Source: an uncultured Actinomycetota bacterium
GTDB taxonomy: Bacteria; Actinomycetota; Actinomycetes; JAHEKZ01
Length of the DNA: 64,000 nucleotides
Reading direction: 5' to 3'
Assembly (NCBI GenBank): GCA_963743915.1
Contig: CAVURN010000003.1
Span: 416,001 to 480,000, forward strand
The position numbers were made by a program, and so were the translations under genes. The notes beneath the pieces are model-generated. The model was given only the letters and a program-made list of their open reading frames with translations, was not told the DNA's origin and made no database searches. Shown here piece after piece: positions 1 to 64,000 of the stretch; position 1 is the stretch's first letter, and every line of letters starts with the position of its first letter.

Positions 1-1
1 G

Positions 2-1033
2 GGCTACGGCGTCACGGCGGGCTCGACCCGTCGGCGTCGGAGGGTCGCACCGCCGAGCCCGCACGGCACGCTGCGCCCGGAGGCGGGACCACCCGGCGAG
101 CCGGTCAAGCCCGTGCGACACGGGGGCCTCGAGGTCGGACGCGCAGCGGAGGCGAAGTTCGCCGAGGCGAGAGGACCGGCGCGGGCCAAGCCGCCCGTGC
201 GACGTCTGGCCAAACAGCTCGGGATCGACCTGGGGGCGGTCCGGGCGACGGGACCGGACGGCACGATCACGCGCGACGACGTCGAGGCGGCGGCGGCGTT
301 GCTGGCGCCCGAGACCGCGGGCGTGTCCGCTGTCGCGCAGGGAGACCGCCGGGAGCCGGTGCGCGGGATCACCCGCACGATGGCGGCGGCGATGACCGAG
401 AGTGCGTCGACCATCCCGGCGGTGGCCGAGTGGGTCGAGGTCGACGTCACCCGCAGCCGTGAGCTGCTCGAGCGGATGCGAGCGATGCCGCAGTTCGCCG
501 AGGTGAGTGTCACGCCGCTGCTGCTGGTGGCGCGCGCATGCCTGGCGGCGATGCAGCAGGAGCCGCGGCTCAACGGGGTGTTCGACGCCGACGCGCAGGA
601 GATCGTGCATCGGGCGTCGGTGAACCTCGGCATCGCCGTGGCGAGCGAGCGTGGACTGGTCGTGCCGCATGTGGCGGCCGCTGAGACGTTGACGCTGTCA
701 GAGCTGGCCCGGTCGATCGGCGACGTGGTGCGACGGACGAGGGACGGTGAGGTGTCACCGGCCGAGCTGGTCGGTGCGACGTTCACGATCACCAACGTCG
801 GCGTCTTCGGCGTCGACGGCGGGACGCCGATGATCGCGCCGGGTCAGTCGGCCATCCTCGCGGTCGGGGCGTGGCACGAGCGCCCGTGGGTCGACCGCGG
901 ACAGCTGGTGGTCCGCACCACGTGCACGCTGTCGCTCTCGTTCGACCACCGCTTCATCGACGGCGCGACCGGTTCGCGGTTCCTGCGGACGGTGGCCGAC
1001 GTCCTGGAGGAGCCGGCCCTCCCCGCCCTCTGA
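2..1033 (+). CDS. Dihydrolipoamide acyltransferase (E2) of a 2-oxoacid dehydrogenase complex, 5'-truncated by the window edge
   Basis: E3-binding motif AKPPVRRLAKQLGIDL...GPDGTITRDDV; catalytic domain with GATFTITNVG and LSLSFDHRFIDG; frame is open to the window start. Confidence 0.93.
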   Translation, partial: GYGVTAGSTRRRRRVAPPSPHGTLRPEAGPPGEPVKPVRHGGLEVGRAAEAKFAEARGPARAKPPVRRLAKQLGIDLGAVRATGPDGTITRDDVEAAAALLAPETAGVSAVAQGDRREPVRGITRTMAAAMTESASTIPAVAEWVEVDVTRSRELLERMRAMPQFAEVSVTPLLLVARACLAAMQQEPRLNGVFDADAQEIVHRASVNLGIAVASERGLVVPHVAAAETLTLSELARSIGDVVRRTRDGEVSPAELVGATFTITNVGVFGVDGGTPMIAPGQSAILAVGAWHERPWVDRGQLVVRTTCTLSLSFDHRFIDGATGSRFLRTVADVLEEPALPAL

Positions 1034-1082
1034 CAGCCCGCCGAGTGTCCCCTTGGGTGGGGCCACAGCCGGCCGAGTGTCC
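1033..1082. repeat. Short tandem direct repeat (ACAGCC[C/G]GCCGAGTGTCC x2, 32-bp period), related to 22675-22719
   Basis: Copies at 1033-1050 and 1065-1082 differ by one base. Confidence 0.6.
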
Positions 1083-1085
1083 GGG

Positions 1086-2159
1086 CTACCGGATGGTGAT
1101 CTTCACCGGCTTCGACTTCGAGGCGACGTAGTAAGGGGCGAGGTCGGTGGAGTACACGCGGTACTTGCCGTCGGCGTCCGCACCGGGCGTCAGGCGGAGC
1201 ACGTAGCTGCCGTCGTCCTTGATCGTCGCGTCGCAGCTGCCGCCGCCCCAGGAGCCGCCGGCCGTGCTCTGCCAGCAGATCTTCGAGCCGGCGACGAGCG
1301 ACGGGCTCCCCGACACCTGGCCGCGGAAGGTCAGTTCACGTCCAGCCCGGATGGTCGTGTCGGGTCGGACCTTGAGGGAGATCGCCGCACGGACGTCGAT
1401 GGCCACGGTCTTGGTCCAGCCGCCGATGCCGTCCGCCGGGATGTACCGGGCCCAGTACCGGCCGTTGATCCGCGGCTTGGTCTTGAACGACCACTTGCCG
1501 CCCGTGGTAGTGGTGACCTCGGAGGTCGCGGCATCCGTCTCCACGCTCTTGGGGGTGGGGTCCCGGAAGATCGTGATGGTCTTGTTCGCGAGCGGCGATC
1601 CGTTGGCTGAGGTCAGCGTGCCCGACAGCTCGATGACCTTTCCGCTGAGCACCGTCGACCGGCTCGTCGCGATCGACAGATTGAAGCCGCTCGCCATGCA
1701 CGTAGCCGATCGGGGTGTTCGCTGGCGTCGCCGTCCGGCGAGATGACGTCGCCGCCACTGTCGATGGCGTACACCGCGAAGTAGTAGTTCTTGCCCGCGC
1801 TGAGGTCCGTCGGCGATCACCTCGCGGGCACCGTCCACCGGCACCGTGCCGAGGCTGTGTAGCGCACCGTCCGGGTCCGTAGGTCGCGATTGCCTTGGGT
1901 GACGAAGCTGTCGTCGCGGTCTGCGACGACCCAGATACTCGTCGAACGTGGGGAATGTTGGGTCGATGGTGGGGCAGTCGCCCCACGTCACGACCGCCTT
2001 CTTGGCGCCGTAGTCGTCGTCGGATCCATTCGCCTTGGGCGGAGTCACGACGAGGTTGGCGGGGTTCTCGGGCGCGGCCGACGCCACTCCCGAGAGGGTG
2101 ACGACGGCACCGGTGGCCACCAGGCCGATGGCAGCGACAGCAGCAGTCAGACGCTTCAA
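1086..2159 (-). CDS. Secreted protein with Fn3-like and Ig-like beta-sandwich domains (internal compensating frameshifts)
   Basis: Signal peptide MKRLTAAVAAIGLVA...ASA; an alternative frame near 1750-1810 reads DLSAGKNYYFAVYAID (Fn3-like); beta-rich C-terminal half. Confidence 0.7.
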   Translation of the reverse strand: MKRLTAAVAAIGLVATGAVVTLSGVASAAPENPANLVVTPPKANGSDDDYGAKKAVVTWGDCPTIDPTFPTFDEYLGRRRPRRQLRHPRQSRPTDPDGALHSLGTVPVDGAREVIADGPQRGQELLLRGVRHRQWRRRHLAGRRRQRTPRSATCMASGFNLSIATSRSTVLSGKVIELSGTLTSANGSPLANKTITIFRDPTPKSVETDAATSEVTTTTGGKWSFKTKPRINGRYWARYIPADGIGGWTKTVAIDVRAAISLKVRPDTTIRAGRELTFRGQVSGSPSLVAGSKICWQSTAGGSWGGGSCDATIKDDGSYVLRLTPGADADGKYRVYSTDLAPYYVASKSKPVKITIR

Positions 2160-2216
2160 GAGGTTCCCCCCACTACGTGGACGAGCGATGTTGCCCCCAC
2201 GGTATGCGACGGGTGC

Positions 2217-3035
2217 TCAGGGCGTGACGGCCAGGGCGGATATCACCCGTTCGGCCAGGGTGGCGTCCCCCTCGATTCCGACCGGCACGGACGCCGGCGG
2301 CCGGCGTCCGCAGAAGAGCAGCTGCAGTCGCTCCAGGTCGAGGTCGAGGCTCGCGTCGGGGTCGGCGTCGTCGTCGCGGACGCCCCGGCCCTCGGCGTCG
2401 ACCCGTACGGTCACCGCCGCTCCCGGCTCCCCGGTGACGACGACGCGGACCACCGAGCCAGCCGGCGCCTCCGCCTGCTGAGCCACCACGATGGGCAGCG
2501 CCTCGAGCATCCGGCGAAGGGACGCCTCCGCCGCCGGGCCGACCATGCGCGGGGGTCGGCCGGTGGCCCGGCGGACGTCCTGCTCGTGCGCCCACACGTC
2601 GAGGGTGCGGGTGCCCATGACCCGGCTGACCGGCCCCACCATGCCTGCAGGGCCGCGCATCTCGGCGTCCGGCGTCTCGGGTGTCGACGCCAGCTGGCGG
2701 GAGCGCTCCTCGACCAGGTTCGCGAGCTCGGCCACGAGCTCCTGCGGCGGCAGCCCGCGGCGTGCCTCGACCCCCACCTCGGTGTACTGCTGGAACGGCG
2801 TCGTGACGTGCGGGAAGCGTGACCAGTCGTGGATCGACGACGGCACGGGACGCCCCGCGAGCTCGTCCTCGACGGCGACCACGTGTGCCACGTTGTCGAA
2901 GACGGTCCACACCGGCAGGTCGGTGGGAGCGGACCACTCGTCGTCGGTCAGCTCCCGCGCGAGCGCGAGCACACCGCTGACCGCGTCCAGGTACGCCTCG
3001 ACCGCATCGTCACGTGACCAGGGGGTGTCTGCCAT
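2217..3035 (-). CDS. Maleylpyruvate isomerase family mycothiol-dependent enzyme (MDMPI/DinB-like)
   Basis: EWSAPTDLPVWTVFDNVAHV and RTLDVWAHEQDVRRA motifs. Confidence 0.88.
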   Translation of the reverse strand: MADTPWSRDDAVEAYLDAVSGVLALARELTDDEWSAPTDLPVWTVFDNVAHVVAVEDELAGRPVPSSIHDWSRFPHVTTPFQQYTEVGVEARRGLPPQELVAELANLVEERSRQLASTPETPDAEMRGPAGMVGPVSRVMGTRTLDVWAHEQDVRRATGRPPRMVGPAAEASLRRMLEALPIVVAQQAEAPAGSVVRVVVTGEPGAAVTVRVDAEGRGVRDDDADPDASLDLDLERLQLLFCGRRPPASVPVGIEGDATLAERVISALAVTP

Positions 3036-3080
3036 GCGGCGACGCTATCGGGGCCGCGGAGCGCATGGCAGGCTGGAGCC

Positions 3081-3854
3081 ATGCAGATCGCGGGCATCCA
3101 GTTCGACTACGTCGAGTCCGAACCCTTCGACGCGCGCGTCGCTCGCATGCTCGACCTCGTGGCGTCTGCGGCGGACGCCGACCTGGTGGTGCTGCCCGAG
3201 CTGTGGCCCAACGGCGGCTTCACGTACGCCACGTGGGAGCCCACGGCGCAGGAGCTCTCCGGTGACATCGTCACGCAGCTGCAGGACGCCGCCCGCTCCG
3301 CCGACGTGGTGCTGCACGGCGGCTCCTTCATCGAACGCCGCCCCGACGGCTCTCTCACCAACACCGCTGTCGTCATCGAGCGGGACGGCTCGGTGGCCTC
3401 GGTGTACCGCAAGATCCACCTCTTCGGGTTCACCGACGGCGAGCCGAAGTACCTCGCGGCCGGCCAGAACGTGGAGGTCGCCGACACCTCCGTCGGCCGC
3501 CTCGGCCTCGCCACCTGCTACGACCTGCGCTTCCCTGAGATGTTCCGCCGACTCGTCGACCAGCAGGTCGATCTCTTCGTGGTACCCGCTGCCTGGCCGG
3601 CGCCCCGGGTCGAGCACTGGACGGTCCTGGCACGCGCCCGTGCGATCGAGAACCAGACGCCGCTGGTGGCCGTGAACACGTCGGGCAGGCACGGCGGTGT
3701 CGAGATGGGGGGCCGCAGCCTGGTGGTGGACGCGCAGGGCGTCGTCCTCACCGAGGCCGGGATCGACGAGACCGTGCTGCGCGCCACCATCGACGCCGAG
3801 GACACCCGGGCCTGGCGCGAGCGGTTCCCGGCGCTGGGCGACCGCCGCCTCTAG
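3081..3854 (+). CDS. Carbon-nitrogen hydrolase (nitrilase superfamily)
   Basis: VLPELW, YRKIHLF and ATCYDLRFPE (E-K-C triad); ARAIENQ. Confidence 0.95.
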   Translation: MQIAGIQFDYVESEPFDARVARMLDLVASAADADLVVLPELWPNGGFTYATWEPTAQELSGDIVTQLQDAARSADVVLHGGSFIERRPDGSLTNTAVVIERDGSVASVYRKIHLFGFTDGEPKYLAAGQNVEVADTSVGRLGLATCYDLRFPEMFRRLVDQQVDLFVVPAAWPAPRVEHWTVLARARAIENQTPLVAVNTSGRHGGVEMGGRSLVVDAQGVVLTEAGIDETVLRATIDAEDTRAWRERFPALGDRRL

Positions 3855-3861
3855 GACCCCC

Positions 3862-3936
3862 TTTCTACGCCAGGGCGCCACGATTACCCGTCCTGCCGCG
3901 TGAGTGTGGCGGTCTGGCGTTGGAATTGGGGGTGCG
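3862..3936. repeat. ~75-bp imperfect palindromic (REP-like) element, copy 1
   Basis: Near-identical to 7733-7806 (about 5 differences); internal inverted arms ACGCCAGGGCGCCAC and GTGGCGGTCTGGCGT. Confidence 0.9.
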
Positions 3937-3963
3937 TGAACCGATCGGGGGTCCGGCTGCGAC
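3937..3963 (+). promoter_or_regulatory. Candidate ECF-type promoter (TGAACC-N17-CGAC)
   Basis: AAC-containing -35 and CGAC -10 just upstream of the ECF sigma gene; autoregulation is inferred. Confidence 0.4.
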
Positions 3964-4005
3964 AAGGGGGTAGGAACTGGCCCTCGCCCCTCCGGAAGGA
4001 CGACA

Positions 4006-4548
4006 GTGTCCGACGTGCCCACTGACCCGATGACCGACGCAGCCCTGCTGCGCCGCGTCGCCGACGGTGACCGCCGCGCGCTGGAGACTCTCTACGGGCG
4101 TCACGCGGGATGGTTGCTGGTCCGGCTCGGGCGCCGCTGTCCTGACCCCGGGCTGGTCGACGAGGTCGTGCAGGACACCTTCGTCGCCGTCTGGCGCAGT
4201 GCGGCGAAGTACGGCGGTCAGGGTGAGGTCGCGGCCTGGATCTGGGGCATCGGCGTCCGCCGCCTGGTGGACGCGGTCCGCCGCACGCCGCGTACCACCG
4301 TCGTCGCCGAGCCCCCCGAGCCGAGCCTCGAGCTCTCGGCCGAGGAGCGGGTGCTGCTCGGCGTGCAGTACGGCGACCTCGCCGGGGCGCTGGACCGGCT
4401 GTCGCCCGAGCTCAGGGCCGTCGTGCAGTCGACCGTGCTCGACGGGCTCACCACCGCCGAGGCCGGCCGTCTGCTCGGCATCCCGCAAGGCACCGTCAAG
4501 ACGCGCATGAAGCGCGCCCGTGAGCAGCTTCGGGAGGAGTTGGCATGA
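4006..4548 (+). CDS. ECF RNA polymerase sigma factor
   Basis: Region 2 EVVQDTFVAVWRSA...AWIWGI; region 4 LTTAEAGRLLGIPQGTVKTRMKRAR. Confidence 0.95.
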   Translation: MSDVPTDPMTDAALLRRVADGDRRALETLYGRHAGWLLVRLGRRCPDPGLVDEVVQDTFVAVWRSAAKYGGQGEVAAWIWGIGVRRLVDAVRRTPRTTVVAEPPEPSLELSAEERVLLGVQYGDLAGALDRLSPELRAVVQSTVLDGLTTAEAGRLLGIPQGTVKTRMKRAREQLREELA

Positions 4549-5363
4549 GTTGGCACATCCCCGAGCCGCTGGCACAGGCGTACGTCGCCGGTGATGTGCA
4601 GGGTGCACGTGCGGCGTCCGTCGAGGCGCACGTCATGGCGTGCGACACCTGCCGCGCCCTCGTCGGCGGCGCCGTCCCGACCGACCGTCTCGAGGCGATC
4701 TGGTCGGAGGTCGAGGAGCAGGTGGACGCCCCGCGTGCGAGCTGGGTGGAGCGGCTGCTCACCGGCGTCGGGCTGCCGGAGACGGATGCGCGTCTGGTGG
4801 CTGCTGCTCCGTCGCTGCACGCGTCATGGTTCACCGCCCTCGTCGCCGTCCTTGCCTTCGCGGTCTGGGCAGGCCAGGCGGGTGGGCGCGGAGCGGTCGT
4901 GTTCCTCATCCTCGCGCCGCTGGTGCCGGTGCTGGCGGTCGCCGGCGCGTACGGCCCACGGGTCGACCCCACGTACGAGGTCTCGGTGGCGAGCCCCTAT
5001 CCGACGCTGCGCCTGGTCCTGCTGCGTGCAGCCGCCGTCGCGCTGGCGTCCGGGGCGCTTGCCGCCCTCGCCTCGACGCTGGTCCCCGACATCGACGTGG
5101 CGGCGGCGTGGCTGCTGCCGAGCCTGGCCCTCGTCAGCCTCACTCTCGTGCTGGCCCGCTGGCTTCCGCTGCCAGTGGCGGCCGGCGGTGTCGCGGCGTC
5201 CTATGCCGTGCCGCTGTTGCTGGCGCTCTATGCCGACGCGGACGTTCTCGACGTCGTGCTGTCGGCCTCACTGCAGTGGGCGGCACTGGCCGTCGGTGTC
5301 GCTGCACTCGTGTTCATGACCACCGACCCGCAGCTGCGGGCGGCCCTGAGGAGGAACCCATGA
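4545..5363 (+). CDS. zf-HC2 zinc-binding membrane anti-sigma factor
   Basis: H-x23-HVMACDTC (ZAS motif) followed by several TM helices; ATGA coupling to the sigma gene. Confidence 0.88.
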   Translation: MSWHIPEPLAQAYVAGDVQGARAASVEAHVMACDTCRALVGGAVPTDRLEAIWSEVEEQVDAPRASWVERLLTGVGLPETDARLVAAAPSLHASWFTALVAVLAFAVWAGQAGGRGAVVFLILAPLVPVLAVAGAYGPRVDPTYEVSVASPYPTLRLVLLRAAAVALASGALAALASTLVPDIDVAAAWLLPSLALVSLTLVLARWLPLPVAAGGVAASYAVPLLLALYADADVLDVVLSASLQWAALAVGVAALVFMTTDPQLRAALRRNP

Positions 5364-6220
5364 CCCAGGCAGCGACCGTCCATGAGGTCCGTCGCCGGTA
5401 TGGGCGCACCCAGGCCCTCGACGGTGCCACGTTCACCATCGGGTCCGGCGTGACCGGTCTGCTCGGTCCGAACGGAGCCGGCAAGACGACGCTCCTGCGC
5501 ATCCTGGCCACCGTGTCCGCCCCGGACTCCGGTGAGGTCACGGTGTTCGGCCGCAACCCCGGCGACGCGGGTGAGCGCACCGAGATCCGTCGCCGCCTCG
5601 GCTACCTTCCGCAGGACCCAGGGTTCCAGCGTGGCTTCAGCGTCTTCGAGTTCGTCGACTACGTCGCGATCCTCAAGGAGATGACCGGACGTCGCGAGCG
5701 GCACGAGGAGGTGCGTCGCGCGCTCGAGGCGGTCGACCTCACCTCGGTCAGCGGCAAGCGCGTGCGCGCACTCTCGGGTGGCATGAAGCGTCGCACCGCC
5801 CTCGCCGCCGCGCTGCTCGGCGACCCCCAGTTCCTCGTCCTCGACGAGCCGACAGCGGGCCTCGATCCGGAGCAGCGGCTGCGTTTCCGTGAGCTGGTGT
5901 CGCACGCAGGTGAGGGACGCGCGGTGCTGCTGTCGACACACCAGACCGAGGATGTCGCCGCGCTCTGTCAGGACGTGGTGGTGCTCGACCGCGGACGCGT
6001 CCTGTTCCACGGCTCGCCCGCCGAGCTGACCGCCGTGGCCGACGGTCGGGTCTGGTTCGCCGCCGAGCGGAACCCGGGTGCCGAGCTTGCGTGGCGCACC
6101 GGAGACGGACGCGTCCGTCACCTGGGCACTCCGCCCTCGGCCGCCGACATCGTCGAGCCGACGCTCGAGGACGGCTACCTGCTGCTGGTCGGCCGGTTCG
6201 ACGAGGAGGCAGCGGCATGA
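5360..6220 (+). CDS. ABC transporter ATP-binding protein
   Basis: GPNGAGKTT, LSGGM, LDEPTAGLD; ATG at 5360 after AGGAGG, overlapping the previous stop. Confidence 0.95.
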   Translation: MTQAATVHEVRRRYGRTQALDGATFTIGSGVTGLLGPNGAGKTTLLRILATVSAPDSGEVTVFGRNPGDAGERTEIRRRLGYLPQDPGFQRGFSVFEFVDYVAILKEMTGRRERHEEVRRALEAVDLTSVSGKRVRALSGGMKRRTALAAALLGDPQFLVLDEPTAGLDPEQRLRFRELVSHAGEGRAVLLSTHQTEDVAALCQDVVVLDRGRVLFHGSPAELTAVADGRVWFAAERNPGAELAWRTGDGRVRHLGTPPSAADIVEPTLEDGYLLLVGRFDEEAAA

Positions 6221-7091
6221 GCGCGGTGCTGGAGTCGCACGTGGGTGGCAGAGACCGTGCGGTGACGCGATCGACGTGGCGGGCGGTCGTGGAGCTGGGG
6301 CTGCGTGAGGGACGCCGAATGGTGACGTCGCCGGTGCTGCTCCTGCTGCTGGCGTTCGTGATCCTGATGGGTGGCGTCGAGACCGTCGCGGAGCGAGCGC
6401 TGTCCATGCCGACGGCCCGCGGCGCCTACGACGCCATCGCCTTCTTCACGGCGCTGTACCTCGGGCTGCTCGTCTACATGGCGGCGCACCTGGTGACGTC
6501 GTCGGCGCGTCGCACCGGCGCCGAGCCGCAGCTGGCGGCGTCTGCCCTGTCGGTCCGGCAGCGCAGCGCGGGGATGTGTCTCGGCGTGCTGTTCGGTCCC
6601 GGTGGGTTGGCCCTCGTGCTGATGGTGGCGGCCGCACTGCTCGGCAACAACCTCGTGGCGTCCAACGCAGACGGCTTCGGGCCGGACGAGCCGACGCTGG
6701 GCGTGGTGTTCCTCGTCCAGCTCGGTCTGCTGCTGATCGGTGGTGGCCTGTTCGGAGTCATGTGGGCGACCTGGCTGCGCTTCCCCGGTTCGCTGCCGAT
6801 CGGTTTCCTCGTGCTGGTGTTCGGCACGGTGTGGCTGGCCGACCCCGACCGCACGCCGCTCCACACCTGGCCGTGGTTCGCGCCGTACATCAGCGTTCCG
6901 AGCTGGTTCGACGAACCATGGACTGCCGTACGGATCCCACTACTGGCACACGGCGTATCTCGTCGGTCTATGCGCTCTCGCGGTGTGCGGAACGATGCTG
7001 CGCGAGCGTGAGCACCGCGGCCGCTGGCTCGGGATCTCCGCGGCAGTCGCCGCTGGCCACCGGCGTTGCCGGCGCGGTCCAGCTGTCATGA
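6217..7091 (+). CDS. ABC transporter membrane component (two frameshifts near 6930 and 7050)
   Basis: Multi-TM protein continuing across frames (WFDEPW / YGSHYWHTAYLVGL / GAVQLS*); ATGA coupling at both ends. Confidence 0.7.
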
Positions 7092-7774
7092 GCGGAGTAC
7101 TCGTGGCGTCCGAGCGATCGACCCCTCCGCCGTTGCTGCACTACCTACCGCGCCTGTGCCGCTGGCCGCTGCTCGCCGGTGGTGCGCTCCTCGCGTGGGC
7201 TCTGACGGGGTGGCGCGCCGGGGACGTCACCACGGAGGTGGGCGCCCTGTGGCTGCTCCGCTTCGTGGTCGTGGTCGCGTGCCTTGCGGCGGTGTTCGCG
7301 CTCGACGACCCGTCGCGGAACATGACGGAGCCGCTCGTCGCGACGCGTCGCTCACTCGTGAGTGGGCGCCTCGCGGTGGCCGTCGGCGTCGTGGCGGTGG
7401 CGACGCTGCCGGCGGCACTGGCGGTCGGCGAGCGACTGAGCGGTGCCGTGGCGTGGGGGCTCGTGCTCGAGGCGTTCGGCGTCCTGGCCCTGCTCTGCGG
7501 CCTCTCCCTCGTGCTGCAGCGTCGGTGGCGGATCACCGAGCCCGCCCAGTACCTGGCGCTGGCCGTGCTGCTCATCGGGGTCGCCGACCAGATGACCGCT
7601 GGACGGTGGCCGCTGCTGGCCGGCCCCGGGGAGCAGTGGGCGGATGCGCATGTGCGCTGGGCGGTGCTGGCAGCGGTCGCGGTCGCCGTCGTGGGCTGGC
7701 AGCTGCGCGATCCGGCGTCCCGCGCCGGCCGTTTTCTACGCCAGGGCGCCACGATGACCCGTCCTGCGGCGTGA
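7088..7774 (+). CDS. ABC transporter membrane component
   Basis: Multi-TM protein with FALDDP motif, coupled to the previous gene; last codons and stop lie inside repeat copy 2. Confidence 0.75.
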   Translation: MSGVLVASERSTPPPLLHYLPRLCRWPLLAGGALLAWALTGWRAGDVTTEVGALWLLRFVVVVACLAAVFALDDPSRNMTEPLVATRRSLVSGRLAVAVGVVAVATLPAALAVGERLSGAVAWGLVLEAFGVLALLCGLSLVLQRRWRITEPAQYLALAVLLIGVADQMTAGRWPLLAGPGEQWADAHVRWAVLAAVAVAVVGWQLRDPASRAGRFLRQGATMTRPAA

Positions 7775-7806
7775 CTGTGGCGGTCTGGCGTTGAAATGGG
7801 GGTGCG
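7733..7806. repeat. ~75-bp imperfect palindromic (REP-like) element, copy 2
   Basis: Direct repeat of 3862-3936. Confidence 0.9.
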
Positions 7807-7822
7807 GGAGTAGCCTCGCGAC

Positions 7823-9271
7823 GTGACCACGCCGCACCCTGAGACCGCCCGTTTCGCTGAGACGTTCGCCCTGGTGGGTGAGGCGCTGGACCGGTGGTAC
7901 GCGGCCGAACGGGTCGACCCGTTGCGCTCCTCCACCGACTGGTCCGAGGCGCTGACCGGTCCGCCCCCGAGGGAGGGGATCGGTGCGGACGCGACCTTGC
8001 ACGAGTTCGTCACGCTCGTGCTGCCGCACGGCCCACGGCTGACGTCCGAGGCGTCCTGGGGATGGATCACCACGGGGCCTTCGACCGTTCCCACCGCGAT
8101 CACGGCTGCCAGCATGATCGCGTCACCGCAACGGCAGACGCTCACGGCGTTCAACCACCTCGAGGAGCAGTCGCTCGACTGGCTCGCCGAGATCTGTGGG
8201 CTCGGCCCGCACATGAAGGGCGTGTACTCGAGCGGTGGGTCGACGGCCAATCTGGTCGCGCTCGGCGCCGCACGCCAGTGGGCGCTCGAGCAGGCGGGCG
8301 TCGACGCCTCGGCGGACGGATTCGACGCCAGTGGCTTCGCCGTCTACACCTCCGACCAGGCTCACCACACCGTCCAGCGGTCGGCAGGGGTGCTGGGCAT
8401 CGGACGCAACCGGGTGCGGTCCGTTCCGACCGATGACCAGATGCGCCTGGACGTCGACGCGCTGGCTGCGGTGATGGAGAAGGACCGGGCGAACGGGATC
8501 GTGCCGATCGCCGTGGTCGTCGCGGCGGGGACCACCAACACCGGTGCGATCGACCCGATCCGGCGCGCCGGTGAGGTGGCCAAGGAGCACGGCGCGTGGT
8601 TCCACGTCGACGGCGCGTACGGGCTGCCCGGCATCCTCGACGAGCGTTTGACGGCCCTGTACGACGGACTGGAGCTCGCGGACTCGGCGATCACCGACCC
8701 GCACAAGTGGCTCAACGCCCCGGTCGGGGTCGCGGCGACCTTCGTGCGCGACCGCTCGATCCTGTACCGGGCGTTCACCCAAGAGCCCGCGGACTACCTC
8801 GAAGGTGCGTTCTCCGACGACGACGTGCAGGTGTCGCTCGACTCGATGGGGATCCCCTACTTCGACTTCGGCGTCGAGCTCTCGTCGCCGGTGCGCGGGG
8901 TCGCCGTCTGGGGCACGCTCCGCGAGCTGGGGATCGACGGGGTCCGCGCCCGCGTCGTGCAGGACAACGACTTCGCCCGACGGGTCGCCGAGCGTGCCCG
9001 GGAGCACCCGCGGCTGGAGTTGCTGCTGGACCCGGTGCTGTCGATCTGCGTGTTCCGCTACCGGCCGGAGGGCGAGCTCGCTGAGGCAGGCGTCGATGCC
9101 GCCAACCGCGAGATCCTGCGCCGACTGGCGCGCGAGACGCGCTTCGTCGTGAGCTCGACGGTGGTGCGGGGCACCTTCGCCCTGCGCCCGTGCTTCATCA
9201 ACCCGCGCACCACGATGTCCGACGTCGACGCCTTCGTCGACACGGTCATCTCCCTCGGCGACACCCTCTGA
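7823..9271 (+). CDS. Group II PLP-dependent amino-acid decarboxylase
   Basis: SGGSTAN, AHHTV, AGTTNTGAIDP, HVDGAYG, DPHKW (PLP lysine); TAGCCT 6 nt before GTG. Confidence 0.93.
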   Translation: MTTPHPETARFAETFALVGEALDRWYAAERVDPLRSSTDWSEALTGPPPREGIGADATLHEFVTLVLPHGPRLTSEASWGWITTGPSTVPTAITAASMIASPQRQTLTAFNHLEEQSLDWLAEICGLGPHMKGVYSSGGSTANLVALGAARQWALEQAGVDASADGFDASGFAVYTSDQAHHTVQRSAGVLGIGRNRVRSVPTDDQMRLDVDALAAVMEKDRANGIVPIAVVVAAGTTNTGAIDPIRRAGEVAKEHGAWFHVDGAYGLPGILDERLTALYDGLELADSAITDPHKWLNAPVGVAATFVRDRSILYRAFTQEPADYLEGAFSDDDVQVSLDSMGIPYFDFGVELSSPVRGVAVWGTLRELGIDGVRARVVQDNDFARRVAERAREHPRLELLLDPVLSICVFRYRPEGELAEAGVDAANREILRRLARETRFVVSSTVVRGTFALRPCFINPRTTMSDVDAFVDTVISLGDTL

Positions 9272-9414
9272 CCCAAGCCACCCCCACCCGTGTGGGTGCG
9301 GTGTGACACCGCTCCCGTTGATTGCAGGTTTGGCCGTACCCATGGACGTCGAGTCGGGCGTCTGGCGCGGCCCGGAGATCGTCTGGTGACGGGTTCCCGG
9401 CGTACTGTCGTCGG

Positions 9415-10125
9415 ATGCACATCATCCTGATCCCCGGCTTCTGGCTCGACGGCAGCTCGTGGGACGCGGTCCTGCCCGCGCTTCGCGCGGCGGGCCACCA
9501 GCCGCATCCGCTGACGCTGCCTGGCCTGGAGTCCAAGGATGCCGACCGCTCCGCCATCACCCTGCGCGACCACGTCGATGCGACGGTCGAGGTCATCGAC
9601 TCGCTCGACCCTGCCGACGGCAAGGTGGTGCTGGTCGGTCACTCCGGTGGTGGCGCGGTCGTGCACGCCGCCGTCGATGCGCGTCCCGATCGGGTCGCGA
9701 GAGTCGTCTACACGGCAAGTGAACCGGTCGGACCCGGCGACTGCATCAACGACGGATTCGAATCGGCGAACGGCGAAGTTCCGCTGCCCGACTGGTCAGT
9801 CTTCGACGATGCGGACCTCGTCGGACTGGACGACGAGCTGCGACGGCAGTTCCGCGAGCGCGCGATCCCCATGCCCGTCCACGTCACGAGCGATGCGCAA
9901 CAGCTGTCGGACGAACGGCGGTACGACGTCCCGATCACGGTGGTCTGCTGCGAGTACACCAGCGACATGCTGAAGGAGTGGATGGACAACAAGGAACCGG
10001 GAGCGCTCGAGCTGACCAGGATCCGCGACGTCGAGCTCGTGGACCTGGCGACCGGTCACTGGCCGCAGTTCTCGCGTCCGGAGGATCTCGGTCACGCCAT
10101 CGTCACGGCCATAGCCTCACCGTGA
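9415..10125 (+). CDS. Alpha/beta fold hydrolase
   Basis: IPGFWL oxyanion motif, VLVGHSGG nucleophile elbow, TGHWP; start chosen at ATG 9415, 6 nt after TACTGT. Confidence 0.9.
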   Translation: MHIILIPGFWLDGSSWDAVLPALRAAGHQPHPLTLPGLESKDADRSAITLRDHVDATVEVIDSLDPADGKVVLVGHSGGGAVVHAAVDARPDRVARVVYTASEPVGPGDCINDGFESANGEVPLPDWSVFDDADLVGLDDELRRQFRERAIPMPVHVTSDAQQLSDERRYDVPITVVCCEYTSDMLKEWMDNKEPGALELTRIRDVELVDLATGHWPQFSRPEDLGHAIVTAIASP

Positions 10126-10138
10126 CCCTGGTGCCCTC

Positions 10139-11569
10139 GTGAGCTACGCGGTGTACGTGGGTTCTGGACTCACCGCAGACGGAGTCGGGTACCTGGCCGG
10201 CTACGGCGACGAGCCGTCCAGCCACTGGCTCGAGGTCATGCCGCGTCAGCAGCATCCGACCGGTTCCGTCGTCGAGGTCGGCGTTACCCCGGAGGCTCAG
10301 ATGCCGGGAGAGCGATCCACCATCCCGCAGGTGTCCGAGACCTTTCGGCACCTGCGGGTGAGCTACTCGCAGTTCCTCGGCGTGCCGCCGCCGCTGACGA
10401 ATGGCGGGCTCAACGAGCACGGCGTCGCCGTACGAGACGTGTGGTCGCCGAGCCACCCGCGTCTCGTCGCCATGACGCCGTCCGATCAGCGAGGTCCGAG
10501 CTACAGCGACCTGGCGCGGATCGTCCTCGAGCGCTGTCGCACTGCGCGCGAGGGCGTCGAGCTCATCGGTGACTTGATCAATCGCTATGGCGAGTCGACC
10601 TACGGCGGCAACTCACACCTCATCGCGGACGCCGGCGAGGCCTGGGTGGTCATCGAGTTCGCCGGTGGTGCTGGGCTCTGGGTGGCCGAGCGCCTCGGGC
10701 CGGAGAGCATCCGGGTCAGTCGTCCCGGGTACATCGGCGTCATCCCAGGTGACTTTGCCGGGCACGACGACTTCGCCGGATCGCCGCACCTCATCGACTT
10801 CGCAGTGGATCACGGTTGGTACTCGGCGAGCGAGGGCTCATTCGACGTGAACCGCGTCTACGGGGACGGCAAGGGCCGGTGGCCAGGTGTCACCTGGATC
10901 GAGGACGAGCTGGCGCGGCGGGCGTCAAGGCCGGAGAGAGTCACGCTCGAGGACTTGTTCTGGGCAGTCCGCACCGAGCGGCTCACGTCCGACACCGCGG
11001 GGTACGGCCAGGTCGTCCCGCTGCTGGCGAGTGACGAACCATGGCAGCTGCGTGTCTTGTGGCACTCGGTCGTGGGTCCCGTTGCGGCACCGTTCACACC
11101 GGTCCCCCTTGGAACGACGACAGTCGTGCCTGAGCTGGCACAGCACCGTTACCTCAACCGTGGCGAGAGCGCCGCGTTCGTCAGCAGCGGCCCCGGGGAC
11201 GGCGCTCCGGCCTCAGCGGTGCCCCAGGCCGTCGAGGGCACGCGCTCGGCGGTCGCGGTGCACAAGCGATTGCTGTACCTGCTCGCAGAGCACCACGAGA
11301 TCTTCCTGCACGAGGTCACACCGGTGTGGCGCGCGTTCGAACGACGGGCCGGCGACTCACTGCGCGAGACGCTCCAGATCGCACGCGTGCTGCTTCGTGA
11401 AGGCGAGACTGAGCGTGCTGCGTGGATGCTGACCCGACTGGCGACAGACGAGGCGTTACGCGCGCTCGATCTTGGCGAGGCCATGGTTGCCAGCATGGAC
11501 GCGCGGGCGCGGGTGCTGTTCGGTGTGCGGACCGAGGGTGGTTGGCGCGGGCCGGAGGTGCTCTGGTGA
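10139..11569 (+). CDS. C69 family dipeptidase-like Ntn hydrolase
   Basis: N-terminal YVG..LTADG, GGLNEHGVAV, RIVLERCRTAREGVELIG, IADAGEAWVVIE. Confidence 0.75.
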   Translation: MSYAVYVGSGLTADGVGYLAGYGDEPSSHWLEVMPRQQHPTGSVVEVGVTPEAQMPGERSTIPQVSETFRHLRVSYSQFLGVPPPLTNGGLNEHGVAVRDVWSPSHPRLVAMTPSDQRGPSYSDLARIVLERCRTAREGVELIGDLINRYGESTYGGNSHLIADAGEAWVVIEFAGGAGLWVAERLGPESIRVSRPGYIGVIPGDFAGHDDFAGSPHLIDFAVDHGWYSASEGSFDVNRVYGDGKGRWPGVTWIEDELARRASRPERVTLEDLFWAVRTERLTSDTAGYGQVVPLLASDEPWQLRVLWHSVVGPVAAPFTPVPLGTTTVVPELAQHRYLNRGESAAFVSSGPGDGAPASAVPQAVEGTRSAVAVHKRLLYLLAEHHEIFLHEVTPVWRAFERRAGDSLRETLQIARVLLREGETERAAWMLTRLATDEALRALDLGEAMVASMDARARVLFGVRTEGGWRGPEVLW

Positions 11570-11846
11570 GTCGCTGTCTCAGCTCTTGAGGTACCAGACG
11601 AGAGCCGCGACACCGGCTATCCAGGCCAGACTCACGATGAACGTTCCCAGAAAGCCGCTGCCGCCGCCCGCCAGAACGGCACGTTGCTCCAGGCTTGGCT
11701 CGCGGCGTCGGGCGTCGAAGGTGCGACGCTCGCGTCCGCGACATGGTCCGCGCTGGCATTGCTGACGAACGTGGGGGGAAGGGTCTTTACTGCGCCAAGT
11801 GCGCGAAGACTGTCGGGGCCTGCTTCCACCGTGCCATCATGCTTTG

Positions 11847-12002
11847 GTGCGAAAGTGGATGTCGGCTGCGTGGCGGCGGTGGCTCATGTGGCGCTATCGC
11901 CACAACCAGTCGACCGATGCCCGAACCGACCGTCTCGCTGCCGAGCACATCGACCGTCTGGAGCACGGCATCAAGGACTCTCGGGGTCCGGAGATGATTT
12001 GA
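11847..12002 (+). CDS. Small 51-aa WRY-motif protein (copy C)
   Basis: MRKWMSAAWRRWLMWRYRHNQSTDARTDRLAAEHIDRLEHGIKDSRGPEMI; CATCAT 6 nt before GTG; similar to the ORFs at 34648 and 34890. Confidence 0.65.
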   Translation: MRKWMSAAWRRWLMWRYRHNQSTDARTDRLAAEHIDRLEHGIKDSRGPEMI

Positions 12003-12079
12003 GAGCACCCTTCGACGCCTGCCGCCGGGACCGGTTCGGGCGGGGGGTGCTCGGGCACTCCAGGGAGGGCTGACCCGCT

Positions 12080-12241
12080 GTGGACGATAGACGGACCTGG
12101 GCACTCATCGGGACTATCGCGCTCCTCGTCTGCCTTCTACTCGCCGGGTTCCTGTGGTACCTCGACTCCGTGGGCAGTTCGGGTGGGGAACCAGGCGAGG
12201 GCATGATCCGGTCGGGTCTTCTGCGGTTGGCGAGTCAGTAG
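12080..12241 (+). CDS. Small 53-aa single-TM protein
   Basis: GTG start after GGGAGG; WALIGTIALLVCLLLAGFLWYL hydrophobic helix; TAG overlaps the GTG of the next gene. Confidence 0.5.
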   Translation: MDDRRTWALIGTIALLVCLLLAGFLWYLDSVGSSGGEPGEGMIRSGLLRLASQ

Positions 12242-14055
12242 TGGCACGTCTCCGAGCGCCTGAGCTACAAGGACGCGGCTGGCTGAACACCGGCGGCCGC
12301 CTGCTCAGTCTCTCCGAGCTCCGCGGCCGCTTCGTGCTCCTCGACTTCTGGACGTTCTGCTGTGCGAACTGCCTGCACGTCATCGATGAGCTGCGCCCAC
12401 TCGAGCACAAGTTCGCGGACGCGTTGACGGTCATCGGCGTCCACTCGCCGAAGTTCGAGTACGAGGCGGACGCCGCCGCGCTCGCCGCGGCGGTCGAACG
12501 CTACGAGGTGCACCACCCCGTGCTGGACGACCCTGACCTGATCACCTGGAAGCAGTACGGTGCGCGCGCCTGGCCAACGCTGGTGCTGATCGACCCGGAG
12601 GGCTACATCGTCGCCCAGCTCTCGGGTGAAGGGCATGCGCATGCGCTCGAGGCGCTGCTCGTCGAGCTGGTCGACCTGCATGCCGGACGCGGCACGCTCC
12701 ACGCCGGAGACGGACCGTACGTGCCACCGACGCCGGAGCCATCCACCCTGAGATTCCCCGCCAAGGCCCTCCGTCTGCACGACGGCACCCTTCTCGTCGC
12801 AGATGCCAGTCACCACTCTGTCGCCCATCTCGCAAACGACGGCGAGACACTCATCCGCCGCATCGGCAGCGGCGAGCGGGGCCTCGAGGACGGTCCGCCC
12901 GGGCAGGCACAGTTCAGCGAGCCCAACGGACTCTGCCTTCTGCCCCACGACACCGCCGTCACGGTCGGGTACGACGTCGTGGTGGCGGACACCGTCAACC
13001 ATGTGCTCCGTGGTGTGCGGCTCGACGACGGTCAGGTCACCACCGTTGCGGGCACCGGCGTCCAGTGGATGCAGGGCGATCCGCTGCCGGATTCCGCCGA
13101 TCCACGGACGCCGCTCAGCTCCCCGTGGGATGTCGTCTGGCACGACTCGTGGGGTGCGGTCGCTGTCGCGATGGCAGGCATCCATCAGATCTGGTCGTTC
13201 GACCCAGTGGCCCCGTCGCTCAGTGTGCGAGCCGGCACCACCCAGGAGGGACTCCTCGACGGTGAGATCGGCGACGCATGGTTCGCCCAGCCGTCCGGCT
13301 TGGCCACCGACGGTGATGCACTGTGGTTGGTCGACTCAGAGACGTCCAGTCTGCGCCGCATCCGCAACGGGGTCGTGCACACCGAGATCGGCACCGGGCT
13401 CTTCGACTTCGGTTTCGTCGACGGCGCTGCTGCTGACGCGATGCTCCAACATCCACTCGGCGTGCTGGTTCTGCCGAACGGATCGGTCCTGGTTGCCGAC
13501 ACCTACAACGGAGCCGTTCGACGCTTCGACCCAAACGCACGCACGGTGTCCACGCTCGCCAAGGACTTCACCGAGCCGTCGGGCCTGCTGCTCGACGGTG
13601 AGACGCTGATCGTCGTGGAGTCGGGCGCCCACCGGCTCACCCGCATCCCGCTCGCACAGGAGGTGCTGCAGGTGTCCGGCGACCGCCTGCGCACCCAGCG
13701 TCCGCCGACGCCGCTGCGGCCGGGACGCCTGACGCTGTCGGTGGCGTTCACGCCGCCACCAGGTCAGAAGCTGGACGACCGCTACGGGCCGTCCACCCAT
13801 CTGGTGGTCAGCAGCACTCCGTCCGGAGCTGCTCTCCGACGGTGCCGGCACCGGCACCGACCTCACGCGCACCGCTCACGCTGTCGGACGCCGTGACGTC
13901 CGGCGTGCTCCACGTGTCGGCGCGGGCGGCGTCCTGCGACGACGGTGACGCCGAGTTCCCCGCCTGCCACGTGCACCAGCAGGACTGGGGCGTGCCGGTC
14001 GAGGTGGACGCGGCGGGGGCGTCCGAGCTGACCCTGCCCGCTCGCCGCCCACTGA
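12241..14055 (+). CDS. NHL-repeat thioredoxin-domain protein (NHLRC2/SOQ1-like), frameshifted near the 3' end
   Basis: LDFWTFCCANCLH, GVHSPKF, AWPTLVLIDPEG; NHL repeats (FAQPSGL, LQHPLGV, VADTYN); C-terminal AASCD...ACHVHQQDWGVPV in a shifted frame; end approximate. Confidence 0.88.
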
Positions 14056-14062
14056 CCGGACA

Positions 14063-14116
14063 CGCGACAACGTGTGAGCCGGGCGCCTATGACGCCCGAG
14101 ACTACACGTTGCGGTG
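14063..14116. terminator. Imperfect hairpin between convergent genes
   Basis: CAACGTGT...ACACGTTG arms with inner CGGGCG/CGCCCG. Confidence 0.45.
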
Positions 14117-14117
14117 A

Positions 14118-16314
14118 CTAGAGGGTGATGCGGCGCATGCCCTCCGTCCGACCTCCAGCGTCAGCAGCTCGTCCTCGAGGGTCGGCTCGCTCGACCGGGA
14201 GCGCCTCGGCACCGTGCAGCTCGACGTGCGGCAGGACGCGGTCCAGCCAGCTCGGCAGCCACCAGGCCCGCTCCCCCAGCAGTGCCATGCTCGCGGGGAG
14301 CAGCACCATCCGGACGACCGTGGCGTCGACGAGGATCGCCGTCGCCAGCGCGATGCCGATCATCTTGATCTCGACCAGCGGGTCGGCCGCGAACCCGGCG
14401 AACACGGCGACCATGATGGCGGCCGCGCTGGTGACGACCTTGGCCGTCGAGCCGAGCCCACCGAGCACTGCTCGCTGCGCGTCACGTCCACGCGTCCACT
14501 CCTCGCGGATGCGGGACATGATGAACACCTCGTAGTCCATCGACAGGCCGAACAGGATCGCGAAGGTGATCACCGGCAGGTACGCCGGGATCGGTGCACC
14601 GGCGGGGACGCCGAGCAGCTCCGAGCCCCAGCCCCAGGTGAAGATCGCGGTGAGCACGCCCATCGCCGCACCGAGCGACAGCAGGTTCATCACCGCGGCC
14701 TTCACCGGCACCGCCACGGAACGGAACGCGACGAGCAGCAGCAGCATCGACGTCAGCACGACGGCTGCTGACGACCCAGGGGAAGCGCTCCTGCATCCGG
14801 TCGCTGAAGTCGTCGTTGATCGCGACCGCTCCGGTGATCTCGACGCCGTCGGGCAGCTCGGCGCGCAGTCGGTCGAGCAGCTCGCCGGTCGCCTCGTCCT
14901 GTGCGCCCTGCGTCGGGGTGACGTTGACGACCGCCACTGCACGGTCCTGCGAGACCAGCGCCGGCGCCACCGAGGCGACGGCGTCGTCCTGCGCCACCTG
15001 CGCAGCGACCGACTCGAGCTCGGACGCCGGCACCTGCGCGGTGTCCGCGACCAGCAGGAACGGGCTCATGCTGCCCTCACCGAACGCGTCGACCATCAGG
15101 TCGTGCGCCTGGCGGACCGTGGTGTCCTCGCCGGCGGTGCTGGCGTCCGGCTGGCCGGTCCGCATCGCCAACGCGGGTGCACCGAGCGCGACGAGCAGCA
15201 CGGCGGCACCCACGCCCCAGATCACCGGACGCCGTCCGACGACCGTCGCCCACCGCACGGCGAGCGGCTCGCGGGCGGTGCGACCTGCACCCGCAGGGTG
15301 CAGCACCTGGCCGGTGGCGATCGCGCGACGCTCACGGCGTCCGAACACCCGCAGCTTGGCCAGCCCCATCAGCGCGGGGACGAGCGTGACCGCAGCGACC
15401 ATCGAGACCGCCACGACCATGCCGGGGGCTGCGCCGAGCGTCACCAGGTTCGGGACGCCGCACAGCGCCAGACCGGCGAGCGAGATGATCACTGCGGTAC
15501 CGGCGAAGAGCACCGCCTGGCCGGCGGTCGCGGTGGCGTCCGCTGCGGCGTCAGGCACGGACCGACCGGCCCGCAGACCCTCGCGGTGCCTCGTGAGCAC
15601 GAAGAGGGCGTAGTCGATGCCGACGCCGAGGCCGACCATGGTGGCGAGCGTCGGAGCGACCGAGCTCACCTGCGTGGCACCGGCGAGCACGGCGATGGCC
15701 GCCGAGCCGATGCCCAGCCCGATCAGCGCGGTCGCGAGCGGCAGTCCGGCGGCGACGATCGACCCGAAGGCGATCAGCAGGATCACGAGCGCGACCGCGA
15801 TGCCGATCAGCTCGGCGGTGCCCTCGATCTCCTGCGCCGCCTCGGTGACCCAGCCGCCGTACTCGACGCGGACGCCGGTGCCGTCGGTCGCGTCCGCGGT
15901 GGCCTGCTCGAGGTCGGCGAAGCCGGCTGCCTCGGTGACCTCGGTGATGGGCAGGTCGTACTGGACGCCGAGCGCGACGGTCGTGCCGTCCGGAGCCGCG
16001 GCGGGGGTCACGGCGCTCACGTGGTCCAGGCCGGCATAGGTCATCGGTGAGGTCCGCGACCAGCGACTGCGGGACGCCCGCCTCGTCGTGCAGCACGACG
16101 GTGGCGGTGGCGCCGGACAGCTCCGGCATGTGGGCGTCCAACAGCTCCTGGGCCTTGCCGGACGACGTACCGGGCATCGTGTAGTCGTCGTCGAACGACC
16201 GCCGATCGCACCGGCGGTGGCGAAGGCAAGGACAGCGGCGACGACCCAGAGGCCGATCATCCGCCAGGGGTGGGTGGCCGACCATCGACCGAGGTGGTGG
16301 AGCAGGCGAGACAT
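14118..16314 (-). CDS. MMPL family (RND-like) transporter, frameshifted
   Basis: GLGVGIDYALFVLTRHRE and ILFGLSMDYEVFIMSRIREE; two TM repeats; ATG at 16314 after AGGAAGGA. Confidence 0.92.
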
Positions 16315-16396
16315 CGTGGGGGTCCTTCCTTGTGGGCTTCCCATTCGCTGGGGCCGGCGGTCTGTCGACCCGGTGCCCCACCGTGGCCCCGACCCG

Positions 16397-16430
16397 CTGG
16401 AAGCCGGCTTGGAGCCGGCTTGGAGGGGCT
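16397..16430. promoter_or_regulatory. Triple ~11-bp-period direct repeat (TTGGAG-N5), SARP-type operator upstream of the MMPL gene
   Basis: CTGGAAGCCGGC TTGGAGCCGGC TTGGAGGGGCT; minus-strand -10-like CACGGT at 16380-16385. Confidence 0.7.
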
Positions 16431-16480
16431 ACCCTGCGGGCCTGTGAACGAGCTCCCGGCGTGACGCGGCAGACGCCTCG

Positions 16481-19400
16481 GTGAGCGTCGCGGTCCTCGG
16501 CGTCACCGAGGCGTGCGACGCCAGGGGCGCGCCGATCGACGTCGGTACGCCCAAGCAGCGAGCCCTGCTGGCCGCGCTCGCCCTGCAGCGGGGCCGCTCG
16601 GTCTCGGTGGGGGCGCTGGAGGAGATCCTCTGGGGTGAGGAGCCGCCCGCCGCGGTGGCGGCGTCCCTGCAGGCCTATGTCTCGGGGCTGCGCAAGGCGC
16701 TGGAGCCGGATCGACCCCCACGTACCCCGGCGCGGGTCGTGGTCACCGCGGTCCCCGGCTATGCGCTGCGCGTACCCGCCGAGGCACTGGACGCCGAGCG
16801 CTTCACCGCGACCGTCACCGACGTCCACCGGGGCCTGACTCCGGACGCCGGGTTCGACGGCTCGGTGCTGGCGTCCGCGGACGAGGGGACGCTGGCGCGC
16901 CACCGCGCGGCGCTCGAGCAGGTGCTGGCGCTCTGGCGGGGCGAGCCGCTATGCCGACCTCGGTGACGCACCGGCAGCCGTCGCCGAGCGAGCACGGCTG
17001 GACGACCTGCGGCTGGTGGCGCTGCTCGACCTCGCGAGCATCCGGCTGGCGCAGGGCGAGCACGCCGCCCTGGCCGGTGAGCTCGCCCCGCTGCGTCACG
17101 AGTTCCCGCTGCACGAGGGGGTGGCCCTCCGGCAGGTCGTCGCCGAGTACCGGTGCGGGCGGCAGGCGGATGCGCTGGCCACGCTGAGGGCGGTGCGCGA
17201 CGAGCTCGGCGAGACGCTGGGCGTCGACCCGGGGCCGGCCCTGCAGGCGCTCGAGCTCGCGGTGCTGCGGCAGGACCCCGCCCTCGACTGGTTCCCCCCG
17301 AGCGCAGCGACGCGAGGACGCAGGGGTCACCCGCGCCGAGCCTGCTCCGGCCGCTCCCGTCGACTTGGGGTCGCTGCAGACCGGCGACCCGCGTCTGTGG
17401 CCCGTCGTGGGACGTGAGTCCGAGCTGGCGGCGCTGAACGCCCAGCTGGACGCGGCGTCCTCCAGCCACACCGGGTTCGCCCTGTTGGTCGGTGAGCCCG
17501 GCATCGGCAAGACCCGGCTGGTCGAAGAGGTGATGGCCCGAGCGCGCGTCCGTGGTTTCGTCGCGCTGGGTGGTCGCTGCTCCGAGGACGAGGGCGCGCC
17601 ACCGCTGTGGCCGTGGCGCAGCATCCTCGCGTCGCTGCACGCGCAGCTGCCGGCCGACACCTGGAGCGAGGTCATCGCGCCGTATGCCGCGCACCTGGCC
17701 GACCTGCTGCCGCCGGAAGCCCTGCTCGACCTCGGCCCGCTGGCCGACGTGTCCGGCGAGGGCGAGGCCGAGCAGCGCTTCCGGGTGTGGGACGCCGTCA
17801 GCGGTCTGCTGACGTCGGTGGCCGCACGCCGACCGGTGCTGGTGGTGCTGGACGACCTGCACTGGGCGGACACGTCGTCGCTGCGCCTGCTTCGCCACCT
17901 TGCGCAGTCGGTGCCCGAGACCGCCCTCCTGGTCGTGGGGACGCGTCGGCCCAACCCCGAGCCCGAGGGGGCACTTGCCGAGGTCGGGGAGGCAGTGGCG
18001 CGACGTCACGGCCTGCGGCTCGACCTCGTCGGGCTGGAAGCCGCCGATGTGGTCCAGCTGGTGGAGGCGGCAGGCGGCCAGACCCCCTCAGCGGAACGCG
18101 CCGAACAGCTGCGCGCGCGTACCGACGGCAACCCGTTCTTCGTCGTCGAGCTGGTGCGGTGGCAGGGGTCGGGCACAGCCGGGCAGGAGGTGCCGACGTT
18201 GGTCTCCGACGTCGTCGCCCGCCGCATCGACCAGCTCCCCTCGGCCACCCGGCAGGTGATTCGCAGCGCGGCGGTGCTCGGACGGACGTTCGACCTGGAC
18301 GTGCTGGCGCAGCTGCGGGACGAGGATGAGGACGAGGTCCTGGACGAGCTCGACCCGGCCCTCGCCGCGGGCATCGTGTTCGAGTCGCGCACCCAGGTGG
18401 GCCAGTTCCGGTTTCGCGCACGCTCTGGTGCAGGAGGCCGTCTACCACGGGATGAGCGCCGTGCGGCGCGCGCGTCGTCACGCCGAGGCGGCGCAGGTGC
18501 TGGCCGACCACCCCGCGGAGGCGGCGCACCACTGGCTCGCTGCCGGTCCGTCTCACGCCGGCAATGCGTGGCGCGCGGCGTCACTGGCGGCCGAGGAGGC
18601 CCGGCGGGTCTTCGGCCACGAGGAGGTGGCGCGGCTGCTCGGCGCCGCGCTGCAGGCACAGCGCGACGACCCGACGGCGACGCCCGCGGAGCGGTACGAG
18701 CTGCTGATGCGGAGGGGGGACGCGTGCCGCTGGGCCGCTGACGTGCGTGGGTTGGACGCCTGCCTCGCCGAGGCGATCGAGGTCGCCCGGTCGATGGGTG
18801 ACTACGAACGCGTGGCGCGGGCGGCGGTCGGGACCACCGAAGGCTCGTTGTGGTCGACCCGCGACTACGGCGTGGTCGAGCCCGAGCTGGTGGACGCGCT
18901 CGACGCCGTCCTGCGCGAGCTGCCGGCCGGCGACGGCGAGCTGCGCTGCCGCGCGATGCTCTCGTTGGCCAGCGAGCTGTTCTACGCCAACGAGCCGGAG
19001 CGCAGCGAGGCCCTCATCGACGAGGGGTTGGCGATGGCGCGCCGGCTCGACGACCCGCGGCTGGCCCTGTGGGCGCTGCAGACTGCTTTCGTCGCGCGTT
19101 GGCGTTCCCGCTTCGCCGAGCAGCGACTGGTACTGGCCGATGAGGCCGTCCGGCTGGCTGAGCGCCTCGAGGACGAGACCGCGGAGGCCATGGTGCGCAC
19201 GCTCCGCGCGGCGTCGGCCCAGGAGCTGGGTGACATCGACCTGATGCGCGCGGACATGGCCCGCGTACGCGCGATCGCCGGACCGCGACGGTTGGCGTTC
19301 CCGCTGCTGCTCCTCGGGTGGATGGAGGTGCCGTGGTTGGCGATGGCCGGCGAGTTCGACGCCGCCGAGGAGCTCTTCGCCCGCACCGTGGCGATCAACG

Positions 19401-19939
19401 AGACCACGACGGTCCGTCAGCGGCCCGAGGTGGTGTTCGGCGCGCTGCTGTCGCATGCGGTACTGGCAGGGACGCACCGACGAGCTGCTGCCGATGATCG
19501 ACGCGATGGCGGGCAGCCCCATGAAGGTCATCGGTCTGACGAAGGTCTTTCTGCTCGTGCATGCCGATCGGGTCGACGAGGCGCGCGTCGCGGCGTCCGA
19601 GCAGCACGTCGACCCTGCGACCTTCCCGATCAGCGATGACTGGCTGACGCTGGTGACGCTGTACCAGGTGGCCCGCATCGCGGTGGCGTTCGAGGACAGG
19701 GTCGCGTGCAGCCGGGCCTACGAGCAGCTGTCGCCGTTCGCAGGACACGTGGTGTCCGCGGGGTCTGCGGCCGCGATCGGCACCGTGAACGGCACCCTGG
19801 CGCTGCTGGCTGCTGCACTCGGCGAGCGCGATCTCGCCACCACGCACGCCGACCAGGCAGCTGCCCAGCTGAAGACGTGGGGAGTCCCGTCGGGGCGAGG
19901 CAGAGCTGGCGCAGTGGCGAGAGCGCTACGAGCTTCTGA
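16481..19939 (+). CDS. AfsR/SARP-family regulator: wHTH + BTAD + AAA ATPase + TPR-like region (multiple frameshifts)
   Basis: GTPKQRALLAAL, LQAYVSGLRKAL, LWRGEP, LGVDPGPAL, VGRESEL, GEPGIGKT, LDDLHWAD, GNPFFV spread over consecutive frames; end approximate. Confidence 0.88.
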
Positions 19940-19950
19940 GCCTGCACGGG

Positions 19951-20673
19951 TCAGGCGTACCGGAAGGCGCGGTGCTCCTTTTGCTCGAACGAGCGCCGGA
20001 ACACCCGTCCGACGCCGAGCAGCATCGGCCCGCCGAACGCCTTGACGCGCGGCATGGCGTAGGTCGGCATCTCGTGGAGCACCCACGGGACGAGAAAGGC
20101 AAGCTGGGCCGGCTTCGTGCGCTCGGCCTTCTCCATCGCCTCCCAGTCGGCCGGGGTGAGGTAGCGCTGCACGAGCGGCAACGCCGACTGCTCCTCGTGC
20201 GCCATGTGGCGACCGACACTGTCCCTGCCCGCAACCATCCGGACCTCCAGCGCGTGGCGCCCGTCCGCATCAGGGGCGGTCACCATGCGGTCCAGCCCTT
20301 GCGCGATGGCCTCGAGGAGAGGGTCGATCTCGGTGTGCTCAGACGCCATGACACGTAGCACCTCGTGGCCGTCCTCGTCGCCTGCCTCCGCGACCGCCCT
20401 CTGCAGCCGGGGCCAGAGCTCGGCGTCCTCGAGGCCGTGGTGGTTGTGCAAGGTGATGGAGTACTTCGCCCATCGGTCACGCAGTGCCGTCCACGTGTCC
20501 CCGTCGTCGCGAGGCGTGCGGGTGACAGCCTGGACGAACCGGGCGAGGTCGCGACGGAAGGCGAAGTGCATGAGGAACATGCCGATCATGTCGACCGGTC
20601 CCTCGGGCGCAGCGGTCTGCCCGGGCAGGGTGATCTGCGTGACATTGGGCTGGTGTGCGCTGTCGCGGGTCAT
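19951..20673 (-). CDS. Hemerythrin/HHE domain protein
   Basis: MHFAFRRDL, LHNHHGLEDAELWP, MASEH, HMAHEEQSALP. Confidence 0.9.
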   Translation of the reverse strand: MTRDSAHQPNVTQITLPGQTAAPEGPVDMIGMFLMHFAFRRDLARFVQAVTRTPRDDGDTWTALRDRWAKYSITLHNHHGLEDAELWPRLQRAVAEAGDEDGHEVLRVMASEHTEIDPLLEAIAQGLDRMVTAPDADGRHALEVRMVAGRDSVGRHMAHEEQSALPLVQRYLTPADWEAMEKAERTKPAQLAFLVPWVLHEMPTYAMPRVKAFGGPMLLGVGRVFRRSFEQKEHRAFRYA

Positions 20674-20731
20674 CGGGACTCCCTCGGGACTGACCGGGCC
20701 TTCCGGCGAGCAGCAGAATGCCCCACCGGCG

Positions 20732-20762
20732 TTGGAACCCGCTTGGAGTCGGCTTGGCGCGT
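20732..20762. promoter_or_regulatory. Triple 11-bp-period direct repeat, SARP-type operator upstream of the hemerythrin gene
   Basis: TTGGAACCCGC TTGGAGTCGGC TTGGCG; minus-strand -10-like CATTCT at 20715-20720. Confidence 0.7.
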
Positions 20763-22588
20763 CAGAAGGCGGACTCGGCCAGCTCCATGAGGTCGTCGTC
20801 CGTCGCCTCGAGGATCGCGCGCTCGGCCGCGAGGTGCGGCAGCACCTGGGCGGTGAACCAGCGGGCGGCCGCCACCTTGCCCCGGTAGAAGTCGGCGTCG
20901 GACGCCGACGCGTCACCGTTCCAGCGCCGCGAGAGCGACCTCGGCCTGACGGAGCAGCAGCCAGGCGACGACGACGTCCCCCACCGCGAACAGCAGTCGC
21001 GTGGTGTTGAGCCCGGCGCGGTAGACCGACTCCGGCTCGGTGGCCGACGCCTGGGCGAAGCCGGCCATGGCGGCGATCATCGCCTGCACGTCCTGCCAGT
21101 GCGCGCCCGAGCTGCGCGCGCTCGCCCGCGAGTGCCGTTGGGCCGCTCGCCGCGAATGCGCCGATCTGCTCGGCCGAGCCGGGTGATGGCGCCGAACTCG
21201 TCCCGCACCATCTTGCGGAAGAACAGGTCCAGTCCCTGGATCGCCGTCGTCCCCTCGTAGAGGGTGTCGATCTTGGCGTCCCGGATGTACTGCTCGATGG
21301 GGTAGTCCTGCAGGTAGCCGGATCCGCCGAAGCACTGCAGCGACTCCGCCAGCAGCGCGTAGGACTTCTCCGACCCGTATCCCTTCACCAGGGGCAGCAG
21401 CAGGTCGTTCAGCGCGCGGTCGGCCGCTGCGTCCTCGCCGGTGGTGTGTTTCATCTCGACGGTGTCCTGCACGGAGGCGGTGAAGAGAACCAGCGCGCGC
21501 ATTCCTTCGCTGTACGCCTTCTGCGTCATCAGTGAACGGCGGACGTCGGGGTGGTGGATCACGGTCACACGCGGAGCGCTCTTGTCAGCGGAACGCGTGA
21601 GGTCCGCGCCTTGGACCCGCGTCTTGGTGTACTCCAGTGCGTTCAGGTAACCGGTGGACAGGGTTGCGATGGCCTTGGTGCCGACGAGCATGCGGGCGAA
21701 CTCGATCACCTTGAACATCTGGGCGATGCCGTCGTGCACCTCGCCGACGAGCCAGCCGACCGCGGGTTCGCGCTCGCCGAACGTCAGCTCGCAGGTGGTG
21801 GACGCCTTCAGCCCCATCTTGTGCTCGACGTTGGTGGCGTACACGCCGTTGCGCGTGAGCAGGTCGCCCGTCGACCAGTCGACGTGGAACTTGGGGACGA
21901 GGAAGAGCGAGAGCCCCTTGGTGCCGGGGCCGGCGCCCTCGGGGCGGGCGAGCACCAGATGGATGAGGTTGTCGGTCATGTCGTGCTCGCCAGAGGTGAT
22001 GAACCGCTTGACGCCGGTGATGTGCCACGACCCGTCCGGCTGCAGGGATGCGGACGTGCGACCCGACCCGACGTCGCTTCCCGCGTCCGGCTCGGTGAGC
22101 ACCATCGTCGCGCCCCACCGCTTCTGCGCCCACACCTGCGCCCACTGCTTCTGTTCGTCGGTACCGAGGTCGTAGAAGACGCGCGCGAATGCCGGCCCCA
22201 TGCCGAAGAAGTGGATGGCCGGGTTGCTGCCGAGCACCATCTCGGCGATCGCCCAGCGCAGGGACGGCGGGATCGGCGTTCCGCCGAGCTCGGCCGGAAG
22301 GTCGAGATCGGCCCAGCCGCCCTCGAGGTAGGCGTGGAACGCCTTGGCGAACTCCTGCGGCATCGTCACGCTGTGGGAGGTCGGGTCGAAGACCGGCGGT
22401 GTGCGGTCACCTGAGGTGAAGGCGTCCGCGAGAGTCGTGGTGGCCAGGTGCTCGACCTCGCGCAGCAGCGCGCGGCCGGTGTCGACGTCGACCTCGGTGT
22501 AGGGCCCGGTGCCGAGGAGCTGGTCCCGCCGCAGTACCTCGAACAGCATGAACTCGATGTCGCGGAGGTTCGCGCGGTAGTGGCCCAT
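20762..22588 (-). CDS. Acyl-CoA dehydrogenase, FadE5-like (frameshifts in the 3' part)
   Basis: [74 protein letters not shown]; ends MELAESAF*. Confidence 0.92.
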
Positions 22589-22606
22589 GGCCTACCCCCT
22601 CGGGTC

Positions 22607-22645
22607 GTTACCGACGAGTAACCCAGTGTGCTACTCATCGGTAAC
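22607..22645. promoter_or_regulatory. Two 16-bp palindromic operators (GTTACCGACGAGTAAC and GCTACTCATCGGTAAC)
   Basis: Each is an imperfect palindrome; together they form an inverted repeat (14/16) just upstream of the acyl-CoA dehydrogenase. Confidence 0.7.
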
Positions 22646-22674
22646 GTCTGGCAAGCACTTGAGGCAGCCAGAGA

Positions 22675-22719
22675 CCCGTCGAGTGTCCCCTGGGGGAGGT
22701 CCAGGCCCGTCGAGCGTCC
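22675..22719. repeat. Short tandem direct repeat (CCCGTCGAG[T/C]GTCC x2, 31-bp period)
   Basis: Same layout and core as 1033-1082. Confidence 0.55.
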
Positions 22720-22720
22720 G

Positions 22721-23539
22721 TCAGCAGGCGCGGTAGACGTAGTTCTTGGTGCCGGGAGCCGTGACCTGCAGGTTCCGCAGCACCACCGAAAGCTTGTCGG
22801 CCCAGTGGTTGCAGGTGAACCGGAAGTCCTGGCGCCGGTACTCGATCACGTAGACCTGGTCGCCGTACGCGTCGACGTAGTTGCGGCACTCGCGCCAGCG
22901 CCCGCACTCCTCGGCGATGGCGAAGTCGAAGCCGGTTGCCGCCCCGCGCATCGTCTGCCCGGCGGCGTTCTTCTGCCCGATGGGCAGTCCTTCGCTGTGG
23001 GCGCGCTCGATGAGCAGCGCCGCGTACGCGAATGCGTCGTCCTTGGTGATCAGCTTCTTCGACCGCGTCCACGAGTCGAGGTTGTCCGGCTCGATGGCGT
23101 CGAAGCCGTCCTCACCACAGCCCGCGATCCAGCGGCCGACGATCTTGGCCAGCGCCTGTCGTTTGGCGGGCGTGCGGATGTCGAACAGGATCTCGCCCCA
23201 GAAGCCGTCGACGACGAAGTCGCCGTCCTTCTTCAGCAGCAGGTTCCGGTGGTGGTTCTTCCACCAGCGGACCTCGGCCTCCTGCGTCTGGTAGGCGTTG
23301 ACGTAGCAGATCGTGTAGCCCTTGGCGAAGGGTCGGGCCTCGCGGTCGCGTGACACCAGGCTCACACCGTCGCGCGGCGCGTAGGGGTCGCCGATCTGGT
23401 AGTCCCACTTGCTGTTGGCCGGTGGCAGCTCGAGCACCGGACCGGCTGACGCCGGCAGCGCAGCGAACAGGGAAGCGAGCAGCATCGTGCAGACGCCGAT
23501 CAGTGCGCCAACGGAGACCGACCCTGCCCGAGTCCTCAC
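22721..23539 (-). CDS. Secreted GH114 endo-alpha-1,4-polygalactosaminidase
   Basis: Signal peptide; WDYQIG, YTICYVNAYQTQ, GFDAIEPDNLD, GQKN, FAIAEEC, VIEY. Confidence 0.88.
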   Translation of the reverse strand: MRTRAGSVSVGALIGVCTMLLASLFAALPASAGPVLELPPANSKWDYQIGDPYAPRDGVSLVSRDREARPFAKGYTICYVNAYQTQEAEVRWWKNHHRNLLLKKDGDFVVDGFWGEILFDIRTPAKRQALAKIVGRWIAGCGEDGFDAIEPDNLDSWTRSKKLITKDDAFAYAALLIERAHSEGLPIGQKNAAGQTMRGAATGFDFAIAEECGRWRECRNYVDAYGDQVYVIEYRRQDFRFTCNHWADKLSVVLRNLQVTAPGTKNYVYRAC

Positions 23540-23638
23540 GGTCGTTCCCTTCGTCGCGCCGTCACCTCAGGGCATCGTCGAAGTAGGGTCCTCCCCTGTC
23601 AAGGTGTCACCTGCACCCTGACGCCGTCGGACAGTGGG

Positions 23639-24235
23639 GTGGACCGCGTGAGTCGGAACTCCGTCGACCTGCTGTGGCTGCCGCTGGGGGTCGGTGGACG
23701 CACACCCCTGGTCCGTTGGAGTGGTCGCGCGTACGAGCAGCTGACAGCGCGCCGCAACCGGCGAGCACCCCAACAGCTGTTCCACGCCGGTCTGGAAGTG
23801 CTCTCCGACGGTGTCCGGTACACCGTGGAGATGACACCGGCCTGGGGCGTCCCGGACGCGGATCGTGGCGTCGCGGTCAGCGGACCCGTGCTCCTCGCCA
23901 CCCTCGGGCGGTCCCGCTTCTTCCGGTACGAGGTGCGACGTTGGCGTGACGGGGTGATCCCCGACCGTCGTCACGCCGTCGAGAGCCCGATCCGGGTCAG
24001 CGCGGACGCGGACCGAGCGGCAGGGCTTCTCGCTGCGGTGCCGCGATGCCCGGCGCTCATCTGGGGACGCGACGAGCTCGGCGTCGGTGATATGTGGAAC
24101 TCCAACTCGATCATCGCGTGGCTGCTCGCGACCAGCGGGCACGACCTGCGCGAGGTGAGACCACCGCAGGGAGGACGCGCACCGGGCTGGGCGGCGGGGT
24201 TGCACGCTGCAAGTGGCGGAACCGCGCGTTCCTGA
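23639..24235 (+). CDS. Hypothetical protein, possible permuted papain-like (PPPDE/DUF3750-like) fold
   Basis: LWLPLG, FHAGLEV and MWNSNSIIAWLL motifs. Confidence 0.65.
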   Translation: MDRVSRNSVDLLWLPLGVGGRTPLVRWSGRAYEQLTARRNRRAPQQLFHAGLEVLSDGVRYTVEMTPAWGVPDADRGVAVSGPVLLATLGRSRFFRYEVRRWRDGVIPDRRHAVESPIRVSADADRAAGLLAAVPRCPALIWGRDELGVGDMWNSNSIIAWLLATSGHDLREVRPPQGGRAPGWAAGLHAASGGTARS

Positions 24236-24293
24236 CGAAGCCAGCAGACCGGACGCGTTGCGCCCTAGGCTCGGGGAACGGAGGGGAGGTGCC

Positions 24294-25829
24294 ATGCCCG
24301 ACGAGTCCCCGGACGCACCGAGGTTCCACCAGATCCAGCAGCGGCTGATCGACATGTGGCCGGACATGACCCTGCGGACGAGCGACGGTCCTCCCCGCAC
24401 CGTGATCGTCCTCAGCTCGCTGAGCGTCGACCTGCCCGATCACATGGCACCCCTGGCGACGGCCTACGAGGAGCGCTACCTCTGCTACGTCCTGCTGCTG
24501 GCGAAGGCGAAGAACACGCGCGTCGTCTACGTCACGTCGCAGCCGATGCTGCCGAGACTGGTCGACTACTACCTCACGCTGATCCCCGGGCTGGATCCCC
24601 ACGAGCTGCGTGAGCGGCTGACTGTCGTCTCGCTGAGCGACAGCTCGTTCCGCCCGCTGACGCAGAAGATTCTCGAGCGACCTCGCGTCATCGAGCGGCT
24701 GCGACGGATGCTCGAGGGTTCGGAGCACACGCTGATCATCCCGTTCATGTCGACCGAGCTGGAGGCTCAGCTCGGCCTGGCGCTGCGAACACCGGTCTAC
24801 GGCCCGGATCCATCCTTGTCGTTCCTCGGCAGCAAGTCCGGCAGCCGTCAGGTCTTCGCTCGCGCGGGACACCCCGGGCCGCGGGGCGTCGAGGGTGTTC
24901 GGGACCTGGGTGACGTACTCGGCGCGGTGCAGCAGATCCAGGCCGAGTCAGCCGTCGGTGACGTGATGGTCAAGCTGGACGAAGGCGTGAGCGGTCTGGG
25001 GAACGCCGTCGTCCGGCTGCCGCCGCACGCCAGTCGGAGCCAGGTCGAGCAGGCGGTCCGTTCGCTGGAGGCCGAGGACACGACGGTCGAACCCGATGCC
25101 TTCCTCGAGGCGCTGGAACGCACCGGCGGGATCGTCGAAGAGCTCGTCAAGGGCGATGACTTCTGCAGTCCGAGCATCCAGCTGCGCGCGAGTCCGCTGG
25201 GCGAGGTCGAGGTGCTCTCGACGCACGACCAAGTGCTCGGCGGCACCCACCAGCAGACGTACCTCGGGTGCAAGTTCCCCGCGCACGACGACTACGCGCG
25301 ACTGCTCGTTGAGCCGGGTCTCGCGATCGGCAAGGAGCTGGCGAGCCGCGGGGTCATCGGTCGCTTCGGGATCGACTTCGTCGCGATCCGGCACGCCGAA
25401 GACGGTTGGCAGCTGCGCCCGGTCGAGGTCAACCTCCGTAACGGTGGCACGACGCATCCGATGCTCACGTTGCAGGCGTTGACCGACACCAGCTATGACG
25501 CCAGTACTGCCGAGCTCGTCTCACGCGGGCGCGCCAAGACGTACTTGGCTACCGACCACATGCACCACGACGCATTCGCCACGCTGACACCGGACGACCT
25601 GTTGGACGTCATCGAGGAGACCGAGCTGGGGTGGGACGAGGAGACGCAGACCGGCATTGCGTTCCACATGGCCAGCGCGATCGCGGTCGCAGGAGACATC
25701 GGAGTCACCGCCATCGGCGATTCCCCCAAGCAGGCACAGTGGCTGTACGACGCTGCCAAGCACGCGCTGGTCGGGGCCGTCAGTGAGGTCCGGGACGCGG
25801 ACACGACGCCTGAGCGCGCCAGCGGTTGA
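24294..25829 (+). CDS. PGM1-related ATP-grasp peptide ligase
   Basis: YEERYL, VYVTSQP, VDYYL pre-ATP-grasp region; GSKSGSR, VKLDEGVSGLGN, SPSIQ, STHDQVLGG, GRFGIDFV, EVNLRNGGTTHP; ATG after GGAGGT. Confidence 0.85.
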   Translation: MPDESPDAPRFHQIQQRLIDMWPDMTLRTSDGPPRTVIVLSSLSVDLPDHMAPLATAYEERYLCYVLLLAKAKNTRVVYVTSQPMLPRLVDYYLTLIPGLDPHELRERLTVVSLSDSSFRPLTQKILERPRVIERLRRMLEGSEHTLIIPFMSTELEAQLGLALRTPVYGPDPSLSFLGSKSGSRQVFARAGHPGPRGVEGVRDLGDVLGAVQQIQAESAVGDVMVKLDEGVSGLGNAVVRLPPHASRSQVEQAVRSLEAEDTTVEPDAFLEALERTGGIVEELVKGDDFCSPSIQLRASPLGEVEVLSTHDQVLGGTHQQTYLGCKFPAHDDYARLLVEPGLAIGKELASRGVIGRFGIDFVAIRHAEDGWQLRPVEVNLRNGGTTHPMLTLQALTDTSYDASTAELVSRGRAKTYLATDHMHHDAFATLTPDDLLDVIEETELGWDEETQTGIAFHMASAIAVAGDIGVTAIGDSPKQAQWLYDAAKHALVGAVSEVRDADTTPERASG

Positions 25830-25853
25830 CCGAGGCGGTTCGAGGAGCGAACG

Positions 25854-26234
25854 ATGCCCGATCCCAACATGCCGGATGAGTTCGACGTCTACACGCTCGT
25901 CATGCTGCGGCGTCCGCAGGAGGCGCCGGCGCTGTCGGACGAGGTGCTCGATCAGCTTCAGGAGCGCCACCTGGCCTACCGGGCAGAGCTCCGCAGGAGC
26001 GGCGCCATCGTCGTCAACGGCCCCTTCGACGAGCAGAGCGACCCGTCCTTCAGGGGCATGGCCATCTTCTCGTGCAGCCCAGCTGAGGCAGCCCGGCTGA
26101 CCGAGGGCGACCCTTCTGTCGCCGCTGGACGACTCACCTACGAGGTGATGCATTGGTGGGTGGGAGCAGGATCGCTGGCCTTCCCGCTCGCCCAGGACCC
26201 GGTGGGTCTCCGCCGCAGGATGCCGGAAGGCTGA
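25854..26234 (+). CDS. YciI family protein
   Basis: QERHLAY, NGPF, GDPSVAAGRL. Confidence 0.8.
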   Translation: MPDPNMPDEFDVYTLVMLRRPQEAPALSDEVLDQLQERHLAYRAELRRSGAIVVNGPFDEQSDPSFRGMAIFSCSPAEAARLTEGDPSVAAGRLTYEVMHWWVGAGSLAFPLAQDPVGLRRRMPEG

Positions 26235-26249
26235 GACTAGCCTGGTCGC

Positions 26250-26483
26250 GTGGCGAAGAAGCGGTGGAGCGATCTCAGCAACCGGCAACGCGCCGTTCTC
26301 GTGGTCGGCGGTGCCGTCGAGGTGGTACTGACGACTGCGGCGCTCGTCGACCTTGCTCGCCGTCCGAGCGACCAGGTCAAGGGATCCAAGGCGTGGTGGA
26401 CTCTGGCGTGCTTCGTCCAGCCGGTGGGTCCCGTCGCCTACCTGGCGATGGGACGCGCACAGGTGCGTCCGAGCAGCAACTGA
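26250..26483 (+). CDS. Small membrane protein, PLDc N-terminal-like
   Basis: ALVDLARRP..VKGSKAWW...VQPVGPVAYL; TAGCCT 6 nt before GTG. Confidence 0.8.
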   Translation: MAKKRWSDLSNRQRAVLVVGGAVEVVLTTAALVDLARRPSDQVKGSKAWWTLACFVQPVGPVAYLAMGRAQVRPSSN

Positions 26484-26516
26484 CCGCAGCTGGGTTAACG
26501 GGGGTGGCAGACCGAC

Positions 26517-27020
26517 TCACTCGGGAATCGGTGGGCCCACCACCTCGAGTCCGTACCGAGGGCCCACCTGGTTCCAGCGAGGGATCTCCTCCTCGAGTGG
26601 TGGCCCGTCGGCGCCGGGCAGTCGCAGGTCTTGCGCCGGCGCTCCGACCTCCTCATAGAGGTGGAACAGTCCGCCCGGGTTCGCGAGCCCCAAGAAGCGC
26701 GCCGGCTTGTCGCCGCGGATGCGAAAGGCGTGCGGCACGCCGGACGGTAGGTAGATGAAGCACCCGGGATACAGCTCGTAGTCCTCGCCCCCGGCCCGGT
26801 ACTGCATGCGACCGTCCAACAGGAAGAACGCTTCAGCCTCGCGGGTGTGGCGGTGCATCGGGGTGGCGATACCGGGAGGTTGCGTCACCAGAGCCACGCC
26901 GAGCTGACCCGACTCGGGAGGCGCGTCGAGCAGGTGCTCGAACAGGGAGCCCATCGCCCAGGTGCCTCGACTGGTGCCGGGCTCCTTCATGACGACGGTT
27001 TCTTGGGAGAGGGTCGACAT
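26517..27020 (-). CDS. Cupin domain protein (quercetin dioxygenase-like)
   Basis: PMHRHTREAEAFFLLDG and PSGVPHAF; GGAGGT RBS. Confidence 0.88.
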   Translation of the reverse strand: MSTLSQETVVMKEPGTSRGTWAMGSLFEHLLDAPPESGQLGVALVTQPPGIATPMHRHTREAEAFFLLDGRMQYRAGGEDYELYPGCFIYLPSGVPHAFRIRGDKPARFLGLANPGGLFHLYEEVGAPAQDLRLPGADGPPLEEEIPRWNQVGPRYGLEVVGPPIPE

Positions 27021-27039
27021 GGTCACCTCCGGTACCCGT

Positions 27040-27068
27040 AATTGATCCGAAATAACTTCGGATCAATT
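27040..27068. promoter_or_regulatory. Perfect 12-bp inverted repeat, probable TetR operator
   Basis: AATTGATCCGAA-N5-TTCGGATCAATT between the divergent cupin and TetR genes. Confidence 0.85.
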
Positions 27069-27083
27069 GGTACGGTAGGTCGC

Positions 27084-27758
27084 ATGACTCGAGGCGTCAA
27101 GAGCCGCTCGTACGACTCACCGGTCCGGCGCGCGGCGGCGGTCCGGACCCGGGCGGCGGTCATCGACGCCGCAGGCCGCCTCTTCAGCGAGCGCGGCTAC
27201 GCCGAGACCTCTGTGGCAGACATCGCGGCGGCGGCTGGTGTCTCCGTCGACACCTTGTACGCCGCTGTGGGCCGCAAACCCCAGCTGCTGCTCGCCGTGC
27301 ACGACTCGATCCTCAGCGAGGGGGAAGGTCCGCTCGACGCCGAGCAACGGCACTATGTCCAGGACATCAGGAGGGCCCCGACGGCTTCCGAGAAGATCGA
27401 CGTCTACGTCGACGCCCTCACCCGCCTGCTTCCGCGGACGGCACCCCTTCTCGAGGCGCTCAGGGTGGCGGGGCGTGACGACCCCGCGTGTCGAGAGATG
27501 TACGAACAGGTCAACGACAGGCGAGCGCACAACATGGGTCTCCTCGTCCGGGAGCTGCGTGCCACCGGCCAGATGCGGGACGGGATCGACGACGAGCGCG
27601 CAGCCCTCTTGGTGTGGTCGATGAATTCCTCCACGTACTACGAGCTGCTTCGCGCACGCGGGGTCACTGCCGAGGAGTACGGCGCACTGATCCGTGACGT
27701 ATGGGGGCGAACGCTGCTCGACGAGCGCGCCCAGGCGGCGTCCGAACCCGTGGGATGA
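27084..27758 (+). CDS. TetR family transcriptional regulator
   Basis: LFSERGYAETSVADIAAAAGVSVDTLYAAVGRK HTH. Confidence 0.93.
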   Translation: MTRGVKSRSYDSPVRRAAAVRTRAAVIDAAGRLFSERGYAETSVADIAAAAGVSVDTLYAAVGRKPQLLLAVHDSILSEGEGPLDAEQRHYVQDIRRAPTASEKIDVYVDALTRLLPRTAPLLEALRVAGRDDPACREMYEQVNDRRAHNMGLLVRELRATGQMRDGIDDERAALLVWSMNSSTYYELLRARGVTAEEYGALIRDVWGRTLLDERAQAASEPVG

Positions 27759-27796
27759 TGTCGCGAGACAACCGCCGGTTGGGAGCGTGACAACTG

Positions 27797-28012
27797 ATGG
27801 TGCCTGCGCTGGTGTTCTTCGGCATCGCGACCCTTGTTGGGTGCGTGATTCTGGCGATCGTGTGGCTGCGCCTTCGAGCAGCCGCGCGACAACCGGACGT
27901 GTCTGACGCGGACCTCTGTGAGCTCAAGCAGGCGAACAGGATCAGTTCGATGGCGGTCTTGGCGTCTGTCATCGGTCTTGCGGTCATGGGCCTGGCGTAC
28001 GTCCTCTTGTGA
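27797..28012 (+). CDS. Small two-TM hypothetical protein
   Basis: Two hydrophobic helices; GGGAG upstream. Confidence 0.5.
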   Translation: MVPALVFFGIATLVGCVILAIVWLRLRAAARQPDVSDADLCELKQANRISSMAVLASVIGLAVMGLAYVLL

Positions 28013-28094
28013 ATCAGCACGTGGTAGTCGCCGCAGTCCGCCGTCTCCGAGGGGGCGCCAACGACATCGCAGGCGGCGACGAGGTACCGGTCGC

Positions 28095-30296
28095 GTGACA
28101 CCTAGACTCTCGGCTGTGTGGCGATCCCTGGGTACACCGTCGCGTGCCATCCGGGCCACGCTGGTGTTGCTGGCGGTAGCAGGCGCAGTAGCAGGGGCCG
28201 CCCAACCATCCCACGCAGCGTCCGACGCCCCGGTGGTCGTTGTCGGAATCCCTGGGTTGAGCTGGGGTGACATCGATCCCGAAGCGACCCCCAACCTCTA
28301 CGCACTGACTGCCGACGCAGGCGGCGCACAGCTTTCTGTGCGATCGGTCTTTCGTGTCACATGTGCCGTTGACGGTTGGTTGACGGTTGGTGCAGGGCGA
28401 CGCGCGGCCGCGCAACGAGTCCAAGGAACGGACGAAACGGAGAACGTACCTGCCCTGAATGACTTCTGCCCGCCTGACCCGGAAGTCGAGCTACAACGGG
28501 AAGGCGCCCAAGTCGAGAGCTGGGAATCTCTGGTTGCCTACAACGGCGAGCTCTCGTTCAACGCGCGTCTGGGTCAGCTTGGTGAGGCAGCAAAGCTGAA
28601 CGGCACCTGCACCGCCGCTTATGGCGCGCGTGCTGCACTCGCCGTTGCAGACGAGTCGGGGCATGTGGAGAACTACTATCCTGCTGCCACCGCGGCCACC
28701 TCCGGCAGACTCGCGTCCTGCGAACTGTCAGTTGTGGAAGTAGCGTCGATTGATCTGCGTCCGGGTAACGAAGTCGATCGCCATGCGCAAGTGGCAGCAG
28801 CGGATGCCGCGCTGGGCGAGCTGTTGGCCAAGGTCCCAGAGTCGGCGACGGTGTTGCTGCTCGGCCTGGCAGACTCCGCGCCCTCGGCAAGACTGCAGGC
28901 AGCATCGTTGTCCGACGGGGATTCGTCGCTTGGCTACCTCACGAGCACGTCCACGAGGCTCACGGGTTTGATTCTGCTGACGGACATCACTCCCACCCTT
29001 TACCAGCTCCTGGAGCTACCGCCGGCAACCGACTTCGTCGGTGCCCCGGTCCAGAGCACACCCGCACAGGGAACAGTCGAGGAGCGCAACGCGGACCTCG
29101 TCAACCTGGATCGAAAGGTCGACGCCTACGGCGACGTCGCTCCGGCCTTCTTCACGGCTCTGGTCACCCTGCAGCTGATCCTGTACTCCTTCGCCGCCTG
29201 GGTCCTGCGCGGTCAGCCGCGCACCTCGGCGCGTCGAAGGCATCTCCTTCGTGTCACGGGGTTCCTGGCGCTGACCTTCGCCGCGATGCCCATCGCCACA
29301 TTCCTGGCCAACTACTTCCCGTGGTGGACGTGGTCCCGGCCTCGCATGGGCCTCGTCCTGGCGTGCATCGCCGTGGCCCTGTTGACCGCGGGTGTCTCGC
29401 TTCTGGGTCGCAAAATCCCGGGGATCCTCGGGGAAGTGTCGATCGTTGCGTCGGTCACCGCACTGGTCCTGGCCATCGACGTTGTGGGCGAGGACTACCT
29501 GCAGACCGCGAGCTTGATGGGCTATTCGCCGGTGATAGCGGGGCGGCTCTACGGTTTCGGAAACGTTGCCTTCGCCTTGTTCGTGACCGCTGGAATCTTC
29601 GCTGCCGCCTTCCTCTCCGATGGGCTGGTGCGTTCAGGTCGCCGGCGGTGGGCGGCTGCCTTGGTGATAGCCATAGGGCTGGCCTGTCTGCTGGTCGATG
29701 GATTGCCCGCGCTCGGTAGTGACTTCGGTGGCGTGCTCGCTTTGGCGCCCGCGTTCGGTGTCCTGACGCTGGGAGTGCTCGACCTCAGAGTCTCGTGGCC
29801 TCGGATGCTCGCGCTCTTGGGCATGGGCCTGGCCATTGTCACCACGCTGGCCGTGCTCGACTGGTTGCGCCCGGCCGACGAACAGTCGCACTTTGGTCGC
29901 TTCGTTCAACAGGTGCTCGACGGTGAGCTGTTGGACGTGTTGCTTCGAAAGCTGGGCAACAACATCAATATTCTCGGCAGCAGCTTTCTCGGAGTGCTGG
30001 TGCCGTCAGCGATGGTCTTTGGACTGGTCGTGCTCATGAGGGCCGGCACCGGCCGCGTGGCAGTGCTCCGCGAGGCGTTTGAGCGCGCTCCCACCTTGCG
30101 ACCGGCCCTCACAGCGTGGCTCGTGGCCATGGCGATCGGGTTCGCGGTCAACGACTCTGGGGTGGCGATTCCTGCGGTCGGCATCGTCTTTGCCATACCG
30201 GCGTTGATTGTAATATCGACCAGGGTTCTGGAGTTCCAGCAACCGCTTCATCAGGAGCCAAGTGATGTCCAGAGCGCAGGAGCTCCGAGAGGGTGA
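28095..30296 (+). CDS. Large membrane protein: extracellular alkaline-phosphatase-like domain plus multi-TM C-terminus
   Basis: Signal-like N-terminus; VVVGIPGLSW, TCAVDGWLTVGAG, LTDITPT; GRLYGFGN, LGSDFGG, SHFGRF, NDSG in the TM part. Confidence 0.7.
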   Translation: MTPRLSAVWRSLGTPSRAIRATLVLLAVAGAVAGAAQPSHAASDAPVVVVGIPGLSWGDIDPEATPNLYALTADAGGAQLSVRSVFRVTCAVDGWLTVGAGRRAAAQRVQGTDETENVPALNDFCPPDPEVELQREGAQVESWESLVAYNGELSFNARLGQLGEAAKLNGTCTAAYGARAALAVADESGHVENYYPAATAATSGRLASCELSVVEVASIDLRPGNEVDRHAQVAAADAALGELLAKVPESATVLLLGLADSAPSARLQAASLSDGDSSLGYLTSTSTRLTGLILLTDITPTLYQLLELPPATDFVGAPVQSTPAQGTVEERNADLVNLDRKVDAYGDVAPAFFTALVTLQLILYSFAAWVLRGQPRTSARRRHLLRVTGFLALTFAAMPIATFLANYFPWWTWSRPRMGLVLACIAVALLTAGVSLLGRKIPGILGEVSIVASVTALVLAIDVVGEDYLQTASLMGYSPVIAGRLYGFGNVAFALFVTAGIFAAAFLSDGLVRSGRRRWAAALVIAIGLACLLVDGLPALGSDFGGVLALAPAFGVLTLGVLDLRVSWPRMLALLGMGLAIVTTLAVLDWLRPADEQSHFGRFVQQVLDGELLDVLLRKLGNNINILGSSFLGVLVPSAMVFGLVVLMRAGTGRVAVLREAFERAPTLRPALTAWLVAMAIGFAVNDSGVAIPAVGIVFAIPALIVISTRVLEFQQPLHQEPSDVQSAGAPRG

Positions 30297-30669
30297 GACT
30301 GCACCTTCGTCGTTCTTGCTCATCTATGACGCCGACTGTGCCTTTTGCACGACGTCGGCGAAGTGGCTCGAGCGACACATGAAGCGCGACGCAGCCACGA
30401 TCGCAGCTTGGCAATCGCTCGACCTTCGAACGTTCGACCTGTCGGTGGACGATGTCACCACCGCAGCATGGTGGCTCGACGGCGAGGGGAACAGGTACCG
30501 CGCCCATGCGGCCATTGCGCGGGCGATGCGTTCCTGCGGACCTGTCATCTCGGCCGCGGGGTTCGTCATCGAGAAACCCCCGGTTTGCTGGCTGGCCGCT
30601 CCTGTCTATCGATGGATTGCCCGAAACCGTCAGCACATGCCGGGTGGCACGGACTCATGCGCCCTGTAG
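30265..30669 (+). CDS. DUF393/DCC1-like thiol-disulfide oxidoreductase
   Basis: LIYDADCAFC and YRWIARNR...PGGT..C. Confidence 0.88.
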   Translation: MSRAQELREGETAPSSFLLIYDADCAFCTTSAKWLERHMKRDAATIAAWQSLDLRTFDLSVDDVTTAAWWLDGEGNRYRAHAAIARAMRSCGPVISAAGFVIEKPPVCWLAAPVYRWIARNRQHMPGGTDSCAL

Positions 30670-31103
30670 ACGCTGAGTCCACCGACAACCGGTGGCTCGG
30701 GCGTGGCGTGGCCACGGTTCTGCTGGGACTGATGATCGTCTGCTTCGCCGCGGACGACGAGTGGTGGCCCCTGTCGGGGTTCTCCTTGTTCAGCCAGGTG
30801 CGCGGAGCGGAGCAGACGTCGTGGAGCCTGTACGCCATCAGTGGCGGTAGGGCAGAACAGGTGCCACTGGCCTCGTTGCCAGCGTCGCATTGGGGCAGTC
30901 ATCACGTCCTCCCCACTCTGACGGATGCCAGCATCGACGAGCAGCGGGGCGCGGTGCGCGCATGGCTTGTGGCCGCTGGCTACGATCCGGACGAGATCGA
31001 GATGGTGCGAGTGGTTCGCATCGTTTCTCGCGTTCCCAGCGAGTTGAACGAGCCGGCCCGTGAGGTGTCGCAGGTCGTCACGCTCGAAGTCGACCCGCGG
31101 TGA
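30657..31103 (+). CDS. Membrane-anchored hypothetical protein, probable HTTM partner
   Basis: One TM helix then EWWPLSGFSLFS; overlaps both neighbours. Confidence 0.65.
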   Translation: MRPVDAESTDNRWLGRGVATVLLGLMIVCFAADDEWWPLSGFSLFSQVRGAEQTSWSLYAISGGRAEQVPLASLPASHWGSHHVLPTLTDASIDEQRGAVRAWLVAAGYDPDEIEMVRVVRIVSRVPSELNEPAREVSQVVTLEVDPR

Positions 31104-31999
31104 GCCAACGTGTCGCCGGTCTTGGGCGCCTGGCGTGGTTCGACAGGGCGCTCTTCGCACCGGGTTCCGCCCATCGTGTCGCTTGTGTGCGCATCGCACT
31201 GGTCCTCATCATCGGGCTCCGCCTGATCACGCATCAGTGGTGGTCCATGAGCGGCCGCCCCGCCGAGCTGTTTCGTCCCGTGCCTGTGGTGGCATGGCTG
31301 GACACCGTGCCGTCGGCGTGGGTCCTCACGCTGATCGAAGTCGTCGGTCTGTCGGCGGTCGTGCTCTGCGTGCTGGGCAGGTGGACGCGCCCCAGCTTCG
31401 GCACCGCATGGGCTTGTCTGCTCCTTCTCGGCGCCTTCCACAGCAGCGCCGGCAAGATCATGCACAACGAGGTGCTGCTGTTGCTGGCCAGCGTTCCAGT
31501 GCTGTTCGCCCCTCGGTGGGCGCGCGCGTGGGACCGGCGCGAGAGCATTGCCGCTGGCTGGCCCCCGCGACTCGCCATCATCGTCATGGCCGCCGTGTAC
31601 TTCATGGCAGGTCTGCGGAAGGTGATGGTGAGCGGACCGGACTGGGTCTTGAGTGACAACCTCTCATGGGTCCTGTACGCCGGCGCCCAGTCGGACAACT
31701 CGCTCGCCCCTGCCTTGGCGGTCGCCATCGCCGGTACGTGGCTGCCACCGGTAGTCGCGGGCGCCACGCTCGTGCTCGAGCTGGGAGCGCCACTGTTGTT
31801 GTGGGGCCGACGAACCCGCTATCTCTTCGCCGCCGGCATCGTCGGTATGCACGCGGGGATTGGGCTGCTTCTGGGCCTGGACTACTCGGCATGGGCCCTG
31901 ACGGTGATTGCGCTCGTGTTTCCCTGGGATCGGCTGCGTCAGGTGACGTCGGAGGAGCGTGCGACCACGCGGCTTCTGCCCGTGCGCTGGGCCAGGTAG
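31100..31999 (+). CDS. HTTM-domain membrane protein (VKGC/SdpB-like)
   Basis: GKIMH, GWPPRL, AVYFMAGLRK, ELGAP, MHAGIGLLLGL. Confidence 0.75.
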   Translation: MSQRVAGLGRLAWFDRALFAPGSAHRVACVRIALVLIIGLRLITHQWWSMSGRPAELFRPVPVVAWLDTVPSAWVLTLIEVVGLSAVVLCVLGRWTRPSFGTAWACLLLLGAFHSSAGKIMHNEVLLLLASVPVLFAPRWARAWDRRESIAAGWPPRLAIIVMAAVYFMAGLRKVMVSGPDWVLSDNLSWVLYAGAQSDNSLAPALAVAIAGTWLPPVVAGATLVLELGAPLLLWGRRTRYLFAAGIVGMHAGIGLLLGLDYSAWALTVIALVFPWDRLRQVTSEERATTRLLPVRWAR

Positions 32000-32063
32000 A
32001 GCAGAGCAGCTGCCGGGACGTGAGCGGTTGCCTCGCCACCTCGATGACTGTCCACGGCTCTCG

Positions 32064-32732
32064 TCAGGTGAACAGCTTCCAGTTTCCCTCTGACACGACT
32101 TCGACGGCGCCGTCGGCCACCTTGATGGCCGTCTGGTCGTCGATGGCGTAGGCGGGGGCGGAGATGCCAGCCGCCCACTGCTCCGCCTCAGCCATGGAGT
32201 TACCCGGCTCGCCGTCCTGAGCAAGGTGAGGGCAGATCGAGAAATCCACAATGCCTAGCGTGGTGCCGTCACCGTCCGATGGTCTCCACTGGATGAAGTC
32301 CTCCCCGACCTCGGGGGTCATCACCATGCTTCCGGCGCTCAGTCCCACCCATACCGTTTCGTTCAGTGTCGGGAGCAGGTCTGCGAGTCCGGACTTCTGC
32401 ATCCAGTGGCACAGGTAGAGGACGTCGCCGCCTGCTACAAGCAGGACGTCCGTGTCCCGGACTAGCGGCACCCAAGCCTCTTCGTCGATGCTGGGCAGCG
32501 CGGTGAGTTCGAGCACACCCACCGACTTCCAGCCCAGGTCGACCATGGGATTCTCGGATTTTCCAGCGATGAACCGCCAAGCCTCTTCGCCAGGGCCGAC
32601 CCATGGGTGCCCGTACTGCGCGGTGGGGATACACAGGGCGTTGGAGTCGGCAATCGGCTTGCCTAGCAGATCGACCAGCGCCTCGCGGATGCTGGTGTTG
32701 GTGACGCCCCCCGATGTGAGCAGAAGTTTCAT
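32064..32732 (-). CDS. Peptidase S51 (dipeptidase E) / type 1 GATase-like protein
   Basis: MKLLLTSGG, CIPTA, VAGGD, GLSAGS, ICPH, YAIDD. Confidence 0.9.
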   Translation of the reverse strand: MKLLLTSGGVTNTSIREALVDLLGKPIADSNALCIPTAQYGHPWVGPGEEAWRFIAGKSENPMVDLGWKSVGVLELTALPSIDEEAWVPLVRDTDVLLVAGGDVLYLCHWMQKSGLADLLPTLNETVWVGLSAGSMVMTPEVGEDFIQWRPSDGDGTTLGIVDFSICPHLAQDGEPGNSMAEAEQWAAGISAPAYAIDDQTAIKVADGAVEVVSEGNWKLFT

Positions 32733-32860
32733 CAATCCTCCTGAGTCGGGCGCGACGAGTTGAAAGACTGCTCAGCCCTGGACACCATCAAGTCCGGCTC
32801 CTTGTCGTGGCGCCTTCTGTGGCTCGACCGGCAGAGACCTGCGACTTCGAAGGCGAGCGG

Positions 32861-32934
32861 TGGAGCGGGTGACGAGAATCGAACTCGCACTGTCAGCTTG
32901 GGAAGCTGATGTTCTGCCATTGAACTACACCCGC
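32861..32934 (-). tRNA. tRNA-Gly (CCC)
   Basis: GCGGGTGTAGTTCAATGGCAGAACATCAGCTTCCCAAGCTGA...GTTCGATTC...CACCCGCTCCA; cloverleaf with encoded CCA. Confidence 0.97.
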
Positions 32935-32979
32935 GGCCGCGAGCTGCTGGCTCGCTCGCAGCGACGATGATAGCCGCCG

Positions 32980-33288
32980 TCAGCGGCCGGCGATGGCGGC
33001 GGTGTGACCGTCGCCGGTGACCTCGAGCACTGAGAAGGGGGGCAGGCCTCGGGTGTCCTGAAGGGGCTGGTGCTGCTGCAGCTGGGCGAGGGCCGGGTAG
33101 AGGTGGTCCCGCATGAACGCCCGGTAGTCGTCCTCGCTCTCCCAGACGTCGATCATGCGGACGCCGCCGTCGATGGGACCGACGACGTGCGCGAGGCACT
33201 TCTCGAGAGCTGTCGGAGGGATGAGGGCGGCGAGCTCGGCCTGACCCCCCAAGGTGATCCCGGGCATGTCCTGGCAGAAGGCGTACAT
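32980..33288 (-). CDS. Small hypothetical protein, dimeric alpha-beta barrel-like
   Basis: HVVGPIDGGVRMIDVWESEDDYRAF; GAGGAGG RBS; divergent from a TetR gene. Confidence 0.75.
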   Translation of the reverse strand: MYAFCQDMPGITLGGQAELAALIPPTALEKCLAHVVGPIDGGVRMIDVWESEDDYRAFMRDHLYPALAQLQQHQPLQDTRGLPPFSVLEVTGDGHTAAIAGR

Positions 33289-33368
33289 GGGTCCTCCTCG
33301 CGTGAATCCGGCCGCTAGGCTAGACTTCCATCTATTGAATAGTGATGACTATAGGGAATTGAGATCAG

Positions 33369-34008
33369 GTGTCAAGGCGTCCGTACGACTCCACCCGTCG
33401 ACAGCAGCAGGCGGCCGCGACCCGGAGGGCGGTGATGGACGCGGGGCGTGCACTCTTCGTCGAGCGCGGCTACGCGGCCACCACGGTCGCCGACATCGCG
33501 ACGTCCGCCGGTGTGGCACCGGCCACCGTGAATGCTGCCTTCGGGGGCAAGGCCGGGCTGCTCAAACGCCTCGTCGACGTGGCCATCGTCGGTGACGACG
33601 AGCCGGTCCCGGTCGCCGAGCGGGACATTGCCCGGCGCATCGCCGCCGAGCCAGACGCGCGCCGGCAGATCGAGCTGCTCGTGGGCTCGCTGACCGAGAC
33701 CCATGAGCGCCTGGCCGAGCTGCACGACGTCGTGACTCAAGCGTCCGGCGTCGACGAGCAGGTGCGGGCTGAGCAGGTCCGTGGCCAGAAACGACGACGT
33801 CTGGGAATGGGTGAGTTCGTGGCGCTCGTGCGCGACGAGGCCCTCGCGCACGACCGGGAGACGACAGCCGACATCGTCTGGGCGCTGACCGAGCCTCGCC
33901 TGTACCTCGGTCTCGTCCGCGAGCGGGGGTGGACGCCGGGACCAGTACCGGAGATGGCTGATCGATCAGCTGGTGACCGCTGTCCTCCGACCCGACTCAC
34001 CCGGCTAG
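33369..34008 (+). CDS. TetR family regulator (frameshift near 33940)
   Basis: FVERGYAATTVADIATSAGVAPATV...GGK HTH; C-terminus WTP/DQYRRWL in a shifted frame. Confidence 0.88.
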
Positions 34009-34020
34009 TAGTCTCCCCGC

Positions 34021-34605
34021 GTGCTCCTCTCCGACCGAGACATCCAAGCCGAGATCGCCGCCGGACGCGTCCAGCTCGACCCGTTCGACGCCGCGATGGT
34101 GCAGCCGTCCAGCGTCGACGTCCGGCTCGACCGCTACTTCCGCGTCTTCGAGAACCACCGCTACCCGCACATCGACCCGGCGAAGGAGCAGCCCGAGCTC
34201 ACCCGCCTGGTCGAGCCTCAGGGCGACGAGCCGTTCATCCTGCACCCGGGCGAGTTCGCGCTGGCGTCCACGTACGAGGTGGTCTCGCTCCCCGACGACG
34301 TCGCGGGGCGGCTGGAGGGCAAGTCCTCGCTCGGACGCCTCGGCCTGCTGACCCATTCCACGGCGGGCTTCATCGACCCCGGCTTCTCGGGCCACGTCAC
34401 GCTCGAGCTGAGCAACGTCGCCACGCTGCCCATCAAGCTGTGGCCGGGCATGAAGATCGGCCAGCTGTGCCTGTTCCGGCTCTCGTCGCCCGCGGAGCAC
34501 CCGTACGGGTCTGAGAAGTACGGCTCGCGCTACCAGGGCCAGCGGGGCCCGACGCCGAGCAAGTCGTTCCTCAACTTCCACCGCACCGACATCCCGCAGG
34601 GCTGA
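34021..34605 (+). CDS. dcd: dCTP deaminase
   Basis: [58 protein letters not shown]. Confidence 0.97.
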
Positions 34606-34647
34606 CGACCAGCCCGCTGGGTGCGTGGCCGGTGGAGACGGGTCGCG

Positions 34648-34818
34648 TCAGTGCATGCTCATGGGGGGCGGGCCGTAGGGACTGCCGCCTTCGCGTTGGT
34701 GCTGGAGCCGCTCAGCGGCGTCGCGGTCCTGGCGGAAGGCATCGCGCTGCTGGTCCTGGTAGCGCCAGATGAGAAGGCGCTTCCAGGCGCGAGCGGTCAG
34801 ATCAGCGACACGTCTCAT
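34648..34818 (-). CDS. Small 56-aa WRY-motif protein (copy A)
   Basis: MRRVADLTARAWKRLLIWRYQDQQRDAFRQDRDAAERLQHQREGGSPYGPPPMSMH; GAGGGG RBS; absent from the ORF track. Confidence 0.72.
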   Translation of the reverse strand: MRRVADLTARAWKRLLIWRYQDQQRDAFRQDRDAAERLQHQREGGSPYGPPPMSMH

Positions 34819-34889
34819 GGCGACCCCCTCAGCAGGTCTGGCCAGTGTGACAGAGCCGTCAGATCCGCGGCAGACGTTCAGCCCGCGGG

Positions 34890-35033
34890 TCAGTGCAGGT
34901 GGCTGGCGCGCGCGATCTGCAGACGCTCGTGCGCATCACGCTGGCTGCGGGCACGAGCGGTGCTCTGCTCCTCGTAGCGCCAGATCTGGAACCGCTGGAC
35001 GAGACGCTCGACGGGGGCGACGACGGAACTCAC
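34890..35033 (-). CDS. Small 47-aa WRY-motif protein (copy B)
   Basis: MSSVVAPVERLVQRFQIWRYEEQSTARARSQRDAHERLQIARASHLH; AGAGGT RBS before GTG; ungapped similarity to copy A. Confidence 0.72.
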   Translation of the reverse strand: MSSVVAPVERLVQRFQIWRYEEQSTARARSQRDAHERLQIARASHLH

Positions 35034-35202
35034 AGGAGACACCTCTAGGGAAGGGCCGACAGGGGTCGGCGGTCGTGCTGGAAGGACGCCTCCATGGTGC
35101 AGGACGGAGCACTGGTGTTCCAAATCGGGGCGCGCGGTTCCACCATGCGGAAGCGCAGCGTTCCGGCACGTCCACCAGGCACGCACGCGGCGGGCTGGGG
35201 GC

Positions 35203-37386
35203 TCAGCCCGCCGCAGCGGCGCCATTCTTCGCGGCCTTCAGCAGCAGCTGGGCGACGTCGACCACCTGCACCTGCTCCTCGCGCTCGACCTCGGACTGCA
35301 CCTCCGAGACGCCGTCGCTGAGCATGACCTTGCAGAAGGGGCAGCCGACCGCGATCGTCTGCGCGCCGGTGCCGATGGCCTCTTCGGTGCGCTCGGTGTT
35401 GACCCGCTTGCCGATCTTCTCCTCCATCCACATCCGAGCACCGCCTGCTCCGCAGCAGAACCCGCGCTCGGAGTTGCGCGGCATCTCGGCGAAGTCGGCA
35501 CCGGAGGCCCCGATGAGGTCGCGAGGAGGGCTGTAGACCTTGTTGTGGCGACCGAGGTAGCAGGGGTCGTGATACGTGACCTTCTCCGACACGGACGACA
35601 CCGGGGTCAGCTTGCCGTCGCGCACCAGCGTGTTCAGCAGCTGCGTGTGGTGGACGACCTCGTAGTGACCGCCGACCTGCGGGTACTCGTTGCGCAACGT
35701 GTTGAAGCAGTGGGCGCAGGTGACGACGATCTTCTTGGCCCCGACCTCGTTGAGCACCTCGACGTTCTGCTGCGCGAGCATCTGGAACAGGAACTCGTTG
35801 CCGGAACGGCGCGCGGAGTCGCCGGTGCAGGTCTCCCCCTCACCGAGCACCGCGAAGGTGACGCCGGCCATGTGCAGCAGCTCGGCGACCGCCTGCGTGG
35901 TCTTCTTCGCTCGGTCCTCGAAGGCACCGGCGCAGCCGACCCAGAACAGGTACTCGGTGTCGTCGTCGAGTGGGCCTTCGACGACGTTCACCTCGAACGG
36001 CAGGTCGGCGGCCCAGTCCATCCGCGAGGACGCGTTCATGCCCCACGGGTTGCCCTTGCTCTCCATGTTCTTGAAGAGGCCACCGAGCTCGGCGGGGAAC
36101 TCCGACTCGATCAGCACCTGGAAGCGGCGCATGTCGGTGATGTGGTCGATGTGCTCGATGTCGACGGGGCACTGCTCGACGCAGGCTCCGCACGTCGTGC
36201 AGGACCAGAGGACGTCGGGGTCGATGACGCCGCCGCCGATGGCGTGCCCGCTCTCGTCGTGCTCGGTCGGGCCGACGAGAGGACGTTCCGCGGCGTCCTG
36301 CACGCTCTGCGAGAAGGCGGTGAGATCGACCGGGACCGGCGGATGCGCACCACCCGTGGAGGCCAGGTAGTCCGGGTGCTTCTGCTTGATGAGGTACGGC
36401 GCCTGGGCGAACGCGTTGTCCCGCAGGCTCATGATGAGCAGCTTCGGCGACAGCGGCTTACCCGTGTTCCACGCCGGGCACTGGGACTGGCAGCGGCCGC
36501 ACTCGGTGCACGTCGCGAAGTCGAGCATGCCCTTCCAGGTGAAGTCCTCGAGCTTGCCGCGTCCGAACACGTCGTCCTCGCCCGGGTCCTCGAAGTCGAT
36601 CGGCTGTCCACCGGAGTACATGGGCAGCATCGGGCCGAGCGCGTTCGGACGCCGCGAGAACGCGACGTTGATCGGTGCCACGAAGATGTGGAGGTGCTTG
36701 CTGTACACGACGATGACGAGGAAGCCGAGGATCACCGCGAGGTGCAGCAGCACGCCGATCGTCGCGAGCTTCTCGTTGGTGCTCTCGCCGAGCGGCTCGA
36801 GCAGGTTCGCGAAGAACTGCGAGCCGAACGCGAAGTCGTCGGGGTACGGGAAGTGCCCTGAGTTGATCTTCGCGCCACGGTAGAAGAGCAGCGTCCAGAC
36901 GACGTTGAAGATCATGAAGAGCACGAGCCAGGCGGCTCCGGTGTGCGAGCCGTAGAAGCGCGACGCGCGACCGCGGTTGTTGGGGTTCTGCTTGATGCGG
37001 ATCACCGTGAAGACAACCAGGGCCACCAGGACGAGGACGGCGAACAGGTCCTCGACGAAGGCCACGACCGCCCACTCGTCGATGACCGGGATCGTCAGCT
37101 CCGGGTCGATGATCGACAGGTACGCCTCGACGATGGTGAGTCCCAGGATGATGAATCCCCAGAACGCGAACGCGTGGGCGATCCCCGGCACCGTCCACTT
37201 CAGCAGCTTGCGCTGCCCCAGCACCTCGACGGCCTCGGCCTCGACGAGCTGCCGCGGATCGGGCAGCGTTCCCGCCGGTCGCGGTTGGCCGACGCGGATC
37301 AGTCGCCACAGCATGAAGGCGCGGCGTCCGGCGACGAGGGCGACCACCAGGGTCATCACCAGGCCGATGGCGAGGGCTGGCTGCAC
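35203..37386 (-). CDS. Membrane-bound Fe-S oxidoreductase (FadF / heterodisulfide-reductase-like)
   Basis: N-terminal TM domain; CTECGRCQSQCP and CTTCGACVEQCP; CCG domains (WVGC, YHDPC, CCGAGG, GCPFC). Confidence 0.93.
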   Translation of the reverse strand: MQPALAIGLVMTLVVALVAGRRAFMLWRLIRVGQPRPAGTLPDPRQLVEAEAVEVLGQRKLLKWTVPGIAHAFAFWGFIILGLTIVEAYLSIIDPELTIPVIDEWAVVAFVEDLFAVLVLVALVVFTVIRIKQNPNNRGRASRFYGSHTGAAWLVLFMIFNVVWTLLFYRGAKINSGHFPYPDDFAFGSQFFANLLEPLGESTNEKLATIGVLLHLAVILGFLVIVVYSKHLHIFVAPINVAFSRRPNALGPMLPMYSGGQPIDFEDPGEDDVFGRGKLEDFTWKGMLDFATCTECGRCQSQCPAWNTGKPLSPKLLIMSLRDNAFAQAPYLIKQKHPDYLASTGGAHPPVPVDLTAFSQSVQDAAERPLVGPTEHDESGHAIGGGVIDPDVLWSCTTCGACVEQCPVDIEHIDHITDMRRFQVLIESEFPAELGGLFKNMESKGNPWGMNASSRMDWAADLPFEVNVVEGPLDDDTEYLFWVGCAGAFEDRAKKTTQAVAELLHMAGVTFAVLGEGETCTGDSARRSGNEFLFQMLAQQNVEVLNEVGAKKIVVTCAHCFNTLRNEYPQVGGHYEVVHHTQLLNTLVRDGKLTPVSSVSEKVTYHDPCYLGRHNKVYSPPRDLIGASGADFAEMPRNSERGFCCGAGGARMWMEEKIGKRVNTERTEEAIGTGAQTIAVGCPFCKVMLSDGVSEVQSEVEREEQVQVVDVAQLLLKAAKNGAAAAG

Positions 37387-37468
37387 GAGTCCTCCTGAAG
37401 TGAAGTGCTGGGGAGCCTACCGACGCCATCGGCGGTTGCGGGCGATCGGTTCCGGACTGTGACATTCA

Positions 37469-37484
37469 CTGACTCGCCGGTCAG
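37469..37484. promoter_or_regulatory. 16-bp palindrome CTGACTCGCCGGTCAG, similar to the acyl-CoA dehydrogenase operators
   Basis: Core ACTCG.CGGT shared with 22607-22645; lies upstream of the FadF-like gene. Confidence 0.5.
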
Positions 37485-37612
37485 CGGAGGCAAATTTTCG
37501 CACCCTGACCCCGGGTGGACGCTAGCCCGCAGCGAGATGGCGCAATAGCGTGGTCCACGCGCGGCTGTCGGGGCGCTGCCGCGCGCTCGCAAGAGTCCCC
37601 AGGAGGATCGTT

Positions 37613-39428
37613 GTGACAGTACGTCGTGTGCGTGGGGCAACTGTGGGGGTCGCCACGGCTCTCGTCGCAGGGCTGGTGCTCGTTCCCGTGACCGGGGCGA
37701 ACGGCGCCGGTGCAAGCAGCGGACCGAGCTTCCGACCCGTGTCCACCGACGCGGTCAGCGGCGGCGGCGCCGACGCGAGGGCGGCCCGTGCCACCGTGCG
37801 GTCGCCGGGCTCGGCGGTCGGTGCGGCCAGCGCTCGGGTGGCCGTCTCCAAGAAGATCCAGATCCTGCAGGTGTGGACCGGCGTCCAGGGGGTCGGCTCG
37901 AACGGCGTGTCGGTCGCAGCCGGTCCGAAGCACGTGGTGCAGACGGCTGGACCTCGGGTCCTCGCCTTCGTCAAGTCCACCGGATCGGCCCCCAAGGGTG
38001 GGAGCAAAACCCTGCTGCAGTTCTTCGGACTCAGCTCCCCCGTCGTGGTCAGCCAGCCGGACGTGGTCTACGACCCCGTGGGCAAGCGCTTCGTCGCCGT
38101 TGCGGTGGCTGACAACAGCGGTGACATCGGCGTGGTGATGCGGATCTCCAAAGGCACCGCCGCCGCCCCGCTGACGGGCAAGAAGTGGCTCGACCCGGTC
38201 GAGTTCGCCTTCTCGACGTCCACGCAGGAGGAGCCCGGCCGGATCGACGCCGAGGAGTCGAAGCCACTCATCGGTGTGAGCTCGGACAAGCTCGTCGTCA
38301 CCACCGTGGCCGACGACCCGGACGACGCGACCGTCGCCAACCGCATCTTCATCTTCCCCAAGGCGCCCTACTACGCCGGCGACGACAGCTTCGGGGGCTG
38401 GGCGGCGAGTGTGAACAGCACCTACGACGGCCAGGCGCCTGCGGTCAACGACACGAAGCAGGCCAACGCGTTCGTGGCGATCCCCGACACCAACGACGTC
38501 ACCGTCACCACCTACACGGGGGCGGCGAAGAACAAGGCGCCTTCGTTCAGCAAGAACGTCGTCTTCCCGGCCAACCCCCTCAACCCGCCGACCCCGGTCA
38601 CCCAGACCGGTGGCGACACGCTCGACCTGGGAGGCCTGGCGTTCACCGGAGTCGCGTGGCGCAGCAACAAGCTCTACGCCGCCGCCACCGTCAACGCGTC
38701 CGGCCGGAACGCCGTGCGCGTCTTCGGCATCAACACCGGCTCCGGGGTCTCGCTCGCCTCCGACAAGACACTGAAGAGCGCAACGGCCGACTGGTTCAGC
38801 CCCGACCTGGCGATCGACGGGGCCGGGAACGTCCTCGTCGTCGCCAACGACGAGGGCACCGTCGACGGGCCGTCCCTGGCGGTGTTCGCGCGGAAGGGAT
38901 CGAACTGGCTCTCGCCGCGGTTCATCGCCAAGGCCACCGGCGTCGTCGACGTCCCACCGGCCAACGGCACGACCGGCTGGTGGAACACCACCGGCGCGGC
39001 CCTCGATCCGAGCTCGCCGTGGGACGTGTGGGTCTCCGGCGCCGCCGGCGCAAGTGGCGTGAGCGACGGCCTCACCACCAAGGTGGCGCGCGTCTCGCTG
39101 GCCAAGAACAAGGCCACCATCAAGGCGAGCGCGACCAAGGTGCGCAAGGGCGGCAAGGTGACGTTCACGCTGAAGCTGGCGCGTCCGGACAGCAAGGACG
39201 TGATCAAGGGCCTGCCGGTGGCGCTGCAGAAGGCGTCGAAGTCCGGAAACTCGTGGACCACGGTGAAGAGCACCAAGACCGGGACGAAGGGCACCGCCAA
39301 GGTCACCGTGAAGATCAAGAAGGCAGGCAAGTACCGGACGCTGGGCAAGGCCGTCAAGCAGAAGAACGGCGCCGGCCGGTCGATTGACAAGGTCTCCAGC
39401 AAGGCCGTCGACTATCCGCCTGCGGTAG
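37613..39428 (+). CDS. Secreted protein, beta-propeller-like body with Lys-rich C-terminal beta-sandwich
   Basis: AGGAGG RBS, signal peptide, PDVVYD and SPDLAIDGAGN motifs; probable true end KAV/TIRLR* at 39428 after a 1-nt frameshift. Confidence 0.75.
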
Positions 39429-39436
39429 CCCACTCG

Positions 39437-39452
39437 TGTGACGTAGGTCACA
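39437..39452. promoter_or_regulatory. Perfect CRP/GlxR-type site TGTGA-N6-TCACA
   Basis: TGTGACGTAGGTCACA. Confidence 0.55.
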
Positions 39453-39455
39453 CCG

Positions 39456-39496
39456 ACGACGAGGACCCTCCGGAAGATCCGGGGGGTCCTCGTCGT
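39456..39496 (+). terminator. Strong stem-loop terminator
   Basis: 19-bp stem ACGACGAGGACCCTCCGGA / TCCGGGGGGTCCTCGTCGT with one G-U pair. Confidence 0.75.
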
Positions 39497-39512
39497 TATG
39501 TCAATGTCACGA

Positions 39513-39533
39513 CTTGCGCCGTCACGACTCATG
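39513..39533. promoter_or_regulatory. HAIR element (HspR operator)
   Basis: CTTGCGC-N7-ACTCATG versus consensus CTTGAGT-N7-ACTCAAG, upstream of dnaK. Confidence 0.75.
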
Positions 39534-39594
39534 TTATGTGATAGGCCATACCGCAGTTTCCGCATCATCGAGCCACAACGAAGGAGCCAGATCC

Positions 39595-41442
39595 ATGGGC
39601 CGAGCCGTCGGAATCGACCTCGGGACGACCAACTCGGTCGTCTCGGTCCTCGAGGGTGGCGAACCCACCGTCATCGCCAACGCCGAGGGCGCCCGCACCA
39701 CGCCGAGCATCGTGGCCTTCGCCAAGAACGGCGAGGTCCTCGTCGGCGAGGTCGCCAAGCGCCAGGCGGTCACCAACCCCGACCGCACCATCCGGTCGGT
39801 CAAGCGCCACATGGGCACGACCTGGTCCGTCGACATCGACGGCAAGGCCTACACCGCCCAGGAGATCAGCGCCCGGGTGCTGCAGAAGCTCAAGCGCGAC
39901 GCCGAGGCGTACCTCGGTGAGCCGGTCACCGAGGCCGTCGTCACCGTGCCCGCGTACTTCAACGACGCCCAGCGCCAGGCGACCAAGGAGGCCGGCGAGA
40001 TCGCCGGCCTGAACGTCCTCCGGATCATCAACGAGCCGACGTCGGCCGCCCTCGCGTACGGGCTCGACAAGGGTGACCTCGAGCAGACGGTCCTCGTCTT
40101 CGACCTCGGTGGCGGCACGTTCGACGTGTCCCTGCTCGAGATCGGCGAGGGTGTCGTCGAGGTCAAGGCGACCAGCGGCGACAACCACCTCGGGGGCGAC
40201 GACTGGGACGACGCCGTCGTCACCCACCTCGTCGACCGCTTCAAGGCAGGGCACGGCATCGACCTGTCCAAGGACAAGATGGCGATGCAGCGCGTCCGGG
40301 AGGCGGCTGAGAAGGCGAAGATCGAGCTGTCCAGCTCCAGCCAGACGTCGATCAACCTGCCGTACATCACCATCGACGCCGAGAAGAACCCGCTCTTCCT
40401 CGACGAGACGCTCACGCGTGCGCAGTTCCAGAACATGACGCACGACCTGCTCGAGCGCACCCGTCGGCCGTTCGAGACCGTCATCAAGGACGCCGGGATC
40501 AAGGTCGGCGACATCGACCAGATCATCCTGGTCGGCGGTTCCACCCGGATGCCCGCAGTGGCTGACCTCGTGCGCGAGCTGACCGGCGGCAAGGAGCCGA
40601 ACAAGTCGGTCAACCCCGACGAGGTCGTGTCCGTGGGTGCAGCGCTGCAGGCGGGCGTGCTCAAGGGTGAGGTCAAGGACGTCCTGCTGCTCGACGTGAC
40701 CCCGCTGTCACTGGGCATCGAGACCAAGGGCGGCATCATGACCAAGCTGATCGAGCGCAACACCACGATCCCGACCAAGAAGTCGGAGATCTTCACCACG
40801 GCGGACGACAACCAGCCGTCGGTGCAGATCCAGGTCTACCAGGGGGAGCGCGAGATCGCCGCGTACAACAAGAAGCTCGGCATGTTCGAGCTGACCGGTC
40901 TGCCACCGGCACCGCGCGGCATCCCGCAGATCGAGGTCGCGTTCGACATCGATGCCAACGGCATCGTGCACGTCCACGCCAAGGACCTTGCCACCGGCAA
41001 GGAGAACTCGGTCAAGATCTCCGGCGGCTCCGCGCTGAGCAAGGAGGAGATCGACCGGATGATGTCCGACGCCGAGAGCCACGCCGCCGAGGACGCCGCC
41101 CGCCGCGAGGAGGCCGAGGTCCGCAACTCCGCGGATGCGTTGGTCTACCAGACCGAGCGGTTCCTGGCCGACAACGCGGACAAGGTGCCTGCGGAGGCCA
41201 AGGCCAACGTGGACGAGCCGCTCGCCGAGCTGAAGAAGCTGCTCGAGGCCGAGGGCACGGACACCGAGGCGATCAAGGCCGCGGTCGAGAAGGTGGCGAC
41301 GGCCAGCCAGGCGCTCGGCGCCGCGATGTACCAGAGCGGTGACACGCCGGCCGCCGGTTCCGAAGCGACCTCCCCCGACGACGACATCGTCGACGCCGAG
41401 ATCGTCGACGAGGGGGACACGGACGAGGGTGCGAAGGCATGA
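39595..41442 (+). CDS. dnaK: Chaperone DnaK
   Basis: [35 protein letters not shown]. Confidence 0.99.
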
Positions 41443-42026
41443 CGGAGCAGGAGCCGAGTGGTCCGGTGATCCGCGACAAGCGGCGCATCGACCCTGAGAC
41501 CGGTCAGGTGCGAGAGGCGGCGGCCACGGTCGCTGCCTCTGCACCTGATGAGGCACTGGCCGATGAACAGGCAGCGGCCGCAGTCGTCGAAGGCGACCTG
41601 GCCGCGCTCGAGGCGCAGCTCGCCGAGCGCACCTCCGACGTGCAGCGTGTCCATGCCGAGTACGCCAACTACCGCAAACGTGTGGACCGTGACCGTGAGC
41701 TGGTGCGCGACCAGGCGACGGCCGCGGTGCTGGCTGAGCTGCTCACGGTGCTCGATGACATCGACCGGGCACGCGAGCACGACGAGCTGAACGGCGGCTT
41801 CAAGTCGGTCGCCGAGGCGCTGGAGGCGATCACGGGCAAGCTCGGCCTCGAGAGGTACGGCACCCCAGGTGAGCCGTTCGACCCCACGGTCCATGAGGCG
41901 CTCACCCACACCGAGGACGAGGCGGTCACCGAGACCACGTGCGTCGCGGTCTTCCAGCCCGGCTACCGGTTCGCGGGGCGCGTGCTGCGTCCGGCGCGGG
42001 TCGCCGTCGCCGATCCCCCCGCCTGA
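41439..42026 (+). CDS. grpE: Nucleotide exchange factor GrpE
   Basis: [20 protein letters not shown]...RVLRPARV. Confidence 0.97.
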
Positions 42027-42063
42027 CCCGAGAACGACGCGAGACCACCGAAGGAGGTGACCC

Positions 42064-43215
42064 ATGAGCGCTCGGGACTACCTCGAGAAGGACTACTACG
42101 CCCTGCTCGGGGTCACCAAGACCGCCACCGCGGACGAGATCAAGAAGGCGTACCGCAAGCTGGCCCGCCAGTACCACCCGGACGCCAACGCCGGTGACAG
42201 CAAGGCGGAGGAGAAGTTCAAGGAGATCTCCGAGGCCTACGACGTCCTCTCCGACGACGCCAAGCGCCGTGAGTACGACGAGATGCGTCAGTACGGCGGG
42301 TCGTTCGGCGGCGGTGGATTCGGCGGGGCCCCCGGCGGGTTCGGTCCAGGTGGCGCCAGCACGGTCAACCTCGGCGACCTCTTCGGGGACTCCGGGCTGG
42401 GCGACATGCTCGGCGGGCTGTTCGGGCAGGGCGGGCGCGGGGGCCACCGTCGGGCGAGCAAGGGGGACGACCTTGCTGCGCGCGTGACCCTCGGTTTCCG
42501 CGAGGCGGTCAACGGCGTCACCACCCAGGTCCAGCTGCGCTCGGAGGCCGCCTGCCCGACCTGCGGCGGCAGCGGAGCCAAGCCCGGCACCTCACCCCAC
42601 ACCTGCGCCGTCTGCGGAGGGAGCGGTCAGACCGTCCGGCAGCAGGGCGGGTTCGGTTTCGCCGAGCCGTGTCGCGCCTGTCACGGACGAGGGACCGTGG
42701 TCGACGACCCGTGCAGCACCTGCCAGGGGGTCGGCGTCACTCCGCAGACGCGCACCGTCAAGGTGCGCGTCCCTGCCGGGATCAAGGACGGCGGCACGCT
42801 GCGGGTGCCGGGCAAAGGTGCTCCGGGGCGCGGCGGTGGTACCGCCGGCGACCTTCTCGTCACCGTCCACGTGCAGCCACACCCGGTGTTCAGCCGGAAG
42901 GGCGAGCACCTCACCGTGACCTTGCCCATCACCTTCGCCGAGGCTGCGCTCGGCGCCACGGTCAGCGTGCCGACGCTCGACGGCGAGCCGGTCAGCCTGA
43001 AGATCCCTGCCGGCACCCCGAGTGGCCGCACCTTCCGCGTACGGGGACGGGGGATCGCGATGAAGAGCAAGCAGGGCGACCTGCTGGTGACCGTCGAGGT
43101 CGCCGTTCCGCAACGAAGCGACGGCAAGGCCAAGAAGGCACTGCAGGCGTACGCCGAGGCCACGGCGGACGACGACCCGCGCACCGACCTGATCGCGCAA
43201 GCCGGAAAGGACTGA
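42064..43215 (+). CDS. dnaJ: Chaperone DnaJ
   Basis: J-domain HPD, G/F-rich region, four CxxCxGxG motifs. Confidence 0.98.
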
Positions 43216-43217
43216 CG

Positions 43218-43631
43218 ATGGACGCCAGCAGCTTCGACGACTTCGACGCCGCGCCGGTCTTCGCCATCTCCGTGGTCGCCCAGATCACCGGGATGCACCC
43301 GCAGACGCTCCGCCAGTACGACCGGGTGGGGCTCGTCAGCCCGCAACGCACCAGTGGCGGTGGACGTCGCTACTCCGCACGTGACGTCGAGCGGCTGCGT
43401 GAGATCCAGCAGCTCTCCGGCGAGGGCATCGGCCTGACCGGCGTCAAGCGGATCCTCGAGCTCGAGCAGCTCACCGCCACGCTGCGCCAGCGGGTTGCTG
43501 AGCTCGAAGCCGAGCTCGACGCCGCTCGTCACGCGCTTGCGCAGGTCGACCGCACCCCGGGCAGCTCGGTCGTGCTCCGCGACAGCGCCGCGGTCGTCGT
43601 GTGGCGACGTCCCCCGCGATCCACCTTCTAG
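43218..43631 (+). CDS. hspR: Heat-shock repressor HspR (MerR family)
   Basis: [37 protein letters not shown]; position after dnaJ. Confidence 0.96.
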
Positions 43632-43651
43632 CGACACCCACGGGAGCCGAC

Positions 43652-46222
43652 ATGGAGTTCACCACCCGCAGCAGGGAGGCGCTGGCGAGCGCCCAGCAGG
43701 CCGCGGTCTCCGGGGGTAATCCCCAGCTGGAGCCGGTGCACCTGCTGGCCGCCCTGGCCGACGAGACGGACGGCATCCCCGCCGCGCTGCTGCAGGCGCT
43801 CGGCGTCGAGCGCCCCGACCTCGCCGCAAAGGCGCACGCAGCCACGAACCGACTGCCGCAGGTGGCGGGCGCAACGGCGTCCGGGCCGCAGGCCTCCGGC
43901 GCGCTGCAGCGCGTGCTCGCGCGCGCCCAGGAGCGCGCGCAGGAGCGTGGTGACTCGTACGTGAGCACCGAGCATCTGCTGGTGGCGCTGGCCGGAGTCC
44001 CCGGTGAGGCGGCTGACCTGCTGTCGGCATCGGGTGCCACCGAGACCGCCCTCGCGGACGCCCTGGAGCGCGTTCGCGGCAATGCCCGCGTCACCACCGC
44101 GGATCCGGAGGGCACCTTCCAGGCGCTGGAAAAGTACGGGGTCGACCTCACCGCCCGAGCCCGCGACGGCAAGATCGACCCGGTCATCGGCAGGGACGCC
44201 GAGATCCGTCGGGTGGTGCAGGTGCTGTCGCGGCGCACCAAGAACAACCCGGTGCTGATCGGTGAGCCCGGCGTCGGCAAGACCGCCGTCGTCGAGGGCC
44301 TCGCCTCGCGCATGGTGGCCGGCGACGTGCCGGAGTCGCTGCGCGGCAAGCGGCTCGTCGCCCTCGACCTCGGGGCCATGGTGGCGGGCGCGAAGTACCG
44401 CGGCGAGTTCGAGGAGCGGCTCAAGGCCGTGCTCGACGAGATCAAGGAGTCCGACGGCCAGGTCGTCACCTTCATCGACGAGATGCACACCGTCGTCGGA
44501 GCGGGTGCCACGGGTGACTCGGCGATGGACGCCAGCAACATGCTCAAGCCGATGCTCGCGCGCGGCGAGCTGCGCATGATCGGGGCGACCACGCTCGACG
44601 AGTACCGCGAGCACGTCGAGAAGGACCCAGCGCTCGAGCGCCGGTTCCAGCAGGTGCTCGTCGACGAGCCGAGCGTCGAGGACACCGTCGCCATCCTGCG
44701 CGGCCTCAAGGAACGCTATGAGGCGCATCACAAGGTCCAGATCGAGGACACGGCGCTCGTCGCCGCCGCCGGCCTCTCGCACCGGTACATCCCCGCTCGA
44801 CAGCTGCCCGACAAGGCGATCGACCTCGTCGACGAGGCGGCCTCACGCCTGCGCATGGAGATCGACTCCAGTCCGGTCGAGATCGACCAGCTCCAGCGGC
44901 AGGTCGACCGGCTCCGCATGGAAGAGATGGCCCTGGCGCGCGAGACCGACGAGGCGTCGAAGGAGCGGCTCGCCACCCTGCGAGCGGACCTGGCCGACCT
45001 GCAGGAGCAACTGGCCGCCCTGCAGACCCGGTGGGAGCAGGAGAAGGCCGGGCTGAACCGGGTCGGCGCGCTCAAGGAGCAGGTGGATGCACTGCGCGTG
45101 CAGGCCGAGCGAGCCCAGCGGGACGGCGACCTCGCGACCGCGTCGGAGCTGCTCTACGGCGAGATCCCGGCACTCGAGAAGCAGATCGCCGAGGCGTCCG
45201 CGACCATGGAGACCGAGCCGATGGTGAAGGAGACCGTCGGCCCCGACGACATCGCCGAGGTCGTCGCCGCGTGGACCGGGATCCCCGCGGGGCGTCTGCT
45301 CGAAGGCGAAGCGGCCAAGCTGCTGCGCATGGAGGACGAGCTGGGCCGTCAGGTGATCGGCCAACGCGAGGCGATCGGTGCGGTGTCGGACGCGGTGCGT
45401 CGGGCCCGTGCGGGGATCGCCGACCCGAACCGTCCCACCGGGTCGTTCTTGTTCCTCGGTCCGACCGGTGTCGGAAAGACCGAGCTGGCCAAGGCGCTCG
45501 CCGACTTCCTCTTCGACGACCCGCACGCCATGGTGCGCATCGACATGAGCGAGTACGGCGAGAAGCACTCCGTCGCGCGGCTGGTCGGCGCGCCCCCCGG
45601 CTACGTCGGGTACGAGGAGGGCGGTCAGCTCACCGAGGCGGTGCGCCGGCGTCCCTACTCCGTCGTGCTGCTCGACGAGGTCGAGAAGGCGCACCCCGAG
45701 GTGTTCGACGTCCTGCTGCAGGTGCTCGACGACGGACGGCTCACCGACGGTCAGGGGCGGGTCGTCGACTTCACCAACGCGCTGCTGATCCTCACGTCCA
45801 ACCTGGGCTCGACCTACCTGGTCGACCCCGAGCTCGACACGGCGACCAAGCGGGAACGGGTGATGGGCGTCGTGCGCTCCACGTTCAAGCCGGAGTTCCT
45901 CAACCGGCTCGACGACGTCGTGCTCTTCGAGGCGTTGTCGGAGGACGAGCTCGCCACCATCGTCCAGCTGCAGGTCGGGCTGCTGGCACGGCGGCTCGCT
46001 GACCGCCGGATCGGCCTCGACGTCACCTCCGACGCCGCGACCTGGCTGGCCCGCGAAGGGTACGACCCCGCGTACGGAGCGCGCCCGCTGCGTCGGCTCA
46101 TCCAGACCGAGATCGGTGACCGGCTGGCCCGTCAGATCATCGCCGGCGAGGTGCACGACGGCGACACCGTGGTGGTGGATGCGTCGTCGGACGGGGCGGG
46201 ACTGACCCTCACCGCTCGGTGA
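43652..46222 (+). CDS. clpB: Chaperone ClpB
   Basis: Two AAA modules ([16 protein letters not shown]), coiled-coil M domain, GAPPGYVGY. Confidence 0.98.
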
Positions 46223-47036
46223 TCGCCCGGTGGGGGCGGGCGGTGCGTCTGCCCGGACGCGGACTACGGCGTCGATCGGGATCGAGCACGGCCAGGGACA
46301 CCAGGCACCAGGCCCAGCCGAGCAGCAGCCCGGCCACCACGTCGGTGAACCAGTGGACCCCGAGCAGCGCGCGGCTGCCGCCGACGGCGACCCCCAGACC
46401 CACCGCGACCGCGACCAGCAGTCGACGGTCGGCGCGGACCACCACCGCGCTGACCACCAGGGCCAGCGCGAGGTAGGTCGCCGCAGCTGCAGTGGTGTGA
46501 CCTGAGGGGAACGAGTTGCCGCTGAAGGTCGCCAACGGGTCGAGCGCGGGCCGGGGTCGCCCGACCAGCCACTTGATGGCGTTCGCCAGCGCCCACTGGC
46601 CGACGACCACCACCACCAGGAACAGCGCCCATCGGGGGCGCTTGGCCCACGCCAGGAGGAGCGCCGTGGCCACGGCCGCGAGGGTCAGGACCGTGACGGT
46701 GTCACCGAAGTGCGTGATCAGACGCAGGACGTCGGTGCCCAGTGGCCCGGCCTGCTCGCTGGCCCACCGCTCCACCTGGTCGTCCCAACGGCGCACCGGA
46801 GTGTTGCGCTCGACGAGCAGCGCCAAGGCTCCGATCACCACGAACGCCACGGTGAGGGCGCCCATCGCCGGCACCAGCACGGTCGTGCGCGCCACCGGTC
46901 CGGCGTCCTCGAGTGCGTCGTCGAGCGCCTTCTCGATCGGGACCTCGACGCTGCGACGCCAGACGCGCCAGGTCCACGCCCAGTACGTGAGGACGGCGGC
47001 ACCGGCGGAGACGAAGAGCAGGAGGAGGAGAGGCAT
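46209..47036 (-). CDS. PAP2 family phosphatase
   Basis: KWLVGRPRP, SFPSGH, SRALLGVHWFTDV. Confidence 0.92.
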   Translation of the reverse strand: MPLLLLLFVSAGAAVLTYWAWTWRVWRRSVEVPIEKALDDALEDAGPVARTTVLVPAMGALTVAFVVIGALALLVERNTPVRRWDDQVERWASEQAGPLGTDVLRLITHFGDTVTVLTLAAVATALLLAWAKRPRWALFLVVVVVGQWALANAIKWLVGRPRPALDPLATFSGNSFPSGHTTAAAATYLALALVVSAVVVRADRRLLVAVAVGLGVAVGGSRALLGVHWFTDVVAGLLLGWAWCLVSLAVLDPDRRRSPRPGRRTARPHRAITER

Positions 47037-47043
47037 GCTCGCT

Positions 47044-47068
47044 GTTTACCCCCTCATCCGCCGGGTAT
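47044..47068. promoter_or_regulatory. Overlapping divergent SigB/F-type promoters
   Basis: + strand GTTT-N15-GGGTAT; - strand GCAT-N15-GGGTAA; each -10 lies 9 nt from an ATG. Confidence 0.7.
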
Positions 47069-47077
47069 GCCCTGCTC

Positions 47078-47815
47078 ATGTCTGAAACCGCTCTCGCCGA
47101 GCGTTGGGAGCGGGAACCCGCCCTCAGCGTCAGCGCCGCCCGCCGATGGTCCTCCTACGCCCGCGTGACGGCATTGGGGTGGGTCACCCTTCTCGCCGTC
47201 CTCGCCGGAACCGGCCTGCTCCTGACCGGCCCGCTGGCCGACTCCGCCCTCGTCCGGTGGGACGAACGGCTGCCCGAGCAGTGGGAGCGAGGGCGGGACG
47301 CGGCGTCCAGCGCTTGGTCGCACAGCGGCAGCACGGTGGGGGACACCCTCACCGTCGTCGGGATCGCGGTGGCCGTCGGGATCGTCCTGCTGGTGATGAA
47401 GCGGTGGGCGTCGGTGCTGCTGCTCGCCACCGCCATGCTCGCCGAGGTCAGCGTCTTCGTCGCCACGACCCTGCTGGTGGCGCGTGACCGCCCGGACGTC
47501 GCACAGATGGATGTGTCGCCCCCGACGTCGTCCTTCCCCTCCGGGCACACCGCCGCTGCGACCGCCCTCGCCCTGAGCCTGGCCCTCATCGTCTCGTGGA
47601 ACGTCCGCTCCACCGCGGTCAAGGTGACGGCGTGGTCGGTCGCCCTGGTCATCGGGCCTGTGGTGGCGGTCGCGCGCGTCTACCGCGGCATGCACCACCC
47701 CACTGACGTGGCCATGGGCCTGGTGATGGGCGCGGCCTGCGTGCTGCTCGCCTGGCTCGCAGTGAGCGCCTGGGCCAGCGACCCTGACCCCCGCCTCACC
47801 GAGGAGAACGCATGA
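47078..47815 (+). CDS. PAP2 family phosphatase
   Basis: RDRP, SFPSGH, RVYRGMHHPTDV. Confidence 0.92.
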   Translation: MSETALAERWEREPALSVSAARRWSSYARVTALGWVTLLAVLAGTGLLLTGPLADSALVRWDERLPEQWERGRDAASSAWSHSGSTVGDTLTVVGIAVAVGIVLLVMKRWASVLLLATAMLAEVSVFVATTLLVARDRPDVAQMDVSPPTSSFPSGHTAAATALALSLALIVSWNVRSTAVKVTAWSVALVIGPVVAVARVYRGMHHPTDVAMGLVMGAACVLLAWLAVSAWASDPDPRLTEENA

Positions 47816-48696
47816 GGATCGCCGTCGTCGCCCACCGGAGGAAGACGCTGGGCGGTGGACTGATGGAGCTGCGCGAGACCTTCGCGCGCCTCGGGATCAC
47901 CGACCTGCTCTGGTACGAGGTCGACAAGAGTCGCAAGGCGCCGAAGCAGGTGAAGCGCGCCCTGGACGAAGGGGCCGAGCGCATCTTCGTCTGGGGCGGT
48001 GACGGCACCGTCCAGCGCTGCCTCGATGTGCTCGCCGGCACGAAGGTCCCGATGGCCGTGCTTCCCGCAGGCACCGGCAATCTCTTCGCGACCAACCTCG
48101 GCATCCCCAAGGACATCGCCGGCGCGGTCGAGGTCGGGCTGCACGGAGAGCTCACCTCACTGGACGTCGGCAACGTCAACGGCGAGCGGTTCGGCGTCAT
48201 GGCGGGCGTCGGGGCCGATGCCCTGATGATCCGGGACGCCGACCGCGGCCTGAAGGACCGTCTGGGACGCGGCGCCTATTTGGTGACGGGGGTGCGCAAC
48301 CTCTCCGACGCCGTTGCCAAGGTCACCGTCGACGTCGACGGCGAGCGCTTCTACAAGGGACCGGCCGGCTGTGTGCTGGTCGGGAACGTCGGCAGAGCGC
48401 TCGGGGGCATCAAGGCGTTCGACGACGCCTCACCCACCGACGGCCGCATCGACGTTGCAGTCGTCACGGCGCGGACGCCCGTGCAGTGGAGTCGCGTCCT
48501 CACGAGGATCGCGGTGGGCCGCACCGCCAACGCCAAGCACGTCAAGGCCGTGGCCGGTCGCAAGGTCGACATCCGACTGAAGAAGAAGCGGCTCTACGAG
48601 ATCGACGGCGGGGACCGGAGCAAGGTGCGGAAGCTGAAGGTCAGGGTCGAGCCCCGGTCCCTGGTGGTGTGCGTCCCCGCTGACGAGGTCGCGTGA
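47812..48696 (+). CDS. Diacylglycerol/lipid kinase family protein
   Basis: WGGDGT, LPAGTGNLFA, EIDGG. Confidence 0.93.
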   Translation: MRIAVVAHRRKTLGGGLMELRETFARLGITDLLWYEVDKSRKAPKQVKRALDEGAERIFVWGGDGTVQRCLDVLAGTKVPMAVLPAGTGNLFATNLGIPKDIAGAVEVGLHGELTSLDVGNVNGERFGVMAGVGADALMIRDADRGLKDRLGRGAYLVTGVRNLSDAVAKVTVDVDGERFYKGPAGCVLVGNVGRALGGIKAFDDASPTDGRIDVAVVTARTPVQWSRVLTRIAVGRTANAKHVKAVAGRKVDIRLKKKRLYEIDGGDRSKVRKLKVRVEPRSLVVCVPADEVA

Positions 48697-49634
48697 TGGG
48701 ACGAGTCGTCGAGGTCCCGGAGACGTACTCCCTCACCGGTGACGACGCGCGCACGACGTTGCGTGAGGCCCACTGGCAGACGGTCCTGCGCCAGGCGTTC
48801 ACGCGCTTGCGCGCCGCCGACGGATTCAGTCACGCCCGCGCACTGGCCTTCGCGCTGGCCCTGCTGATGGTCGAGGCGATCGTCATCGTGGTCGGGATGG
48901 CCGTCGCCACCGGCTCGTCCGCGTTCGCGCGCACCGTCGTCGACGTGATCGAGGGTTCGGTCCCCGGGCCGGCTGGGCAGGTGCTCACCTCCGCGGTCCG
49001 CCAGGCGCAGGAGACCGGCTCCAGCCACCAGTACACGGCGCTGGTCATCGGCCTGGTCGCGGTCCTTGTCACCGGCGCGACCGCCATGGGACAGGTCGAG
49101 CGCTCGTGCAACCGGATCTACGGGATCGAGCAGGACCGGCCCACCAGGCTGAAGTACTCGCGCGCCGCACTGCTGGCCCTCACCGCCGGGCTGATCGGGG
49201 CGCTGGGCACCACCATGCTCGTGCTCGGACGACCCGTGGCGCACGCCATCGACGGATCCTGGGCGGGGACCGTGTGGGACCTCGCCCGATTCCCCCTCGC
49301 GGTGCTGCTGCTGGTCCTGGGCATGACCGTGCTGCTGAAGTGGAGTCCACGACGCCGGCAACCCGGCTACTCGTGGCTGCTGTACGGAGCCGCCCTCTCG
49401 GTGATGCTGCTGGTCGTCGCCTCACTCGCGCTCGCGCTCTTCTTCCGGTGGAGCACCACCTTCGGTGACACCTACGGACCGCTCGCCGGGATGATCGGCC
49501 TGCTGCTGTGGTGCCTGGCGCTGGCGGCGTCCTCGCTCTACGGCGTGGCCATCACCGCCGAGCTCGAGCTCGTCCGGTCCCGCCGGGGTGTGAGCAACGA
49601 CACCCTCCGTGCGGCCCCCGCGGTCACCGTCTGA
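48696..49634 (+). CDS. YihY/BrkB family membrane protein
   Basis: NRIYGIE.DRP, TYGPLAGMIGLLLW; multiple TM helices. Confidence 0.88.
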   Translation: MGRVVEVPETYSLTGDDARTTLREAHWQTVLRQAFTRLRAADGFSHARALAFALALLMVEAIVIVVGMAVATGSSAFARTVVDVIEGSVPGPAGQVLTSAVRQAQETGSSHQYTALVIGLVAVLVTGATAMGQVERSCNRIYGIEQDRPTRLKYSRAALLALTAGLIGALGTTMLVLGRPVAHAIDGSWAGTVWDLARFPLAVLLLVLGMTVLLKWSPRRRQPGYSWLLYGAALSVMLLVVASLALALFFRWSTTFGDTYGPLAGMIGLLLWCLALAASSLYGVAITAELELVRSRRGVSNDTLRAAPAVTV

Positions 49635-49635
49635 G

Positions 49636-49660
49636 GTTTCTCCCGTCGTCGGAGGGGCAT
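49636..49660 (+). promoter_or_regulatory. SigB/F-type promoter candidate
   Basis: GTTT-N15-GGGCAT upstream of the PP2C gene. Confidence 0.5.
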
Positions 49661-49754
49661 CGAGAGGACCCGTGGCCGCCGGCGTGGGGGACCGGCGGTC
49701 ACCCAAGGCTGAGGTCAGGTTGACGAGGCGGCGGCTGGCGGCAATCCTCGCGAG

Positions 49755-50876
49755 GTGATCTCCGACCAGCTGTCGCGACCGTGCCCGTGGTACCGGGACC
49801 GGGGTCTGATTGCCAGCACCGCCTTCAGCGTGGCCGTCCTCGCCTACAACCTCACGCAGGACCAGTTGAGCGAGCAGGTGCACGGGGTTCTCGCGGCGGC
49901 CCCCATGCTTGCTGCGGTGCTCGTCGAACGTGTCTCACGGGTGGCCTGGGCAACTGTGGTGGCAGTTCTCGCGGCCGTCGTCGGGACAATGCCGGCGCAC
50001 GCCAATTGGGACACGTCCCAGAACTTGCGACTCGGGTCGATCCTCCTGACCGGAGTGGTGGGGTGGTTCGCGGCCGACGTGCGGCTGCGCAACCAGCGCC
50101 GGCTGGTGGCGACGCGTGAGGTCGCGAAGACAGCGCAACGAGCCGTGATGCGCATGACGCCGCCCGAGGCCCAGGGCGTCGATGCGGCCGTCCGCTACGT
50201 GTCCGCCAGCGAGGCGGCCAACATCGGCGGGGACGCCTACGAGGCTCTGCTCACTCCCTTCGGTCTTCGCGTGCTGGTGGCTGACGCGAGGGGGAAGGGT
50301 CTGCCGGCGGTGCTGTCCTCGGCCGTCGCCCTTGGTGCCTTTCGGGAGTGGGCATACGAGGAACGTGAGCTGACCGACCTGATCGACCGCATGGACGCCT
50401 CCGTGACGCGCGAGGTCGCCGACGAGGACTTCGTGACCGCACTGGTCGCGGAGTTCAGCGGCAACCGCCTGACCTACGTGGCCGCGGGCCACCCGGCACC
50501 GGTGCTGCTGCGCGACGGGCGGGCCCGTTCCCTGGACGTGCAGCCCTCGCCGCCGCTGTCACTCATCAGTGAGGGGAAGCGACCCGTTGTCGGCGCCGTC
50601 CTGCTGCGGAGAGGCGACGTCGTGCTGATGTTCACCGACGGGCTCGCGGACGCGCGCAATGAGGTCGGGGAGTTCTTCGCAGTCGGTGAGGCGCTGGAGC
50701 GGGTCGCCAAGGACGCCCTGTCGGTCGACGAGTGCGCGGACGGGCTGCTGGCCGAGCTCCGCGAGTACATCCACAGCGATCTCGAGGACGACGTCGCGAT
50801 GGTGGCTCTCCGGGTGACCGACCCGGTCGAGCGGCTCACCGAGCAGGGCATCGACTCAGCCGTGGGCGGCGCCTGA
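49755..50876 (+). CDS. Membrane PP2C/SpoIIE-type phosphatase (RsbU-like)
   Basis: IGGDAY, VADARGKG, AGHP, FTDGLADAR, DDVAM. Confidence 0.92.
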   Translation: MISDQLSRPCPWYRDRGLIASTAFSVAVLAYNLTQDQLSEQVHGVLAAAPMLAAVLVERVSRVAWATVVAVLAAVVGTMPAHANWDTSQNLRLGSILLTGVVGWFAADVRLRNQRRLVATREVAKTAQRAVMRMTPPEAQGVDAAVRYVSASEAANIGGDAYEALLTPFGLRVLVADARGKGLPAVLSSAVALGAFREWAYEERELTDLIDRMDASVTREVADEDFVTALVAEFSGNRLTYVAAGHPAPVLLRDGRARSLDVQPSPPLSLISEGKRPVVGAVLLRRGDVVLMFTDGLADARNEVGEFFAVGEALERVAKDALSVDECADGLLAELREYIHSDLEDDVAMVALRVTDPVERLTEQGIDSAVGGA

Positions 50877-50884
50877 CCAGCGCG

Positions 50885-50909
50885 GTTTGTCCCTCGCGCT
50901 GACGGGTAC
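50885..50909 (+). promoter_or_regulatory. SigB/F-type promoter
   Basis: GTTT-N15-GGGTAC. Confidence 0.7.
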
Positions 50910-50937
50910 GTCTCCCAGGACAGACCTGGAGGTACCC

Positions 50938-51982
50938 GTGCCCTACGGAACCGTGCTCGAGCCCAGCCAGCTGGTGGCGTCACCCCTGCCGCGCCCTCGG
51001 GGCGTGCTGTCCGAGGCGGTGATCGATGTCCTGCAGCGTGATCCCGCCCACTCCCGTGCGCTCCTGCCGCATCCGTCCGGTGGTCACGACGACCCGCTCT
51101 ACGGGGACGACTCGGCGCTGGCTCTGTACTGCCTCTACGAGCTGCACTACCGAGGCTTCGACGGTGTCGATGCCCGATGGGAGTGGCACCCCGAGCTGCT
51201 GCGGTGGCGGCAGCAGATGGAGACGCTGATCGAGGAGCGGCTCGAGGACGAGCTGGGTGCTCTCGAAGAGCACCCCAAGATCCCGCAGGCGCTGCACGAC
51301 CTCATGGACGCCGCGAGTGGCCCCAGTCTCTCCGCTCACCTTCTGGAGAAGGGCACGGTCGAGCAGCTCGACCGAGATGGTGATCCACCGTTCGGCGTAC
51401 CAGCTGAAAGAGGCGGACCCGCACACGTGGGCCATCCCGCGGCTGTCCGGGGTGCCCAAGGCGGCAGCCGTCGAGATCCAGGCTGACGAATACGGCGACG
51501 GGGTCGCGCGGGACATGCACCAGAACCTCTTCGGTCTCACCATGACCGAGCTCGGGCTGGACCCGTCGTACCACGCCTACCTGGACGTGCTGCCGGGGTC
51601 GACCCTGGCGGGCGTGAACGCGGTGAGCATGTTCGGCCTGCACCGCAGGTGGCTCGGCGCCAGCGTCGGGCACCTGGCCATGTTCGAGATGACGTCCGTC
51701 GAACCGATGGGTGCGACCGCAGCAGCCTTGCGGCGGCTCGGATTCGGGGCGGATGCCCGGCACTTCTACTCCGTGCACGTGACCGCCGATGCCCACCACC
51801 AGCACGTGGCGGCTGACCAGCTGGCCCGGGGGCTGGTCGAGCAGGACGAGCGCTACGCGCGGGACGTGCTGTTCGGTGCGGCCTCGGTGATGGCCCTGGA
51901 GGGGGAGTCGGCTCGGCGCACCCTCGACGCCTGGGAGCACGGACGCTCGTCGCTGCTCACCGCCGACGTCCTGGTGGCCTGA
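50938..51982 (+). CDS. Iron-containing redox enzyme family protein (heme-oxygenase-like dimetal oxidase), frameshift near 51370
   Basis: LYELHYRGF, YQLKEADPH, IQADEYG...H, GHLAMFE, HVTADAHH. Confidence 0.85.
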
Positions 51983-52012
51983 CTACACAAGTCCCTGACC
52001 ACCACGTGGACG

Positions 52013-52048
52013 ACGAGAAGGGGACCACTTCCGTGGTCCCCTTCTCGT
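52013..52048. terminator. Perfect 16-bp stem-loop between convergent genes
   Basis: ACGAGAAGGGGACCAC-TTCC-GTGGTCCCCTTCTCGT. Confidence 0.85.
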
Positions 52049-52073
52049 GCTTCCGCGGCAGAAGCGGTCGGTG

Positions 52074-52283
52074 CTAGTCGGTGCTGACGTGGCGGTCCTC
52101 CACCACCCGGTGCTCGGTGCGCCGGGCGGAGTTGGCCGTGAAGAGGCCGGCGACGAGCAGCACGACGCCGACGGCAGCCACGATCCAGCCGGCCACCACC
52201 AGGTCGATCCCGTCGAGCCGGTCAGCAACGGCGAGCGCCATGATCAGGCCGATGGCGGTGAGCAGTCCTCCGAAAGCGATCAT
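52074..52283 (-). CDS. Small two-TM protein (DUF6458-like)
   Basis: MIAFGGLLTAIGLIMALAV...GIDLVVAGWI; GAGGAG RBS. Confidence 0.75.
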   Translation of the reverse strand: MIAFGGLLTAIGLIMALAVADRLDGIDLVVAGWIVAAVGVVLLVAGLFTANSARRTEHRVVEDRHVSTD

Positions 52284-52294
52284 GATGTGTCTCC

Positions 52295-52438
52295 TCAGGT
52301 GAAGATGCTGACGCCGCCAGGGCCGACCAAGAGGCCAACGACGATCAGGACGATTCCCCACAGGACCGAGCCGCGGATGAGAGCGACGATGCCGCTCACC
52401 ACCAAGATCACGGCGACGATCCACAGCAAGAGCTCCAT
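52295..52438 (-). CDS. GPGG-motif small membrane protein (47 aa)
   Basis: MELLLWIVAVILVVSGI...GLLVGPGGVSIFT; GGAGG RBS. Confidence 0.85.
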   Translation of the reverse strand: MELLLWIVAVILVVSGIVALIRGSVLWGIVLIVVGLLVGPGGVSIFT

Positions 52439-52469
52439 GGGTCCTCCATTTCGGTGTCGTGCCCCGGGG

Positions 52470-52536
52470 GTACCCCGGGGCGGCATGCGGCAAACCTCAC
52501 GGACGACCGGTGTTTGGACTGCGGCACTGGGGGTAT
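52470..52536. promoter_or_regulatory. Back-to-back SigB/F-type promoters
   Basis: - strand GTTT-N16-GGGTAC (52495-52470); + strand GTTT-N15-GGGTAT (52512-52536). Confidence 0.75.
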
Positions 52537-52585
52537 TCGACGGGTGAGAACTGCACTGAACGAGGGCGGGAGCCGATCCGGCCTG

Positions 52586-52975
52586 ATGAGCCAGAGAGGT
52601 AGTGTCAGCGACGTGAATCTTGAGGTGGAACGACGGACTGTCGGCGACGCGCTGGTCGTGTCCGTCTCCGGAGAGGTGGACCTGGCCACGGCCGAGCCGC
52701 TGCGTGAGGCCCTGGTGGCCGCGGAGGCAGAGTCGGCGTCCGGCATGGTGATCGACCTGCAGCGGGTGGGCTTCCTCGACTCCACCGGGATCGGTGAGCT
52801 GGTGGGGGTGCACCGCCGGTTGCGCAAGAGCGAACGCCCGTTGGCCCTGGTCGTCCCGGAGGGACCCATCCGCAAGATCCTCGCCATCACCGGGATGGAC
52901 AGCGTGCTGGACCTGCACGAGGACGAGAGCTCGGCGATCGCGGCCCTGGCGATGCGAGAGCCCGGCCATGCCTGA
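52586..52975 (+). CDS. STAS anti-sigma-factor antagonist (RsbV-like); alternative start 52613
   Basis: VSGEVDLATA, IDLQRVGFLDSTG. Confidence 0.93.
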   Translation: MSQRGSVSDVNLEVERRTVGDALVVSVSGEVDLATAEPLREALVAAEAESASGMVIDLQRVGFLDSTGIGELVGVHRRLRKSERPLALVVPEGPIRKILAITGMDSVLDLHEDESSAIAALAMREPGHA

Positions 52976-53360
52976 GCGCGGCCGCACTGTCTCCCTGGAG
53001 ATCCCTGCAGAGGCCGAGTACGTGGCGGTGCTGCGTGCCGCCGCGTCGGTGATCGCCACGCGCCTCGACTTCTCGCTCGACGAGATCGACGACCTTCGCA
53101 TCCTGGTCGACGAGGCGGCGTCCCTTCTGATCGTCGCGGGTGCCCAGGGAAACCTGCACTGCGCCATCGACGCCGACGGTGACTCCATCGCCCTCAGCCT
53201 CAGTGGCGATCTGCCCGCAGGTGCGAGCGTCGCGTCGGACGGGTTCGCCTGGAGCATCGTGCGCGCGCTGGCCCATCAGGTCGCGTCCCATGCGTCCGGC
53301 ACCGAGCACACGATCGCCGTGACGCGGCGTCGTGGCCCGGTCCTTCATCCCGCCAGCTGA
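52968..53360 (+). CDS. Anti-sigma factor (RsbW/UsfX-like)
   Basis: LEIPAEAEYVAVLR, FSLDEIDDLRILVDEA, FAWSIVRAL. Confidence 0.85.
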   Translation: MPERGRTVSLEIPAEAEYVAVLRAAASVIATRLDFSLDEIDDLRILVDEAASLLIVAGAQGNLHCAIDADGDSIALSLSGDLPAGASVASDGFAWSIVRALAHQVASHASGTEHTIAVTRRRGPVLHPAS

Positions 53361-54097
53361 TGGTGGCCGTGACACCCGCCGCCGACGCCCCGACGGGCCG
53401 CATCGTCCCGCCCGAAGAGCGCGACCGCCTGGTCGAGGAGCACCTGGGGCTGGCCCGGCACCTCGCGCGCCGATTCAGCGGACGCGGTGAGTCGTTGGAG
53501 GACCTCACCCAGGTGGCGTACCTCGCGCTCGTCAAGGCTGCCGATCGCTACGACCCCGAGCGCGGCGTCGAGTTCGGAGCCTTCGCGACGCCGACCGTCC
53601 TCGGCGAGATCAAGCGTCACTTCCGTGACAAGGGCTGGGCCATCAGGGTGCCGCGACAGCTGCAGGAGCTGCGCATCGCCTTGTCAGCCGCCACCGACGA
53701 GCTCACCCACGAGCTCAGTCGGTCGCCCAGTGTGGGCGAGCTCGCACATCACCTGGGGGTGAGCGAGGACGACGTCATCGCCGGCCTCGAGTGTGGCCGC
53801 GCGTACAGCACCCAGAGCCTCGATCCACTCGTCGACCCCGAAGAGGATGACACCGCACTCGCAGCGGTGATCGGCACCGGCGACCCCGGTTTCGAGACGG
53901 TCGAGAACCGCCAGGCGCTGCGTCCGCTCCTGGCCGACCTTCCGGAGCGCGAGCGGAACCTGCTCGAGCTGCGGTTCTTCCAGGGGATGACCCAGACGCA
54001 GATCGCCGCCCAGCTGGGCATCTCACAGATGCACGTGTCGCGGCTGTTGACGCGGACCCTCAACCACCTGAGGACCCAGCTGCTGCAGGAGGGCTGA
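53360..54097 (+). CDS. SigB/SigF/SigG family sigma factor
   Basis: PTVLGEIKRHFRDKGWAIRVPR, QLGISQMHVSRLL. Confidence 0.96.
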   Translation: MVAVTPAADAPTGRIVPPEERDRLVEEHLGLARHLARRFSGRGESLEDLTQVAYLALVKAADRYDPERGVEFGAFATPTVLGEIKRHFRDKGWAIRVPRQLQELRIALSAATDELTHELSRSPSVGELAHHLGVSEDDVIAGLECGRAYSTQSLDPLVDPEEDDTALAAVIGTGDPGFETVENRQALRPLLADLPERERNLLELRFFQGMTQTQIAAQLGISQMHVSRLLTRTLNHLRTQLLQEG

Positions 54098-54101
54098 GGG
54101 C

Positions 54102-54560
54102 TCAGCGGTCGGACGGGTCGGAGTCGAGCACCGACTCCTGGCGGAGGTCGAGCTCGACCCAGATGCGCTTGCCCTCGTCGCTGCGGTCGTAGCCCCAGGC
54201 ACTCGCCAACGCAGCGACCAGCAGCAGGCCTCGTCCATGTTCGGCCTCGAGGTCAACATCCCGCTCGAGCGGGACACCTGATGGCTCGTCGTCTGCAACC
54301 TCAATCCGCACCAGCTGGCCGTCGCGGCTGACGCGGAGGGTGGGGCGGCTGTCGGTGTGCTTGATGACGTTCGAGACGAGCTCGCTCACGAGCAGCTCGG
54401 CGGTCGCCAGCAGACCTGCGTCGGCGACGTGAAGCTCCTCGAGCCGTTGGGCTGTCAGGTGCCGAGCCCGCGGGACGCTGTCGACGCCCGCCGGCAGCCG
54501 CCAATTGCCAGGTCCGAGGTCGCTGCCTTCGGCGCCACGACGTTCGCGCTCGGCACTCAT
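54102..54560 (-). CDS. HATPase_c-type ATP-binding protein (RsbW-like)
   Basis: LLVSELVSNVIKH, EVADD, EHGRGLLLV, GKRIWVEL. Confidence 0.9.
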   Translation of the reverse strand: MSAERERRGAEGSDLGPGNWRLPAGVDSVPRARHLTAQRLEELHVADAGLLATAELLVSELVSNVIKHTDSRPTLRVSRDGQLVRIEVADDEPSGVPLERDVDLEAEHGRGLLLVAALASAWGYDRSDEGKRIWVELDLRQESVLDSDPSDR

Positions 54561-54637
54561 GCAGGCCATTCTTCCATCCCCGTGGTGTCCCCGCCGCCGA
54601 TCGACGCCAGGCTGCTCGTGCTCCTTCCGTCGAAGAA

Positions 54638-54663
54638 CTACCCCGTCCTTGACCTCGGCAAAC
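54638..54663 (-). promoter_or_regulatory. SigB/F-type promoter
   Basis: GTTT-N16-GGGTAG on the - strand. Confidence 0.65.
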
Positions 54664-54726
54664 CCGCAGACCGATCTGCGACGAAGGGCTCTGGAGGGGA
54701 GGAGCCACGCGGACCACGCTGGGACG

Positions 54727-55434
54727 GTGAGTGACATCAGGGTCGGTGCACCGCCCTCGTGGGGTCGGTGGACGGTTGCCTGCGGAGTCGCCGAGACGGT
54801 CGGCATGGTGGCGGCTGCCGGCGCGTTCACCCTCACCCGAGTCTGGCTCGGCGAGCCGGAGACGGTTGCCGTCGCGGTGCTGACGGTGCTGATCGCCATG
54901 ATCGGTGGTGCCGTCGAGGGACTGGCTGTCGGTGCGGTGCAGTGGTGGCTGCTGCGGCTGTGGCTGACGCGGCTCGCGGCGTCCGCCTGGGTCGGTGTCA
55001 CCGTGGCCGCCGCAGTCGCAGGGTGGATGCTCGGAATGCTGCCGTCGGTGCTGGTGCCACTTCTGGGTTCGGACGGCTCGGCGTCCGAGGTCACCGGCCC
55101 GCCGCTGTGGGTGATGCCACTGGTCGGGATCGGGACGGGGCTGGTGCTCGGGGGCTTGTTCGGGCTGGCCCAGTACGCCGTGCTGCGCCATCACGTGCGC
55201 AACGCCCGAGCCTGGGTGTGGGCGAATGCTGTGGGGTGGGCAGCCGCGATGGCGGTGATGTTCACCGGCGCGGGCATCCCGGCCGGGCCTTGGCCGTGGG
55301 TCGAGCTGCTGCCGCTCGCCGCCGCCACTGGCGTGCTCGCCGGGATGGCCATCGGCGCCGTCACCGGCGCCGTTCTGCCGTATCTCGAGCCTGCCGTGGG
55401 GCCATGCTCCAAGCTACGTTGGGTCAGTGGCTGA
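54727..55434 (+). CDS. Multi-TM hypothetical protein with internal duplication
   Basis: Repeated G.VQWWLLR / GLAQYAVLR...WV units; CACGCT 6 nt before GTG. Confidence 0.75.
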   Translation: MSDIRVGAPPSWGRWTVACGVAETVGMVAAAGAFTLTRVWLGEPETVAVAVLTVLIAMIGGAVEGLAVGAVQWWLLRLWLTRLAASAWVGVTVAAAVAGWMLGMLPSVLVPLLGSDGSASEVTGPPLWVMPLVGIGTGLVLGGLFGLAQYAVLRHHVRNARAWVWANAVGWAAAMAVMFTGAGIPAGPWPWVELLPLAAATGVLAGMAIGAVTGAVLPYLEPAVGPCSKLRWVSG

Positions 55435-56860
55435 CGTGGATCGGCGGAACTCGCCCTGACCAGGGCAGCGCCTCCTCCAGCTGGGCCGACAGCCGCAGCA
55501 GCAGCGACTCCGTGCCGAAGCCACCGACCAGCTGCATGCCGATGGGCAGGCCGCTCTCGCTCATGTGCAGGGGCAGGCTGATGGCGGGCTGCCCGGTGGC
55601 GTTGAACACGGCGAGGAACGACTCCCACGGAGCCCAGACCTCGAACAGACGGCTGAGCTCGATCGGCTCGGTGGGGTCGTACATCTTGAGCGGAGCGGGG
55701 AGCCGTCCGAGTGTGGGGGTGAGCAGCACGTCGTACGACGAGAAGAACCACCCCATGATGCGGGCGAGGTGGTTGGCCTGCCCCATCGCGTCGAGCAGCT
55801 GTCCGGCGGTGACGGTGCGCCCGTACTCGACGGCGGCGAGGGTCGAGCCCTCCAGTGTGTCGGCGTCCGGGGTCTTGCCGAGGTAGGCCGAGAGGCTGTC
55901 GATGGTGTGGGCGTTGTCGGCTGCCCACACGTCGGTCATCGCGCGCAGGAACGGGTCCCACTCGAAGGTGGGGGTGGCCTGCTCGACGTGGTGTCCGAGG
56001 GACTCGAGCAGCTGTGCGGTCGCCTCGGTGGCAGCCGCCACCTCGGGGTCGGCCTCGTGCCCGGACCACGGCGAGCTCCAGTACGCGACGCGCAGCGGGT
56101 CGACCGGAGACCCGACCTCCTCGAGGAAGGGCCGGGTCGGAGCAGGGATGACGAAGGGGTCGCCGTACGCCGGACCGGCAAGCGCGTCCAGCAGCGCGGC
56201 GGTGTCACGCACGCTGCGGCTCACCATGAAGTGCACCGCCCAGCCGGCGAGTGCCTCGGCGATCTGGGGGCCCCACGTGACGCGCCCGCGCGAGGTCTTC
56301 AAGCCGACCACGCCACAGGACGCGGCGGGGATGCGGATGGATCCGCCGCCGTCGCTCGCGGAGGCGACCGGGACGATGCCTGCCCCCACGACAGCGGCGG
56401 CGCCACCGCTGGAGCCACCGGCGGAGTGCGCCGCGCTCCACGGCGTGCAGGTGAGTCCCTCCGCGAGGGTCTCGGTGGTACCGAGGATGCCGAACTCCGA
56501 CGTCGTCGTACGACCGAGGTTGACCAAGCCGCTGCGCCGGATGCGGTCGTAGAAGGCGGTGTCGAGCGAGACGACCCAGTCGGCGCTGAGCCGGCTGCCG
56601 TTGCCGCAGTGTTGGCCCGCCTCGCCGTGGAAGAGGTCCTTCACCATCGTCGGGACGCCGCCGAAGGGACCGGAGGGTGCCTCGTCGCCGACGCCGGCGG
56701 CCCGTTCGCCGTAGACCTCGACGACGGCCCCGAGCGTCCCGTCGACCTGCTCGGTGGCCCGGACGGCGCAGGAGGCGAGCTCGCTCGGGCTCACCTGACC
56801 GGTGCTGACGAGCTGGGCGAGGCCGAGCCCGTCGTACTGGGCGTACTCATGGAGTTCCAC
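55424..56860 (-). CDS. Amidase signature family enzyme
   Basis: GVPTMVKDL, GGSSGG, SDGGGSIRIPA. Confidence 0.95.
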   Translation of the reverse strand: MELHEYAQYDGLGLAQLVSTGQVSPSELASCAVRATEQVDGTLGAVVEVYGERAAGVGDEAPSGPFGGVPTMVKDLFHGEAGQHCGNGSRLSADWVVSLDTAFYDRIRRSGLVNLGRTTTSEFGILGTTETLAEGLTCTPWSAAHSAGGSSGGAAAVVGAGIVPVASASDGGGSIRIPAASCGVVGLKTSRGRVTWGPQIAEALAGWAVHFMVSRSVRDTAALLDALAGPAYGDPFVIPAPTRPFLEEVGSPVDPLRVAYWSSPWSGHEADPEVAAATEATAQLLESLGHHVEQATPTFEWDPFLRAMTDVWAADNAHTIDSLSAYLGKTPDADTLEGSTLAAVEYGRTVTAGQLLDAMGQANHLARIMGWFFSSYDVLLTPTLGRLPAPLKMYDPTEPIELSRLFEVWAPWESFLAVFNATGQPAISLPLHMSESGLPIGMQLVGGFGTESLLLRLSAQLEEALPWSGRVPPIHVSH

Positions 56861-57029
56861 GCGGGGATGCTAGCCCGGGCCCGATCACCCAGCGTGACTG
56901 GCATTGGGCCGTTCGTCTCATGCCTGCCCCCGGTCCCCGGAAAACGGCCCCGGATCCCGCATACTCGTGCGTACGCTCTGCTGGACCCGTCGCCCCTGGA
57001 CAGGGGCTTCGCCCTGAACAGGTGGATCG

Positions 57030-58109
57030 ATGCTTCCTGAGCACGTTCAACCGGAGGTCGTCGAGCTCGACGCGACCTTCCGCGCGATCGACGCCGGGAC
57101 GTCCCTCGACGGACGGTTGGTCGAGTACTTCACCGCGGCCTGGCCCGCCTACCGGCGCTGGTACCTGAGCCAGGGGGAGGCCGCGCGTCCCACCTACGCC
57201 GAGTGCGCGACCAACCTGCGCCGGTACATGCCGGAGCTGGCGGACACCTACGACCGGCTGGTGGAGGCCGTCGGCGGCGGCGACCTCGAGGCGCGCTTCC
57301 TCAGCCACTGGAACCCGCCTCCGCTCTTTGCGGCGTGCTCGCTTCTGACGTACTCCCGTGAGCGCCATGTGCTGGTGCGCAACTACGACTACCCGCCGCT
57401 GCTGTGCGACAACACGGTGCTGGCGTCGTCCTGGCACGGGGCGAAGGTGCTGGCCATGACCGACTGCCTCTGGGGCGCCCTCGACGGCCTCAACGAGCAC
57501 GGTCTGTCGGTCGCCATCGCGTTCGGGGGACGGCCTGTGGTGGGGGAAGGGTTCGGGATCGGGCTCGTTGTCCGATATGTCCTGGAGTTCGCCCGCAACG
57601 TCCCCGAGGCGCTGGCCATCCTGCGGCGGGTGCCGGTGCAGCTGACGTACAACATCGCCCTGGTGGACGCAGCGGGCGACAGCGCGATCGTCTACGTCGC
57701 CCCCGACCGCGAGCCGGTGGTGAGCGGAGTCGCCACCGCAGGGAACCGACAGGGACCGACCGTCTGGCCGGAGCACGCCGAGTTCTGCGCCACCGTGCCG
57801 CGCGAGCACGCGATGGCCGAGGCGATCGCCGAGCCGGCGCTGGGCGTCGGGGACCTGGTCGACCGGTTCCTCCAGGCGCCGATCTACCGCTCGACGGCCA
57901 CGAGCACCTGGGGCACCGTCTACACGGCGGTGTACGACACCGATGCCCGGGTGCTGGAGCTGGCCTGGCCCGACGACCGGTGGGCGCTGTCGCTGCACGC
58001 CTTCGAGGAGGGGGAGCGCAGTCGACGGACCCTCGTGGCCGTGCCGCCTCCGGTGTATCAACCGGCCCCCGAGCCCGTTCCTGAGCACCCTCCGGTCCTG
58101 ATCGCCTGA
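57030..58109 (+). CDS. C45 family autoproteolytic acyltransferase/hydrolase
   Basis: YMPEL, A-C-S cleavage site, VRNYDY, DGLNEHGL, VRYVLE, WGTVYTAVY. Confidence 0.88.
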   Translation: MLPEHVQPEVVELDATFRAIDAGTSLDGRLVEYFTAAWPAYRRWYLSQGEAARPTYAECATNLRRYMPELADTYDRLVEAVGGGDLEARFLSHWNPPPLFAACSLLTYSRERHVLVRNYDYPPLLCDNTVLASSWHGAKVLAMTDCLWGALDGLNEHGLSVAIAFGGRPVVGEGFGIGLVVRYVLEFARNVPEALAILRRVPVQLTYNIALVDAAGDSAIVYVAPDREPVVSGVATAGNRQGPTVWPEHAEFCATVPREHAMAEAIAEPALGVGDLVDRFLQAPIYRSTATSTWGTVYTAVYDTDARVLELAWPDDRWALSLHAFEEGERSRRTLVAVPPPVYQPAPEPVPEHPPVLIA

Positions 58110-58191
58110 CACGGGTCCACTGCTCCGGACCGGTACCGATCAAGACATCCGTGCCCAAAGGCCTGTCCATCGGGGCTATGGTCCGGGCACG

Positions 58192-59800
58192 ATGGGCAAG
58201 AAGAAGAAGGACAAGAAGAAGCACAAGCGCAAGAAGCACTTGCGCTCCGACGGCGCACCTCGGCGACTGGACACGACCATGAGCAACGTGGGAACGGGTG
58301 GGGCGGCGAAGACCGCCAAGGCGAAGAAGTCGTCCAAGACACGCGCTCGTCGCAAAGCCGAGGGCCCGGTGCTGCGCAGCCTGTCCGACATCTACCAGTA
58401 CTTCCGGGAGAACACGAACCCGATCTACTTCGTCTCGCCCACCGCCTACAACCTGCTCGGGATCGACGAATGGATCGGCGCGTTCCGTTACATCACCTAC
58501 TTCGACAGCTTCCACGGCGGTCACTCACGCAACTTCTCGCCGACCCACAGCGGCCCCCGTGACTTCGAGACCTTTGAGTCGGTGAACTCCTACCTGCTCG
58601 GCAACAAGGAGGTCATCGACTTCATCAAACGCAACGGACCCGGTCGTGTGCTCTTCGTGATGTTCGATGAGGAGACCGAGGAGTTCGCCCACCAGCTCGG
58701 TCTCGACATCGCACTGCCGCCCCGCGAGCTGCGCGAGAAGATCGACTCGAAGATCGTGACGACTCAGCTCGGCAACGAGGCCGGTGTCGCCAGCGTGCCC
58801 AACGTCATGGGGCGCGCCAAGTCGTACAAGCAGCTCCGCAAGCTCGCGAAGAGCGCCGGCCTCGGCGAGGACCTCGTCGTGCAGACGCCCTACGGCGACT
58901 CCGGACGCACCACGTTCTTCATCGCGCAGGAGGACGACTTCCTGGACAACGAAGACGTGCTGACCGACACCGAGCTGAAGGTGATGAAGCGGATCAACCA
59001 CTTCCCGGGAACCGTCGAGGCATGTGCGACGCGTCACGGCACGTTGGTCGGTCCGATCCAGACCGACATCACCGGCTTCCCCGAGCTGACGCCCTACCGC
59101 GGCGGGTGGTGCGGGAACGACGTGTTCCCCGGAGTCTTCACCGAGGACATTCGCAAGCAGATCGGTCGCATGGCGCGCAAGCTCGGGGAGCGGCTGTACG
59201 AGATCGGCTACAAGGGAGTGTTCTGCCTCGACTTCCTGGTCGACGACGACGACGGCCAGGTCTACCTCGGCGAGATCAACCCCCGGATCTCCGGGGCGTC
59301 CCCGCTCACGAACCTCATCACCTCTCGGTACGGGGGCGTCCCGCTCTTCCTCTTCCACATGCTCGAGTTCTGCGACGTCGACTGGGAGGTCGACATCGAC
59401 GCCGTTCAGCACCGGTGGCGTGACTTCGACCGCTGGACGCAGCTGGTCCTGAAGCAGGTCACTGACGAGGTCGAGCTGATCACCGCCGCTCCGCGCAGCG
59501 GTCTGTGGCGCATCGACGACGACGGATCAATCGCGTACGTGCACGAGGAGACCGACTGGCACAACGTCAGCGACGACTCCGAAGCCTTCTACCTTCAGGT
59601 GTACGGCGAGGGTGAGTACCGGTACCCCGGTGCCGACCTCGGGATCCTGGTCACCCGCGATCGAATGCAGACCGACAGCCGCGAGCTGCTCGCCCGCGGG
59701 GCCAAGTGGGCCTCAGCGATCGGCGACCAGTTCCAGGGCGTACCACCGGAAGGCCGCGTGGTCACCCCGGAGGAACTGCTGTACGCGCAAGTGGTTCTGA
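58192..59800 (+). CDS. ATP-grasp ligase (family usually mislabelled biotin carboxylase); terminal frameshift; alternative start 58279
   Basis: IDSKI, VVQTPYGDSGRTTFF, GGWCGND, CLDFL, GEINPRISG; probable end RKWF* at 59800. Confidence 0.85.
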
Positions 59801-59810
59801 CGCCGGCGGA

Positions 59811-59835
59811 GTTTGTTCCGCCCCTGTGCGGGGAA
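59811..59835 (+). promoter_or_regulatory. SigB/F-type promoter for csbD
   Basis: GTTT-N16-GGGAA. Confidence 0.6.
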
Positions 59836-59877
59836 GGCGGGTGGGAACACCCATCTGTCGCACAGAGGAGTCATCAC

Positions 59878-60051
59878 ATGGGGATCGACGACAAGGCGCG
59901 TCACAAGGCCGAGGAGCTCAAGGGCAAGGCCAAGGAGACCACCGGGTCCGCAACCGGCGACGAGGAGCTTCGCGAGGAAGGCCGCGCCGACCGGACGAGC
60001 TCGGACCTGAAGCAGGCCGGCGAGAAGGTCAAGGACGCGTTCAAGCGCTGA
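59878..60051 (+). CDS. csbD: CsbD family stress protein
   Basis: KGKAKETTG...LREEG...GEKVKDAF; own GAGGAG RBS. Confidence 0.92.
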   Translation: MGIDDKARHKAEELKGKAKETTGSATGDEELREEGRADRTSSDLKQAGEKVKDAFKR

Positions 60052-61213
60052 CGGCAGCCGCGGAGAGGCGCGCAAGCGCCTCCCGCAGCACCGTCTCCCT
60101 TTTGCTGAACGTCCACCGGACGAGTGCGCGCTCCGCCGGGCCGGGGTCCTCGTAGAACACCGAGCACGGCACCGCGACGACGCCGGTACGGTGCGGGAGC
60201 TCCCGACAGAAGGTCAGCGCGTCGTCCCAACCGACCGAGCGCACGTCCGTGGTGACGAAGTAGGTGCCGCGCGGCCGGTGCGCCTCGAACCCCGCGGCCG
60301 CCAGTCCGTCGGTCAGCAGGTCGCGGCGCGCGGCCATCGACTCCCGCAGTCCCTCGACGAAAGCCATCTCGTGGGCCAGGGCATGGGCCACGGCGAACTG
60401 GAACGGTCCACCGCTCACGAAGGTCAGGAACTGCTTGGTCGTGCGCACGGCGTCGACCAGGTGAGCCGGGCCCGTCACCCAGCCGACCTTCCAGCCGGTG
60501 AAGGAGAACATCTTGCCCGCGCTCGAGATGGTGAGCGTCCGCTCGGCCATCCCCGGCAGCGTGCAGAACGGGACGTGCGCCTCGTCGAACGCGAGATGCT
60601 CGTACACCTCGTCGGTGACGACGATCAGATCGTGCTCCTCGGCGACCCGGGCCACGGCCGTCAGCTCGTCGCGGGAGAGCACCGCTCCGGTGGGGTTGTG
60701 CGGCGAGTTCAGCAGGATGACCTTCGTGCGCGGCGTGATGGCGTCGCGCAGCAGCTGCTCGTCGAGACGGAAGTCGGGGGGTCGGATCCGGACGGGAACG
60801 CATCGACCACGCGCCATCGCGATGGTCGCCCGGTAGGAGTCGTAGAACGGCTCGAGGGCGATCACCTCGTCCCCGATGTCGATGAGCGCCAGCATCGCGG
60901 CCGCGATGGCCTCGGTGGCGCCAGCTGTCACCAACACCTGCACGTCCGGATCCAGCGCGACGCCGTAGCTGCGCCGCTGGTGGCCGGCGATCGCGTGACG
61001 CAGCTCGGGGACCCCCGGACCAGGCGGGTACTGGTTCCCACGTCCCTCACGGATCGCGGCCACGGCTGACTCCGCCACCGACGGTGGGCCGTCGACGTCG
61101 GGGAAGCCCTGCCCGAGGTTGATGGCGCCGGTCTGCACGGCGAGGGCCGACATCTCGGCGAAGATCGTGGTGCCCAGACCGGCCAGGTGCGGGACGAGCG
61201 GCTCGCGGCTCAC
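60041..61213 (-). CDS. Class I/II PLP aminotransferase (DapC/YbdL-like)
   Basis: TIFAEMS, NLGQGFPD, NSPHNPTG, DEVYE, SAGKMFSFTGWKVGW. Confidence 0.93.
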   Translation of the reverse strand: MSREPLVPHLAGLGTTIFAEMSALAVQTGAINLGQGFPDVDGPPSVAESAVAAIREGRGNQYPPGPGVPELRHAIAGHQRRSYGVALDPDVQVLVTAGATEAIAAAMLALIDIGDEVIALEPFYDSYRATIAMARGRCVPVRIRPPDFRLDEQLLRDAITPRTKVILLNSPHNPTGAVLSRDELTAVARVAEEHDLIVVTDEVYEHLAFDEAHVPFCTLPGMAERTLTISSAGKMFSFTGWKVGWVTGPAHLVDAVRTTKQFLTFVSGGPFQFAVAHALAHEMAFVEGLRESMAARRDLLTDGLAAAGFEAHRPRGTYFVTTDVRSVGWDDALTFCRELPHRTGVVAVPCSVFYEDPGPAERALVRWTFSKRETVLREALARLSAAAVSA

Positions 61214-61235
61214 GTGCCCACCGTACGGTGGACCG
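61214..61235. promoter_or_regulatory. 22-bp bidirectional leaderless promoter
   Basis: Palindrome CCACCGTACGGTGG gives TACGGT on both strands, each 6 nt from a GTG. Confidence 0.7.
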
Positions 61236-62312
61236 GTGATCGACGACGGGATCGGACCCGATGCGCGCGTCACCGCGTCCGGTGAGCTGGCGCGGGCACT
61301 GGACGCCGTCTCCGTGCTCGCGCCGGCCGCAGAGCAGCTCGAGTCCGTGGGCGTGACCCGGGCGGAGGTCGACACGCTCGCCGATGCCGGCGTCCTGTCG
61401 GCGGGTCTGCTCCCCGGGTGGACGCCACCGAACGTCCGTGAGCTCCACGAGCAGCTGGCTGCGGCGTCCGGGGCCCTGTGGTTCGTGCTGACGCAGCACC
61501 GGTCACCGGCGACGGCTGCCGCCTCGACGGCGAACGCCGCGCTGCGCGAGCGGTGGTCGGGGCCGCTGACGCGGGGAACGGCGCTCGGCGCCGTGGCCTT
61601 CGCGCACCTGCGTCGACCGGGGCCGGCCGGCGTCACCGCCAAACGCCTGGACGGCGGCTGGCAGGTCGACGGCCGGCTCGACTGGATCACCTCGTGGGGA
61701 CTGGCCGACGTGCTGCTGCTGATGGCCGAGTCGCCGGATGGTGAGGTGGTGCAGGCGCTCCTTCCCGCGTCCGCGCGGGAGGGACTCCGCATCACCGGGC
61801 CCCTCGCCCTGGCGGCGATGCAGGGGACGTCGACGGTGGGTGCAGTGCTCGACGGACTCCGGATCGAGGACGCCGAAGTCGCCCACGTGGTGCCGAAGGA
61901 CGAATGGCTGACCGAGGACGCGCAGCGCACCGCCAACGCCCCACCCGCTGTCTTCGGCCTCACCCGGGTGGTCGTGAACGCCCTGGCCGCTGCCGCGTCC
62001 AGGCGTGGATCTGCTGAGGCGACGGCACTGGCCGGCCGGTGGAGGACGGAGATGGCGGCGATCCGCTCGCGTTCGTACGCCCTGGCCGACGACGTCGATC
62101 CGGCCGAGGCGCTCGACGAGCGGCGCCGGCTGCGGGCAGCCGCGACCCGGCTCGCGCAGGACGCCACATCGGCTCTGATCGCCGTGCAAGGTGGACGCGC
62201 CATGCTCACGTCGTCGCCCGAGCAGCGGTGGGCACGAGAGGCGCTCTTCGCGCTGGTGCAGGCACAGACGGCCGTGACTCGAGCGGCGCTCCTGGCGACC
62301 TATCGCGGCTGA
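61236..62312 (+). CDS. Acyl-CoA dehydrogenase-like protein
   Basis: FVLTQH, GWQVDGRLDWITSWG, GGRAML...QRWAREALF. Confidence 0.8.
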   Translation: MIDDGIGPDARVTASGELARALDAVSVLAPAAEQLESVGVTRAEVDTLADAGVLSAGLLPGWTPPNVRELHEQLAAASGALWFVLTQHRSPATAAASTANAALRERWSGPLTRGTALGAVAFAHLRRPGPAGVTAKRLDGGWQVDGRLDWITSWGLADVLLLMAESPDGEVVQALLPASAREGLRITGPLALAAMQGTSTVGAVLDGLRIEDAEVAHVVPKDEWLTEDAQRTANAPPAVFGLTRVVVNALAAAASRRGSAEATALAGRWRTEMAAIRSRSYALADDVDPAEALDERRRLRAAATRLAQDATSALIAVQGGRAMLTSSPEQRWAREALFALVQAQTAVTRAALLATYRG

Positions 62313-63403
62313 GTGACGAGCTCGCGCAGCCGGTCGTGCGGAAGGGCAGGAGAGCGGAACCCGTTGCGCCCCGTCATCGTCTCGGCGGCCACGAGGGCGT
62401 TGACCACGGCCTCCTCGACGGCGTGCACGGTGGCGGCGTAGAGACGGTCGATGTACCCCCAGGGCACCATCGACACCTGCTGCAGCCGACCCTCAGCCGG
62501 ACGGCTCCGACCGCCGACGTTCGTCGCCCCGGGGTTGCCGGTGGAGAACGCCAGGAAGATGTCGCCGCTGAAGTGCGAGCCGGTCGTTCCGGTGCGGGCC
62601 AGTCCCAGCGGCACGCGCCGGGCGAGCGCCTCACACTGCTGCGGCAGCAGCGGCGCGTCGGTCGCCACCACCACGATCACGGAGCCGCCACCGGGGGGCC
62701 TGGTCTCGGCTGCCGCGAACGGATTGTCCTCCGGGATCGCCTTGCCCACCGGCACGCCCCGGATCGTCAGCTCCTCGCGGTCGCCGAAGTTCGCCTGCAG
62801 CAGCACGCCGACGGTGTAGGCGGTGTCCCCGTAGCCGACCGAGCGAGATGCTGTCCCCGTCCCGCCCTTGAAGCAGTAGCAGTTCATTCCTGTACCGCCG
62901 CCCACGTTGCCCTCGGCGACCGGGCCGCCTCGGGCGGCGTCCAGGGCAGCGACGGCGTGCTCTGTGGTGACGTGATGGCCGTTGATGTCGTTGAGGTCAC
63001 CGTCGTACGTCTCCCCGACGCAGGGCAGCATCCACTCGGCCGCCACATCCGGAGCGTTGACGATCGTCCAGTCGATGACCCCGCGGTGCACGGGGCCGAC
63101 GGCGTGCGAGTTGGTGATCCCGACGGGCAGGTGCAGCAGCCCGGTCTCGGCGATCCAGTGCGAGCCTGTCAGCTCGCCGTTGCCGTTCATCGAGTGGATG
63201 CCGGCGTGGCAGGCATCGCCGACACCGTCGCGGCCGCGCGGAAGGATGGCGGTGACGCCGGTGCGCACCGCGTGCGGGCCCTCGCCCTGGACGAGCGTGG
63301 TGTACCCGACCTGCACTCCGGACACGTCGGTGATCGCGTTGAGCGGGCCGGGTGTGCCGTCGAAGTCGATGCCGAGGTCGCGAGCCCGTGGAGTCGTCGT
63401 CAT
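62300..63403 (-). CDS. P1/S58 family peptidase (DmpA-like aminopeptidase)
   Basis: [51 protein letters not shown]. Confidence 0.93.
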
Positions 63404-63429
63404 GGGGTGATCGTGTCAGGGTGAGGACC

Positions 63430-64000
63430 ATGAGCACTGCACTGGTCACGGGTCCGACCTCCGGCCTCGGGGCCGGCTTCGCCCGACGCCTGGCGTCTGA
63501 CGGCCACGACCTGGTGCTCGTGGCCCGCGACGCCGAGCGGCTGGAGCGGCTCGCGTCCGAGCTGCGCGGGCACGGGGTGGAGGTCGAGGTGCTGGTGGCC
63601 GACCTCGGTGAACGGGGCGACCTGCGCAACGTCGAGCGGCGGCTGCAGGATGCAGCGCGTCCCGTGGACGTGCTCGTCAACAACGCCGGGTTCAGCGTCA
63701 ACCAGCGATTCGCGAGCGGGGATGTCGAGCGCGAGCAGGCGATGATCGACGTGATGGTGACCGCGGTCATGCGGCTCACCCGGTCCGCCGTCGGCGGCAT
63801 GACGCAGCGCGGCAGCGGCGTGGTGATCAACGTGTCGAGCGTCGCCGGGTTCCTGCCCTTCAGCACCTACAGCGCGGCGAAGTCATGGGTGACCACGTTC
63901 ACGCAGGGTCTGGCGACAGAGCTGGACGGCACCGGCGTGCGCGTGATCGCCGTCTGTCCGGGTTTCGTCAGGACCGAGTTCCACGAGCGCGCCGGCATCG
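63430..64000 (+). CDS. SDR family oxidoreductase, 3'-truncated
   Basis: [31 protein letters not shown]. Confidence 0.93.

Follow-up and report, generated by a model that had tools for sequence, protein, structure and literature searches.

A probable small-protein family apparently confined to one uncultured actinobacterial order

Introduction

Two short ORFs lie in tandem between a dCTP deaminase gene and a FadF-like gene in the genome of an uncultured bacterium of the phylum Actinomycetota. Do these ORFs code for members of a genuine family of small proteins and, if so, what might the proteins do? The question was raised by an earlier note on the window, which is the whole stretch of 64,000 nucleotides that was analyzed. 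Working from the DNA letters alone, the note assigned both ORFs to a family marked by a W-R-Y motif, and judged their products compatible with small regulators, membrane-associated modulators, toxin-like peptides or RiPP-like precursors.

A tandem pair of small ORFs

Both ORFs are on the minus strand. ORF A (34890..35033) runs from a GTG start at 35033 to a TGA stop at 34892-34890 and codes for an A-type microprotein of 47 residues (VSSVVAPVERLVQRFQIWRYEEQSTARARSQRDAHERLQIARASHLH), which begins MSSVVAPVERLVQRFQIWRYEEQ and ends ERLQIARASHLH. An RBS-like AGAGG (35042..35046, minus strand) is located 5' of the GTG within a longer AGAGGT sequence that is invariant in 11 of 11 genomes. ORF B (34648..34818) begins with an ATG at 34818 and codes for the B-type paralogue, a protein of 56 residues (MRRVADLTARAWKRLLIWRYQDQQRDAFRQDRDAAERLQHQREGGSPYGPPPMSMH) with the same kind of N-terminal helix as A followed by a GGSPYGPPPMSMH tail. 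A purine-rich, RBS-like GAGGGGG is found 6 nucleotides before this ATG. Thus, the pair of tandem minus-strand ORFs reported in the earlier note is present, with purine-rich RBS-like motifs before both members. A PPP run near a stop codon, as in the B-type tail (34648-34700, minus strand), would be a strong EF-P-dependent stalling motif.

On one flank of the pair is dcd (34021-34605, plus strand), which codes for dCTP deaminase (DCD, PF22769, E 3e-46). On the other is a minus-strand gene (35203-37386) coding for a FadF-like membrane CCG/4Fe-4S oxidoreductase of 727 residues. Both neighbors that the note had named were therefore recovered. Searches with tblastn indicate that the arrangement of a fadF-like gene, the small ORF or ORFs and a convergent dcd gene is kept within the genus, and some genomes of the genus carry A alone, without B. 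In two genomes, G003 (1501-1990) and G011, the order is fadF, a B-type gene, the GGAAC block described below, and a long A-type gene with a Gly/Pro tail. From these sequences, it looks as if the 47-residue A-type protein is a truncated derivative and B has switched sides relative to A.

A heat-shock cluster (39514-43215, plus strand) of dnaK, a possible grpE and dnaJ is located some 2 kb past the FadF-like gene; its HSP70 and DnaJ domains were confirmed, and the middle ORF is a putative grpE. An ORF antisense to dnaK (39565-40443, minus strand), opposite the HSP70 gene (39514-41442, plus strand), matches PF10712 'NAD-specific glutamate dehydrogenase' (E 3e-67). This match most likely reflects an artifact of antisense translation and not a gene.

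Paralogy of A and B, and a third copy

When A and B are aligned from residue 1 without gaps, 17 of 42 codon translations are identical. Together with the initiator Met, these make up the 18 identities in 42 positions that had been counted before. The sequence IWRY at residues 17-20 and a terminal His are present in both proteins, and BLASTP also pairs the two paralogues (15/30 identities, E 9e-8).

A third, C-type copy is located at 11859..12002 (plus strand), between a gene for a C69 peptidase and a thioredoxin/NHL gene. The existence of this copy had been predicted correctly, but its start had been placed at a GTG at 11847. An ATG at 11859, giving 47 residues, is more likely because the orthologues P0038 and P0054 begin at that Met, with MSA(V/T)W. 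The columns that are invariant across the three copies (R14, W18, R19, Y20, R29, R32, A34 and E36) match exactly the proposed consensus R-x2-[IM]-W-R-Y-x8-R-x2-R-x-A-x-E. A six-frame scan of the 2.9 Mb genome (70% GC), using an HMM built from the same three copies that it recovered, finds only these three (E 2e-31 to 7e-21), and the next best match has an E value of 0.29.

Coding potential and selection

A-type orthologues in nine of nine genomes of the genus have an identical GTG start, 47-codon length and stop. Pairwise dN/dS values for these genes (Nei-Gojobori, all 36 pairs) range from 0.076 to 0.528, and variable columns are distributed over codon positions 1, 2 and 3 as 15, 12 and 34, of 47 codons. 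Across the genus, identity of the A-type protein is 70-87%, compared with 94-97% for DCD and 90-93% for the oxidoreductase.

The B-type gene evolves much faster, with dN values of 0.10-0.70 within the genus. Its closest orthologue pair has a dN/dS of 0.17. Seven further pairs span 0.19-0.85, where several of the values from 0.5 to 0.85 come with near-saturated dS, and two pairs are saturated. Constraint on B therefore appears to be real but weaker, and is clear for the closest pair only. Purifying selection, which the earlier note had named as a check, is evident for A and for the closest B-type pair.

The same note had also asked whether the similarity between copies might come from a non-coding repeat. 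At the nucleotide level, only 68 of 126 positions are identical between A and B, with 25, 24 and 19 identities at codon positions 1, 2 and 3. Identities are thus more common at positions 1 and 2 than at position 3, which indicates that the likeness exists at the protein level and is not that of a DNA repeat.

Coverage by RNA libraries

A stretch of 1.2 kb is present in part in 20 public runs, six of which are RNA libraries. Contigs from four runs in three studies are nearly identical to the window and together bridge the gap between A and B (34655..35022, strand not given by the contigs). They are 99-100% identical, with zero to two differences over 184-316 nucleotides. X16 covers 34655-34934 with no difference, X15 covers 34678-34991 with one, and X19 covers 34804-34993 with one, whereas X17 is in two pieces, 34655-34862 (two differences) and 34839-35022 (one difference). 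Pieces of dcd from the same runs are mostly 90-95% alike, and so derive from relatives. This pattern is consistent with A and B being carried on one transcript that is more abundant in this organism than the mRNA of the neighboring genes. Contigs of this kind do not reveal strand, transcript ends or translation, and some DNA may be present in RNA libraries. No near-identical RNA-library contig covers 35038-35324, which includes the upstream block and the fadF 3' end, and missing contig cover proves nothing.

Contigs from two studies share an end at 34655, which is a hint only. Two contigs (X16 and X17) run straight from the dcd end into that of ORF A (joint 34593/34892). Such joints represent co-sampled relatives without ORF B, in agreement with the genomes that have A alone.

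Given the selection on these genes and the RNA-library contigs that span them, we regard it as very likely that A and B belong to a real, selected and transcribed family of small proteins.

Absence from family libraries, distribution and subtypes

The three window proteins match no Pfam or NCBIfam family at E<=10. When family searches were made with all 45 aligned members, no family was matched by more than two of them (best E 0.0016). The best matches in PADLOC (E 0.018), PHROGs (E 0.21) and a profile search of PDB (E 0.21) are at chance level, six Rfam matches (E 0.08-1.1) are all far below their gathering scores, and the ESM Atlas returns unnamed clusters with scores of 0.80-0.82. The assertion that no known family is involved thus agrees with the lack of any significant match in Pfam, NCBIfam, PHROGs, PADLOC, PDB sequences or Rfam.

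The label 'unannotated' needs to be narrowed. It is apt in that no described family exists, but 53 homologue clusters are already present in public protein sets. These were found by a profile search of 5.8 billion clusters, and represent proteins of 40-98 residues from MAGs labeled Actinomycetes or 'Nanopelagicales', for which the source names shown are all 'hypothetical protein'. An exhaustive search of 1.84 billion representatives yielded 36 matches, 13 of them at E<=1e-10. A full-text search found no use of the term 'WRY motif' in the text it covered and, judged from the portion of the literature so searched and from the family libraries, the family is absent from print. What is new, then, is an undescribed family. 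Lineage-restricted proteins from sORFs are known as a kind, and members of this family are already stored as unnamed hypothetical proteins.

The distribution of the family is narrow. With a first profile applied to 41 related genomes, matches were found in 12 of the 13 other genomes of the genus, and a wider profile detected members in 17 of the 20 order genomes examined. When sampling was extended across the class, matches appeared in 11 of 14 genomes from the same taxonomic family and in 3 of 286 others; these three (E ~1e-3, inside open frames of 585-923 residues) are probably due to chance. A search for related loci with the 56-residue B protein recovered one locus, in an uncultured Actinomycetota MAG. 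In the genomes sampled, the microprotein family therefore appears to be confined to one uncultured actinobacterial order and essentially absent elsewhere.

All matches to the family are small, in keeping with a stand-alone character, save one protein of 184 residues. This sole longer form is similar in its first 40 residues and may come from a frameshifted or wrongly called gene, which makes it uninformative. In genome G009 (430-1644, plus strand), a family member is found at the C-terminal end of a 405-residue open frame upstream of a PstS-like gene. This frame, which is rich in Pro and Arg and of low complexity, is probably spurious, a fused form being the other possibility.

At least four subtypes can be distinguished by their tails. 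A-type proteins end in ARxSHLH, with a long variant carrying a Gly/Pro tail in genomes G003 and G012. B-type proteins end in GGSPYGPPP..., C-type proteins in EHIDRLEHGIKDSRGPEMI and D-type proteins in KGVLKEGMPP.... The tails vary between subfamilies, yet are conserved within them, and contain no Cys.

Protein properties and predicted structure

The three proteins have pI values of 11.2, 10.7 and 9.9, with 8-11 Arg or Lys residues in 47-56 positions. Sequence analysis found no transmembrane-like hydrophobic segment, signal peptide or Cys in any of them. GRAVY values lie between -0.77 and -1.28, and the maximum Kyte-Doolittle mean over 15 residues is 0.53 for A, 0.44 for B and -0.6 for C. These values make the membrane toxin or modulator proposed in the earlier note unlikely, as there is no hydrophobic segment for such a role. 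The candidate classes of type I toxins and small membrane proteins were set aside on the same basis, as no hydrophobic transmembrane helix is present.

AlphaFold2 models made with the family alignment predict that A forms one continuous helix over residues 5-46, with a mean pLDDT of 87.3 and values of 91-95 over residues 11-40. For B, a helix is predicted over residues 2-42, with pLDDT values of 82-90 over the first 20 residues, a mean of 67.8 and about 54 in the tail. Single helices of short proteins can be predicted with excess confidence by this method, and the B tail is poorly predicted. Of the architecture suggested previously, namely an amphipathic N-terminal helix, a charged helix and a variable tail, the first and last elements are retained, whereas the models show one helix and not two. 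A ribbon-helix-helix repressor or antitoxin was considered and rejected, since both models consist of one helix without a strand and no Pfam family of this fold is matched. Prediction of a complex between A and B returned a score of 0.00 without controls, which says nothing for or against binding.

The first 18 residues have hydrophobic moments of 0.45 in A and 0.62 in B. They carry a hydrophobic seam with a spacing of three to four residues (V4/V5, V8, L11/V12, F15 and I17/W18) that ends in the near-invariant R-x2-I-W-R-Y. This is followed by a nearly invariant charged stretch, R32-D-A-x-E36-R-L, in which E36 is shared by at least 90% of 45 aligned members. After the charged stretch comes a Gly/Pro-rich tail, except in the short A-type proteins.

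The region upstream of ORF A

A conserved non-coding block (35092..35153, minus strand) is found upstream of ORF A in an alignment of 11 genomes and is present in all 11. Its form is (G)TnCC-N7-GGAAC, about 15 nucleotides, and then CGATTTGGAAC-N15-GTTSC-CATA, after which come a variable stretch, a hairpin and the RBS. The 11-mer CGATTTGGAAC is invariant in the 11 genomes and forms part of two invariant GGAAC direct repeats spaced about 21 bp apart (GTGGAAC ... CGATTTGGAAC). Most relatives also have inverted outer half-sites in the block (GTTCC-N7-GGAAC and GGAAC-N15-GTTCC). In the genome of the window, these outer half-sites are degenerate (CTTCC and TGCAC) and the GTT is absent.

A single copy of the block is present in each of the three genomes that were scanned (the window's own genome, G006 and G003), and it remains immediately 5' of the A-type gene in G003 and G011, whose order is fadF, B, block and A. 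No GGAAC block was found before other paralogues. Because the motif is unique in each genome, no regulon is visible. A scan of a genome collection for CGATTTGGAAC-N15-GTT found at least 120 loci in unrelated phyla, and 0 of 120 among the matches listed encode a family member; the pattern is too unspecific to show the range of the element.

Immediately 5' of the RBS, in the presumed leader of ORF A, RNAalifold predicts a hairpin, GCCGAC-CCCT-GTCGGC (35055..35070, minus strand), that pairs alignment columns 107-112 with 117-122. The pair 111/118 covaries among the 11 sequences, appearing as AU (4), UA (3), GU (2) and GC (1). This hairpin may stabilize the 5' end of the mRNA. A riboswitch-like reading of the upstream block was discarded, as the predicted pairs other than the hairpin are either invariant or broken without compensation. 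A known cis-regulatory RNA is likewise not indicated, since no Rfam family is matched at its gathering score.

Promoters used by ECF sigma factors carry GGAAC at -35 and GTT/CGT at -10, with a spacing of about 16-18 nucleotides. A promoter of this type was considered for ORF A and rejected: GGAAC-N15-GTT is present in 10 genomes, which is off the usual spacing, and the GTT is missing in the genome of the window. A scan of 34500-35300 for sigma-70 promoters and intrinsic terminators found no site of either kind. We infer that the block might be A's own promoter, a putative one, with an operator for some regulator.

The neighboring TetR protein was also considered as the regulator of A, and was rejected because the region upstream of its own gene has a different, AT-rich palindrome. 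This palindrome, TCTATTGAATAG, is in an AT-rich stretch (33320-33366, plus strand) just 5' of the TetR-family gene (33369-34000), in a genome with 70% GC, and the stretch is probably the TetR operator and promoter.

Possible functions of the family

The explanation that we favor has several parts. A, B and the copy at 11859 would be genes for soluble, basic, Arg-rich proteins of about 47-60 residues, each essentially one long alpha-helix. A and B would share one transcript, starting at A's own promoter region and separate from the upstream Fe-S oxidoreductase gene. This promoter region would consist of the locus-specific block with its GGAAC repeats and the leader hairpin. The proteins would modulate a larger cellular partner, either a nucleic acid or a protein complex, by docking onto it with the conserved face of the helix, and regulated transcription of A would set their amount. 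For this explanation as a whole, comprising the real family, the single-helix proteins, the A/B transcript and the docking mechanism, we estimate a probability of about 0.5. That the proteins serve as stand-alone helical modules binding a larger partner, with dosage set at A's promoter, is a tentative proposal drawn only from the shape and composition of the proteins.

A rival reading, which is doubtful but has several points in its favor, is that these microproteins bind nucleic acid through their Arg-rich helix, the target being either RNA (ribosome or mRNA) or DNA. If DNA is the target, A would dimerize via its N-terminal seam and regulate its own gene by binding to the GGAAC repeats 5' of it. 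The pI of 10-11 and the 8-11 Arg or Lys residues in 47-56 positions are in line with this reading, but an Arg-rich composition is to be expected in a genome with 70% GC. The predicted fold, a long unbroken helix, recalls proteins with a basic region and zipper, but the hydrophobic seam comprises only about five positions, and no DNA- or RNA-binding family is matched. The two invariant GGAAC direct repeats directly 5' of A in 11 of 11 genomes, with inverted outer half-sites in most, also favor this reading. Set against this are the other paralogues, which lack the block, and the degenerate outer half-sites in the window genome. A bolder version, to which we give little credence, is that A-type proteins are minimal single-helix transcription factors, an 'inverted bZIP', that dimerize by the N-terminal seam and read GGAAC half-sites 5' of their own gene, while the faster-evolving B-, C- and D-type proteins are heterodimerizing partners or competitors that tune A.

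Improbable, in our judgment, is a peripheral membrane modulator, in which the N-terminal amphipathic helix would lie at the membrane interface with a belt formed by W-R-Y and tune a membrane complex such as the FadF-like CCG/4Fe-4S oxidoreductase. Trp, Tyr and Arg are often found at membrane interfaces, which fits such a role. The hydrophobic moments of the first 18 residues (0.45 and 0.62) and the conserved order of the fadF-like gene and then A in the genus also speak for it. Nevertheless, no transmembrane segment is present, the conserved residues are mostly charged, and paralogues in other genera and at other loci are not beside fadF. In addition, A has its own upstream block and, as a weak point, no near-identical RNA-library contig links fadF to A.

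The idea that the proteins are RiPP-like precursors or secreted or toxic peptides, in which a variable core follows a conserved leader, is very improbable. It draws on the contrast, seen across subfamilies, between a conserved N-terminus and a variable C-terminal tail. Within the A type, however, conservation extends to the last residue, with SHLH at the C-terminus in 22 of 24 A-type rows of a 26-row alignment. There is no Cys, the tails contain few Ser or Thr residues, neither a signal peptide nor a hydrophobic stretch is evident, and PADLOC and PHROGs return no significant match. The genomic context is equally unhelpful to this idea. Neighbors of the paralogues at five loci are unrelated, with no shared neighbor, no adjacent modification enzyme and no modification, protease or export gene common to the five. 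Those recorded are DCD, CCG oxidoreductase and TetR; C69 peptidase and thioredoxin-NHL; SDR and DUF4389; a tautomerase; EamA and a polyprenyl synthetase at the end of nuo; and PstS. Because these neighbors are unrelated, gene context points to neither a partner nor a modification system, and the RiPP-like precursor suggested in the earlier note is unlikely.

We give just as little weight to a non-coding origin, in which a small RNA or DNA repeat accounts for the conservation and the ORFs arise by accident. Long spurious ORFs are common at 70% GC, and RNA-library contigs cannot show translation. However, A has a third-position substitution bias and dN/dS values well below 1, A and B are more alike as proteins than as nucleotides, the start codon and RBS are conserved, and Rfam offers no match (best E 0.08).

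Relation to known systems

The closest known systems are analogies and not relatives. Most characterized bacterial sORF microproteins are membrane helices. The sORF-encoded binding microproteins of bacteria resemble the present family in being shorter than 60 residues, encoded by stand-alone genes with their own RBS, single-helical, lineage-restricted and free of an enzymatic domain. They differ in that no described member has a sequence relation to the present family, which is soluble and basic.

Like the single-helix DNA-binding proteins of the bZIP type, the A-type protein joins a hydrophobic seam and an Arg-rich stretch in one uninterrupted predicted helix, here about 42 residues long, and repeated half-sites are present 5' of A. 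In contrast, the order in the present family is inverted, with the seam N-terminal and the basic part C-terminal, the seam spans about two heptads, no family is matched, and DNA binding and dimerization are putative. The actinobacterial ribosomal microproteins bS22 and bL37, when compared by description, are also small, rich in Arg and Lys, helical and found only in Actinobacteria, whereas the present family is limited to one order, with 1-3 paralogues in each genome and what looks like a regulated promoter of its own.

The tail of the B-type protein recalls that of Exendin-4, which has a Trp-cage (PDB 5niq and 9g0m). In both, a helix is followed by Gly-Gly and a Pro run (...ERLxxxxxGG-SPY-G-PPP in the B type versus ...EWLKNGG-PSS-G-APPPS). 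However, the E values of 0.21 and 1.2 are not significant, the B tail is one residue shorter with a pLDDT of about 54, and A-type proteins lack the tail. A Trp-cage fold for the B type was rejected because His or Gln, and not Trp, is found four residues before GG, and because the Exendin-4 match has an E value of 0.21.

Implications

A narrow family with no known phenotype would have limited wider impact unless its partner is central to the cell, such as the ribosome, RNA polymerase or DNA. What the present findings add, for an uncultured actinobacterial order of soil, sediment and freshwater, is a small-protein family that is under selection and apparently transcribed; genes of this sort in the order otherwise carry only the name 'hypothetical'. 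The A-type gene, together with its unusually conserved and locus-specific upstream block, provides a tractable case for examining the regulation and binding of a 47-residue helix.
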